Of a DNA stretch of 51,564 nt, positions 1 to 51,564 are shown piece by piece (position 1 is the stretch's first letter; each line of letters starts with the position of its first letter). Below the pieces are notes generated by a model, which was given only the letters and a program-made list of their open reading frames with translations, was not told the DNA's origin and ran no database searches. The stretch is from assembly GCA_965648905.1 (NCBI GenBank), contig CBFGIT010000019.1, positions 1 to 51,564 on the forward strand, written 5' to 3'. A program made the position numbers and the translations under genes. The DNA is from a candidate division WOR-3 bacterium. Its GTDB lineage: Bacteria; Hydrothermota; Tepidihabitantia; Tepidihabitantales; Tepidihabitantaceae.

Positions 1-132
1 CACGGCGTAAGTATCCTTTCTGCCGGCCACTGCCGGCGGTTAACGGACATTGACCATGGAGCTTACGCCCTCTTTCTTTCCAGTCAAAACCACCCGCGAA
101 TTTACAGGAAGTATAGGACATCACCTATGACC

Positions 133-445
133 ATCCCCTGGCTGGTAAGGGGGACGGTTCCCCTTTCGGAACCCCCTGCCCCGACCCCGGCCGAAACCCA
201 TTGGGCAGCCCCAGGCGAAGCGGCTACGCCTTCCCCTGCCCCAGTCCTTTCGGCAACCCCTGTGCCTGCCGCCGCCCCGGGGGGTTCGGCGGCCCGCGCC
301 CAGGCCCGATGCGTTCGCGGGTCCCAGACCCGGACCCAGCCCGGTGCCGACCCCCCTGCCCATCCGCCCGCGCCTCCCCTTGCCCAGACCACCGCAGTAC
401 CCCTCAGCCCGGCAGAGAAGACGACACCAGAGACCATCCGGACCA
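133..445. repeat. degenerate ~12-nt-period C-rich array; possibly a Gly/Arg-rich peptide on the minus strand
   Basis: in-phase units gttcccctttcg/gaaccccctgcc/ccgaccccggcc/gcagccccaggc/ccttcccctgcc/gacccccctgcc/cctccccttgcc. Confidence 0.5.
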
Positions 446-602
446 TCCGGTTTGCCCGTAAGCATCTGATAACGGCCGATTCCGCAAGTGTGCCGCACTC
501 CGAAGCCCATCAGACGACGACCCACTTGGTCAATTGGACTACCAACCGCGTGATCCCATCAAATCCGAGGCTCAATATCGGGATTGGGGGAGCCAGTTTG
601 CC

Positions 603-631
603 TTGACATCGGTCGCATTATCGCCTACAAT
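603..631 (+). promoter_or_regulatory. sigma70-type promoter of the pdxJ-secDF operon
   Basis: TTGACA (603-608), 17-bp spacer, TACAAT (626-631); GTG start 11 nt downstream with no SD. Confidence 0.75.
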
Positions 632-641
632 GCCCTCCACC

Positions 642-1358
642 GTGCACAGCCTATCCGTCAACATCGACCACGTCGCCACGCTGAGACAGGCGCGGCGCGA
701 ATCGTTTCCTGACCCGGTCCAGGCCGCGGCTTTGGTTGAGCTGGGCGGCGCAGACGGCATCACGGTCCACCTGCGTCAGGACCGGCGACACATCAGCGAC
801 CGGGACGTGGAACTGCTGCGTCGGACGGTCAAGACCGAGCTGACGGTCGAAATGGCGGCAACCGAGGGGCTAATACGCATCGCCCGTCGGCTGAAGCCGG
901 ACCAGGTCACGCTGGTGCCAGAGGTGCGGACCGAGGTCACGACGACTTGTGGCCTCGACCTGACGCGGGCCGGGGCCAGACTCAGCCGGCCGATTGCTGC
1001 GTTGAGCCGGGCGGGCATCCGCGTGAGCCTGTTTATCGAGCCGGACCCGGTCCAGTGTCGGCTGGCCGCGGAGCTGGGTGCGAATGTTGTCGAATTGAAC
1101 ACCGACCGTTACAGCCGGGCCTGGCAGAGCCGGCCGCGGCTTCTGGACGAGCTGTGCCGGGCGTCAGTTGCCGCGGTCGACGTCGGCCTGAGCGTACACG
1201 TCGGTCATGGTCTGGATTATCGGAACGTGGTTCCGGTTGCCGAGCGCCGGCTGGCAACCGGGTACAGCATTGGTTTTGCGCTCGTGGCCCGGGCGGTCAT
1301 GGTCGGGCTGCGTGAGGCGGTGAGTGAGATGAAGCGGATACTGGAGGTTTACTCTTGA
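642..1358 (+). CDS. pdxJ: pyridoxine 5'-phosphate synthase
   Basis: LSVNIDHVATLRQAR, GITVHLRxDRRHI, TLVPE and GHGL motifs; start moved from ORF start 534 to GTG 642 on promoter position and family N-terminus. Confidence 0.93.
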   Translation: MHSLSVNIDHVATLRQARRESFPDPVQAAALVELGGADGITVHLRQDRRHISDRDVELLRRTVKTELTVEMAATEGLIRIARRLKPDQVTLVPEVRTEVTTTCGLDLTRAGARLSRPIAALSRAGIRVSLFIEPDPVQCRLAAELGANVVELNTDRYSRAWQSRPRLLDELCRASVAAVDVGLSVHVGHGLDYRNVVPVAERRLATGYSIGFALVARAVMVGLREAVSEMKRILEVYS

Positions 1359-3043
1359 AATACGCGCGTTTGAAGTTCGGAGCGCTCATCGTGCTGGTTG
1401 GCCTGGCGCTCTGGGCACTCTATCCGACCTACCAGCTCTATGTTCAGATGCCCGGGCAGGAGCGGGCGCTGCAGGAAGAGCTGGCCCGGGCCGAGACCCG
1501 GAACGACAGCGCCCGGGTTCAGGTCAAGCAGGCTGAGTTTGCGAACCGCAAGACCGGTGCGCACAAACGTGCCCTGCATCTTGGGCTTGACCTGGTCGGC
1601 GGCATGCACCTGGTGCTTGAGGTTGACAAGTCGAAGCTGTCGGCCGATGACGCCCGCGACGCGGGCGACCGGGCGCTCGAGGTCATCCGGAACCGCGTGG
1701 ACCAGTTCGGCGTGTTCGAGCCGGTCATTCAGAAGGCGGGTCGGGACCGGATAATGATTCAGTTGCCCGGGGTCGACCGGGAGCGGGCCAAGAGCCTGAT
1801 TGGTCAGACCGCTCAGCTCAAGTTCCAGCTTGTCTACGAAGAGCGGGCCGCCTACGACGTCCTGAGGACGGTGGACGACCGGCTCAAGAGCCTGTCCGCC
1901 GTCGGCGACAGCACGGCGCGTCTGGCCGGACACGCCGACTCGGGCAAGGCAGGAACCGACACGACCAAGGAGCTCCTGGGCAGCGACGCCGAGGAAGGGA
2001 CGTTCCTCAGCTACATTCAGACGGTGGGGAACGACTTCGGCGTCGAGGAGTCGGACCTGCCCGAGTTTCGGGTCCTGTATGAGCGGTCCCGGGCTTTCTG
2101 GCCTGAGGGGAGTGAAGTCTTGCTCGGGCCGCCGGAACGACGCGAAGGCCGCACGGTCAGGCGGCTCTACGTGCTTAAGGCCGAGCCGGAGATGCTCGGC
2201 TCGGCCATCAAGGACGCGCGGCCCGCACCCTACCAGGGCGGCGAGCCCGGGCTGGCGAACACCTGGATTGTCAGCCTCAAACTGGGCCGGCGGGAGGCGA
2301 GCGTGTTCGCTTCGGTGACCGGCCGCAACGTCGGCCGGCGTCTGGCGATTGTCCTTGACAACGTGGTCAAGTCGGCGCCGGTGATTCAGAACCGGATTCC
2401 GGACGGCAACGCGATGATTACCACCAACGACGTCAATCCGGACGACGCGCGCGACCTGGCGATTGTACTCCGGTCCGGCGCGCTGCCGGCGCCTGTCAAC
2501 ATCGTCGAGGAGCGCTCGGTCGGGGCGTCCTTGGGCAACGACGCCATCAAGCGCGGCATCTTTGCCAGTCTGGTCGGTGCTCTGGCCGTGGTCATCTTCA
2601 TGATTGTCTATTATGCGGTCGGCGGGGCCCTGGCCGACGTTGCCCTGACGTTGAATATCCTGTTTCTCTTGGCGGTGCTGGCCGGTCTGCGTGCGACCTT
2701 GACGCTGCCCGGCCTGGCCGGGATTGCGTTGACCATCGGCATGGCGGTGGATGCGAACGTGCTCGTGTTCGAGCGCATCAGAGAGGAGCTGCGGTCGGGC
2801 AAGACCAACTTGGCCGCGGTCGACACCGGGTATGCCCGGGCGCTGGTGACGATCATCGACTCGAACGCAACGACGATCATCACTGCCATCGCGCTGTACT
2901 TTGTCGGCTCGGGGCCGATTCGTGGATTTGCGATTACGCTGATTACGGGCCTGGTCATCAACGTCATCACCGCGGTGTTTGTGACGCGCTGGGTGTTTGA
3001 CTGGTGGTTGTCCCGTTTTCAGGTCAGGAAGCTGAGGATATAA
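1355..3043 (+). CDS. secD: protein translocase subunit SecD
   Basis: LGLDLVGG, IRNRVDQFGVFEP, LRSGALP, GMAVDANVLVFERIREE; TTG start overlaps the pdxJ stop. Confidence 0.97.
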   Translation: MKYARLKFGALIVLVGLALWALYPTYQLYVQMPGQERALQEELARAETRNDSARVQVKQAEFANRKTGAHKRALHLGLDLVGGMHLVLEVDKSKLSADDARDAGDRALEVIRNRVDQFGVFEPVIQKAGRDRIMIQLPGVDRERAKSLIGQTAQLKFQLVYEERAAYDVLRTVDDRLKSLSAVGDSTARLAGHADSGKAGTDTTKELLGSDAEEGTFLSYIQTVGNDFGVEESDLPEFRVLYERSRAFWPEGSEVLLGPPERREGRTVRRLYVLKAEPEMLGSAIKDARPAPYQGGEPGLANTWIVSLKLGRREASVFASVTGRNVGRRLAIVLDNVVKSAPVIQNRIPDGNAMITTNDVNPDDARDLAIVLRSGALPAPVNIVEERSVGASLGNDAIKRGIFASLVGALAVVIFMIVYYAVGGALADVALTLNILFLLAVLAGLRATLTLPGLAGIALTIGMAVDANVLVFERIREELRSGKTNLAAVDTGYARALVTIIDSNATTIITAIALYFVGSGPIRGFAITLITGLVINVITAVFVTRWVFDWWLSRFQVRKLRI

Positions 3044-3044
3044 C

Positions 3045-3947
3045 GTGAGACTCATTCCCGAGACACACATCAACTTTGTCGGCCGACGACGGCTCTTCTT
3101 CGGCATATCCGGCGCGCTGTTTCTGGCCAGCATCCTCGTGGTTGTGCTGCGCGGGTTCAACTATGGAGTCGATTTCACCGGCGGCTCGCTGCTCCAGGTG
3201 CGTTTTGAACAGCGGGTCTCGATTGAGGCGATGCGTTCGGTACTGGCTCAACTGGGCGGAGCCGGGGCAACGATTCAGCAGGATGAACATGGCGACTTCC
3301 TGATTCGTGTCGGGGTCAAGGACGCCGAAGGCGGTCAGTCATTCAACGCCCGGTTTCGCGAGCAGCTCAGCCGTTCATTTCCGGACAATCGTTTCGAGAT
3401 ACTGCGTGAAGAGATGGTCGGCCCCCAGGTTTCCAAGGAGCTGCAAAGCCGGGTGCTGCTGGCGGTGGCGCTCGGGCTGATTGGCATTCTCATCTATGTC
3501 AGCTTCCGGTTCGACCTCAGATTCGGCACGGGTGCGGCCCTTGCGCTGCTCCATGACACCATCATCACCTTGGGCGTCGTGGCGGCGTTCCAGCGCGAGG
3601 TGACGACCACGACCCTGGCCGCGCTCCTGACGGTCATCGGCTATTCGGTTAACGACTCAATCGTCGTGTCGGATCGCATCCGGGAGGATATCCGGAAGAT
3701 GCGTAAGGAGTCGTTCAACGACGTCGTCAACCTGGCAATCAACCAGACCCTGAGCCGCACGGTGATAACCTCGCTCACGGTGCTGTTTGTCACCGTGGCT
3801 CTGCTCCTGTTCGGCGCCGGCAGTCTCCGTGACTTCGCCTTTGTGATGACGGCCGGCACGGTGGTCGGTACGTACTCGTCCGTCTTCATCGTGGCCAACA
3901 CGGTGGTTGAGTGGGAAACGAAATTCCCATCTCGTCGCCGCCGCTAG
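3045..3947 (+). CDS. secF: protein translocase subunit SecF
   Basis: GVDFTGG, VGP, GYSVNDSIVVSDRIRE, GTYSS motifs; follows secD. Confidence 0.97.
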   Translation: MRLIPETHINFVGRRRLFFGISGALFLASILVVVLRGFNYGVDFTGGSLLQVRFEQRVSIEAMRSVLAQLGGAGATIQQDEHGDFLIRVGVKDAEGGQSFNARFREQLSRSFPDNRFEILREEMVGPQVSKELQSRVLLAVALGLIGILIYVSFRFDLRFGTGAALALLHDTIITLGVVAAFQREVTTTTLAALLTVIGYSVNDSIVVSDRIREDIRKMRKESFNDVVNLAINQTLSRTVITSLTVLFVTVALLLFGAGSLRDFAFVMTAGTVVGTYSSVFIVANTVVEWETKFPSRRRR

Positions 3948-4414
3948 GCCGGGTCCGCTTCTTTCTGGAAGCGCTGGTCGGAACCGGCTGCTTCACCGGC
4001 TACTTTCCGATTGCGCCGGCAACGGTCACGAGCTTCTTCATGCTGTTGCCGGCGTTCTTTCTCGCCCGGCTGCCGCTGCTGCACGCGCTGGTCACGGTTG
4101 CGGTCTTCTTTGTTGGTGTGCCGGTCGCCGGAGACCTGGAACGGGTCTGGGGCAAGGACCCGGGCCGCGTTACGATCGACGAGGTGGCCGGCACACTCGT
4201 CACTTTCTTCCTGAATCCGGTCTCGCTCTGGGGGCTTGGAGCCGGGTTCTTCATCTGGCGGTTCTTTGACATCGTCAAGCTGCCGTTCATCAACAAGTCC
4301 CAGAACCTGCCGGGCGGGTGGGGAATCATGATTGACGACGTGCTGGCCGGAGTCTGTGCCAATCTGGTCTTGCGCCTGGCATTGGTGCTGATGCCGGTGC
4401 TCAGGTTCGGTTAA
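3911..4414 (+). CDS. pgpA: phosphatidylglycerophosphatase A
   Basis: GYFPIAP, KDPGRVTIDEVAG, RFFDIVK, GGWGIMIDDVLAG. Confidence 0.92.
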   Translation: MGNEIPISSPPLGRVRFFLEALVGTGCFTGYFPIAPATVTSFFMLLPAFFLARLPLLHALVTVAVFFVGVPVAGDLERVWGKDPGRVTIDEVAGTLVTFFLNPVSLWGLGAGFFIWRFFDIVKLPFINKSQNLPGGWGIMIDDVLAGVCANLVLRLALVLMPVLRFG

Positions 4415-4427
4415 GCAGAGCAGAGGA

Positions 4428-4898
4428 ATGGTCGAGAAAACCCTGGGGAGTCTGCTCTTCTGCCGAGGACTGACCGTTGCTCTGGCTGAGTCGTGTACTG
4501 GCGGGCTTGTTGCTGACCAACTGACCAACGTGCCGGGCAGCTCGGACTATTTTGTCGGCGGGGTGGTGGCGTATTCGAACCACGCCAAAGCCACACTGCT
4601 CAAGGTCAGACCTGCCACTTTGCGGCGTTATGGTGCGGTCAGCAGTCAGACCGTTGTCGAAATGGCACGGGGAGCAGCAGAGACGTTCGGAACCGACGTG
4701 GCGATTGCGGTCTCAGGAATCGCCGGCCCGACCGGAGGCACGCGGTCCAAACCGGTCGGGCTGGTCTATATCGCGGTTGTGGCCCGAGACAAGACGGTCG
4801 TTGAGAAACACATTTTCAAGGGCACCAGAAGAGAGGTGAAGCAGCAGGCTGCGCGTGCGGCATTGGCGTTCTGCATCAGGGTGTTGGAGCAGGCATGA
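4428..4898 (+). CDS. cinA: CinA C-terminal domain / nicotinamide-nucleotide amidohydrolase (PncC)
   Basis: AESCTGG, PGSSDYF, GAVS, SGIAGPTGG, KPVGLV; lacks the N-terminal MoCF domain. Confidence 0.9.
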   Translation: MVEKTLGSLLFCRGLTVALAESCTGGLVADQLTNVPGSSDYFVGGVVAYSNHAKATLLKVRPATLRRYGAVSSQTVVEMARGAAETFGTDVAIAVSGIAGPTGGTRSKPVGLVYIAVVARDKTVVEKHIFKGTRREVKQQAARAALAFCIRVLEQA

Positions 4899-5452
4899 AC
4901 AGGCTTACCCGGGCGTTCGTGGCAATCGAGGTTCCGGAATCGGTTCGGGCACAGGTCAGTGATCTGGTTCGCGGTCTCTCCAACCTGAGAAATGTCCGCT
5001 GGGTCAGGCCGGATGCGATGCACCTGACCCTGGCGTTTCTGGGTGAGAGGGAGCCGGGCTTCATCGAGGCGGTGAAACAGGCGCTGGCAACAACCAGCCC
5101 GGGACTTGTCCGGTTCGAGGCCCGACTTGCCGGCCTGGGTGCATTTCCGAACCCGAAGCGGGCAAGAGTGTTGTGGGTGGGCATGGCCGCGGGCCGAGAC
5201 GAATGCTCTCGGATTCAACGCGCGGTTGTTTCGGCCCTTGTTCCGATCGGGTTCGTGCCAGAAGACCGCAAGTTCAGTCCTCACCTGACCTTAGGCAGAC
5301 TGAGGACACCCGACGACGTCTCGGCAATTGCCGGGGTTGAGTTTCAGAGTGAGACCTTTCCGGTTGACCGCGTTGTTCTGTTCCAGAGCGAGCTCAGACC
5401 AGAAGGGCCGCGCTACACCAGGCTGGCAGAATATGCGCTGGCTGGCTGGTAG
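4895..5452 (+). CDS. thpR: RNA 2',3'-cyclic phosphodiesterase (2H family)
   Basis: RAFVAI N-terminus and two HxT motifs (MHLTLAFLG, PHLTLGR). Confidence 0.93.
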   Translation: MNRLTRAFVAIEVPESVRAQVSDLVRGLSNLRNVRWVRPDAMHLTLAFLGEREPGFIEAVKQALATTSPGLVRFEARLAGLGAFPNPKRARVLWVGMAAGRDECSRIQRAVVSALVPIGFVPEDRKFSPHLTLGRLRTPDDVSAIAGVEFQSETFPVDRVVLFQSELRPEGPRYTRLAEYALAGW

Positions 5453-5604
5453 CCAGTTTCACTGGGCCAACGGGACTAAGATAGACGCTGAGATCAGGCG
5501 ATTCGCTTGTTCAGGCGACATCCAGTGTTGCCACGGAGAGATCCTAACCTCTTAATCCGCAATCTGATACGTGAAATCCGGCCATCTTGCAGTTTCATTC
5601 CCCC

Positions 5605-5900
5605 GATGGTTCGGGGGACGGCTCGGGATTCCGATATGGTTGCGGCTGGCACCGCGGTTTCGGCCGCGGCCGGGGTCTGCGCCGCAATACCGGCTGGGGC
5701 AGGCGCGGCAGGTTCGGCCCGGGCAGGAGCAGTCACCGGCGTGGCAGGAGGGGAGGCCGGGGGCGCGGGCGGTTCTGCTCTGGCCTAGGCTCGGGTCGTA
5801 GAACCGCCTGTCGTTCCGGGCTGGGCTGGGGGCGGCGCGGCCGGTGCAGCGGCCGGATGCGATTGCGCCGGGGAACCGTCCTCGGTCAGGACATGGGTCA
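5605..5900. repeat. degenerate 6/12-nt-period G-rich array between thpR and the methyltransferase
   Basis: units gatggttcgggg/gacggctcggga/cgcggtttcggc/cgcggccggggt/accggctggggc/ttcggcccgggc/ctaggctcgggt/ctgggctggggg. Confidence 0.5.
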
Positions 5901-6518
5901 GATTGGGTCCGGACGATGTTTCCGGCAGTGGCCGACAAGCCACGGGAATGCGCCGATGATGGTCACGTCGGCGACGACCTGTTCAAGCAGCCGTCGCAGC
6001 GTGCGGTGGTTCCAGTGCTGGATGTGCTCCGGGTGGTCGCCGAAGCGTTTGAGGTACTTGCCACGGGCGAGGTTGCCGAGCTGGAACCAGGGTTCGTTGG
6101 GGACAGAGATGACAAGGTGCGACCCGGTGACGCGTACCAGCTCTCTGAGTGCGGCGGTTGGTTCTTCGAGGTGCTCAAGTACCTCCAGGCAGATAACGAG
6201 GTCGAATTCGGCATCCGGGTACGGAAGATGGTAGATGTTCTCGACAGTGAAGGTTCCTCGCGGGAAGCGCTGGGCAGCATAGGCAAGCGACTCGGGGTTC
6301 AGGTCGAACCCGACGACATCCGGGGGCAGCAAGTCGCTCAGGCGTTCGAGCGTCTCACCCTCTCCGCAGCCAGCATCAAGCACACTGCTCGGTGCAACGG
6401 ACTTGACGAGCGATGACAGCCTATTGTAGAAGTTTGAGAACGTCCAGCGGGCAATCGGATTCCGGGTCTGGAACTTGCGGAAGTTGAGGGTGTCAATCCG
6501 AGGCTGCTGTTCGGGCAT
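5898..6518 (-). CDS. class I SAM-dependent methyltransferase (Methyltransf_11-like)
   Basis: VLDAGCGEG, LPYPDAEFDLVICLEVLEHL, ISVP and EHIQHW motifs. Confidence 0.9.
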   Translation of the reverse strand: MPEQQPRIDTLNFRKFQTRNPIARWTFSNFYNRLSSLVKSVAPSSVLDAGCGEGETLERLSDLLPPDVVGFDLNPESLAYAAQRFPRGTFTVENIYHLPYPDAEFDLVICLEVLEHLEEPTAALRELVRVTGSHLVISVPNEPWFQLGNLARGKYLKRFGDHPEHIQHWNHRTLRRLLEQVVADVTIIGAFPWLVGHCRKHRPDPI

Positions 6519-6591
6519 CAGGGTTGACTCTCTTGCGGTGTCCGGAAATCGAGTTTCATCGTCAATGGCATGGGATGGCAGTCAACTTCGG

Positions 6592-8553
6592 TCAAGGCCG
6601 TGGTTGCCTGACGGCGTCTTTGATTGCCTGTTCGAACTGGGGGTTGACCGGGCCACCGAACCGGCGTGCGGCTTCGAGCTCGGTCTCGGCCTCCTTGAAT
6701 CGGCCGAGGTTGAAATATGCGACCGCCAGGTTATGGTGGACAACCGGGTTGGTCGGTGCGACCTGAACCATGGTGTCGTACTGGGCCAGCGCCGCATCGT
6801 AGAGCTTCAGACGCTGAAGCAAGGTCGCGAGTGAAAACCGATACTCGACCCGACCGGGTGCCAGTTCGACCGCTCTGGTGTAGGCGCTGCGGGCAGCAGT
6901 AAGGTCCCCGCGTCGTTCATACGTCTTGCCGATATAGTGATAAGTGACCGGGTCGGTCGAGTCGCTGAGCATGGCGTTGACCAGGTTGGCCAGCGCGCTG
7001 TCGAGGTTGCCACGGTAGAACTCGATGATGCCCAGAGTGCGCAGGGCCGCAGGATGGCCGGGCAGAACATCGAGGGCTTCCCGGAAGGTCGCAATTGAAC
7101 GGGCGGTGTCGCCTTCAGTGTAGTATTGACTGCCCAAGTTGACCAGCGACTGGGCAGTAACAAGCCGGCCCTTGCCGCGCTCGACCGGGTAGGTGGTAGC
7201 AAGGAACGCGGCAGCGGCCAGAGCCAGACCCCCCAAGGCTTGACTCAGGCGGGTCCGATTCAAGCCGATTCGCACCTGTTCGCGGAGCCAGGAGACCATC
7301 CCGCCGGCAAAGGGGATGAGCGCGACCAGCGACGGAACGCGATACCGCGAGAAGACAAAGAACGCAATCACGCCAAGCGCGTAGACAAAGAAGAACAGCA
7401 CGAGGGACAACCGGCTGCGCGTACGCCAGCCGGTGAGAGCCATACCGGCCAGACCCAAACCAAAGACCAAGCCGAACGAGAACAGGGGCAGGCGCAGTAC
7501 CCGTGAGTAGCGGGAGAAGAAGTAGAGGTCCTGGTTATCCGGGACCTCGAAGTCATTGAAGTAGAGCACGGTCTTGCGCCAGAGCAGGCGGGCAAAGTCG
7601 GCCGGGTGCTTGCGCATCCAGTCAAACGCAGCCTTGAAGTAAAAACGCGAAATGCCGGCGTAGCTCAGGTGCTTGCCGCTCGTGGTGCGGGCGTACTCGG
7701 CAAAGTCGGTCTGCTCGAACCGCGGGTTGGCCCGAACCCAGGGTGGAGCCTGATACTGGCCGGTGTTGTTGTAGGGGTTGTTGCCGATGTAGAAGTTCTG
7801 ACCAGCCTGGGTCGTGGTCAGGACGAATTCGCGGGCCAGTACCGAGTTGCGGATTGAGACTGGCGCGATGACAAGTACGAGGCCGAGAAGAGCAGCAAGA
7901 GAAGTCCGAAGTCCAAATGACGAATGACGTGCGGCGGACGATGCAGGACGAATGGCAAGCGCGACCAGGAGCACCGGCGCGAAGAGAAGCAGGTTCGCCC
8001 TGGTCAGGGTAGCAAGCCCGAGCGTGATGCCGGCCGCAAGGGGCCAGAGCAGGCTCCTGGTCTCCCTCAGCGAGCGCGTCATGAACCAGACGAACAGACC
8101 GACAAGGAACACGGCGAGTGCGGTCTTCTCAATCTGCACCTCGTAGAAAAGAAACGGCTTGTACAGCGCGGCAACAAGCATGGCTGTGACGGCAGCAAGC
8201 CGGCCGAAGAGCAGTCTGGTTGTGTCAAGAGCCAGAAACAGCAGACCGATGCTGAGCAGGAGCTGGATGGCATAGACCGCATGGTAGCTGTGGCCGAACA
8301 CGCGGTAGACGCCGGCAAGGAAGTAGGGATAGAGCGGGTCCTGGTAGAATGGCTCGGCTGCGGACTTGCCGGCAATAATCTCCTGCGCCCACTTGTCATA
8401 GGCCTGACCGTCAATCACCGGCCGGGTGAAGAATGGCGAGTCCGCAGTATCGACCAGGTTGGCCACGCGCAGAGCAAGGCCGACCACGGCAACAGCCGCG
8501 ACACACAGGGCGAATACCAGCGCAGCGCGATGGCTTTGGGGCGGTTCGAGCAT
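6592..8553 (-). CDS. GT-C fold membrane glycosyltransferase (PMT/ArnT-like, GT39/83-like) with C-terminal TPR repeats
   Basis: multi-TM N-terminus with DGQAYDKWA, YQDPLYPYFLA, LATLTRAN, NFYIGN, RYRVP; C-terminal TPRs; ATG 8553 (alternative GTG 8556). Confidence 0.82.
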   Translation of the reverse strand: MLEPPQSHRAALVFALCVAAVAVVGLALRVANLVDTADSPFFTRPVIDGQAYDKWAQEIIAGKSAAEPFYQDPLYPYFLAGVYRVFGHSYHAVYAIQLLLSIGLLFLALDTTRLLFGRLAAVTAMLVAALYKPFLFYEVQIEKTALAVFLVGLFVWFMTRSLRETRSLLWPLAAGITLGLATLTRANLLLFAPVLLVALAIRPASSAARHSSFGLRTSLAALLGLVLVIAPVSIRNSVLAREFVLTTTQAGQNFYIGNNPYNNTGQYQAPPWVRANPRFEQTDFAEYARTTSGKHLSYAGISRFYFKAAFDWMRKHPADFARLLWRKTVLYFNDFEVPDNQDLYFFSRYSRVLRLPLFSFGLVFGLGLAGMALTGWRTRSRLSLVLFFFVYALGVIAFFVFSRYRVPSLVALIPFAGGMVSWLREQVRIGLNRTRLSQALGGLALAAAAFLATTYPVERGKGRLVTAQSLVNLGSQYYTEGDTARSIATFREALDVLPGHPAALRTLGIIEFYRGNLDSALANLVNAMLSDSTDPVTYHYIGKTYERRGDLTAARSAYTRAVELAPGRVEYRFSLATLLQRLKLYDAALAQYDTMVQVAPTNPVVHHNLAVAYFNLGRFKEAETELEAARRFGGPVNPQFEQAIKDAVRQPRP

Positions 8554-8559
8554 CACACC

Positions 8560-8588
8560 AGTGTAGAAAGGGATAGTCGGGCTGTAAA
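8560..8588 (-). promoter_or_regulatory. sigma70-type promoter, probably giving a leaderless transcript
   Basis: minus strand TTTACA-17 bp-TACACT, then 6 nt to ATG 8553. Confidence 0.6.
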
Positions 8589-8646
8589 GCGCGGCAGACT
8601 GCTCAACTGGTTGTGGTCTGCGCGGCGATTGTCACAAGCAGTTGTC

Positions 8647-8674
8647 TTGACTTACGTCCGAGCGGTTCTATAAT
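8647..8674 (+). promoter_or_regulatory. sigma70-type promoter of the surface-protein cluster
   Basis: TTGACT-16 bp-TATAAT; ~110-nt leader ends in AGGAGG SD before ATG 8791. Confidence 0.7.
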
Positions 8675-8790
8675 CAGATAGCAGAAGTGGACCCGATGTC
8701 TTCGGTCAGCCGACGCGTTCACTGCCTGCGTTCTGGGTTACTATCCGCACAGAGGAATTCACATCAGCATAACCAGTACAGGAGGTCCCA

Positions 8791-11721
8791 ATGAAGCTGA
8801 GTAGCTTGTCCTCCAGAGTCCTATGCCCGGGCCTGGTGTTGCTCGCCCTGGCCTCGACCCTCCACGCACAAGTTGAAGTATGGAAATCAGAATACAGCGC
8901 AGGCGGCACGACCTGCTTCGGTAAGCGCATCGCCTTGTCGCCGGATAGCGCCGTGGTTGTCGGGGTGACCTATGCTGACGCGGTCGGCAAGCGCAGTCTG
9001 GCGATGCTGAAATACTCGGCAAGAACCGGCGAAACGCTGTGGACCACGCGGTGGCTGGGTGATTCGACGGCCGATTCATCCCGAGTGTGGGCGATGGCTG
9101 TTGATAGCGCGGGCAACATCTTCGCTGCCTGCTACACCGCGATGGGCATGAACTGGGATTGGCTTACACTCAAGTATCTGCCGAACGGTACGTTGGCCTG
9201 GGCTGCGCGCTATGACAACGGGGGGTTCGACGTTCCGCTCTGTATCCTTCCGGATAACCGGGGCGGAGTTATCACCGCAGGCAGCAGCACGACGATGTCG
9301 GGCTGGGTGGACGCGACCGCGATTCACTACAACGCTTCCGGCGACAGCACCTGGTTCTTCAGAATCGATGGTCCAGCGCACGGCAGGGACCATTTCTGGG
9401 CACTGGCTCCAGGGCCCGACGGCTCGGTCTATGCGGCTGGAGACATCACGCTCACGACCGAGAGTGCTTACGACTGGTTCGTAGTCAGACTCGACAGTCT
9501 TGGTGATACACTCTGGACTCGAACCTACGACGGTACGTCATCGGGCAACCCGCTGATAGAGAACGACGTCGTCGTGACCCTGAAGACCGATGCCTCGGGG
9601 AACTGCTACGCGATTGGCAAGGCTGGCGAGGCGGGTGAGTGGGTGAATGCGGTGACCATCAAGTACGCACCGGACGGCACGCAGGCGTGGCGGCACAGCT
9701 TTGACTGGGGCAATGCCGGCAGTGAAGTCGCGTCTCATATCGGGCTCGATTCGTTCGGCAATGTCTATGTCGGCGGCTGTGTGGATGAAGGCGACGGCTG
9801 GGACATGCTGGTGTACAGCCTGAGTCAGGATTCTGCGCCCGCACTACGCTGGAAGCGGCGGTTCAACTACGTGAATGCCGGTGACGACGACAGCCTGACC
9901 GGGATGGCCGTGGACTTGAGCGGCAACGTCTATCTGACCGGGCTGTCGAACACAACCAATCTCGACATTGAGTGGTGGACGCTCAAGCTCTCGCCTTGGG
10001 GTGACACCATCTGGAGCGTGACCAACGGCCGGCTTGACACTGACAACTCGCCGTACGGTCTGGTTCTTGACGGCCGGGGCGACGTATACGTTACCGGCTA
10101 CGAAACGCCGTCAACCAGCCGGCCCGAGCAGGCCGTGACCGTCCGCTACACCGAAAACGACGTCGGCGTGTTGAGGATCGCGATGCCGGCTGACAGCTTC
10201 CGGCTCGGCGCGACCGTGACCCCGCGTGCCTGGGTGCGCAACTACGGTGGCATGATGGAACGTTCCTTCACCGTGCGGCTCGACATCGGCAGTCTGTATA
10301 CCGATGCGGAGAATGTTGATTCGATTCCGGCGTTCGATTCGGTGCTGGTCCGGTTCGCCGCATTGCGCATCGAGGAGCGGGCGCTCGGCACTCATCCGAT
10401 GGTCTGCTACACGATGTTGACCCAGGACAAGGAGCGGGTCAATGACACGGCGCGCGGCCGGCTGACCGGCGTGGCGGTCTGGGAGCAACTGGCGTCGCTG
10501 CCGCCCGGCCCGAAGAACAAAGACATCAAGGACGGCGGTGCGCTCGGGTTTTCCCCGGATTCGCTTGTGTTTGCGTTCAAGGGCAACAACACGACCGAGT
10601 TCTACGCCTTCAACACGCTCCGTGGCACCTGGCGGGCGCGAGAGTCCATCCCGGCCATCGGCCGGTCGGGCAGCAAGAAACGCGTCAAGGCCGGAGGCCG
10701 GCTTGCCGGTGACACGATCGGCTACATGTACGCGCTCAAAGGGAACAACTCGCTTGAGTTCTGGCGCTACTCGGTGCGGGGTGATTCCTGGAAACAGATG
10801 GACGACATGCCGTTCGGTGCCTCAAACAAGAAGGCGAAAGGCGGAGCGGTTCTGGTCTATGTACCGGCCCAGAACCGGCTCTATGCGGCCAAAGGTGCGA
10901 GTACGCTTGAATTCTACACCTTCGATGTTGCTCGGGATACCTGGCTGGTTCGAACCAGCGTGCCGGTCGGCCCGGCCAACCGCAAACTCAAGGACGGCAC
11001 AGTTGCGGCTTATGACGGACAGAACACGATCTACCTGATGAAGGGCGCCACCTACGAGTTCTGGTCGTACAACGTCTACTCCGATTCCTGGACCAAACGG
11101 CCTGACCTGACCAACAGCCGACTCTCAACCAAGAAGAAGAAGATGAAGAAGGGTGCAGGCATGGCCTTTGACCCGCAGTTCCGTCGGGCGTGGACCATGA
11201 AGGGCGGCAAACTCATCGAGTTCTGGTTCTTCGATGCGGCCGGTGACTCCTGGCATGAGACCGACGACCTGTTTCCGATGCCGCCTTTGGGTCGGGCGCC
11301 CTATGCGGGCGGGGACCTGTGCTACGGTGCGGGTAAGGTCTATGCTTTCCGGGGTAACAAGACCCGCGACTTCTACCGCTACCATGCTAACTTCCCGCTC
11401 ACACCGCCCGATACCTGGGACGGCGCTCAGGCCCGACCGGTGAATCTGGCCCGGCTCAGCCTGTTCTGCGCACCCAACCCGGTGGTCCGACTGGGTTGGC
11501 TTCACTACTCGCTGCCCTCCCCCGGCCGTGTCCGGCTTGTGCTCTATGACGTTTCCGGCCGTGTCGTGCGGATCGTCCAAGAAGGCCGACAGACACGCGG
11601 CGAGCACGTTGCAGCGCTCCGGGCCGACGGTCTGGCTGCGGGCGTCTACGTTGCCAAGCTCTGGCTCGTGACCGAAGCCAAGACCGACGTGGTCACACGC
11701 AAAGTCCTCATTGCGCGGTGA
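8791..11721 (+). CDS. secreted protein: SBBP-like beta-propeller, 1 Ig/CARDB-like repeat, Kelch-like propeller, T9SS-type-A-like C-terminal sorting domain
   Basis: signal peptide; AVDxxGNxYxxG blades; KGNNT repeats; C-terminal PNP...LYDVSGR...LAAGVY...KVL. Confidence 0.85.
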   Translation: MKLSSLSSRVLCPGLVLLALASTLHAQVEVWKSEYSAGGTTCFGKRIALSPDSAVVVGVTYADAVGKRSLAMLKYSARTGETLWTTRWLGDSTADSSRVWAMAVDSAGNIFAACYTAMGMNWDWLTLKYLPNGTLAWAARYDNGGFDVPLCILPDNRGGVITAGSSTTMSGWVDATAIHYNASGDSTWFFRIDGPAHGRDHFWALAPGPDGSVYAAGDITLTTESAYDWFVVRLDSLGDTLWTRTYDGTSSGNPLIENDVVVTLKTDASGNCYAIGKAGEAGEWVNAVTIKYAPDGTQAWRHSFDWGNAGSEVASHIGLDSFGNVYVGGCVDEGDGWDMLVYSLSQDSAPALRWKRRFNYVNAGDDDSLTGMAVDLSGNVYLTGLSNTTNLDIEWWTLKLSPWGDTIWSVTNGRLDTDNSPYGLVLDGRGDVYVTGYETPSTSRPEQAVTVRYTENDVGVLRIAMPADSFRLGATVTPRAWVRNYGGMMERSFTVRLDIGSLYTDAENVDSIPAFDSVLVRFAALRIEERALGTHPMVCYTMLTQDKERVNDTARGRLTGVAVWEQLASLPPGPKNKDIKDGGALGFSPDSLVFAFKGNNTTEFYAFNTLRGTWRARESIPAIGRSGSKKRVKAGGRLAGDTIGYMYALKGNNSLEFWRYSVRGDSWKQMDDMPFGASNKKAKGGAVLVYVPAQNRLYAAKGASTLEFYTFDVARDTWLVRTSVPVGPANRKLKDGTVAAYDGQNTIYLMKGATYEFWSYNVYSDSWTKRPDLTNSRLSTKKKKMKKGAGMAFDPQFRRAWTMKGGKLIEFWFFDAAGDSWHETDDLFPMPPLGRAPYAGGDLCYGAGKVYAFRGNKTRDFYRYHANFPLTPPDTWDGAQARPVNLARLSLFCAPNPVVRLGWLHYSLPSPGRVRLVLYDVSGRVVRIVQEGRQTRGEHVAALRADGLAAGVYVAKLWLVTEAKTDVVTRKVLIAR

Positions 11722-11730
11722 GGAGAACCG

Positions 11731-11860
11731 ACCACCAGGGGCACTGACGTTCTGGAGGTAGGAACGCTCACCACCAAGGACACAAAGGTCCCGGACATAG
11801 GAGTGTCAACCACCAAGGACACCAAGAGCACCAAGGTGCCGGAGCTAGGAGTGTTAGCTA
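11731..11860 (+). repeat. tandem array of ACCACCA(A/G)G units, left flank
   Basis: units at 11731, 11770, 11809 and a degenerate one at 11857; spacings 39/39/48. Confidence 0.85.
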
Positions 11861-12032
11861 CCGAGAATCCGAAAAACCCATGGCGCGTGAGACGCGCAGG
11901 TCAAAGGTCAGAAGGCAAAGGTCGAAACGGCGTTCCTGGTGAGGCTGGCGGCCGGCTTGTTCCAAGAGACCATTCTCCCGGTCTTCGCGTGCTTGGTGGT
12001 CTTGGTGGTGAGTCTGTCCGGGCAGTCCGATC
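11781..12032 (+). repeat. long direct repeat copy 1, with internal inverted repeat
   Basis: core 11805-12020 matches 12618-12833 with 7 mismatches counted by eye; 11809-11831 is imperfectly complementary to 11989-12009. Confidence 0.92.
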
Positions 12033-12080
12033 CGGCGCACCTGATGGTCGAGGCCTGACCGAACCTATTCTGAGCCGAGA

Positions 12081-12476
12081 GTGAGAACCTTCGTGCCCGT
12101 GTCGGCCGATGCTGACCGGATCGCAGGTGCCATTGTCGATGCTGTGTTCAAAGTGCACAGGACACTGGGCCCGGGCCTGCTTGAGTCGGTCTACGAGACC
12201 TGTCTTGCTCACGAGTTGACAGTTAGAGGACTGCGGGTTGAGCGCCAGGTCGTTCTGCCGATCAACTACGAAGGTGTGACGCTCGACGCCGGCTTCCGGC
12301 TGGACCTACTGGTCGAAGAGCAAGTGGTGGTCGAGGCGAAGGCGGTAGAACAGATGCACCCGCTGTTCGAGGCGCAACTGCTGACCTACCTGAAGTTGAC
12401 CGGTCTGCGCGTCGGCCTGCTCGTTAACTTCAACGTCAGACTCATCCGAGATGGAATCAAACGCATGGTGCTGTGA
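12081..12476 (+). CDS. GxxExxY protein (PD-(D/E)XK nuclease superfamily)
   Basis: VHRTLGPGLLESVYE, FRLDLLVE, VVEAKAV, QLLTYLK, GLLVNF. Confidence 0.93.
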   Translation: MRTFVPVSADADRIAGAIVDAVFKVHRTLGPGLLESVYETCLAHELTVRGLRVERQVVLPINYEGVTLDAGFRLDLLVEEQVVVEAKAVEQMHPLFEAQLLTYLKLTGLRVGLLVNFNVRLIRDGIKRMVL

Positions 12477-12486
12477 CGGTGAGTCT

Positions 12487-12675
12487 GCCACCAAGAGTAC
12501 GGAAGATACAGGGCGTGAGGAGACAAGGATGCTAACCACCAAGAGCCTTTGGGTTACGGATACCGAGAGGTCGACCACCAGGGACATCAGGAGCACAAAG
12601 GTCCGGGACACCGGAATGTCAACCACCAAGGACACCAAGAGCACCAAGGTGCCAGAGCTAGGAGTGTTAGCTACC
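12487..12675 (+). repeat. tandem array of (A/G)CCACCA(A/G)G units, right flank
   Basis: units at 12487, 12535, 12574, 12622 and a degenerate one at 12670; spacings 48/39/48/48. Confidence 0.85.
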
Positions 12676-12842
12676 GAGAATCCGAAAAACCCATGGCGCG
12701 TGAGACGCGCAGGTCAAAGGTCAGAAGGCAAAGGGCAAGACGGCATTCCTGGTGAGGCTGGCGGCCGGCTTGTCCCAAGAGACCATTCTCCCGGTCTTCG
12801 TGTGCTTGGTGGTCTTGGTGGTGAGTCTGTCCGAGTCCGATC
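12594..12842 (+). repeat. long direct repeat copy 2, with internal inverted repeat
   Basis: 813 bp downstream of copy 1; 12622-12644 is imperfectly complementary to 12802-12822. Confidence 0.92.
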
Positions 12843-12846
12843 GTGC

Positions 12847-15800
12847 GTGCTTGGTGTTGTTTTCTTCCTGCCGGTGCTGGTCTTCGCCGCGCGGGTGGAT
12901 ACGATGTGGGTGCGGCATTATGAGGGTTCGGACGCAAACCGGCGCGAGTGGAACCAGGCTGCCAAGGTCCTGGTCGATACTGCGCGCAACCACGTGTTTG
13001 TCTGCGGCGTGGGCGAAGTCATCTACACCGGCAACAGCGACATGCTGGTGGCGATGTACAACCGCAACGGCGTGCTGCTCGATACGGTGGCAATCGGCGG
13101 GTACATGTCCGGCGGCATCGACATGGCCCATTCGATGGTCCTCAACGACTCGGGCAACCTGTACGTCGTCGGGTTCACCTACAACTATCAGCGCGGTGAG
13201 GACGTGTCGTGGGTCAAGGTGCCAATCCTGGGCGACACGTTCGGCGAGATAACGGTGCGCAAGACCTATTGGTGGACCGGCGACGACGTCGGTACCGACA
13301 TAGTTGTCGGCAAGTCGGGCGACATCTACATCTGCGGCACGCGCAACGATACCCGGCTGGGGCTGAGTGCGTTTCTTGTCATGCGTATCAGACCGGACAA
13401 TGCCGACACCATCTGGACCCGCAGTTTCTTTCTCGATACGATGGCCTGGCAGCGGGCCAGGCGCCCACGGCGGGACCTGCACCCGGAATTCCTTGAGTTC
13501 GACTACGACGAGTTCGAGAACTGTGCGACCGCAATGGCGGTCGCGTCGGACTCGAACATCGTTGTGACCGGATTCGGCACCCACTCAGAGCGGGCCCGGG
13601 ACTGGTGGACGATGAAGCTCAGGCCCACCGGTGATACGGTCTGGACCCGGACGTTCCGCAACCCCAGTACCGCGGACACGACCGATGACGACGTGGCGTT
13701 CGACGTTGCTGTTGCCAGTACCGGCGACATCTACTGCGTCGGCTTCACTTACTATGACAACCTGAGCGGCACACGGGGCGACTATGACTACACCGTGGCC
13801 CGTTACTCCGGCTCGGGGACGCTGATGAACTCGCTGACCCGGAACTTCACCTCGGTGAACGGCGACGACATCGCATACTCGATTACGCTCGACGACTCAA
13901 CACCCCAGAACGTCTACGTCACCGGCAAGCTCGAGAACAACAACTCAGACCAGGTCAACACACTTAAGCTCTCAGCCAGCCTGGCCACGCGCTGGGGCAC
14001 GAGCGGAGCAGTGTACGACGGGCCGGGCGACGACCAGGGATACGACGTGCACTACAACTCCGGCAAGGTCTACGTTGCCGGCCGCCGTGGGGGCAGCGGC
14101 AGCGGGTCGGACGACATCATGCTGCTCTGTTACGACGCAGCCAACGCTTCGCCCAAGGACACGGTCTGGGGCTATTTCTACAACCACCCGGATGGACTTG
14201 AAGATTACGCGGCAAGCGTGACCGCGACCGACTCGAACAACATCTATCTTGCCGGTCAGTCGCTGCGTGCCGGCATAACCTACTGGAACAGCCTGTTCCT
14301 TGCCCGGCTGTTCAACCCGCGGCCGGACGCGGCAGTACGACGGATTGTCGCCCCGGTCGATACGGTCGGATTGCAGGATACGATTCGGCCCTGCTGCGTC
14401 GTGGCCAACACCGGCAACACCAACGCAACCTTTCGTACGTACCTGACCATCGGCACAACGTACCGGGACAGCTTCTTGAACGTGAACCTGGCCCCGGGCG
14501 ACTCCGCGGTCGATACTTTTGCGCTCTGGGTCGCTCAGCCACTCGGGCCGGTGGTTGTCAAGTGCACGGTTGCGCTGGCCAACGATACGGTGCCGGAGAA
14601 CAGCCGGCTTGTCGACACGGTGCTCGTGGCCGTACGCGATGTGGCGTGCAGTCTTCTGGTCGCACCGGTCGGCGAACTCGATTCTGGTACTCTTGTTGTG
14701 CCTCAGGCCTGGGTGAGTAATCAGGGCAGCATTGGCCTGGCATTCGACTGCCGGATGGCAGTCGGCGACTTCTATGCCGACACTCAGCGCGTGAGTCTTG
14801 GCCCGGGCAGCAGCACGCTGGTTCAGTTCGACTCGCTCCTGCTCCGGCGTCGGGGAGCGTGGGCTGTGATCTGTTCGACCATGCTGGATCGTGACCGGGC
14901 CGACTCGAACAACTTCCGGCGTGACACGGTTCGGGTTCACGTCACCGACGTTGGTCTCGTGGCAATCGTCGCTCCGGCAGACACGGTCGATTCCGGCGCA
15001 TTGATTCAGCCGGCGGTGAGGCTGGGGAACTACGGCACGCGGGTTGCGAACTTGCCGGTGCGGTTCATGATGGGGTATGGCGCGGACACGGTCGCATACC
15101 TTGAGTCTCTAAATGTCGTGCTTGCACCGGCGGCAGAATCAGTGGTCGTGTTCAGCTCGACGCTGAGACCAGCCCGGGTCGGAAGATGGCGGGTTGCTTC
15201 CTGGCATCGTCTGACCGGAGACCAGCATCCGGAGAATGACTCGCTCGCAAGGCCACTTTTTGTCCGGCCGCCGGGCGGGATGAGCTGGCCCCCAGGCTGG
15301 CGCGAGGTGCGTTCGATGCCCTTGGGCGGAGGCAGAGATGTCAAAGGTGGCGGAGCTTTGACAGCCGGGCCGGGTGCAATCTATGCCACAAAAGGCAACA
15401 AGACAAGCGAGTTCTACTCCTACAACTACGCGCGTGATTCGTGGGCCACACTTGCACCGGTTCCGCCCGGCCGCGAGAACAAGCCCTGTGACAAGGGCTG
15501 TCGGATCGCGAGCGACGGCGGTAGCAATATCTACCTGGTGAAAGGCAATAACACGCTCGGGTTCTTCCGTTACTCTATTCCCGACTCAGGCTGGACTCAG
15601 CTTGAGGACGTGCCGGTCGGCACAACCGGCAAAAAGGTCAAAGGCGGAACCGATTTGGTCTATGTGCCGGGACCAGAGGTCAAAGGCCACAGTGTAGAAA
15701 AACGGCAGGATGACGAGAATAACCAAGCGCCAGGTGCTGATGGCCAATCCGCAGCAGACGGATATCTCTACCTGCTCAAGGGCTACAAGAACGAGTTCCA

Positions 15801-16593
15801 TCGGTTCAACACGACGACCGGCCATTGGGAGACGATGCAGCCGGCTCCAGGCGCAATTCAGAAATGGGACAAGGGTTCGTTCCTTGTTTACGACAACAGC
15901 CATACGATATACGCCCACAAGTCCAAGTACAACGAGCTCTGGCGCTACGATTCTGACTCGGCCCGATGGGGAGCGCAACTGACCGGCATGCCCTTCTACA
16001 ACTCTCAGGGCAAGAAGAAGAAAGCCAAGGACGGCTCGGCCGGCGCATGGTTCCAAGGCTCAATCTACGCACTGAAAGGTGGAAACACGCAGGAGTTCTG
16101 GCGTTACTTTGCCGGGCGTGACAGTTGGGCCGAACTTGAGACCCTGCCCCTGGTCGGCTCGTCACAGCGCAAGAAAAAGGTCAAGGACGGCGGTGACCTT
16201 GTTCTTGGGGCGTACGCCTTCTGGGCGCTTAAGGGCAACAAGACCCGCGAGTTCTGGCGCTACGGCATCGCACTCGACGCGACTGGGGACATGACGTCAG
16301 GCCGGGTACACGATCCCGATTGTCGGACAATCGGGTCATGTCCCCGTTTCCGGGTCGTGACCAGTCCTCTTGCCGAGAGGCCGGTACTGGTGTATACTCA
16401 TACCGAGGCAACTGTGTTGACGGCAAGGGTCTATGATGCGGCGGGAAGGCTTGTTGCCGTTCCGCTGACCGGCTACAGGATTTCCGGACCGGGCTCAGTC
16501 AGGCTAAGCACTGGAAAGCTGGCCAGTGGTGTTTACCTCCTGCAGGTGACCGCTGGAGATGCAGTGCAATGTAGTAAACTGGTCGTCCGCTAA
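12847..16593 (+). CDS. secreted protein: beta-propeller, 3 Ig/CARDB-like repeats, Kelch-like propeller, T9SS-like CTD (start uncertain: 12529, 12616 or 12847)
   Basis: hydrophobic LGVVFFLPVLVFA; paralogous to 16627-22272; repeats begin PDAAV/RDVAC/TDVGL; CTD VYDAAGR...LASGVY...KLVVR. Confidence 0.8.
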   Translation: MLGVVFFLPVLVFAARVDTMWVRHYEGSDANRREWNQAAKVLVDTARNHVFVCGVGEVIYTGNSDMLVAMYNRNGVLLDTVAIGGYMSGGIDMAHSMVLNDSGNLYVVGFTYNYQRGEDVSWVKVPILGDTFGEITVRKTYWWTGDDVGTDIVVGKSGDIYICGTRNDTRLGLSAFLVMRIRPDNADTIWTRSFFLDTMAWQRARRPRRDLHPEFLEFDYDEFENCATAMAVASDSNIVVTGFGTHSERARDWWTMKLRPTGDTVWTRTFRNPSTADTTDDDVAFDVAVASTGDIYCVGFTYYDNLSGTRGDYDYTVARYSGSGTLMNSLTRNFTSVNGDDIAYSITLDDSTPQNVYVTGKLENNNSDQVNTLKLSASLATRWGTSGAVYDGPGDDQGYDVHYNSGKVYVAGRRGGSGSGSDDIMLLCYDAANASPKDTVWGYFYNHPDGLEDYAASVTATDSNNIYLAGQSLRAGITYWNSLFLARLFNPRPDAAVRRIVAPVDTVGLQDTIRPCCVVANTGNTNATFRTYLTIGTTYRDSFLNVNLAPGDSAVDTFALWVAQPLGPVVVKCTVALANDTVPENSRLVDTVLVAVRDVACSLLVAPVGELDSGTLVVPQAWVSNQGSIGLAFDCRMAVGDFYADTQRVSLGPGSSTLVQFDSLLLRRRGAWAVICSTMLDRDRADSNNFRRDTVRVHVTDVGLVAIVAPADTVDSGALIQPAVRLGNYGTRVANLPVRFMMGYGADTVAYLESLNVVLAPAAESVVVFSSTLRPARVGRWRVASWHRLTGDQHPENDSLARPLFVRPPGGMSWPPGWREVRSMPLGGGRDVKGGGALTAGPGAIYATKGNKTSEFYSYNYARDSWATLAPVPPGRENKPCDKGCRIASDGGSNIYLVKGNNTLGFFRYSIPDSGWTQLEDVPVGTTGKKVKGGTDLVYVPGPEVKGHSVEKRQDDENNQAPGADGQSAADGYLYLLKGYKNEFHRFNTTTGHWETMQPAPGAIQKWDKGSFLVYDNSHTIYAHKSKYNELWRYDSDSARWGAQLTGMPFYNSQGKKKKAKDGSAGAWFQGSIYALKGGNTQEFWRYFAGRDSWAELETLPLVGSSQRKKKVKDGGDLVLGAYAFWALKGNKTREFWRYGIALDATGDMTSGRVHDPDCRTIGSCPRFRVVTSPLAERPVLVYTHTEATVLTARVYDAAGRLVAVPLTGYRISGPGSVRLSTGKLASGVYLLQVTAGDAVQCSKLVVR

Positions 16594-16626
16594 CTGGCGG
16601 CGGCCCTGATTGAATCGGAGGTCATT

Positions 16627-19600
16627 GTGAGAGCTAGTATTGTCCTGACTGCAGTATTGCTGCTTGTTCCGGCGCTGGCCGTGGCACAGCCGTCGGTCCC
16701 GCTTGATACGTTCTGGGTTCGGCACTACGAAGGCGACGATACCACCCCAGGCTCAAAGTGCATGAACATGGCTGCGGATATTGTCCACGACCCGGCGCGA
16801 CACATCGTCTACACTGGCGGCTCAGGCGAAGATAACTACCCGGGTAAGAACGACATGTTGGTTGCCGCCTACCTTGATGACGGCACATACCTGTCGGCGT
16901 TCTGCATGGGCGGGCTGAGTGCTGAGGACGCGGACATGGTGCATACGGTGGCGCTGGACGAGAACGGCAGCGTCTTTGCCGGCGGTTCGACCTACAATGT
17001 GCAGAATCGCTACTGGGACGCGTCGTTCTTCAAGGCAAACTGGCGCGTCGGCAGAACTCCCCCTGACAGCTTCATCAACTTTTTCAAGAGCACTTTCCCA
17101 GCAGATGACTATGCTTTTGACATGGTTCTCGGCACGCGCAACGACGTCTTCCTCTGCGGTACGAACGACACGCTGGTTGGCATCTACCGCGGGTTCGCGT
17201 TTTCGGTCACTAGGGTGTCACGAACGAGCTTTGCTCGCGTGTGGACCATGAACTTCGTTCTCGACACCTTGGCCTTTGGCTCGCAGCGTCGGCACGGGCT
17301 CGATTTGCACCCGGACTTCTGGGAGCTGGGCGAGTGGGGGCAGTTTGAGAACTGCGCGACAGCCATCGCCTTGTGCCCGGACGGCAACATCGCGGTGACC
17401 GGGTTCGGGTACTCTGATGCCTATGCCTATGAGTGGTGGACGATGAAGCTGGACAGCGCCGGGAACGTGCTCTGGCAGCGTTCGTTCCACGACACGCTCT
17501 CCCGAGGCGGGGACTCGGACGACGACATCGCGCTGGACATTGCGGTTGCTGCGAACGGCGATATCTACGTCTGCGGGTTCACCTATCGGGACCTGCCGGG
17601 CAATAACGACCAGGGCGACAACTTCACGGTCGTGCGCTATAGCTCTTCGGGTGAGCTGCTCAACGCTCGATTCATCAACATTGCCGCAGTGAACGGCGAC
17701 GACTACGCCTACAGCATCTGTCTGGACGACTCAAATCCCCAGAACGTCTATGTGGCCGGCACAGTTGACTACGGTTCTTCGCTCAACTCCCAGGTCACGG
17801 TTCAGAAGTTCAACTCAACCCTTGACTCGTTGTATTGGGGCACGTCCGGTGCGAGCTGGGGCGGCTCGGGCGATGATGCGGCATACAGGGTCGTGTACCG
17901 CAACGGGCGGGTCTATGTTGCCGGGCGCCGGGGCTCGGGCACGATGGGCTCGACGAGCGACGATATCCTTGTGCTCTGTTACACCGCAGCCAACAGTACG
18001 ACCAAGGATACACTCTGGGGCCGGTTCTATGCCCACAGTGACGGAGGAGAGGACTACGCGAGCGCGATTTTCGTTACCGACTCGAACAATATCTACGTCG
18101 GCGGTCAGTGCGAGCGGACCGGCATGACAAGCTGGAGCAGCATGTGGACCGCGCGCTACGGTCATCCTTATCCGGACGTGCGGGCCGTACAGATTCTTGC
18201 GCCGGTGGGCACGATTCCGGTCGGCAGCCCGGCAATCCGGCCGATTGCCCGGGTGCAGAACGTCGGTACAACGACCGCAACGTTCCAGACTCGAATCAGC
18301 ATTACCGGGCCTTCGCCGGCGGTGTACGACACTTTCCTGAACGTCAGGCTGGCCCCGGGCGCGTACGCCACTGATACTTTTGCCCGGAGTTTCAATCCGA
18401 CCACAGTCGGGATGCACATTGTCCGGTGCAGCACCGCCTATGACGGTGACATGGTCCAGACTAATAACCTCGTCGTGGACACATTCTACGTTGTGTCGGG
18501 CGCGGCTGACGTCGGCGTGTTCATGATTACCGCACCGACCGGCCCACTCGAGTACGGCACGAGCGTGGCGCCGGCCTGTTCAGTCCGCAACTACTCGGCA
18601 ACTGCGATACCGTCGGTGCCAGTACGGATGACTCTGCCCGGCTATGTTGTTGATACAACCGTGGCGCTGGCGGCAAACCAGCGCATTCGTATCGTCTGGC
18701 CGAACTGGACCGCAGGCCCACCCGGCTGGGACAGCATCATTTCGTACACCTATCTGGTCGGCGACCCGGTGCGGAGCAACGACACGGCCCGAAACCGGGT
18801 TTGGGTGCGCGGGCTCGACGTTGCGGTCCGGGCCGTCACCCTGCCGCCGGATTCAGTGGATGCGGGGGCGTCGGTTCCGGTTCAGGCGCGGGTGAGGAAC
18901 ATGCGGAACGTGGCCGTGCCGGCGTTCCAGGTGATGATGCGGATTGCCGGCGGCTACTTCGCGACCGTGAACGTTACCGGACTTGCGCCGAGCGAGAGTC
19001 TGCTCGTCGATTTTCCGAACTGGGGTCCGGTCACGCCCGGTTGGGCGGCAATCAAGTGTTCGCTCTACTGCGCGGTCGACACGTTCTTCCCGAATGATAC
19101 GTTGAAAGACAGTTCGTATGTGCGCGGGCCGGACGTGGGCGTGAGTGCGATTCTTGCGCCACTTGACACCGTGGATATGGGTGCGGTCGTCACGCCGCGG
19201 GCGATTGTGCGCAACTACCGCAGCGTGGCGGTCTACGGTGTGCCGGTGAAGCTGAACATCGGTGCGGCCTATGCCGACTCGCTGACCTGTGACCTGGCTG
19301 CAAACGGAACCGATACGGTTGCATTCCGCGACTGGACCGCGGCTCCGCTCGGGCTCTTGCGCGAGTCGTGCTACACCCGGATGGTCGGTGACATGACCCG
19401 CACCAACGACACGGCCCGGGCATGGGTCTTTGTCCGGGCACCGGACTGCGGGGTGAGTCAGATTCTTGCGCCGACCGGAGCAGTCGAGTACGGCGCAGTG
19501 GTTACGCCGCAGGCCGTGGTGCGGAACTATCGGAGCGTGGGAGTGAACGTGCCGGTGAAGTTCGCCATCCAGGGCGGGTACCAGGATTCGGTGACCGTCG

Positions 19601-22272
19601 CCCTGGCCGGCTATCAGACGGACACGGTCGAGTTCCAGGACTGGAACGCCACCGCGCTCGGGTTACGGCGCGAGTCTTGTTTCACGCGTCTCGCAACCGA
19701 CGGCAACCGGGCAAACGACACGGCCCGGGCCACGGTCTGGGTGCGGGGACGGGACGTGGGCATCACCGCGATTCTCTCACCGCCCGACTCGGCCGACCTG
19801 GGCGGAGTCTACACCCCGCAGGCTGTGGTGCGAAACTATCGCAATGTGGCTGTGCCGGTTGTGCCGGTGCGGATGTACATCGGCATGGGGTACAACAACA
19901 TCGTCAATGTCGCCCTGAGCCCGAACCAGATTGACACGGTTGACTTCCCGAACTGGAACGCCGCGGCGCTCGGGGCTTTCACCGTGCGCTGCACCCTGGC
20001 AGTACCGGGCGACAGTTTCCTGCCCAACGATACGATGAGCAAGGTCACGATTGTGCGTGGGCCGGACGTGGGCGCGTTCCGCCTGCTGGCGCCGGCTGGA
20101 ACCTATGTGCCCGGTGCGGTTGTCACACCCCGGGCACGAGTGCGCAACTACCGGAGTGTAGCCCAGCCTTCAGTACCGGTCAGGATGCGCATCGGCGCAG
20201 GGTACCAGCGCGACACCACGGTTGCGCTACCGGCTTTTGACTCGGTCGAAATCGCCTTCGCTAACTGGACTGCGAATCCGCCGGGCATGCATATCGCCAA
20301 GTGCTCGACACGGCTTTTCAGCGACGTCTATCCGCCGAACGATGCGGTCGAATGCACCGTGTTCGTCGCGAGTCGCGACGTGGCCTGTACGCGCATCGTC
20401 GCACCGCTGGGCACAGTCGACTCGGGTGCGACCGTTACGCCTCAGGCCTGGCTTCGCAATTACGGTAATACCGGCGAGGTGTTCGACTGCCGGATGCTCA
20501 TCGGCTCGTTCTACGCCGACACGGCAAACGTAGTTCTGGCTGCGGGTGACAGCGTTCTTCGTTCGTTCCGGCCCGTAACTTTGAGTCTGCTCGGCCAGTG
20601 GGCGGTTAACTGCTCGACCATGCTCGGGGCAGACCTCGTGCCGTCGAATGACCGGGCAATTGACTCGGTGCTGGTCCGGGTCTTTGACGTTGTGGCCCGG
20701 ACCATCGTCGCACCGGTCGATACGGTTGACTCTGGTACTGTGGTCGTGCCGCGACTGCGCGTGGCCAATCTCGGCAGCACGGCCCAGACTTTCTGGACCC
20801 ATTTTCTGTTCCAGCCTGGAGCCGGGCCCGTGTTCTATCGTGATTCGCTGCGTGTGACGCTGGCGGCTAGGGCTGAGTCGGTTCTGACCTTTGGGCCGAG
20901 CCAGCCGGTGAACCAGTTCGGGACCTGGCGTACCCTAGGCTGGTGTGCAGCCGGAGACCCGTATCCGCAGAACGACACCGCGCGCGGCCAGTTCTTCGTA
21001 CCGGGCCGGGGCGGCATTAGCTGGCCTCACGGCTGGCACGAGGTCGCTTCGATGCCGCTGCCGCCGAGCCAGCGCATGATTCGGGACGGCGGAGCCTTGA
21101 CCGTGATGGAGGATTCGCTGGTCGGACTGATTTATGCGACCAAAGGCAACAAGAGCGCGGACTTCTATTCCTACAACTGCATCGCCAATAGCTGGGCAAC
21201 GCTAACACAGATTCCTACTGGTCGCGAGGGCAAGCTGACCGGCAAAGGTACCCAACTGTGCGCGGACGCGGCCGGCCATGTCTACATGACCAAGGGGAAC
21301 AACACACTCGGGTTCTGGCGCTACAGTGTGGCTGATTCGTCCTGGACTCAGCTTGCCGACGTGCCGCTCGGGACAACCCGCAAGAAGGTTAAGGGCGGGA
21401 CCGACATGGCCTACGTCGTCAAGAACGACGTCGGCTACGTCTACCTGCTGAAAGGCGACCGGAACGAGTTCCACCGATACAACACCGCAACTGACTCCTG
21501 GCAGACCATGGCCCCGGCTCCGGGTATAAGAATCAAGTGGGCCAAGGGGTCCTTCCTGGTGTATGACCATGAGCATACTATCTACGCGCACAAGGCCGGG
21601 TACAATGAGCTCTGGAGCTATGACACCGACCGCGATACCTGGGGCCCGCAACTGACCGGGATGCCGCTCTACGGCCAACTGGGCCGGAAGAAGAAGTCGA
21701 AGGACGGCGGAGCCGGAGCATGGTACCTGGACGGGTTCTACGCGTTCAAGGGTGGCAATACCCAGGAGTTCTGGCAGTACGTTCCTGCCCGCGATAGCTG
21801 GTTCGAGTCGGATACGATTCCCGCAGTCGGCTCGTCCGGCCGGAAGAAGAAGGTGAAGAACGGCGGCGACCTGGTCTACAATGCCTTGGCGTTCTGGGGA
21901 CTGAAAGGGAACAAGACCCTGGAGCTCTGGCGCTATGGCATACTTGAGACTTCGGCTCGGGTGCTGGACCGACGGCCTGACCCGGGTGGAGTCTGGTCGT
22001 CGCCGGCAGCGCTCCGCTCTTCTGGGAACGCGATTGTCCCGAACCCCCTGTCAGACGGCATGGCCGTGCTGCGGCTCGACCGCGGACTGGCCCGCAGTCC
22101 GGTGACGGTGCGTGTGTTCGATGCGACCGGCCGGCTAGTTCAGTGTTCAGCATTCAGCACTCAGCGCGCTGCGGTTCTGCTTGACCTTCGGCAGTTGCGC
22201 GAGGGTGTGTATCTGGTTCAGGTTGAAGCGGGCGGCGCAGTCGTGCTGCAGAGCAAGCTGGTCCGACACTGA
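16627..22272 (+). CDS. large secreted protein: beta-propeller, 9 Ig/CARDB-like repeats, Kelch-like propeller, T9SS-like CTD
   Basis: GGAGG SD; signal peptide ending ALAVA-Q; nine ~103-aa repeats starting xD(V/C); CTD PNP...VFDATGR...LREGVY...KLVRH. Confidence 0.88.
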   Translation: MRASIVLTAVLLLVPALAVAQPSVPLDTFWVRHYEGDDTTPGSKCMNMAADIVHDPARHIVYTGGSGEDNYPGKNDMLVAAYLDDGTYLSAFCMGGLSAEDADMVHTVALDENGSVFAGGSTYNVQNRYWDASFFKANWRVGRTPPDSFINFFKSTFPADDYAFDMVLGTRNDVFLCGTNDTLVGIYRGFAFSVTRVSRTSFARVWTMNFVLDTLAFGSQRRHGLDLHPDFWELGEWGQFENCATAIALCPDGNIAVTGFGYSDAYAYEWWTMKLDSAGNVLWQRSFHDTLSRGGDSDDDIALDIAVAANGDIYVCGFTYRDLPGNNDQGDNFTVVRYSSSGELLNARFINIAAVNGDDYAYSICLDDSNPQNVYVAGTVDYGSSLNSQVTVQKFNSTLDSLYWGTSGASWGGSGDDAAYRVVYRNGRVYVAGRRGSGTMGSTSDDILVLCYTAANSTTKDTLWGRFYAHSDGGEDYASAIFVTDSNNIYVGGQCERTGMTSWSSMWTARYGHPYPDVRAVQILAPVGTIPVGSPAIRPIARVQNVGTTTATFQTRISITGPSPAVYDTFLNVRLAPGAYATDTFARSFNPTTVGMHIVRCSTAYDGDMVQTNNLVVDTFYVVSGAADVGVFMITAPTGPLEYGTSVAPACSVRNYSATAIPSVPVRMTLPGYVVDTTVALAANQRIRIVWPNWTAGPPGWDSIISYTYLVGDPVRSNDTARNRVWVRGLDVAVRAVTLPPDSVDAGASVPVQARVRNMRNVAVPAFQVMMRIAGGYFATVNVTGLAPSESLLVDFPNWGPVTPGWAAIKCSLYCAVDTFFPNDTLKDSSYVRGPDVGVSAILAPLDTVDMGAVVTPRAIVRNYRSVAVYGVPVKLNIGAAYADSLTCDLAANGTDTVAFRDWTAAPLGLLRESCYTRMVGDMTRTNDTARAWVFVRAPDCGVSQILAPTGAVEYGAVVTPQAVVRNYRSVGVNVPVKFAIQGGYQDSVTVALAGYQTDTVEFQDWNATALGLRRESCFTRLATDGNRANDTARATVWVRGRDVGITAILSPPDSADLGGVYTPQAVVRNYRNVAVPVVPVRMYIGMGYNNIVNVALSPNQIDTVDFPNWNAAALGAFTVRCTLAVPGDSFLPNDTMSKVTIVRGPDVGAFRLLAPAGTYVPGAVVTPRARVRNYRSVAQPSVPVRMRIGAGYQRDTTVALPAFDSVEIAFANWTANPPGMHIAKCSTRLFSDVYPPNDAVECTVFVASRDVACTRIVAPLGTVDSGATVTPQAWLRNYGNTGEVFDCRMLIGSFYADTANVVLAAGDSVLRSFRPVTLSLLGQWAVNCSTMLGADLVPSNDRAIDSVLVRVFDVVARTIVAPVDTVDSGTVVVPRLRVANLGSTAQTFWTHFLFQPGAGPVFYRDSLRVTLAARAESVLTFGPSQPVNQFGTWRTLGWCAAGDPYPQNDTARGQFFVPGRGGISWPHGWHEVASMPLPPSQRMIRDGGALTVMEDSLVGLIYATKGNKSADFYSYNCIANSWATLTQIPTGREGKLTGKGTQLCADAAGHVYMTKGNNTLGFWRYSVADSSWTQLADVPLGTTRKKVKGGTDMAYVVKNDVGYVYLLKGDRNEFHRYNTATDSWQTMAPAPGIRIKWAKGSFLVYDHEHTIYAHKAGYNELWSYDTDRDTWGPQLTGMPLYGQLGRKKKSKDGGAGAWYLDGFYAFKGGNTQEFWQYVPARDSWFESDTIPAVGSSGRKKKVKNGGDLVYNALAFWGLKGNKTLELWRYGILETSARVLDRRPDPGGVWSSPAALRSSGNAIVPNPLSDGMAVLRLDRGLARSPVTVRVFDATGRLVQCSAFSTQRAAVLLDLRQLREGVYLVQVEAGGAVVLQSKLVRH

Positions 22273-22289
22273 CCGGCCCGGAGTAGTAA

Positions 22290-22321
22290 TCGAGCGGCCG
22301 GGCAATTGCCCGGCCGCTCGA
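22290..22321. terminator. perfect 32-bp palindrome between convergent genes; putative bidirectional terminator
   Basis: TCGAGCGGCCGGGCAATTGCCCGGCCGCTCGA. Confidence 0.7.
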
Positions 22322-22338
22322 CTAGTGTTGAGTTGTAT

Positions 22339-25002
22339 TCAGTCGGTGACAATTAGGCGCGCTGAGGCGCGCTCGCTGTTGCTTGTGGCCCGGACCAAGT
22401 AGACACCCGGCCTCAACGAACCAAGGCTGAGGACGGTTTCGGAGTTCAGACTGCCGAAAGCAGCTTGCTGAACCAGTCGGCCCGCAGGGTCAAAGACCGA
22501 GAGGGTGATGAGTGAGGAGTGATGAGTGATGAGTTGAGGAGTGAGGAGGCGGACATTGACCGCGCCGCTGCGTGCCGGGTTGGGGGAGACGCGGAGTTGC
22601 AGGCGGCCGGATGTCACCGGGGGCTGCGTCGGCTGCTCAACTCCGGGCACGCGTTCGCCAAAGTACTCAAGGATACGCCGGACCAGGGTCCATTTCTGCA
22701 GGTAGCGGCTGGTGGCATGGTCAATCGCCTCAAACGGCACCGAGAAGAAGACCAGCCGATACGAGCCGGAGAAACGGATGATGCCATAGGTAGTTGTGTC
22801 CGGGTGATCCTTGAAGAACGCCGAGCCAAGCGCGCCGCCGAGCGGCCTGATGCCGTCGGTGTGGCGCGCGTTGTTCGCTCCGCCGGCGCCGGCAAGGACG
22901 ATAGTCTCGCCCCGGGTTATCGGGTCAGGCCCAAGTCCGACCATGTAGGGCCGGCCAATTGACTCGGAGACGAGCTCGGCGTGGAGATACTCGGTAAGGA
23001 ACGACTGGCCGGCCAGGTCCTGGGCGATGTTCTGGCCCGAGAGCATCAGACTGCGGCCCGAGTTGAGGAACGTGGTCAGGCCGGCGACGTCGGCACTGGT
23101 GAGCGTGGTCGAGTCGTCGTTGCCTGTGAACCAGAACACGACCGGGTAGTGCATCAGGGTCTCGGCTGAAGGGGAGCCGGCGGTCTGCACCGAGTAGAGG
23201 TGATAGAGCACGCCGTTCGAGTCGCAGGCAGCTTTGTAGTACTTCTCGAAGTCCGCGCCCAGGTCGTCGTCGATGATGAGCAGGCGCGGGTCAGAGCACA
23301 TCACGGCAAAGGACGTGTCCGGTCGGAAGACGTCGGGTCTGGCGTGAACCGTAAGCTGGAACTGAAGCATCCGGGGCGGGACTTCAGGAGCAATGGCGAT
23401 GACAAACGAGTCGGCCGAGCAACTGGCGCTCGAGCCGGCCGGGATATCAGGGAATGTAGCCCGCGATCGGGTAATGGTGACGCCACCGGCGTTGCAGGAA
23501 AGGTCGGCATAGACCCCGGTCGCATCGCGCCAGCCCGCGGTGTTGGCATAGGTGACGATGAGCGAGACGGTCTCGCCCGGGTCAGGCCGGCCGTTGCCCG
23601 ATGGCTCGCTGAACCGCCAGTCGGTCAGACGCAGGTCAGCAAGGTAGAGCGGCATCACGACCCGGCTCATGCTGATGCGACCGTGGCCGAGCAGTCCTTG
23701 AGCATACATCGTATCCGGCATCGGCTCGCAGGCCGCGTACAGGGTGCTGCACACCTGGACATTGGTGAAGTGCCGGAACTGGGACCAGATCCACGCGGCC
23801 ACACCGGCAGTGAGCGGCGTGGCCATCGACGTGCCGGACATAGTGGCGTAGCCGAGTTGCGGCACGGTCGAGAAGATGTCGACACCCGGAGCCGTCACTT
23901 CAATCCAGTCGCCGAAGTTGGACCAGTAGGGCCGGAGGTCGTTTCGGTCCGAAGCGGCAACCGAGATGACGTTCTCGTAGTTGGCTGGGTAGAAGGTTCG
24001 GTTCGTGCCGTCGTTGCCGGCTCCACCGCAGAGGATCAGACCTGATTCCCAGGCATACTGACAAGCGTCATTCAGGGGCTGGTACTGGCTGTAGCCGCCA
24101 AAGCTCATCGAGATGACCGAGGCACCAATACTGACCGCGTGGTACATCGCACTGATTGCTGCGCCGAGCACGATCATTCCGCCACCACCGCAGCGGTAGG
24201 CCGGGGCGCGACAGTTCCAGGGCGGGGCCGCGATGCCGGCGCGGTTGTTGGTGGCGGCGTTGGCGATGCCCCAGCAATGCGTGCCGTGTTCGTCAGACGG
24301 AAGATAGGGCCTGGGGTCAGGCACACCTGCGACCATGTCGAACCCGATGACGTCATCGGTGTAACCGTTACCGTCCTGGTCAATACCGTCGAGGTCGCCA
24401 TCTGGCGCGTAGAGCGTGTCGAACTGGTTGTTGCCATTGATGTCCTCAGGATGGTTTATCCAGAGGTTGGGTTCGATGTCGGGATGGAACCACTCGCAGC
24501 CGTCATCCGCGACCGCAACCATGACGGTGGTGTCGCCGTGGCCCTTGGACCAGGCAAAAGGAGCGCCAATCTTGGGCAGGTGCCACTGCCGGCCGTAGAG
24601 TGAGTCGTTCGGGATTTCGTCAACCACGGGCAGGAGAACATTGGGCGTTGCATAGGAGACGAGCGGGCAGGCAGCGAACCGGTGGCACGCCTGGTCAACG
24701 TCCAGTTCTTCGGGAAACTCGACCAGATACTGCAGGTCGCAGTTGTGCTTCAGAGCGGCCGGGCTCGGCTCGGGCTCGCGCATCAAGGGCTGGATACGGC
24801 TGACCTCGCAGTCAGCACAGAGCTGGTCAAGCTCGGCCAGGCCGAACCGGCCGCGGCCCAGAGTCTTGTTCAGGCGGCCCCGTGCTTCAGGTGACAGCCT
24901 GACGATAAGCTGCCCGGCAAGGCGCTTACTGCCGTCAGGACTGGTTACAATAGTGCGGCCGAACGGGCCGGCCAGGAAAATCAGTGCGAGTAGGTAGTTC
25001 AT
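22339..25002 (-). CDS. S8 subtilisin-like serine protease with T9SS-like CTD
   Basis: catalytic triad VAVADDG, HGTH, GTSMA; oxyanion AGND; propeptide; CTD PNP...VFDPAGR...LRPGVY. Confidence 0.92.
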   Translation of the reverse strand: MNYLLALIFLAGPFGRTIVTSPDGSKRLAGQLIVRLSPEARGRLNKTLGRGRFGLAELDQLCADCEVSRIQPLMREPEPSPAALKHNCDLQYLVEFPEELDVDQACHRFAACPLVSYATPNVLLPVVDEIPNDSLYGRQWHLPKIGAPFAWSKGHGDTTVMVAVADDGCEWFHPDIEPNLWINHPEDINGNNQFDTLYAPDGDLDGIDQDGNGYTDDVIGFDMVAGVPDPRPYLPSDEHGTHCWGIANAATNNRAGIAAPPWNCRAPAYRCGGGGMIVLGAAISAMYHAVSIGASVISMSFGGYSQYQPLNDACQYAWESGLILCGGAGNDGTNRTFYPANYENVISVAASDRNDLRPYWSNFGDWIEVTAPGVDIFSTVPQLGYATMSGTSMATPLTAGVAAWIWSQFRHFTNVQVCSTLYAACEPMPDTMYAQGLLGHGRISMSRVVMPLYLADLRLTDWRFSEPSGNGRPDPGETVSLIVTYANTAGWRDATGVYADLSCNAGGVTITRSRATFPDIPAGSSASCSADSFVIAIAPEVPPRMLQFQLTVHARPDVFRPDTSFAVMCSDPRLLIIDDDLGADFEKYYKAACDSNGVLYHLYSVQTAGSPSAETLMHYPVVFWFTGNDDSTTLTSADVAGLTTFLNSGRSLMLSGQNIAQDLAGQSFLTEYLHAELVSESIGRPYMVGLGPDPITRGETIVLAGAGGANNARHTDGIRPLGGALGSAFFKDHPDTTTYGIIRFSGSYRLVFFSVPFEAIDHATSRYLQKWTLVRRILEYFGERVPGVEQPTQPPVTSGRLQLRVSPNPARSGAVNVRLLTPQLITHHSSLITLSVFDPAGRLVQQAAFGSLNSETVLSLGSLRPGVYLVRATSNSERASARLIVTD

Positions 25003-25043
25003 TCAGTCTCCGTAGGTTGGGGGTTGAAATCACAACAGAGGAG

Positions 25044-25071
25044 AGTATCCTGAGCCAGCGTTATGTGTCAA
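25044..25071 (-). promoter_or_regulatory. sigma70-type promoter of the S8 protease
   Basis: minus strand TTGACA-16 bp-GATACT. Confidence 0.5.
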
Positions 25072-25105
25072 TTACGACCTTGCCCGGATGTGTCTTGTGG
25101 GTAGA

Positions 25106-25134
25106 GGCAACCGGAAGCCGCCGCGACCGTCTAA
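25106..25134 (+). promoter_or_regulatory. putative ECF-sigma autoregulatory promoter
   Basis: GGCAAC-16 bp-CGTCTAA, matching the general ECF AAC/CGT(C) pattern, just upstream of the ECF gene. Confidence 0.55.
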
Positions 25135-25150
25135 ACAAGACGATAACCAG

Positions 25151-25693
25151 ATGAACGCCACTGCCCAACCACGCAAAGCCTTGCCGAGTCAGGCAAGAGT
25201 GCCTGATTTCGAGGAGATATACCGCGAGTTCAAAGGCAAGGTGTTCAGCACCGCGTACCGGATGCTCTCAAACCACGCCGACGCCGAAGACGCGACCCAG
25301 GACGTGTTTGTCAAAGTGTTCAAGAAGCTCGGCTCGTTTCGTGGCGATGCGCAGTTGTCAACGTGGATTTACCGAATTGCGGTCAATACCTGCATCGACT
25401 TCCGGGCCAGGCGCACGAGGAATCAGACCCTGCCACTGGTTGAGGAGGCGGAAAGGGTGTCGGTGCCACTCAGTCTGGGCCGGCTGGTTGAGGGGTTTCT
25501 GCCCAAGCTGCCGCCCGGGTATCGAGAGGTCTTTGTCCTGCACGATATCCAGGGCCTGAAGCATTCTGAGATTGCCCGCGTTCTCGGGATTACCACCGGT
25601 GCGAGCAAGTCGCAGCTTCATCGGGCCCGGGCGTTTCTGCGCCGCGAGCTGGAGCCATTTGTGGACCGGACATACTGGCAGAGGGAGGATTAG
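25151..25693 (+). CDS. ECF-family RNA polymerase sigma factor
   Basis: DAEDATQDVF, FRGDAQLSTWIYRIAVN, LPPGYREVFVLHDIQG, SKSQLHRAR. Confidence 0.93.
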   Translation: MNATAQPRKALPSQARVPDFEEIYREFKGKVFSTAYRMLSNHADAEDATQDVFVKVFKKLGSFRGDAQLSTWIYRIAVNTCIDFRARRTRNQTLPLVEEAERVSVPLSLGRLVEGFLPKLPPGYREVFVLHDIQGLKHSEIARVLGITTGASKSQLHRARAFLRRELEPFVDRTYWQRED

Positions 25694-26251
25694 TTGAGTG
25701 AACACTATGCTGATGAACTTCTGAGCAGTTATCTGGATGGCGACCTGACACCGGCTGAGGCGGGTCGGGTTGCCGAACACGTGGCCGTCTGCCCGGGCTG
25801 CCGACGGGCCCTGGCTCAGGTCAGGGAGATCCGTGATGCGGCCGGAGCTCTGCAACAGCTCGAACCGCCGGAGTGGGTGTGGGCTGCGGTTCAAGAGCGG
25901 CTGGCCCGACGCGGCCGAGTCGAGTGGCCGGCATTGCGGGTGACTCGATGGACCTGGCTGGGAGTGCCTGTGCTTGCGGCTGCAGCTCTGCTCGTGGCTT
26001 TCGTGTGGGGCCGACATCTGGTCGCGGGTCGTGACACCCGCACACAGACCGCTCGAGCTCCGGTCGAGGCCTACGAGGATTCGGTCGAGCTGGTCTGTCG
26101 CAGCTACGTTGCCGGAATCGACCAGGCGATTCGTGAGTGCGAAGCTGCCCTGGCAGAGAATCCGGGCAATGCACGCGTGCGACAGGCCTGGTTCGGGGCA
26201 CGGACCGACCGGGCAAACGCGATGGACCGGCTGGTCTCTTCGGGTGACTGA
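25694..26251 (+). CDS. zf-HC2 (ZAS) transmembrane anti-sigma factor
   Basis: LSSYLDGDL...EHVAVCPGC (HxxxCxxC); single TM; directly follows the sigma gene. Confidence 0.88.
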   Translation: MSEHYADELLSSYLDGDLTPAEAGRVAEHVAVCPGCRRALAQVREIRDAAGALQQLEPPEWVWAAVQERLARRGRVEWPALRVTRWTWLGVPVLAAAALLVAFVWGRHLVAGRDTRTQTARAPVEAYEDSVELVCRSYVAGIDQAIRECEAALAENPGNARVRQAWFGARTDRANAMDRLVSSGD

Positions 26252-27249
26252 TGCTCAGGTCTTGCTGGGTTGCAGTTCTGACGCTGGCCTTGGGCGGCTC
26301 GGCACTGGCTGATTCGCTGGTCTTCATCCGGCCGATACACCGGGTAGTGCGCGGCCAGTTCAAGCGGGTAGCGCTGAACCATCGCTACGGCGACGTCCGT
26401 GTCACGGGCCAGTCGGACAGTGGTCTACTGGTGCTTGACGCGGTCGTGCGTGTTGGTGCGAGTACGGTTGAGGCAGCGCAGGGTTTTGTCGACGCGGTGG
26501 ATTTCGAGTTCCAGTCGGATCAGGGAAGCACGGTCATTACCACCCGGTATCCGCGGCCGGCTCAGCCTGACCCGCGCCTGAGCTACGATGTTCATATCGA
26601 CCTTGCCGTACCCAGCTCAGCCCGGCTTGAGGTTAACAACGCGTTCGGTGACCTGCGGGTTACCGGTGTGGTCGGTAGGTGTGACCTGGTCAACCGGTTC
26701 GGTCAAGTGGAGCTCGAGCACTGCGGGCAGTGCGCGGTGACCGGCAGGTACGGCGACGTGCGGACAAAGCGGGCCCAGGGGCCGGTCCTGGTCGAGAATG
26801 CGTTCGGCAACGTCGTACTCGATGAGGTCTCCGACGTGGCACAGGTGACCAACCAGTACGGCACGGTACAGGCGGTTCGGATGCGCGGGCCGACCAGGAT
26901 TACCAACGTGCTCGGCAGCGTCCGGGCGCGATCAGGTTCAGGCCGAATGGTCATCGAGAACCATCTGGGTGACGTCTCGGCAACGGTCCAGGGCCCGGAA
27001 CTGGATGACCTGCAGATACTGTCCCGGCTGGGACAGGTTGAGCTGAATCTCGCCCGAGGCGTGCCGTTCAGTCTCGGCGGCCGAATCAGGCACGGCCGGA
27101 TTACGCCCCTGGTGCCGCTCAGGGTTGACGACCTGGGTGCGGTCGAATCGGTTTCGGCCCGGGCTGGCGAAGGCGGGCCGCTCATCAGGCTTGACGGGGT
27201 GTTCAGCGATTTCATCATCCGGGGCGACAGCGAGCCCGGAGAGGAGTAG
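26251..27249 (+). CDS. secreted DUF4097-like beta-strand repeat protein
   Basis: signal peptide; repeated N(A/R/Q)(F/Y)GxV motifs; typical of ECF operons. Confidence 0.75.
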   Translation: MLRSCWVAVLTLALGGSALADSLVFIRPIHRVVRGQFKRVALNHRYGDVRVTGQSDSGLLVLDAVVRVGASTVEAAQGFVDAVDFEFQSDQGSTVITTRYPRPAQPDPRLSYDVHIDLAVPSSARLEVNNAFGDLRVTGVVGRCDLVNRFGQVELEHCGQCAVTGRYGDVRTKRAQGPVLVENAFGNVVLDEVSDVAQVTNQYGTVQAVRMRGPTRITNVLGSVRARSGSGRMVIENHLGDVSATVQGPELDDLQILSRLGQVELNLARGVPFSLGGRIRHGRITPLVPLRVDDLGAVESVSARAGEGGPLIRLDGVFSDFIIRGDSEPGEE

Positions 27250-27253
27250 TGTG

Positions 27254-27823
27254 ATGAGAAAAGACCGCGTGGTGCTTGTTCTGGCTCTGCTCATAGCCCT
27301 GGCCGGGGCCGGGCCGGAGAACGACACGACCGGCTCGCACAAGGGCTGGCTTGGCGTCTACACCGAGACCCTGTCCAAGCCGATGCTCGTTGCGCTCGAC
27401 CTTGACCACGGCGTGCTGGTGACCGATGTTGCCGACGGTTCGCCGGCAGCGCGGGCTGGAATCGAGATGGGCGACGTTCTGTTCAGTATCGACCAGACCC
27501 CGCTTGATGAACCGCAGGCCCTGCGTCGGGCCGTGCGCGAGCTGCCGGGCCGCAATGTCGAGATCGTCATCAAGCGCCGCGGCAAGGAGCGAAGGGTCAG
27601 GGCAACCCTGGAGTCGAGAAAGGTCGAAGACAGGCCCGGAGAGTTCGAATGGCGCAGTGCGCCGATCGAGGCGCTGCGCGAGGCGCGCAGAGCATTGAGG
27701 CAGTTCGGACCAGAGAAACGCAGCCGGCTCTATCAGGAGTCAATCGAAGCGCTGCGCAAGGAGATCGAGGGTTTGAGGCGCGAGCTGGACGAACTGCGCG
27801 ACCAGTTGAGGAAGAAGGACTAG
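27254..27823 (+). CDS. exported PDZ-domain protein with C-terminal coiled coil
   Basis: signal peptide; GWLGV, VADGSPAARAGIEMGDV; heptad tail. Confidence 0.85.
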   Translation: MRKDRVVLVLALLIALAGAGPENDTTGSHKGWLGVYTETLSKPMLVALDLDHGVLVTDVADGSPAARAGIEMGDVLFSIDQTPLDEPQALRRAVRELPGRNVEIVIKRRGKERRVRATLESRKVEDRPGEFEWRSAPIEALREARRALRQFGPEKRSRLYQESIEALRKEIEGLRRELDELRDQLRKKD

Positions 27824-27853
27824 GCAAGCTCACATCTCGCCTCCTCAAAGGAC

Positions 27854-27890
27854 GTGGGGGCAGCCCTCGGGTTGCCCCCACCCGATTTCT
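27854..27890 (+). terminator. intrinsic terminator of the ECF operon
   Basis: GTGGGGGCAGCCC-TC-GGGTTGCCCCCAC followed by ccgatttctt. Confidence 0.7.
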
Positions 27891-28328
27891 TCCGATGGTC
27901 TCAAGCTCCGATTACCAGAATCGCCTTTCTGCCCCAAGGAGTCGGACAAGGCCCGCCCCAAGGACATACCCTTTCGCTGTTCGACGGAGTCAGTCTGTCC
28001 TGGCCTTCTGTTGTTACTGATGGCGGGTCTACCTTTGTCTCGTGAGGACGGCGCAAAGGGTCTGGCAAAGCCTGGTCGGTTGAGTCAACCAGAGCACAGA
28101 CCCGGTTTAGCTCTCGTGGCCGTTCCCAGGGCCTGCGTAAAGGCCAGACCACATGAACCCCCCAACGGTCCGGGGGATAACCCGGGGGGCACCTCCCATT
28201 GACACAATCGGCTGACTCGGCAGCTAGAGAGGCGTCAGAGTGCTGGGCAAGCCGCGGGGAGCCGGCAGCCGCACGCAGTCAGGGCGATGTATACGTGAAC
28301 GAAAAAGGCGACAGCCGCTGCCCTTGAT

Positions 28329-28356
28329 TTGACACAGCTCCAGGCCGGGCTAGACT
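28329..28356 (+). promoter_or_regulatory. sigma70-type promoter
   Basis: TTGACA-16 bp-TAGACT upstream of the J-domain gene. Confidence 0.6.
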
Positions 28357-28408
28357 GAAACTGTGTTGAGCGAGTCGGTCAGGTCGGCATCGGTTCGGCG
28401 GAGCCCGA

Positions 28409-29212
28409 GTGAGAGTTTCCCGCGACACGACGTTTGACGACCGCGACCCGTACCGGGTCCTGGGTGTGTCGAGCGATGCGACGCCGACCGCCATCCGCCG
28501 AGCCTACTTGGAACTAGCCAAGCGGACCCACCCCAATCTCTTTGCCACCGACCCGGAAAAGTACCGCTCATCGAACGCGTTGATGGCAGATATCAATGCC
28601 GCCTACGAGTTGCTCAGCGACCCGATGCGGCGTGAGTTCTGGGACCGCCGGCATCTCGGAACGCCGAAGCGTGCTCCACAACCGACCCCGACCCCGGCCA
28701 GCTCCTGCGAATCCGAGCTGGTGCACACCGTTATCAGGAAGTACAACCAGTTCGTGGCCTCGCTGCGCACGCCGGCCGAGCGTGCAGATGCGGTCCGGAG
28801 GATACGGAAGTTCCAGGAAAGCCAGGAAGGAACGGCGTACATCCGAAAACTGGTCGCCGGTCACTATCAGTCAATCATCGACCTGCTCACTCAGGACCGG
28901 CGCGTGGACCGGCCGGTCACGGTCTTTGATGACGGTCTTGTCGAGATAATGCTTCTGTACCCGGGTGCGCTGGAGGTGGCCCCGAGCGAGGTCTTCATTA
29001 CCTATGCCTATGCTCTCTACCGTGAGAACCAGGACAAGGTCCAGGCTGGACCCGGCACGTCCGCGTCGCGCAGTCCTGAACCCGGCGGCCCATCAGCCCC
29101 GCTGCTGAGGCTGCGCCACGAGCAAGGTCCGGCCGGGTTTGAGCCCGCAAAGGGCGTCAGTGCCCGGATTCGGGACTGGTTTCTGTCCAAGCCGGGCCAG
29201 AAGAACCGCTGA
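28409..29212 (+). CDS. J-domain protein (HPN variant) with unknown C-terminal domain
   Basis: DPYRVLGV...IRRAYLELAKRTHPN...INAAYELLSDP. Confidence 0.85.
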   Translation: MRVSRDTTFDDRDPYRVLGVSSDATPTAIRRAYLELAKRTHPNLFATDPEKYRSSNALMADINAAYELLSDPMRREFWDRRHLGTPKRAPQPTPTPASSCESELVHTVIRKYNQFVASLRTPAERADAVRRIRKFQESQEGTAYIRKLVAGHYQSIIDLLTQDRRVDRPVTVFDDGLVEIMLLYPGALEVAPSEVFITYAYALYRENQDKVQAGPGTSASRSPEPGGPSAPLLRLRHEQGPAGFEPAKGVSARIRDWFLSKPGQKNR

Positions 29213-29349
29213 CCGGCGAGTAGTCGAGCTCCGGGGAGGACAGCGCCGTGGGCAACTGAGGGCAGCGTCTCTGGCCCGAGCCACGAGAGCCGCGCTCGGC
29301 CACGCCGGCCTGTGACATCGGCAGGACGTACTGAGGGGTAGTCAGTCCG

Positions 29350-29895
29350 TCAGTGATACCACATCAGCCCGGCACTCACCGCTTCGTTGCCGATGTATAA
29401 GTTCATGCGTGTCTGAGTGCTTGAGCCGTATGGCGGCTTGGAGACATTGAACTGCACACCCATGCGGGCATTGAGGTCAACCGAGAAATGCTCGCTGACA
29501 AAATGCTCCAGCCCGAACCCGAACGGAACCACCACACTCGCGTGAAGGCTGCTGGACGAAGACACGCGGCTGACGTCGAAGCCGAAACCCGCCTTGGCAT
29601 ACACGTTGGTCTTCTCGTGTGCCATCAGCGCATGAGCGAAGATGGCGGTCGCCCCGAAGTCGTAGCTGTTGCTGCTGCCGCTGCCGCCACTGTCTCCGTA
29701 GGTGACTGAACCGGTGCTAATCCGCAGCGTCGGTTCCAGGGCCAGTCTCTCGCCCAGGCCGATTTTCGTCACCGCATAGCTCGGAGCGAGTCCGGCTGAC
29801 GTCCAGCCCACGCCCATTCCAAACTTGCCGTTCATGCTGACCGCAGATGCGGTAGCACACGTCAGGACCAGGACCACCAAAGACAGTCTGAACAC
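29350..29895 (-). CDS. small outer-membrane beta-barrel protein
   Basis: AAGGAGG SD; signal peptide; amphipathic strands (GFGLEHFV, FSVDL); aromatic C-terminus GLMWYH. Confidence 0.78.
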   Translation of the reverse strand: MFRLSLVVLVLTCATASAVSMNGKFGMGVGWTSAGLAPSYAVTKIGLGERLALEPTLRISTGSVTYGDSGGSGSSNSYDFGATAIFAHALMAHEKTNVYAKAGFGFDVSRVSSSSSLHASVVVPFGFGLEHFVSEHFSVDLNARMGVQFNVSKPPYGSSTQTRMNLYIGNEAVSAGLMWYH

Positions 29896-30082
29896 GGTTC
29901 CTCCTTGGACTTGATTCCGACAACCCGGCGGTTATCGCCGTTGCGCTGTTCAGTACCAGCCGCGCCTCCCCTAGTTGTTCGGGAGACGGTTGCTCGCCGG
30001 CACAGACCGGGCCCGCACGGTTCGGCGAGGGGTCCTCGGGCGACTCCGCCCAGGCGCGCGGCCGCTGAGTTTTCTTGCGGTG

Positions 30083-30110
30083 ATTGTAGTCCTGTGGCAG
30101 GGCGCGTCAA
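30083..30110 (-). promoter_or_regulatory. sigma70-type promoter of the OMP gene, giving a ~180-nt structured leader
   Basis: minus strand TTGACG-16 bp-TACAAT. Confidence 0.62.
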
Positions 30111-30368
30111 GCACGCCACGGGCGTGGTCGAGGGAGCATCCCGCCATTCCTGACATCCGTCGTGCGAGCACCAGTTGCTTCTCGCCTTTCGTCCTGCAAC
30201 CGGTGCTTGATGTCCGGTCATTTCCATCGCGGCGCAGGCAGACACGTGACCAGCGAGCAGGTCTTGCCGATGGCAGTGGTTTGCGTAGACTGAAGCCCGG
30301 CCGCATGTTGCGGCTGGCAGCCGCCAGTGCGCGTGCTGCCCTGAACAATAGACTAAGGAGTCAGACAG

Positions 30369-31286
30369 ATGAGTGAGACTATCGGCTTTCTTTTCCCAGG
30401 CCAGGGTTCGCAGTTCGTCGGCATGGGTGCAGACCTGTACGAGAAGTACGAAAAGGCGCGGCAGGTCTATGATTCGGCCGAACAGGTGCTGGAGTTGCCC
30501 ATCAAACGGCTCTCGTTCGAGGGGCCAGAGGACGAGTTGCGCCAGACCCGGTATACACAACCGGCGATCCTGGTGCACTCGCTCGCGGCTCTGGCCGTGT
30601 TGCCTAGGATGTCGCCTGCACTTGCGGCCGGCCACAGTTTGGGCGAGTATTCGGCTCTGTACTCAGCCGGCGCGCTCGGGTTTGATGCGGTGTTGAAGCT
30701 GGTCAGGCGCCGGGGTGAGTTGATGTACGCCGAGGGTGAGGTTCGTCCGGGTACGATGGCGGCGATTCTCGGCCTGGATTCGGCCGCGGTCGAGGCGTTG
30801 TGCCGCGAAGTTCCGGGTACGGTCGTGCCGGCCAACTACAACGAGCCGAAGCAGACGGTTGTCTCAGGCGGGGTCGAGGCGGTTAAGGCCGCGGTCGAGC
30901 TGGCCAAGACCCGTGGCGCACTCAAGGCGGTGATGCTGCCGGTATCAGGTGCGTTTCATTCGCCGCTGCTTGAGGAGTCAGCACAGGAGTTCGCCGATTA
31001 TCTCAATCGGTTCGAGGTCAAGGACCCGCGTTACCCGGTGATTGCCAATGTCACAGGCAAGCCAGTACGAACCAGTGCTGAGGTGCGTTCCTGCCTGTCC
31101 CGGCAGCTTACCAGCCCGGTGCGCTGGGTCGAGACGATAACAACTGCGAAGGAGCTGGGTTGCAAGAGGTTTCTGGAAGTTGGGCCAGGACAGGTCCTTG
31201 CCGGGCTGGTGCGGCGCATCAACCGTGAGCTTTCGGTCAGTCCGGCAGGCAAGGTTGCAGATTTGGCAGCACTGGCCGGGAGCTAA
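30369..31286 (+). CDS. fabD: malonyl-CoA-ACP transacylase
   Basis: FPGQGSQ, TQPA, GHSLGEY, SGAFHS, EVGPG; TAAGGAG SD. Confidence 0.97.
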   Translation: MSETIGFLFPGQGSQFVGMGADLYEKYEKARQVYDSAEQVLELPIKRLSFEGPEDELRQTRYTQPAILVHSLAALAVLPRMSPALAAGHSLGEYSALYSAGALGFDAVLKLVRRRGELMYAEGEVRPGTMAAILGLDSAAVEALCREVPGTVVPANYNEPKQTVVSGGVEAVKAAVELAKTRGALKAVMLPVSGAFHSPLLEESAQEFADYLNRFEVKDPRYPVIANVTGKPVRTSAEVRSCLSRQLTSPVRWVETITTAKELGCKRFLEVGPGQVLAGLVRRINRELSVSPAGKVADLAALAGS

Positions 31287-31288
31287 GG

Positions 31289-31570
31289 ATGGATTGGCGA
31301 CTCTTTCTGACGACGTTTGGCTCGATCTTTCTGGCTGAACTTGGCGACAAGACCCAACTGGCTACGCTCTGTTTTGCCTGCGGGAAGAACACGTTCTGGT
31401 CGGTATTCACCGGTAGCGCGCTGGCCTTGGTGCTGACTTCGTTTCTTGCGGCTCTACTGGGCAATTCGCTGGCGCGGTTTCTGCCGACCCGGTGGCTGCA
31501 CCTTGGAGCCGGACTGGTCTTCATCGTGCTGGGCGTGTTGCTCGTGATACGGAACCTGCGAGCCGGGTGA
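31289..31570 (+). CDS. TMEM165/GDT1 (UPF0016) family, single-repeat protein
   Basis: IFLAELGDKTQLA motif; 3 TM segments; 93 aa. Confidence 0.92.
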   Translation: MDWRLFLTTFGSIFLAELGDKTQLATLCFACGKNTFWSVFTGSALALVLTSFLAALLGNSLARFLPTRWLHLGAGLVFIVLGVLLVIRNLRAG

Positions 31571-32727
31571 AGCTGAAAACCAGGCCCGAGGACTTCCGCG
31601 TCGAAGAGAAGCTCGCGTTGCGGCTGAAACCTCGGGGCCGGTACTCAATTTACCGTCTGGAAAAGCGGCTGTGGAATACCCTCGACGTTGTCCGTGAACT
31701 GGAGAAGAAGCACCGGCTGCGCGGCATCAGCCGGGCAGGTCTGAAAGACCGGTATTCAGAGTCGGTTCAGTTCCTGTCGATTCCGGGCAGAGGGCCGAAG
31801 TTGATTCAGGAAACGAACTACCGGCTCGAACTCGTCGGCATGGCTGATGAGCCGGTCTGCCGTGATGTTCTGCTCGGCAACTGCTTCAGGGTCGTGCTTC
31901 GGGCGCTGACTGCGCCGGAGGCAAAGACCGTTCTGGATGAGCTGCCTCTGGTGAAGCGTTTCGGGTTTTGCAACTACTATGATGAGCAGCGGCTCGGCTC
32001 AGCCCGGCATGGCCAGGGGTTCATTGCCCGCCGGCTGGTGGATGGTCATCTGAACGGCGCGCTCAAGCTGTACCTGGCAACACCGTCAGGTGCGGACGAC
32101 TCAAAGACCAGACAGGCAAAGAAGGCCATCGAGCAGCACTGGGGAGACTGGCAGAAGTGCCTTGACCTTGTGCCGAAGGAGGCGTGGCCTGCGGTCAAGT
32201 ATCTGGTTTTTCATCCGCGTGACCTTGAGGGTGCAATCCGGTTGATCCCGCGCGCGATGCTTGAGCTTTTTGTCGGCGCGTACCAGGCATGGCTGTGGAA
32301 CGAGGTTCTGGCCGGGGTGCTGGTAGAGTCAGGCATTTCCGTGCAGCATGTGAAGTACAACCTGGGTCGGTTCGCGTTCTACCGCGAGCTGAGTCCGGCT
32401 CAGCACAGGTACCTGGCGCGACTTGTGATACCGGCGTTTGGACCGAAAGCCGAGTTCGCAAGCGACCGGGTCGCACGGGTCAGCGAACAGGTTCTGGCGC
32501 GCGAGGGTTTGTCGCTTGAGCGGCTGAAACTGCGGGTGCGCGTGACCGGAGTCTACTTCAAGCCCTATGACCGGGCAGCAGTGGTTCTGCCCGAAAACCT
32601 GAGTTGGTCAAAGCCTGGAGCGGATGAGCTGTACCCGGGCTGTCTGGCGCTGAGTTTGTCGTTCTTTCTGCCGGCTGGTTCGTTCGCGACCATACTGGTG
32701 AAGCGGCTGGGAGCGGCATGGTCATGA
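31567..32727 (+). CDS. truD: tRNA pseudouridine(13) synthase
   Basis: KTRPEDFRVEE, AGLKDR, GNCFRV, NYYDEQR, AYQAWLWN, FFLPAGSFAT; GTGA coupling. Confidence 0.9.
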   Translation: MKLKTRPEDFRVEEKLALRLKPRGRYSIYRLEKRLWNTLDVVRELEKKHRLRGISRAGLKDRYSESVQFLSIPGRGPKLIQETNYRLELVGMADEPVCRDVLLGNCFRVVLRALTAPEAKTVLDELPLVKRFGFCNYYDEQRLGSARHGQGFIARRLVDGHLNGALKLYLATPSGADDSKTRQAKKAIEQHWGDWQKCLDLVPKEAWPAVKYLVFHPRDLEGAIRLIPRAMLELFVGAYQAWLWNEVLAGVLVESGISVQHVKYNLGRFAFYRELSPAQHRYLARLVIPAFGPKAEFASDRVARVSEQVLAREGLSLERLKLRVRVTGVYFKPYDRAAVVLPENLSWSKPGADELYPGCLALSLSFFLPAGSFATILVKRLGAAWS

Positions 32728-35492
32728 GCTGCGGTCTTGTTTTCTGCTTCCTGCTCGGCCAGATACCGGGTGCGCCCAATTGGGACTCGCGGCTCTCATG
32801 GTATACGCTTGAGACTGAGCACTTTGCAGTTCACTTCTCCAGTCTGGGCAAGCTTGACGACGACCGGATCGAACTGGCCCAGGAAGTGGCAGACGTCTGT
32901 GAGGAAGTCTATGCAACCGTGGCACCGGTTGCCGGCTGGGCACCGCGTTTCCGAGTCCAGGTCGTCATCGCGGACTTCTACGACTACCTGAACGGCTGGG
33001 CCACACCGTTTCCGGAGAACACGATAACCATCATCCCGACACCGCCGGGCAGAAGTCTGGGGCGGGGCGATGACTGGCTCCGGACGTTGATTCTGCACGA
33101 GTACTCGCACATCGTGCAGATGGACCAAAGCCGCGGCCTAGCGTCCGGTTTGCGGGCAGTGTTCGGTCGTGTTGTGCTGCCGAATGCGCTCGCACCGGCC
33201 TGGCTGCACGAAGGCTACGCGGTCTACAACGAGACTCGGTTCAGCAGCGGAGGGCGACTGCGGAGCACTGAGTATGACATGATGGCACGGGCTGCGGCCG
33301 ATGCGGAGCGACTGCTGCCGGTTGACCGCTGCGGGAGCTATGAGCTGCAACGCTACCCAGGCGGCAACGCACCGTACCTGTATGGCAGTTGGCTGCACCG
33401 GTATGCGGTAGGGGAGACCGACCCGGATGTCTGGGAGCGATACAACCGGAGTCGCTCTTGTGGCCTGCCGTACTTTGAGAACTGGTACGCGCGACGGGTA
33501 TTCGGCCGCAGTATCTACCGGCTCTGGCAGGAGACCGGAGAGGAACTGACCCGACGTGCTTCGGCAGTAAGGCAGCAGCTCGGGCAGACAACGCGGCTGG
33601 ACCAACTCACCCGTGATGGTTATCAGACGTCTTCGCCGCTCTGGTCCCGGTCTGGAGCAGAGGTGTACTACATTTCCCGAACCGGTCAGGAGTACCCGGC
33701 AATCAAGGCGCTTGATACTGCCAACAATACCGTGCGCGTGCTGGTGCGAGGACGAATCAGCGGCAGCCTGTCGCTTTCGCCCGATGGCCGGGAACTGGCG
33801 TTCACTCGTCTGGATGTGGTGCGCAACTGCTGCGAGACCCAGGATATCTTCGCGCTCGACCTTGTGCGAGGCACGGTGCGCCAACTGACTCGGGGCGAGC
33901 GAGCCCATGACCCTGACTTTGCGCCGGACACGAGCCTGCTGGTCTATGTCGCGAACCACAATGGCCGCAGCTCGCTGCGCCTGCGCGACCTGGCAACCGG
34001 GACCACGAGTGATTTGGCCGAGCCTGATGACCGGACGTCGTTCCAGCGCCCGCGCTTCTCGCCGAGCGGCAAGTGGATTGCAGTCGGGGTGAGTCGGCTG
34101 GACGGGTCGAGCGACATTGAGCTTGTTGACCGACAGACCGGCTGGACCGTGCCGGTGACCCACGACCGTGCCTGTGACCTGGACCCATACTGGTCGCGCA
34201 CCGGCAGGTATCTGTTTTTCGTTTCTGACCGGTCAGGCGTGTTCAATCTCTATGCCTATCAGGTCGCAACCGGCAAGGTTCTGCGGTGCACCAACGTGCT
34301 GTACGGGGCGTTCGAACCCGCGGTTTCTCCGGACAACCGCCGCATCGCGCTGGTGACCTATTCGGCTGATGGGTATGACATCAGCACCATGGTGCTTGAC
34401 GTCCAGCACTGGCATGAAGCAGAGTCATTCATCGACACGCTGCCTGAACCCGGGCCGGAGCCTGCTCGGGCCGACGGCCAGCTCTACTACTACAACCCTT
34501 TTCCGTCAGTCTGGCCCAGGTTCTGGCTGCCGTGGGTTGCGTTCGACAAAGGCGCGTGGGAGCTTGGGGCGTTTACCTTGGGCTGGGATGCGCTCCAGTT
34601 CCACCGGTACTGGGTCTTGGCAGGCGCACGTCAGGATACCTGGCGCCCTTTTCTTATTGCTGTTTACGAGTTCTGCCGCACACGGCCCTCGCTCTCAATC
34701 GACTTTGACCTCGACCCCAGAGTTCAAACCACCAGCTTTGGCAGCCGCCTGGCATTTCTCGGCACCCGAGCCGGGGCATGGTTTGACCTAATCGGGCGAC
34801 TTAGTCATGACACTGCCTTCCGAGCGCGTGTCGGTCTTGACGGGTTGTTCTCGAATGCGTTCGTATATCGGTTCAACGTCGCTCCGACTGAAGGGCGGGT
34901 CTGTGGCTTGTCCGTGGATGGTGAAAAAAGGGGCTGGCTGTCTGAGCACGACCGTGCGCGTGTGCTGGGCCACTGGATTGAGTATTTTGGCCGCGCTCCG
35001 GCGTCATGGAGCCTGCGCGCAAGACTCGCGGCCGGCGCGGGTCTTGGCGACTCGACCGCGAAATCCAGCTTCATTCTGGGTAACAGGCCAGGTCTGCTTT
35101 CGGTCCGGGGCTACGACGATACCGTCGCAGGACGAACGGTACTCGTTGGCGGTCTGGAGTTCCGTACGCCACTGGTCTGGGTTGAGCGCGGACTGGGTAC
35201 CGGGCCGCTGTTTCTGCGTAACCTGAACGCGGCTCTGTTTGCCGAGGCCGGACTGGTTTCTCGAAGCCGACTGCCGTCGGTCCGGGAACTGCATCGGTCA
35301 AGGGTTGGTGTGGGAACCGAGCTGCGGAGCGATTTTCTGCTCGGTCACTCGGTTCCGGTCAGTCTGGTCGCGGGGATTGGTTTTGGCCTGAATCCCTTAT
35401 GGTCCTACCGCGGTTACCTGGGTCTGCAGACCGTGCTGCTCGATGGCCTGTTGGGCAGTGGTCCAAGTGACCGTCGGGCGGCGATGAACTGA
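32718..35492 (+). CDS. outer-membrane protein: gluzincin-like domain, PD40/TolB-like propeller, Omp85/BamA-like barrel
   Basis: LETEHFAVHF, HEYSH...WLHEGYA; PD40 repeats (SPDG, PRFSPSG, FVSDRSG); C-terminal VRGY, LEFRTPL, GVGTELR. Confidence 0.75.
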   Translation: MVMSCGLVFCFLLGQIPGAPNWDSRLSWYTLETEHFAVHFSSLGKLDDDRIELAQEVADVCEEVYATVAPVAGWAPRFRVQVVIADFYDYLNGWATPFPENTITIIPTPPGRSLGRGDDWLRTLILHEYSHIVQMDQSRGLASGLRAVFGRVVLPNALAPAWLHEGYAVYNETRFSSGGRLRSTEYDMMARAAADAERLLPVDRCGSYELQRYPGGNAPYLYGSWLHRYAVGETDPDVWERYNRSRSCGLPYFENWYARRVFGRSIYRLWQETGEELTRRASAVRQQLGQTTRLDQLTRDGYQTSSPLWSRSGAEVYYISRTGQEYPAIKALDTANNTVRVLVRGRISGSLSLSPDGRELAFTRLDVVRNCCETQDIFALDLVRGTVRQLTRGERAHDPDFAPDTSLLVYVANHNGRSSLRLRDLATGTTSDLAEPDDRTSFQRPRFSPSGKWIAVGVSRLDGSSDIELVDRQTGWTVPVTHDRACDLDPYWSRTGRYLFFVSDRSGVFNLYAYQVATGKVLRCTNVLYGAFEPAVSPDNRRIALVTYSADGYDISTMVLDVQHWHEAESFIDTLPEPGPEPARADGQLYYYNPFPSVWPRFWLPWVAFDKGAWELGAFTLGWDALQFHRYWVLAGARQDTWRPFLIAVYEFCRTRPSLSIDFDLDPRVQTTSFGSRLAFLGTRAGAWFDLIGRLSHDTAFRARVGLDGLFSNAFVYRFNVAPTEGRVCGLSVDGEKRGWLSEHDRARVLGHWIEYFGRAPASWSLRARLAAGAGLGDSTAKSSFILGNRPGLLSVRGYDDTVAGRTVLVGGLEFRTPLVWVERGLGTGPLFLRNLNAALFAEAGLVSRSRLPSVRELHRSRVGVGTELRSDFLLGHSVPVSLVAGIGFGLNPLWSYRGYLGLQTVLLDGLLGSGPSDRRAAMN

Positions 35493-35521
35493 ACCGGGGC
35501 AGCGGCAGGGCTGCCCCGGTT
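35492..35521. terminator. hairpin between convergent genes
   Basis: AACCGGGGCAGC-GGCAGG-GCTGCCCCGGTT, 12-bp perfect stem. Confidence 0.7.
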
Positions 35522-35554
35522 GGACGCTGCAGGGGTGTGGATACTGAATGCGGG

Positions 35555-35872
35555 CTACCTGCCGCAGACCGGGCACTTGACGTCTGTATTCACGGGAGCT
35601 AAGGGGTGGTCGTCTTGTGCCAGACCGTCGGCGGCGTGCTTGTGATAGGCATAGCAGTGGTTGATGAACGCGTCGCGTGGCGATAACGCCGGCTCGTACC
35701 AGAACACCTGATAGTCCGGCCAGTGGGACTTGATTCGGTCACGCAGGTCGTGCTCAGCCCGGCCGACAAAGACAACCTGTCTGCCGGTCTTGGCCAAACA
35801 GTAGACTCCGCCGACTCTGGTCGGTACGGAGATATCAACCTGCAGGGGGCGAAGAAGGTATGGGCCGCGCAT
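35555..35872 (-). CDS. small GIY-YIG-like protein with C-terminal CPVC
   Basis: GGAGGT SD; GVYCL...VVFVGRAEHDLRDRI; ends KCPVCGR. Confidence 0.7.
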   Translation of the reverse strand: MRGPYLLRPLQVDISVPTRVGGVYCLAKTGRQVVFVGRAEHDLRDRIKSHWPDYQVFWYEPALSPRDAFINHCYAYHKHAADGLAQDDHPLAPVNTDVKCPVCGR

Positions 35873-36017
35873 ACTACCTCCAAAAACGAACGACGAGACC
35901 CAGAGGCCTCGTCGGTCCTGTTCGATGTTTCCCAACGTAACCCGTGCGTTTCAGTGTCTCGCTCCAAGGATAATTATACCGGACAAGACCCGGCCGGTCA
36001 ATTCGTGCAACCGGTCG

Positions 36018-36046
36018 TTGACTTTGCCCGTTCCGTTGTCTAGACT
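36018..36046 (+). promoter_or_regulatory. sigma70-type promoter of hppA
   Basis: TTGACT-17 bp-TAGACT. Confidence 0.62.
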
Positions 36047-36128
36047 TGGCCACTGTCTCCAGGGCGGCACGCAGTCCGACACCGCCCCGGATGAATCGCA
36101 CAAGTCCACACACAAGAAAGGAGTCTTC

Positions 36129-38258
36129 GTGAGTCCGTACTTCTGGTTTGCACCGGGCGGCGCGGTCCTGGCGCTGTTCTTCGCCCTGTATCTGGCGGTT
36201 CGGAACCTGAAGCTGAGCGAAGGCACCGAGCCGATGAGGGAAATCGCCAAGGCGGTGCGCATCGGCGCGATGGCCTACCTGAAGCAGCAGTACAAGGGAG
36301 TCGGCATATTCTTTGCCGTCGTGTTCGTACTCCTGGGTGTGCTCGCGCTGCTCGGGCTGCAGTCGTGGTTTGTGCCGTTCGCGTTTCTGACCGGCGGGTT
36401 CTTTTCGGCCCTGTCCGGGTACATCGGTATGTCCATCGGCACGCACTCGAGTGCCCGCACAACACATGCGGCCAAGACCAGCCTGAACGCCGGTCTGCGG
36501 GTCGCATTCTCGTCCGGGATGGTGATGGGACTGACCGTGGTCGGCCTCGGGCTTGTCGACCTTTCCATCTGGTACGTCATCCTGAACGCGGTCTATGCGA
36601 ACCTGCCCGCGGTCGAGAAGCTGACCGCCATCACTTCGACAATGATTGCTTTCGGCATCGGTGCATCGTCGCAGGCGCTGTTTGCCCGAGTCGGCGGCGG
36701 CATTTTCACCAAGGCTGCGGACGTGGGTGCTGACCTCGTGGGCAAGGTCGAGGCCGGGATTCCAGAGGACGACCCGCGCAACCCGGCGGTGATTGCCGAC
36801 AACGTCGGTGACTGTGTCGGCGACATCGCGGGCATGGGTGCGGACCTGTACGAGTCGTACGTTGATTCGATTGTCGCCTCAATGGCGTTATCGGTTGTGG
36901 CACTGGCCGGTTCCGGGTTTGAGGTGAACGGCGTGCTGCTGCCGATGGTTCTGGCCGGGGTCGGGATTGTCTCATCGATACTCGGCAGCTTTCTGGTCCG
37001 GGCCGGAGAGAAGGCCGAGCAGAGCGTCCTGCTCCGGGCGTTGCGTTACGGCATCTACGGCGCAACGGCGCTTTCCGCAGTGCTGGGTTTCTTGGTCGTC
37101 CGCTGGCTTCTGCCCAATCATCCCCAGGTGTACTGGGCAATTCTCTCGGGCCTGCTCGCCGGTGTCATCATCGGCTACTTCACCGAGCGGTACACCTCTG
37201 ATTCCTACAAGCCGGTGCAGGGAATCGCGAACGAGGCGAAGACTTCTGCGGCCACGGTCATCATCGAGGGCCTGGCGGTCGGGATGAACTCGACGATTCC
37301 GATTGTCATCACCGCGGCGGTGGCGATCATCACCAGCTACTACATGGTCGGTGGGGCCTCGAATCCGGGTCTTGGCCTGTACGGCATCGGCATCTCTGCG
37401 GTAGGGATGCTGGCGACGCTGGGCATCACGCTCGCGACCGATGCCTATGGCCCGGTCGCGGACAATGCCGGTGGCAACGCCGAGATGACACACCAGGACC
37501 CGATAGTACGCGAGCGCACCGACGCGCTTGATGCTCTGGGCAACACCACCGCGGCCACGGGTAAGGGTTTTGCCATCGGGTCCGCGGCCCTGACAGCATT
37601 GGCGCTGATTGCTGCCTACCGGGGTGAGACAGAGCATGTCAGCCACAAAGTCCTTGGTTATGTCAAGGAGCTGAATCTCACCTTGATGAACCCACGGTTG
37701 ATTGCCGGGCTTTTCTTGGGCGCGATGCTGCCAATGGGCGTGTCGTCGATGATTCTCCGTGCAGTGGGCCGAACCGCATCCAGGATCGCCGACGAGGTGA
37801 GACGTCAGTTCCGCGAAATCCCTGGTCTGATGGAGGGGAAGGCGAAGCCCGACTATGCCCGGGCAGTGACAATCTGCACCAAGGCGGCGCAGAAGGCGAT
37901 GGTGGCGCCGTCGCTGATGGCAATTGTCACGCCGATTGTAGTCGGAATCCTGCTCGGCACGGACGGCGTGGCCGGATTCCTGGCCGGCGGACTTGCCGCC
38001 GGGTTCTGCTTGGCGATGTTCAGCGCGAATTCGGGCGCAGCCTGGGATAACGCCAAGAAGTACATCGAGAAGGGCATGTTCGGTGGCAAGGGCTCGCCCG
38101 CACACCACGCCGCGATTGTCGGCGACACGGTCGGCGACCCGTTGAAAGATGCCTCCGGGCCCTCGCTCAACATCCTCCTGAAGCTGCAGTCGATGGTTTC
38201 GATTGTCGTGCTCGGGCTGGTGATCAAGGTCTCGTCCTGGCTGCCCTGGCTCAGGTGA
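36129..38258 (+). CDS. hppA: K+-dependent membrane-bound pyrophosphatase (Na+- or Na+/H+-pumping)
   Basis: DVGADLVGKVE, DNVGD, DLYESY, DAYGPVADNAGG, GNTTAA, GDTVGDPLKD; AAGGAG SD before GTG 36129. Confidence 0.95.
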   Translation: MSPYFWFAPGGAVLALFFALYLAVRNLKLSEGTEPMREIAKAVRIGAMAYLKQQYKGVGIFFAVVFVLLGVLALLGLQSWFVPFAFLTGGFFSALSGYIGMSIGTHSSARTTHAAKTSLNAGLRVAFSSGMVMGLTVVGLGLVDLSIWYVILNAVYANLPAVEKLTAITSTMIAFGIGASSQALFARVGGGIFTKAADVGADLVGKVEAGIPEDDPRNPAVIADNVGDCVGDIAGMGADLYESYVDSIVASMALSVVALAGSGFEVNGVLLPMVLAGVGIVSSILGSFLVRAGEKAEQSVLLRALRYGIYGATALSAVLGFLVVRWLLPNHPQVYWAILSGLLAGVIIGYFTERYTSDSYKPVQGIANEAKTSAATVIIEGLAVGMNSTIPIVITAAVAIITSYYMVGGASNPGLGLYGIGISAVGMLATLGITLATDAYGPVADNAGGNAEMTHQDPIVRERTDALDALGNTTAATGKGFAIGSAALTALALIAAYRGETEHVSHKVLGYVKELNLTLMNPRLIAGLFLGAMLPMGVSSMILRAVGRTASRIADEVRRQFREIPGLMEGKAKPDYARAVTICTKAAQKAMVAPSLMAIVTPIVVGILLGTDGVAGFLAGGLAAGFCLAMFSANSGAAWDNAKKYIEKGMFGGKGSPAHHAAIVGDTVGDPLKDASGPSLNILLKLQSMVSIVVLGLVIKVSSWLPWLR

Positions 38259-38274
38259 CAATTAAGGCATCATC

Positions 38275-38311
38275 GAGGGCCGGGAGTCAGCTTCCGGCCC
38301 TCTCGTTTGTT
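38275..38311 (+). terminator. intrinsic terminator after hppA
   Basis: GAGGGCCGGGAG-TCAG-CTTCCGGCCCTC followed by tcgtttgtt. Confidence 0.72.
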
Positions 38312-38329
38312 CAAAGCCGCGGGCACGGT

Positions 38330-38357
38330 TTGACGGCGCTGGCGCAGTTGCTATACT
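38330..38357 (+). promoter_or_regulatory. extended -10 promoter, probably leaderless
   Basis: TTGACG-16 bp-TATACT with TGn extension; ATG follows after 7 nt. Confidence 0.7.
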
Positions 38358-38364
38358 GCGGCCC

Positions 38365-39087
38365 ATGTCATCACAATCGAGTAGTCCAACCTGGCCAACG
38401 GGTGAGGTCGAACTGCTGCGCGAAGAGATCCGTGCCGCCTACAACCAGATACACCGACGCGGTGCGATTCAGTCCATGCCCGGACACCAGACGCGTTTGC
38501 TCTCGATGTTGGAGCCTCGGACCGGAGCCCGGCTCCTCGATGTGGGCTGCGGCACCGGCGACATGCTTCAAGCAGCGGTTGATCGCAACCTGTCAGCAGT
38601 CGGACTGGACGTATCTGACGTCGGAGTCGAGTCTGCGCGCCGACGCGTGCCGAAGGTCGAATGCGTGGTCGGAGCAGCCGAAAACCTGCCTTTTGCTGAC
38701 GCAAGCTTCGACTGCGTAACGTGCATGGGTAGCCTGGAGCACTTCGTAGACATGGAGCGTGCGCTGGCCGAGATGATCCGCGTGACCAGACCGGACGGCC
38801 GCCTGCTGATTCTGGTGCCGAATAGCCGACACTACTGGATGCCAGTGCTTCGTGTCGTCCGAGCGGTTTTTCCAAAGCTTGCGCAGCCGGTTGAGCGACA
38901 CGCGACCCCGCAGGAGTGGGAGCGGCTGCTAACGAAACAGGGGCTTAGAATCCTAGCCGTACACAAGGACAATGACTGGTACGTACCGGGGCGCCTGCTC
39001 CAGGCAGTTGTCCGGGCACTCGGCCGGGTGACGCCCAAGGCAGTTTCCTACTCGCTCGTGTTCATCTGTTGCCCGAACAATAAGTGA
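38365..39087 (+). CDS. class I SAM-dependent methyltransferase
   Basis: LLDVGCGTG, AENLPFADASFD, SLEHF, LVPN. Confidence 0.9.
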   Translation: MSSQSSSPTWPTGEVELLREEIRAAYNQIHRRGAIQSMPGHQTRLLSMLEPRTGARLLDVGCGTGDMLQAAVDRNLSAVGLDVSDVGVESARRRVPKVECVVGAAENLPFADASFDCVTCMGSLEHFVDMERALAEMIRVTRPDGRLLILVPNSRHYWMPVLRVVRAVFPKLAQPVERHATPQEWERLLTKQGLRILAVHKDNDWYVPGRLLQAVVRALGRVTPKAVSYSLVFICCPNNK

Positions 39088-39088
39088 A

Positions 39089-41110
39089 CTACCGGCGGAT
39101 GACCGTATTGGCCACGCCAACATTGCCCTGAGCGTCTGCGACCCAGACGGCAACAACGTTCTCGCCCGGAGCGAGCTGGACGTCAACGCTGAAACGCTCG
39201 TCCGACGAGTCGAGCAGTCCGTCTTCTGGGCCGGCTGCCAGCCATTCGCCGGCATTCACCGACAACCGACCGAATACAATCGGACTGAGTGCATCGCGGG
39301 CGGCAAATGAGACCCGATGCCGATCGTCACCCAGGTGTCGGACGGAAAGGTCAGGAACTTGGGGTGGTGAGTTGTCGACGGGGAAGGCCCTGCTTGTCCG
39401 TTCGGCAAGAAGCGCCATGTCTTGGGGCCGGTCGACCCGGTCGCTGGCCACGAGTCGCACCAGGTACCAGCCGTCGGCCAGGGTTCGGGTGTCAAACTCA
39501 TGCCGGTTCTCGACGACATCGCGAGCCAGCAGTTTCCACTGGGTTTCGTTCTCGCCTTTGAAGTAGAGATCGAATGAGAGCGAGTCCGAATCAGGGTCAG
39601 ATGCCTCCCAGGTGATTGCGCGCCGGGGTCGGGCAAGGCCTTTCTTCGCATCGGTCAGAGGCAGTTCAGCGACTTCGAGCTTCCGTATCTGGGGTGGCCG
39701 GTTGACGGAACCGAAGAACAGGTCGGTACGGGCAAGGGCTGGAGTGAGATTGGGAAAACGGGATGAGAATCGTGCCCGCCACTGAATGAAACGGGCTGAT
39801 GGGGAACGGACAGTGCCCGGTGCTTCGGTCCACTCGCTCCAAGTCGAGTCAGGCCGTTGCGACGATCCGGTTCGGGTGTCGAAGTTGAGACCAGTTCCTG
39901 CCGGCACGGTTCCGCGGAAGGTAAGGCGGCCGAAATGAACCGGGTTGTCGCAGTCCTTGGGTGGTGATACGAGGTAACCAGAGTCGGGATAGCCGGTTCC
40001 TAACTCGTAGAGCCGTGCGTTGTTGCCAGTGGAGACGATGAACGGACTCGATGTCGCTCCGGGCCGTGAGGCCCGGGGCAGAAAGCTGAGGGCCTGAGAT
40101 TCGGTAAGCCGATGTAGGATTGAGGCCCGACCCATTGTGTCGAGCTCGTAGACCAGTCCGCGCTGGCCAGTGCCGACAAGCAGACCGAGGCCCGTGGATG
40201 GGTTCTGGCGCAGAGCCAAGGCGAAGACGAGCGACTCCGGACAGGTCCATGACCAAGCGAGATTCGACGAGCGCAGGGCATAGACCTGGGCCGGGCCTAA
40301 GTCGGTGCTGGACCCGGGAGAACTATTGGCGGCAACGTAGACTTCTCCACCCGGGCTGGAGACGATGGCCCTGACTTCATCGAGCGGAGTATCATACAGA
40401 ACTGAGACGTTGGGCTTGTTTCGGTCTGCTGAGAAGTCAAGACGGTAGACGATTCCGTCGGGCGACGTGCCGACCAGCAGTTCCTTGTCAGGGACGAGCC
40501 AGTGCATGGTTGTCAGGTGAGATTGCGGCGCAGTGAACACGGTGCGCATCCTGCCGTCAGGCGTGATGGCGATAAGCCGGCCCTGGTCGCCGGTGGCGCA
40601 GTAGAGCGTGCCCTGGCGGTCGGCGAGCAGACAGAAGATGTAGCTCTCGCCGGTGGCAAGCAGAGATTCCGGCTGCGCACCAGGCCGGCAGCGGTAGATG
40701 GTTCCGGCCGGGGTGTTGCCGAAGTAGATTGCCCCGTCGGCCCCGACGGTAAGCGCGAGGATTTCGCCGGTGGTGCCATCGTAGACAAGTTCGGGAGCAG
40801 CGTCGGGCCGAGCCAGACGAAAGACCCGGGCCGAGTTGCCCGTGCCGAGCCAAAGCGCTCCGGAGCGGTCCTGGCAGACCTGCCAGACCGCAGCCTCAGT
40901 GAGCGTTGCCAGTTCCTTCAGGGCCGGGGCGAGAGTGACGGTGCCATCGTGACCGAGGCTGACATTGCGGAACTCCAGACGGTCCAGGACAGAGAGCAGG
41001 TCATCAACGCCATCTACGGTCCAGACTGCAGCCCGGGCCCCGCCTGCTAGGATGAGCCAGAACGATGCCAGGGTGACGAACCATCGTGCGACGGACTGCG
41101 GGTGCTGCAT
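39089..41110 (-). CDS. secreted beta-propeller protein with C-terminal FN3/Ig-like domains
   Basis: start moved to ATG 41110 after AGGAG; signal peptide; GTG/GTSPDG blades; WEASDPDSD, LADGWY, VDNSPP. Confidence 0.78.
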   Translation of the reverse strand: MQHPQSVARWFVTLASFWLILAGGARAAVWTVDGVDDLLSVLDRLEFRNVSLGHDGTVTLAPALKELATLTEAAVWQVCQDRSGALWLGTGNSARVFRLARPDAAPELVYDGTTGEILALTVGADGAIYFGNTPAGTIYRCRPGAQPESLLATGESYIFCLLADRQGTLYCATGDQGRLIAITPDGRMRTVFTAPQSHLTTMHWLVPDKELLVGTSPDGIVYRLDFSADRNKPNVSVLYDTPLDEVRAIVSSPGGEVYVAANSSPGSSTDLGPAQVYALRSSNLAWSWTCPESLVFALALRQNPSTGLGLLVGTGQRGLVYELDTMGRASILHRLTESQALSFLPRASRPGATSSPFIVSTGNNARLYELGTGYPDSGYLVSPPKDCDNPVHFGRLTFRGTVPAGTGLNFDTRTGSSQRPDSTWSEWTEAPGTVRSPSARFIQWRARFSSRFPNLTPALARTDLFFGSVNRPPQIRKLEVAELPLTDAKKGLARPRRAITWEASDPDSDSLSFDLYFKGENETQWKLLARDVVENRHEFDTRTLADGWYLVRLVASDRVDRPQDMALLAERTSRAFPVDNSPPQVPDLSVRHLGDDRHRVSFAARDALSPIVFGRLSVNAGEWLAAGPEDGLLDSSDERFSVDVQLAPGENVVAVWVADAQGNVGVANTVIRR

Positions 41111-41112
41111 TA

Positions 41113-42873
41113 CTATCTCCTTACCTCCAGCTCGAAGCGGGCTGAGCCGGAGACGGCCCGCCCGATTCGGAGCCGCTGTTTGAACAGGATGCTCGACGTG
41201 GAGACGGCGGGCCTGTCCCCGCGGTCGGCAAGCAGAACGGCGCGGACGCTGGGCGGCGGTGCCGGCAGTTCGCGCTCCTCCAGCATGATGCTGCTCGCAG
41301 GGACGTAGCCGGTAACAATCAGTTCGTCTTCCTGACCGGTCGCCGCGAGCAGTTCCTTGAGATGGGCGAGCGAGGCGGGCGTGCTCCGTCCCGGGGCGCG
41401 CATCGCCTCGTTCATCAGGAATGAGTCGGGCTGGACAAAGACGACCTGGACGCTGCCTTCGCGTGCGGTTGCCGGGATAGCGACGGTCGCGTTCTGGTCC
41501 CACTCGTCGCCGCGATAGTCGCGCAGTCGGAGCACAACGTTCACGGTTTCACCCGGCCGGGCCAGTCTGCGGTCAGGTCGGGCGGAAAGCAGGTAGGAAA
41601 GCGCCTGCCCACGCGTCAGGTCCAGTTCAAACTCGACATGACTGATTCCGGGGTGTGCGAAGCGGTTGTCATAGAGCATGGTCAGTTGATCCTGCACGGA
41701 CTTGAACAACTGGGCAGCCGGGTTCACACCGCTGAATACGTGGGCCAGCACGAGCGGCTCAGCCGCCCGGGTCGCACCTCCGGCCGGACTGAAATGGATG
41801 GTCATCTTCGACCGAAGTGACACTTCCTCCAGTGTTCCTTCGGTTTCGTAGACGACGTCGGCCAGGCCAATCGCAACGAGGAGCGGCGTGATTTCGTCAA
41901 GCTGGGCGACGCGAAAACGGTAGGTGTCAATTGCGCTCGGGGAGGAGAACACGACACTGACCGGAGTCATCTCGGCGACCGGCCCGATGGTTCCGCCGAT
42001 GCCGCTGATCCGGTCTTCAGTGACGGTGCCAAACGGCGCGGTCGGAGAGAAGAACTTGAAGGAGAGGGCGACCGACGGCAGCACGCCGTGAATCGTGCCG
42101 CCGGTCATCGGGAGGTTGACCGCGCCGGCTTGAAACATCGGATGGCCGAACGCAAGGATACGGTTTCCCTCGCGCCAGGTGAGCGTGCCGATGCCGGCCA
42201 TCTGTACGTCTCCGTCAATCAGCGACACGCCGACCGCAGCACCAGGTACCAACCCTGCCGTGTCCGTGGTTGTGGCTGTCTTTCCGGCAGCAGCAACCGG
42301 CGTGAGGTTGTGTTCGGCCAGCATCGGGGTAATCAGGTCTGCCAGCCGGGGCGACAGACCGGACAACGCCACCGGCACGGGTAGTTGACTCAGGCCCGAG
42401 TGAGTCGCAGTTACCGGGGTACGAGACTGCCCTGAACGACGCGCCCGGCCTCCGGAGCGAAGAGGTCGGTCCCAGATGTCAAGCATCTGTCCAATCGGTG
42501 TGACGCCGGCAATGGGCTGTTTGGCGAATCCCCAGGCGTAGGCGACTGCCCCGACCAGCCTGCCTTCTATATAGACCGGGCTTCCGGACATCCCGGCAAT
42601 CACGCCCGATTCCTCAAGACCATGTCCGGAAAGACGGCAGAGAATCAAGTCACTGCGCGGCGATACCCGACGCATCACATCAATTACCTCGACCTCAAAG
42701 TCCTCAACCGTTCCGCCGAAGAAGACCGAGCGGCCCGTGCCCTTCATGCCTGGCCTGACTTCGCTTACCGGCATCGTCGGAACCGGTCCGGCCAGGTTGA
42801 CTCCGGGAACCAGCAGGAGAACGATTATGGGAGATAACAGACGGCCGACGGCGTTACCCGGGCTAGCCTTCAA
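41113..42873 (-). CDS. SpoIVB peptidase S55 domain protein, exported
   Basis: VRPGMKGTG, GVIAGMSGSPVYIEGRLVGAVAY, GVTPI, AFGHP. Confidence 0.88.
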   Translation of the reverse strand: MKASPGNAVGRLLSPIIVLLLVPGVNLAGPVPTMPVSEVRPGMKGTGRSVFFGGTVEDFEVEVIDVMRRVSPRSDLILCRLSGHGLEESGVIAGMSGSPVYIEGRLVGAVAYAWGFAKQPIAGVTPIGQMLDIWDRPLRSGGRARRSGQSRTPVTATHSGLSQLPVPVALSGLSPRLADLITPMLAEHNLTPVAAAGKTATTTDTAGLVPGAAVGVSLIDGDVQMAGIGTLTWREGNRILAFGHPMFQAGAVNLPMTGGTIHGVLPSVALSFKFFSPTAPFGTVTEDRISGIGGTIGPVAEMTPVSVVFSSPSAIDTYRFRVAQLDEITPLLVAIGLADVVYETEGTLEEVSLRSKMTIHFSPAGGATRAAEPLVLAHVFSGVNPAAQLFKSVQDQLTMLYDNRFAHPGISHVEFELDLTRGQALSYLLSARPDRRLARPGETVNVVLRLRDYRGDEWDQNATVAIPATAREGSVQVVFVQPDSFLMNEAMRAPGRSTPASLAHLKELLAATGQEDELIVTGYVPASSIMLEERELPAPPPSVRAVLLADRGDRPAVSTSSILFKQRLRIGRAVSGSARFELEVRR

Positions 42874-43525
42874 CTTCGCCGCCGGCGTTCTGCAGGGCCG
42901 AGTTGACTGCCTCTCTGACCTCGGGCAGCTCCCTGATGTTCAACAGGGTCACGCCGATGCCGAGGCAGGGCGAACGCCAGCGCGCGCCGGAGAGCACGTT
43001 CATGACTTCCACGCGCTGGATTGCCGGGTTGGCGCTGAGGAAATCATCGGTGAGCAGGTCGAAGAGATTCTGCCAGCCGACCGCGGTCAGGCGAACCGTT
43101 GAGCCGAGCAGCATTACGCCTCTGGTCTTGAGTCCCAGTGATGTCGCGTCCCGGAAGTAGTTTGCCAGCGCAACACGGTTCTGGGCATCGCCGATAAACC
43201 AGGCGGACTTGGTGTTTGGGTCATGGGCCATGTAGACCTCAACGTGCCCGTAGACCGTGCGGAAGTTCTGGCGCAGCGGCGTCTTGTGAGTGAAGGCGTT
43301 GTCGTAGAAGCCCTTGAGCAGTCCCGAGTTGTCGACCAGTTTCCGGCCCGGCTTGTCGCCGTGCAGGTTGGTATATCCATAGTTGGACATGACGCTGGTG
43401 AGCGGGTCGGAGAACTCGACCCGGGGCATGTTCTTGAGCATCAGGCCGCAGCCGTAGAGCGGGCTAAGCCGCGCCATTGACACTTCGAGTGAGCGGTGCT
43501 GTTCGAGTCTTGATTTCGCCGGCAT
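42863..43525 (-). CDS. hypothetical protein
   Basis: protein-like composition; overlaps the S55 start by 11 nt; upstream promoter; alternative ATG at 43477. Confidence 0.7.
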   Translation of the reverse strand: MPAKSRLEQHRSLEVSMARLSPLYGCGLMLKNMPRVEFSDPLTSVMSNYGYTNLHGDKPGRKLVDNSGLLKGFYDNAFTHKTPLRQNFRTVYGHVEVYMAHDPNTKSAWFIGDAQNRVALANYFRDATSLGLKTRGVMLLGSTVRLTAVGWQNLFDLLTDDFLSANPAIQRVEVMNVLSGARWRSPCLGIGVTLLNIRELPEVREAVNSALQNAGGEVEG

Positions 43526-43609
43526 CTATTGTCTTTCGTCAGCGCGGCATGGCCCTAGCGGCTTGCCTGGACCGTGTTCGGTCCCGGTGTCCTGCCACGC
43601 GAAGAGGTG

Positions 43610-43637
43610 ATGCTACCGTGTTGCCGACGATAGTCAA
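43610..43637 (-). promoter_or_regulatory. sigma70-type promoter of the hypothetical-S55-propeller operon
   Basis: minus strand TTGACT-16 bp-TAGCAT. Confidence 0.5.
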
Positions 43638-43656
43638 CTCTGACAGCGCGGTCCCC

Positions 43657-44484
43657 CTATACCCCGCGCACGCGGCGCCGGAAGACCCGGGCCTCGAACT
43701 CGTCGGTCGCCAGGTGGCTGACGAACTGGTTGAGCCCGGCCGAGCGCAGGCAGTAGTTGCCATTGCCGATGACAATCAAGCCCCGACCAACCCACTCGTA
43801 GACCGTGCGTTCGTCCTTCATCAGACGAACATAGGTCCGCAGGTCGTCCACCGGCCGGTGGGTGTCCGGGTCGAGCACAAAGGCAATCAGAACGAGGGGA
43901 AATGTCTTGATGACGATCTTGAAGCTTGGAGGAAAGCCGTTCTTTGCCGGCAGGACCTCGATGCCGATGACGTTGTTCGGCCGGAGCAACCGGTTGAGGT
44001 TGAACTCGGGCGTGAAGCCGAGCCGGTTGCCGATGACGCCGATGCCGACGTTCTGAAGTTCGATGTTCCGGTCGGCCGGTTTCATCAGCCGGATCATCCG
44101 GATGCGAAACGTTCCGATTCGCTGGTGAGCGAGCAGCTCGCGGAAGACGCGGCAGACCATGATTGAGGCGATGCCTTTGCGGCGGAAACCCTCTTTGACC
44201 GCCACGTCCCACAGAATGATGCCTTTGTTCGGCGGGTCGCGTTCAACATAGGCCCGGCCAACCTGTTGACCATCGAGCAGCGCGTAGACCTGTGCCTTGG
44301 TCGGCAGCATTTCGGTCGTCAGAACAAGCTCGCGGTCGGCAAGGTCGCCATCGAGGATCCGGATGAGGTCCGGGCCCAGTACCCTGTACCGCGGTCCGAC
44401 CCGACCGGGTCGCCAGACGAATCTCGGGGTCCGGCGCAGGGCGCGTCCGACAAGGGAGCCGACCGCCCGAATGATGCCGGTCAC
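43657..44484 (-). CDS. GNAT-family N-acetyltransferase-like protein with unknown C-terminal region
   Basis: WDVAVKEGFRRKGIASIM acetyl-CoA motif A. Confidence 0.72.
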   Translation of the reverse strand: MTGIIRAVGSLVGRALRRTPRFVWRPGRVGPRYRVLGPDLIRILDGDLADRELVLTTEMLPTKAQVYALLDGQQVGRAYVERDPPNKGIILWDVAVKEGFRRKGIASIMVCRVFRELLAHQRIGTFRIRMIRLMKPADRNIELQNVGIGVIGNRLGFTPEFNLNRLLRPNNVIGIEVLPAKNGFPPSFKIVIKTFPLVLIAFVLDPDTHRPVDDLRTYVRLMKDERTVYEWVGRGLIVIGNGNYCLRSAGLNQFVSHLATDEFEARVFRRRVRGV

Positions 44485-44560
44485 CAGCAGTGAGGTTGGT
44501 GCGCCGATGCTTCGACACCAGTCGCATGACGTTGGCCAATCGGCAAATGGTTTCGGCGGT

Positions 44561-46231
44561 TCATCTCATCAGGTTCGGGTTGAGGGCGACGGCCTGTTCC
44601 AGTGCCTCGACTGCGCGCGTGGTCATACCCTTGTCCCGATAGGCGATGCCGAGGTTGTACCAGGCACCGTAGTGCTTGGGGTTGAGTTGGAGTGCGGTCT
44701 GGTAGCAGCGGATTGCGGCGTCGAGCTCATGTTTGTCGTAGTAGGCACGGCCCATGTTGTAGTGGGCCGCGGTGAAACCCGGCTCGATGCGGACCGCCGC
44801 ACGGTAGTGCTCGATTGCCCGGTCAATCTCCTGCTTTTCGAGAAACAGGTTGCCGAGATTGAAGTGTGCCTGGTAGTAGTCGGGCTGGTGCTCGAGTGCG
44901 GCCTCGAAAGCCGCTATGGCCTGGCTGGTATCGCCCATGCGTGTGTAGGCAAAGCCCATGTTGTTGTAGACCTCGGCTGAGTCAGGACGAAGTCGGAGGG
45001 CATGACGGAACGAATCCATTGCCCGGGGCCAGTCAGCAAGCACGGTGTAAGCGTTGGCAAGCAAGTGCCAGGCTTCGACCGAATCACGGTTCTCGGCCAG
45101 TGCCTGTTTCAGGATGCGGACCGCCTCCTGCGGTTCGTCATGGCGCAGTCGACAGGAGGCGAACTCGGTCATGACCTCGACACTCTGGGGCTTGAGCTCG
45201 AGTGCTCGTCGGTAGGAATCGCAGGCTTTGTCCCAGCGGCCTGTGCCGGCGAGGAAGCCGCCGAGGCGGCCGTAGCTGACGGCAAACAACTCGGCCAGGT
45301 CGAGGTCGCGGCAGTTGCGGGGCGCTTCTTCGTACAGGGGAGCGCTCGTGGTTACTTCCCAGTAGAGCGACTTCTCACCTGCTTCCACCGCCAGCGAGAG
45401 TACGCCGTCAGCAATCAGGAATCGGGTCTGCAGTCCGAGGCGGTCGAGCATAATCGCATCGAACAGCGCCAGTCCGAGTGAGCAACCCACCGGCCCGCTG
45501 TCCGAGAGATAGGCATCAATGACCTGGGTGAGCAGGAACTGGGGCCCGGCTCGTTCAGGCCGCATCTGCCACAGCGCGGCCCGGGCGGCAAAAACGAGCC
45601 CGGCAGCAAGCGCGGGACTTGGGTCCAGAGTGCGTTCAGGTTCATGGCTAAGCCACTGCGCCACGGCCGGCGTTGAGATGATGCGGGTGAACAGGGTGTC
45701 GAGACGCTCGCCGTAGCGAACCAGTTCTTCTTCTTCTCTAAGACCGGCGATGATGAACTGGCCGTAGGCGAGTGCGGTCGAGAGGCCATAGGTGCGCGAG
45801 ACCTGCTCAACAAAGGTGACGAGTTCGGCCGCGGTATGGTTGACCGCGCGCGGGCGCGCTTCCGGACATGCGAAGATATCCCGGATGCGGCCCGCCTCGG
45901 TGCCGGGGAGGATCCCGAGCGCACGTCGGGTGAGTTCGTCGCGTTCGGCCGCGCCGAGCAGGGTCTCGTTCAGCCGCTCGCTGACGAGCAGCGCCTCGGC
46001 ATGGCAGCGTGATGTTTCGACGTGGCGTTCGATATTGGGGCGCTGGCTGAACCCGTAGGTGCACAGGATGTCCGCTCGGACAATGGCCTGACTCGGGCGC
46101 TGGCGCCGGTGTCGGTCATGATGGTCAATCGGGAGGTCGGCCGGGTAGTAGCGGGCAGTGCGTTCGAGCAGGGCGGTGACTTCGGCAATGGCTTGAGCAA
46201 GTCGTTCGGGCGAGGCAGTGGAACCGGTCAT
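44561..46231 (-). CDS. TPR protein with central transglutaminase-like (SirB1-like) segment
   Basis: about 7 C-terminal TPRs; FLLTQVID...GCSLGLA...RLGL. Confidence 0.75.
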   Translation of the reverse strand: MTGSTASPERLAQAIAEVTALLERTARYYPADLPIDHHDRHRRQRPSQAIVRADILCTYGFSQRPNIERHVETSRCHAEALLVSERLNETLLGAAERDELTRRALGILPGTEAGRIRDIFACPEARPRAVNHTAAELVTFVEQVSRTYGLSTALAYGQFIIAGLREEEELVRYGERLDTLFTRIISTPAVAQWLSHEPERTLDPSPALAAGLVFAARAALWQMRPERAGPQFLLTQVIDAYLSDSGPVGCSLGLALFDAIMLDRLGLQTRFLIADGVLSLAVEAGEKSLYWEVTTSAPLYEEAPRNCRDLDLAELFAVSYGRLGGFLAGTGRWDKACDSYRRALELKPQSVEVMTEFASCRLRHDEPQEAVRILKQALAENRDSVEAWHLLANAYTVLADWPRAMDSFRHALRLRPDSAEVYNNMGFAYTRMGDTSQAIAAFEAALEHQPDYYQAHFNLGNLFLEKQEIDRAIEHYRAAVRIEPGFTAAHYNMGRAYYDKHELDAAIRCYQTALQLNPKHYGAWYNLGIAYRDKGMTTRAVEALEQAVALNPNLMR

Positions 46232-46389
46232 CCCGCCCCCTGCTGGAGCGAAAACCGAACGTTGCTACGGGATGGTGGTTTCTTGACTGGTGCGACGCGA
46301 CGTCCCAAACTGACAATAGTATAACCCAAATCGTGGTCAAGGCCAAGCCGGGCGTCGGCCGCTTTCGGCCCGGGTCCTCGGTCCGTTCC

Positions 46390-48582
46390 TCAGAACCGGC
46401 CGCCGATACCGATCAGCGGCATGAGCGGGATGCCGTCGGAACGGCCGGTGACGATTCGTCCATCCCGGTCTTCGAACTGCACCAGGTAGTAGGCGTTCTG
46501 CTGATTGTAGACGTTCAGTAGCTCTACGTAGAGATGCGGGCTGAGCGGCAGCCTGGGCAGTTCTTTCGACAACTTCAGGTCGAGCCGATGGTACATCGGT
46601 ACCCGGGCCGAATTCTTCTCACCTTCAATCACGTAGCGCGAGTGACCCCGATTCAGGTCCGAGCTTCTCACTTCCTGGGGTGAGCGGGTGTAGAGCAACG
46701 GCGTATAGGGCGCGCCCGAGTGCAGGTGGAAGGTGGCAGTCAGGGTCAGGTCGTGGGCGAATCGCCGCTCGAGCAGGAGGTTGACGCTGTGCCGACGGTC
46801 GTTTCGGTCCCAGTAGAGCATGGTGTCTTCGCCCTGCTGTTTCTGGCACCATGCCAGACCGTAGGTCAGCCAGCCGGTAAGACCGGCCAGGCGTACCTGT
46901 TCGATGGTCAGCTCGACTCCCTGGACACGGCCCTGACCCTTGTTGCCTACGTCGAGAAATTCGCCCTGGGATGTACGCCACGTCGGCAACGCGGAGTAGT
47001 TCTTACGATAGGCTTCAACCGTAATCCTGCCCGCGTTCCCGAGCGCAAATTCGCTGCCGAGCGAGTAGTGGTTCGCTGCCTTGGCGCCGAGCGCGTCCGA
47101 CTCGAAGAGCCGATACTCATCATACTGCCGGTCGAACACGAACGACGCGCACGAACTCCGCAGGAAACTGTAGGCATGCTGGTGCACGGTTCTGAATCCG
47201 GCCCGGAAGGCAACGCCTGAGCCGGCGCGCAGGTTCAGCAGCGCCCATGGCTCGAGCACGCGGTCACGGGCCCAGCGCACGTCCTCGTATCTCAGTCCCA
47301 GGTCGAGCCCGACCCGGGCAATCGGAGAAAACCCGGCGCTGGCAAACACTGCCCCACCATTGTCGGTCCGGCTCAACTCGTGTGGCGACAGGAGACTGCC
47401 AGTGAACCAGACCCGACTCAGCTCGGCACCGGCGTTCAGTTCGAGCAGGTCAACAGGCCGGCCCGAGCACTTGAACCGGATGCCGGACTCGTGCTGCGCG
47501 GTCCGGGCCGTGCCGGGCCAGGAGGCCGGGGTCATGCTGAAGTCGTGGGAGCCGGAGAAGACCTGAACGTTCGTGCTGGCTCGACCCAGACTGGACTCGA
47601 ACTCGAGCGCGAGCGATGACCCGGCCTCGTCGACCTCCCGGGTCTCACCGTGCAGGTCCGAGACAATGTGGTCGGTTCCGTTCACGACGGTTGCTCTGAG
47701 CCGGCTCTGGTCTTTGAAAGAGAACTCGGCCTGGCCGGTGAAATCGGAGAAGCTCGGACGATTGTACGAGCCGCCGCCGAGCGGGCCGAACAGGACATAG
47801 TAGTAAGTCCTTCGATAAGAGCCGAGCAGGCGCAGGTCGCCGAGTTCGGCGAGATAGGCAACCTTGGCATTCATCGGGTCATAGGCCCAGAAGCCCTGAC
47901 TCTGGTTCAGCCGGCGCGGCTGAACGACAACGATGCTTGACAGCGCGCCGCCGTAGCGGACCGGGAAACCGCTCGGGTAGAACGACATCCGCTCCACCAG
48001 GTCTGAGTTGATGACCGACGAAAACCCGAGCAGATGATAGGGCCAGAGCAGCTCCACGTTGCCGAAGAAAACCGAGCTCTCATCAGGGTCGCCGCCGCGC
48101 ACCGCATAGGCTCCGCTCCATTCACCCCGGCCCGAGTGGCCGACCCCGGGCAGAAAACTGAGGCTCCGAACCGGGTCGGCAACGAAACCGCCGGCATTTC
48201 GGGCCAGTTGTTCGCCTGAGAGTTCCCGGGTTGTTGCCGCTCTTTCGCCGGGCATGCGGCGCGACTCGACCGCCACGCCCGGAATCGCGATAACCTCGGG
48301 CATGAGCCGGAACACAACCCGCGCCACGCCGCGGGCCGGGACTTCAACTTCAAGGGTTTCGCTGGCAAATGCTACGTGGCTCGCGGTTATCGAGTACCTG
48401 CCGGCCTTGGCCGGACCAAGCACAAAGCCGCCGTTCGACTGGGTCGCGATACCCAGGCTCGTGCCGATGATGACGACGTTCGCTCCTTCAATCGGAGCGC
48501 CGGAAGCGTAGTCGGCCACAGTCCCGGAAACGAGCCCGGTGTGTACCGCGACGGCAAAGATTGTGATGAGGCTAGAAAACAA
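46390..48582 (-). CDS. TonB-dependent receptor with N-terminal CarboxypepD_reg-like domain
   Basis: GTVAD...GAPIEGANV; LPGV, VRGG, FPVRYGGALS plug motifs; YHRLD, LNVYN; terminal Phe. Confidence 0.88.
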   Translation of the reverse strand: MFSSLITIFAVAVHTGLVSGTVADYASGAPIEGANVVIIGTSLGIATQSNGGFVLGPAKAGRYSITASHVAFASETLEVEVPARGVARVVFRLMPEVIAIPGVAVESRRMPGERAATTRELSGEQLARNAGGFVADPVRSLSFLPGVGHSGRGEWSGAYAVRGGDPDESSVFFGNVELLWPYHLLGFSSVINSDLVERMSFYPSGFPVRYGGALSSIVVVQPRRLNQSQGFWAYDPMNAKVAYLAELGDLRLLGSYRRTYYYVLFGPLGGGSYNRPSFSDFTGQAEFSFKDQSRLRATVVNGTDHIVSDLHGETREVDEAGSSLALEFESSLGRASTNVQVFSGSHDFSMTPASWPGTARTAQHESGIRFKCSGRPVDLLELNAGAELSRVWFTGSLLSPHELSRTDNGGAVFASAGFSPIARVGLDLGLRYEDVRWARDRVLEPWALLNLRAGSGVAFRAGFRTVHQHAYSFLRSSCASFVFDRQYDEYRLFESDALGAKAANHYSLGSEFALGNAGRITVEAYRKNYSALPTWRTSQGEFLDVGNKGQGRVQGVELTIEQVRLAGLTGWLTYGLAWCQKQQGEDTMLYWDRNDRRHSVNLLLERRFAHDLTLTATFHLHSGAPYTPLLYTRSPQEVRSSDLNRGHSRYVIEGEKNSARVPMYHRLDLKLSKELPRLPLSPHLYVELLNVYNQQNAYYLVQFEDRDGRIVTGRSDGIPLMPLIGIGGRF

Positions 48583-48611
48583 CCACAGGAGTTTGCTCGA
48601 TAGTAGAATAG

Positions 48612-48640
48612 ATGATACCCGGTCGGTGCCCGGTTGTCAA
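48612..48640 (-). promoter_or_regulatory. sigma70-type promoter of the TonB-dependent receptor
   Basis: minus strand TTGACA-17 bp-TATCAT. Confidence 0.68.
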
Positions 48641-48681
48641 GGTATGCCCGAACTTACAGCGTGGTTGTTCCGAGGGCGAGC

Positions 48682-49941
48682 CTAGAATCCGAGCACGACC
48701 ACAGAGGTGTTGCCGGTGGTGATGTACGCCCGACTGCCGTCAGGCAGGAACGCAATGCCGTACCACGAATAGTATCCGCCCACTCCGGCGAGTTCGGTCA
48801 TGACCCGACTCGCGTCACGGTCGATGACGTAGGTGCATGCGCCGTCGCCTGTAACGTAGACGAACCGGCCGGCCGGGTGTATGGCGACACTTGTTGGCAT
48901 GATGTCGTCGAGATAGAAGAACGAGGTCATCTGGTAGTCTCGGGTACTGTATGAGCAGACGGTCTGGTCATTAAGGTTGGCGACATAGAGGTCCTGCCCG
49001 TCCGGAGTCAGGGCCAGGTGGTATGGAGAATAGCCGGTTGCAACAAGCCTGAGCTTGGCAAAGTCACCGGTCCGGTAGACGGCAATGAAGTTGCCGCTCA
49101 TCTCACCGCCAACAGTGAACAGCCGTGCGCCGTCAGCCGAAACGGCGAGCTGAATCGCGGCATGGTCGATGCGCCGCTTCCCCAGGATTGAGTCATTCTC
49201 GGTACTGACCACGGCGACAAGGTCATCGAACGAGTAGCCGCACGCGTAGAGATACCGGGCGTCGGGCGAAAGAGCAATGTCGTGAGTCTCAATGGCGATG
49301 CCTACTGTGCGCCGGATGCTCCAGTCGCTGGTCCGGATGGTACTGAAACCACCTGAATTCTGAGCATAGATGCGGTCGCCGTCAGGGTGCACCAGGATGC
49401 TCTGGCCGCCGCAAGGAAGCGAGGCGACGAGACTGTGGTCGCTGGTGTTGAACACCTTGAGCGATTCGTTGTCGCCCCGTCTGATGCCCACGTACAGGTA
49501 GCAGCCGTCAGGTGACACCGCAAGTCCACCGACTTCGCTGCCGACCGTGATGCGCTCGATGACCCGGCCTGGATAACCTGGTCTGGGCAGGACATGAACC
49601 GTCTGAGCGGCTGACCACTCGGAGACGTTTTCCCGAATGTCGCGGGCCTGAGCTCGGACACTGTGGTTCCCGGAAGTCTGCCAGCAGTGGGAAATTGTGA
49701 CCGCAGTGCCGCTTGTGACCGGTTCGGTCCAGGCCGAGGTATCGCCGTCGCCCCAGTCAAGACGATAGCACAGGCCTTCTGCTTCAGGGTCGCGGGCCTG
49801 AGTGGTCCAGTCGGTTGTGTCGCCGACCACAGCCCACTTCGGGCCGGTCGGAACTGCGGGAGCGTCCGGGTTCAGTCCCCCGCTGCAGCCGGCCAGACCG
49901 GCGCAGGCACATGCCAGGATGAAAGCAGGCGTCCTCGTCAT
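48682..49941 (-). CDS. lipoprotein with PKD-like domain and YVTN/YncE beta-propeller
   Basis: lipobox LAGC; DWGDG; SPDG/HPDG/TPDG blades; ATGA overlap with upstream paralog. Confidence 0.83.
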   Translation of the reverse strand: MTRTPAFILACACAGLAGCSGGLNPDAPAVPTGPKWAVVGDTTDWTTQARDPEAEGLCYRLDWGDGDTSAWTEPVTSGTAVTISHCWQTSGNHSVRAQARDIRENVSEWSAAQTVHVLPRPGYPGRVIERITVGSEVGGLAVSPDGCYLYVGIRRGDNESLKVFNTSDHSLVASLPCGGQSILVHPDGDRIYAQNSGGFSTIRTSDWSIRRTVGIAIETHDIALSPDARYLYACGYSFDDLVAVVSTENDSILGKRRIDHAAIQLAVSADGARLFTVGGEMSGNFIAVYRTGDFAKLRLVATGYSPYHLALTPDGQDLYVANLNDQTVCSYSTRDYQMTSFFYLDDIMPTSVAIHPAGRFVYVTGDGACTYVIDRDASRVMTELAGVGGYYSWYGIAFLPDGSRAYITTGNTSVVVLGF

Positions 49942-51296
49942 CGCTGCACCAGCTTCATCCCGGGGGCTCGTGCGCAACTGCCGCCCGTTGAGTACCCGAA
50001 CACCGTGACGTAGTCACATTGCTCATTCGCAACATAGACCCGGCCGTCAGACAGACAGACGACGCCGTATGGTCCGTACTCGTCTTCCACGTTCTCCCAG
50101 TCACTAACCCACGCGGCAAGGCGGTTGAAGCGTGTGTTGATGACGGCAACGGTCGGGTTCTCAAACAGGCCTTCTTCAATGAGGGCGAAGACGAATGCGC
50201 CATCGGCAGTTGCGGCCAGTGCTCCGGGAAGGGCATCCGGCCCGACCAGGATAACGGTATCCACGACCTGAAAGTCACTCAGCCGGACAACGCAGACGCC
50301 GGGCATTTCGGTTGCGAGGTCCTCACAAACCGAGACATAGGCATGACTGCCGTCAGGGAGAACCGTGATGTACGTCGGACAGTTGCCCACCGGCACGGTT
50401 TCGAGGATGGTCAGACTGCGCACGTCGACTGTTACCAGCCCGTCATAGGTTGAAACCAGGACTCGTGTTCCGTCGGGCGTCACCGCGATTCCGCCGGTGC
50501 CCTCGCCGACCCAGAGCGTCGCGACCAGGGTATTGTCTGCGGTCCGGATAACGTGAACGACCCCGTCGTCGCACTCGATAACGTAGAGGTATGAGCCATC
50601 AGGCAGAATGGCAATCTCGGTGGGGTCCTCGCCGACCTCGATGGTGTCAATGACCGAGTAGTCGGAAGTCCGAATTACGTAGACTGCTCCCGCTCCATTC
50701 TCAGCGGTTACATAGACGAGGCTGCCGTTCGGGTGGACAGCTATGCCCCAGGGGCGTTCGCCGACATCGAACGTGGCAATCACCTCGTTTGACGCCGTGC
50801 TAATCACCGACACGGTGTTGTCTTCGTAGTTAGTGACGTAGACGAAGCGCTCGTCCGCCGACGCGGCAATCTTCTCCGGAAAGGACCCGACGGCAATGGT
50901 CGCAATCACGCTGTCGGCAAAGCGCGGGCCCCCTTCGAGCGGCATCAGGTGGGCTGGTGACCAGTCTGAGAGCGCGCCGTGGATGTCCCTGGCCTGGGCT
51001 TTGACCGAGCAGGCGCTGACGCTGTGCCAGGCACAGGAGTCGCCGACCACTGTGCCGGATGGGACAAAGACGGTCCAGGCCGAGGTGCGGCCGTCGCCCC
51101 AGTCGAACCGCAAAGCGACACTGTCGGAATCCGGGTCTGCGGCCGAGGCGGTGAACAGATACAGGCTGTCACACCGGCCTGAGACCGGGCCGGTCGGGGT
51201 CGTCGGGGTTTCGGGCGGATTGTCGACAAGCGGTTTCCTTGAGCAGGCGGGCATGGCGACCAGCGCAGTTGCAAGCAGAAGCAAAGTGCGGTTCAA
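49938..51296 (-). CDS. lipoprotein with PKD-like domain and YVTN/YncE beta-propeller
   Basis: lipobox MPAC; FDWGDG; VYVTN...NTVSVI blades. Confidence 0.87.
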   Translation of the reverse strand: MNRTLLLLATALVAMPACSRKPLVDNPPETPTTPTGPVSGRCDSLYLFTASAADPDSDSVALRFDWGDGRTSAWTVFVPSGTVVGDSCAWHSVSACSVKAQARDIHGALSDWSPAHLMPLEGGPRFADSVIATIAVGSFPEKIAASADERFVYVTNYEDNTVSVISTASNEVIATFDVGERPWGIAVHPNGSLVYVTAENGAGAVYVIRTSDYSVIDTIEVGEDPTEIAILPDGSYLYVIECDDGVVHVIRTADNTLVATLWVGEGTGGIAVTPDGTRVLVSTYDGLVTVDVRSLTILETVPVGNCPTYITVLPDGSHAYVSVCEDLATEMPGVCVVRLSDFQVVDTVILVGPDALPGALAATADGAFVFALIEEGLFENPTVAVINTRFNRLAAWVSDWENVEDEYGPYGVVCLSDGRVYVANEQCDYVTVFGYSTGGSCARAPGMKLVQR

Positions 51297-51347
51297 GAGA
51301 TACTCCAGAGCAGCCCGGCACAGAACATCGTCCGGCCCGGCAGTACA

Positions 51348-51375
51348 AGTATGCCTGGCGCCAGCGGCTTGTCAA
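51348..51375 (-). promoter_or_regulatory. putative sigma70-type promoter of the lipoprotein pair
   Basis: minus strand TTGACA-16 bp-CATACT. Confidence 0.5.
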
Positions 51376-51564
51376 CTCGGCGCCCGACTGACTTACCCCC
51401 ACTGAATCTGTGTAGCCAAGCCCGGGAGAGTACGCTGGACTGTAGCCGTGCGGAGTGTGTCCCGCACTGTCCGCAGGTTGCTCAAACGTCGGTTCGGTTC
51501 TGCTCTCCGGTTCACACAACTGACCAATCTGACACTGCTCACCCTCGCCGCGCTGCACGGTGAG

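Follow-up and report, generated by a model that had tools for sequence, protein, structure and literature searches.

A GxxExxY nuclease gene between inverted-repeat modules at an operon junction of a WOR-3 bacterium: a candidate repeat-plus-nuclease cassette

The window analyzed here, a stretch of 51,564 nucleotides from a candidate division WOR-3 bacterium, carries an insertion of about 1.1 kb in which a small nuclease gene of the GxxExxY family lies between two copies of a hairpin-forming repeat. On balance, we regard the insertion as a likely selfish cassette made of repeats plus a nuclease, in which the nuclease would nick the repeats of its own arms and so drive their copying and, occasionally, its own relocation. 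The comparisons described below establish the insertion itself, the family-wide occurrence of the arms, the existence of gene-less modules, the predicted fold with its conserved catalytic residues and the purifying selection on the gene. They also bear out part of the initial annotation of this DNA, its proposal of a nuclease-plus-repeat module analogous to RAYT/REPIN, in that the gene family is accompanied by arms across phyla, gene-less copies occur, and empty sites were found in both directions.

The insertion lies between two genes for surface proteins, designated A and B (Table 1). We compared 29 gene A homolog loci from relatives, 27 of which had DNA downstream of the stop codon. A gene B homolog directly follows A on its 3' side in 18 of those 27 loci, representing 10 genera, and at 17 of the 18 an ATG is found 6-28 nt past the A stop; a GxxExxY gene was present at none of the 29. 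Two much closer metagenome relatives (A 90-91% and B 86-88% identical at the amino acid level) have neither the gene nor the module, and the distance from the A stop to the first conserved motif of B is 150-212 nt in them versus 1173 nt in the window. The empty site that the initial annotation had proposed to look for in relatives is thus represented by the 18 A-B loci and the two close relatives. By these comparisons the 1.1 kb is shown to be an insertion at the operon junction, and the cassette at this junction is confined to the window lineage among the genomes compared.

Table 1. Features of the insertion and its flanking genes, in window coordinates
Feature	Position	Strand	Remarks
Host gene A (976 aa), an SBBP beta-propeller protein with T9SS-type C-terminal domain	8791..11721	+	left flank
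Whole insertion, about 1.1 kb	11722..12837	.	edges approximate; no counterpart at the junction in relatives
Forward-unit array 1	11731..11835	+	CACCAAG-type units at 11733, 11772, 11781, 11811, 11820, 11829
Direct repeat copy 1, a hairpin module	11772..12032	+	forward arm, ~150-nt interior, reverse arm
Stop-free frame through repeat 1	11803..12084	+	in frame with gene A stop; its TGA overlaps the nuclease GTG start
Inner 6-bp hairpin	11883..11897	.	second copy 12696-12710
Heptamer tract of second repeat family	11899..11926	+	second copy from 12712
Reverse arm 1	11983..12022	-	includes stem-extending GGTGAGTCTG tail at 12007
GxxExxY / PDDEXK_3 gene, 131 aa, GTG start	12081..12476	+	G32-E35-Y38 motif, D75, E85, K87, Q99-Y103
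Remnant tail of reverse arm	12478..12487	-	directly 3' of nuclease stop
Forward-unit array 2	12487..12648	+	units at 12489, 12537, 12576, 12585, 12594, 12624, 12633, 12642
Copy of A-stop junction sequence	12510..12531	+	ribosome-binding-like GAGGAG and ATG (12529) in gene B frame
Direct repeat copy 2, a hairpin module	12585..12842	+	open in gene B frame
Reverse arm 2	12796..12835	-	
Host gene B, Kelch/beta-propeller protein with T9SS-type C-terminal domain, intact; GTG 12847 is one of three possible starts	12847..16593	+	

The two close relatives carry other, gene-less repeat types at the same junction, again with no nuclease gene: a reverse CGCCAAG-type arm with heptamers in one (L274) and a pure heptamer run in the other (L275). 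The A-B junction is a repeat hotspot that attracts repeats, and the occurrence there of other repeats without a nuclease gene means that repeats can arrive by another route. Gene B could start at the GTG at 12847, or at an ATG at 12529 or 12616 inside the repeats, the first of these having GAGGAG ahead of it. The idea that gene B had lost its start codon was weakened by the presence in the close relatives of an ATG near the position of the window GTG. As a side observation, positions 8791-22272 encode three tandem paralogous large surface proteins (976, ~1250 and 1881 aa) with Kelch-like repeats and the T9SS-type C-terminal domain, and the third also has repeated CARDB-like units of about 103 aa. 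A near-perfect palindrome with 22-nt arms (22287-22324), probably a bidirectional terminator, lies between convergent genes.

With regard to the repeats themselves, two near-identical direct copies 813 bp apart with a core ~97% identical had been described, and our measurements agree: 11772-12020 and 12585-12833 align without gaps over 249 nt at 94% identity and a spacing of 813 (blastn: 257 nt at 94.2%, 11777-12032 versus 12589-12842), and the core at 11809-12019 has 7 differences in 211 nt (96.7% identity). The copies differ at 15 of the 249 sites, their longest identical run is 80 nt, and identity drops leftwards from 97% to about 68%. A weaker match, in which the arrays align at 67 of 99 bases, extends the duplication left to the gene A stop, and an 11-nt stretch that follows the gene A stop in the close relative L274 recurs identically at 12510, before array 2. 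These matches hint, weakly since the unit consensus itself has similar bases, that the duplication may cover the whole junction region of about 310-330 nt. An 8-bp target duplication around module 2 was considered and dropped, as the same bases follow the reverse arm of module 1 and are arm sequence; the best outer-edge match for a target-site duplication is 6 nt that overlap the arm consensus, the edges being eroded.

Each repeat is a hairpin module. The pairing predicted for it, enclosing an inner hairpin, was recovered: pairing between forward and reverse arm is present in the minimum-energy structure as well as in the centroid, and predicted DNA structures show it too. The four arm pairings are of near-equal stability as RNA (-43 to -47 kcal/mol), a single forward arm folds at -0.2 kcal/mol and the reverse arms alone at -2 to -6 kcal/mol. 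The arm stem contains internal loops, and the gain of the whole module over shuffles is modest (z -1.77; 7 of 200 shuffles were equally good). The phased units stood up to inspection in their 39/48-bp spacing, to which 9-bp internal repeats can be added (array 1 has a degenerate 39-bp period with a 9-bp sub-period), but the linkers, described as variable, are not independent spacers; they are degenerate versions of a single 39-bp unit (mean column identity 57%). A spacer-array or CRISPR-like reading was discarded on the grounds that the linkers are homologous to each other and that an Rfam search gave only a chance-level match (E 0.4). Similarly, GGTGAGTCTG does occur on both sides of the gene (12007, 12478 and 12820), but it is not the separate motif it was taken for: it makes up the outer portion of the reverse arm's stem, its pairing partners being bases that lie immediately beyond the forward arm. 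No sigma-70-like promoter was found in 11500-13000, and the overlap of TGA and GTG at the nuclease start makes translational coupling possible.

The gene between the repeats is the lone, intact GxxExxY gene that the initial annotation had recognized, and the sole short one in the genome; a divergent one is contained in a 269-aa ORF on contig C3. It matches both TIGR04256 (E 1.2e-44; 151.4 bits versus a cut-off of 35) and PF13366 (E 1e-42; 145.6 bits versus 22), and so belongs to GxxExxY/PDDEXK_3, a very widespread family that is listed as of unknown function in PMC3424549. The structure predicted for the protein (pLDDT 93.9) has its best fold matches among PD-(D/E)XK nucleases, including the Cas4 SSO0001 (Z 7.7, rmsd 4.3, 100 aligned) and BpuSI (Z 7.7, rmsd 2.5, 89 aligned), with this top Z shared with others; the nearest folds are mostly those of DNA nucleases, with Cas4 and restriction enzymes at the top. 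Residues E35, Y38, E85, K87, N116 and F117 are invariant across 112 sequences and D75, Q99 and Y103 nearly so, such that model and conservation together present a PD-(D/E)XK core fold with the acidic, acidic and lysine catalytic residues. The Q-x-x-x-Y element is a motif of the RecB/Cas4 type. A PDB sequence search with the nuclease found no relative, Foldseek with the model returned nothing at E<=0.001, PHROG gave no match and PADLOC only Cas4 (E 0.011), and the 131 aa were found to contain no separate DNA-binding domain or HUH motif. At an orthologous Anaerolineales locus dN/dS is ~0.05, and between the window gene and its nearest relatives dS is 1.8-2.4, near saturation, with a dN of 0.2. 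As modeled, the protein comprises little more than a Cas4-like PD-(D/E)XK core, whose catalytic residues are intact, and it is under purifying selection. The PD-(D/E)XK fold hydrolyses and does not rejoin, so that any insertion must be completed by host repair.

Arms were scored at 101 short GxxExxY loci, comprising the window locus, 20 from the host order and 80 from other phyla picked by similarity. Full flanks were available for 99; one duplicate and some 25 Anaerolineales loci that are orthologous are included in this set. At 84 of the 99, inverted arms made of 8-9-bp units (score of at least 24) were found, versus 13 of 565 shifted controls; the link of arms to other GxxExxY genes, one of the points on which the initial annotation had staked its proposal, holds. 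The window locus itself scored 21, below the threshold, because its forward arm falls beyond the 150-nt search window. Eight of ten viral loci also had arms (two of these loci being alike), and none of the ten long, 270-aa forms did. The left arm starts -12 to 45 nt from a same-strand stop codon at 59 of 85 loci, versus 79 of 1700 random points.

The direct repeat of ~250 bp, by contrast, cannot be upheld as the design of the family. In the layout count (n=94, with 24 Anaerolineales orthologs/duplicate and unlabelled loci taken out), 73 loci have the basic design of inverted arms, forward arm-gene-reverse arm, versus four with the hairpin-gene-hairpin form seen in the window. The direct repeats of the window are the longest and best-scoring of the layout comparison; the runners-up measure 234 nt (83% identity) and 96 nt (94% identity). 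The doubled-module form recurs independently in Terriglobia, Sumerlaeota and Anaerolineales, and within a near-identical Anaerolineales clade the gene stays at one inherited locus while its arms gain and lose hairpin modules, which demonstrates that a doubled form can develop from the simple one without a change of site.

Several variants were also observed among these loci. The 270-aa GxxExxY-like subfamily (L002, C3:27830-28639; L023-L031), which is common in the host order and has no repeat arms, gives two partial profile matches at some loci, which suggests a tandem domain. At L021, L063 and L098 no stop interrupts the nuclease frame over long upstream stretches (294, 333 and 969 codons), which suggests that at least in L098 the nuclease is fused in frame with a host gene; the open frame of L021 may be chance. 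Finally, the arms of L198, L209 and L125 face outward (reverse upstream of the gene, forward downstream), and L125 has a 96-nt back-to-back doublet that is duplicated on both sides of the gene.

The type of unit was then compared with the relationships of the proteins, using a poorly resolved tree of 132 proteins from which 13 loci were left out as broken, edge or duplicate. Twelve unit types require 24 changes on this tree, compared to a shuffle mean of 48.9 (minimum 45; n=119 labelled), and for the 46 loci not picked by similarity the corresponding numbers are 17 and 31.8. Unit type is correlated with the protein tree across phyla; labels common to kin, which are not independent, reflect joint inheritance and not recognition. 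Several unit types can coexist in one genome, each paired with a protein of its own, and the CACNAAG type is found in many phyla.

Among the nuclease loci of relatives, 24 of 37 have flanks that adjoin, empty, in the window genome; 20 of these are solid, and they correspond to about 12 junctions, among them the site occupied in the nearest relatives of the window protein (70-71% identical). Window-type proteins that are 59-71% identical occupy four different sites in one family. The pattern of occupied and empty sites argues that the cassette has moved, but not recently: there is one short gene in the genome, dS is near saturation and the Anaerolineales clade retains its gene at one inherited locus.

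Gene-less unit doublets were found at five other sites of the genome, in addition to one lone match at chance level. The solo copies that the initial annotation had suggested searching for genome-wide thus exist, as gene-less doublets and modules. The interior of the window module is, except for its heptamer tract, private to the site, and no complete copy of it occurs in the rest of the genome. A gene-less module of ~230 nt on contig C23 (C23:19042-19290; L231:2043-2290) separates an ATG, three bases past the upstream stop, from the signal peptide and keeps the reading frame of the gene downstream; relatives lack an insert there, and in all 18 that share the gene pair the junction carries no units. 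The flanking genes we take to encode a probable TonB receptor and a probable lipoprotein. Across 61 genomes, in which kin are not independent, the short gene is present in 15 of 18 with at least four unit doublets versus 6 of 43 others. Only 7 of the 18 repeat-rich genomes, whose assemblies are fragmented, showed a gene of the cognate unit type, and this counts against a strict dependence of the repeats on the nuclease. Mobilization by the genome's Y1 transposases was also considered and dropped: there is none in the cassette, and of the two PF01797 genes one has no unit within 700 nt and the other a single lone unit.

A second repeat family, of heptamers, forms about 40 clusters in the genome versus none in shuffles, and tracts of heptamers or similar short units flank all seven four-helix-bundle genes inspected. 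These genes (TIGR02436; 7 full-length and 2 partial matches) sit between short-unit tracts, mostly as inverted arms, at sites such as L222-L228 (C3:86831, C2:124252, C8:36943, C39:17896), which is the layout of the GxxExxY cassettes with a non-nuclease cargo, and gene-less tracts are scattered through the genome. In the composite gene-less modules L232 (C21:23205-23480), L233 (C9:72063-72205) and L234 (C15:53945-54116), arms of 9-bp units enclose heptamer tracts, as in the window module; the two repeat families nest in each other.

If the cassette works as we propose, the nuclease would recognize the unit that goes with it, probably in single-stranded or hairpin DNA in the manner of Ssn and RAYT proteins, and nick the arms; host repair or recombination would then complete the process, copying modules locally and sometimes moving the gene. 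Nicks at two inverted arms would fall on opposite strands, and their repair could then either replace the loop, giving arm-gene-arm, or duplicate the whole module, giving the form in the window. It is possible, though speculative and in our estimation doubtful, that the gene landed in this way in a gene-less module already present at the junction, with repair of the nicks replacing the loop or duplicating the module. Its position behind a stop codon, its orientation along the operon and the in-frame starts that remain for gene B would explain why the cassette is tolerated. The most far-reaching version, which we consider unlikely as a whole, is that of a minimal mobile element free of transposase, integrase and reverse transcriptase, consisting of a 130-aa Cas4-like nuclease and a tandem unit, in which the inverted arms are nicked on opposite strands, host repair inserts the gene and each protein clade has its own unit code; the window would then be a snapshot of a 250-330-bp target duplication of the whole module. 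The leftward fall of repeat identity is not what a clean single duplication predicts.

The alternative that survives best, although we judge it somewhat unlikely, is that the nuclease is a domesticated, repeat-specific enzyme resembling SsnA that cuts incoming or exposed single-stranded DNA bearing the unit on behalf of the host, with arms that spread by recombination or slippage and a gene that hitch-hikes. In its favor are strong purifying selection and stable inheritance at one site, the one copy per unit type in the genomes examined and the expansion and contraction of arms around a fixed gene; furthermore, the SsnA of Neisseria, which is flanked by its cognate repeats, modulates transformation (PMC11893778). 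It is important to note, however, that some 12 insertion junctions within one order, each empty in the window genome, and arms that hug the gene as terminal inverted repeats are a better fit to a unit of movement.

We see a distinctly smaller chance that the cassette acts at the RNA level in the manner of 23S rRNA intervening sequences, its arms pairing in the transcript so that RNase III or the nuclease cuts the stems and either removes the insert or uncouples expression of A and B. Such an element in Coxiella, an ORF framed by terminal inverted repeats that contain heptamers, is a substrate of RNase III (PMC4990558), and the cassettes do read with the host operon, sit after stop codons and have four arm pairings of about equal stability as RNA. 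Yet the nearest folds are mostly those of DNA nucleases, the stem has internal loops and a folding z of only -1.77, the orientation bias can also be put down to selection for expression, and RNA processing would leave the arrival at new sites unexplained.

Excision of an 813-bp unit, in which recombination of the direct repeats would free a circle of the gene and one module for re-integration into solo modules, is permitted by the geometry of 249-nt repeats with an 80-nt identical run. We nevertheless rate it as very improbable in light of the divergence of the copies at 15 of 249 sites, the lack of a second target (the module interior having no full copy elsewhere in the genome), the rarity of direct repeats, which are missing from most family members, and the absence of a single-module allele from both close relatives. 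The single DNA read run (word share 0.07) left 11908-12191 uncovered and gave no joint spanning the element, and is uninformative on circles or collapse. Least credible of all is an assembly artefact or a chance local duplication unlinked to the nuclease, which the 60-contig state of the assembly might suggest but against which stand 15 differences between the copies, differing flanks, an arm-gene link over about 100 loci and the doubled layout in three other lineages.

Under our favored reading, that of a selfish repeat-plus-nuclease cassette, this locus and its relatives give GxxExxY/PDDEXK_3 a concrete candidate substrate in the flanking unit with its clade-specific code. If the nuclease cuts, it would be a third enzyme fold, after the RAYT tyrosine transposase and the GIY-YIG Ssn, in repeat-plus-enzyme systems; it would also account for a common kind of intergenic repeat that lacks an explanation and could be a source of small site-specific nucleases, of which there would be a large natural set if each clade does have its unit code. 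The window contributes clean empty sites at two evolutionary distances, together with the doubled module, a rare form that constrains the mechanism of insertion.

Among the openly readable main texts, we found no description of a link between GxxExxY genes and repeats; in the parts of PMC4679880 that concern heptamer repeats, these are described and the GxxExxY gene is not. Comparisons with several known systems are nonetheless instructive. The 23S rRNA intervening sequences (S23p, a four-helix bundle) likewise have an ORF in a stem loop of short-unit terminal inverted repeats (PMC4990558), and are linked to the window genome by its four-helix-bundle genes with heptamer arms and by the heptamer tract inside the module; the window cassette, however, lies between two protein genes and not in rRNA, and its cargo is a nuclease. 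The homing endonuclease I-Ssp6803I is, like the window protein, a small PD-(D/E)XK enzyme from an invasive element with the same catalytic core (PMC3384342), but here there is no intron or intein and no single conserved target, and there are instead repeat arms and ~12 junctions in one order. The Cas4/lambda-exonuclease fold also has this catalytic core, with window fold matches that are modest (Z 7.7). Unlike an insertion sequence, the cassette has one short gene with no transposase domain and no near-identical copies in the genome.

The closest parallels are with two repeat-plus-enzyme systems. In Ssn/SRM (SsnA-NTS), as in the window, a small single-domain nuclease gene lies between cognate repeats that also occur solo in the genome, and repeat variants go with protein variants, as they do at GxxExxY loci; its authors likened the layout to an insertion sequence and proposed domestication (PMC11893778). 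The window shares this plan: repeats of the nuclease's own type lie to either side of the gene and also occur without it at other sites. Ssn, however, is a GIY-YIG enzyme (cd10448) whose cleavage has been demonstrated (PMC11893778), whereas the window protein belongs to PF13366, has the PD-(D/E)XK fold with no GIY/YIG motif, and has its cleavage predicted from that fold. Moreover, the SRM is a 20-50-nt self-hairpin according to the same source, while each window arm, built of tandem 9-bp units, has its only pairing partner in an inverted arm some distance away, and the published degenerate SRM pattern had no matches in 11701-12870.

REPIN-RAYT systems resemble the window in their extragenic inverted doublets with variable spacer and hairpins, in their gene-less copies and in the single-copy, long-inherited enzyme gene tied to the repeats (PMC3337134, PMC5581495). 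The window module likewise consists of two inverted repeats and a spacer, forms a hairpin and is extragenic. REP units are palindromic, but the window arm units are not (a forward arm alone folds at -0.2 kcal/mol), copy number in the window genome is low, with 5 gene-less sites, and GxxExxY insertion junctions vary widely within one order. The RAYT tyrosine transposase can cut and rejoin, whereas the window protein has a hydrolytic nuclease fold with no HUH motif. Given its different enzyme fold, the lack of an SRM match and its non-palindromic arms, the cassette falls outside both systems; by analogy, the best reading is that it works like Ssn/SRM or RAYT/REPIN while being a member of neither.
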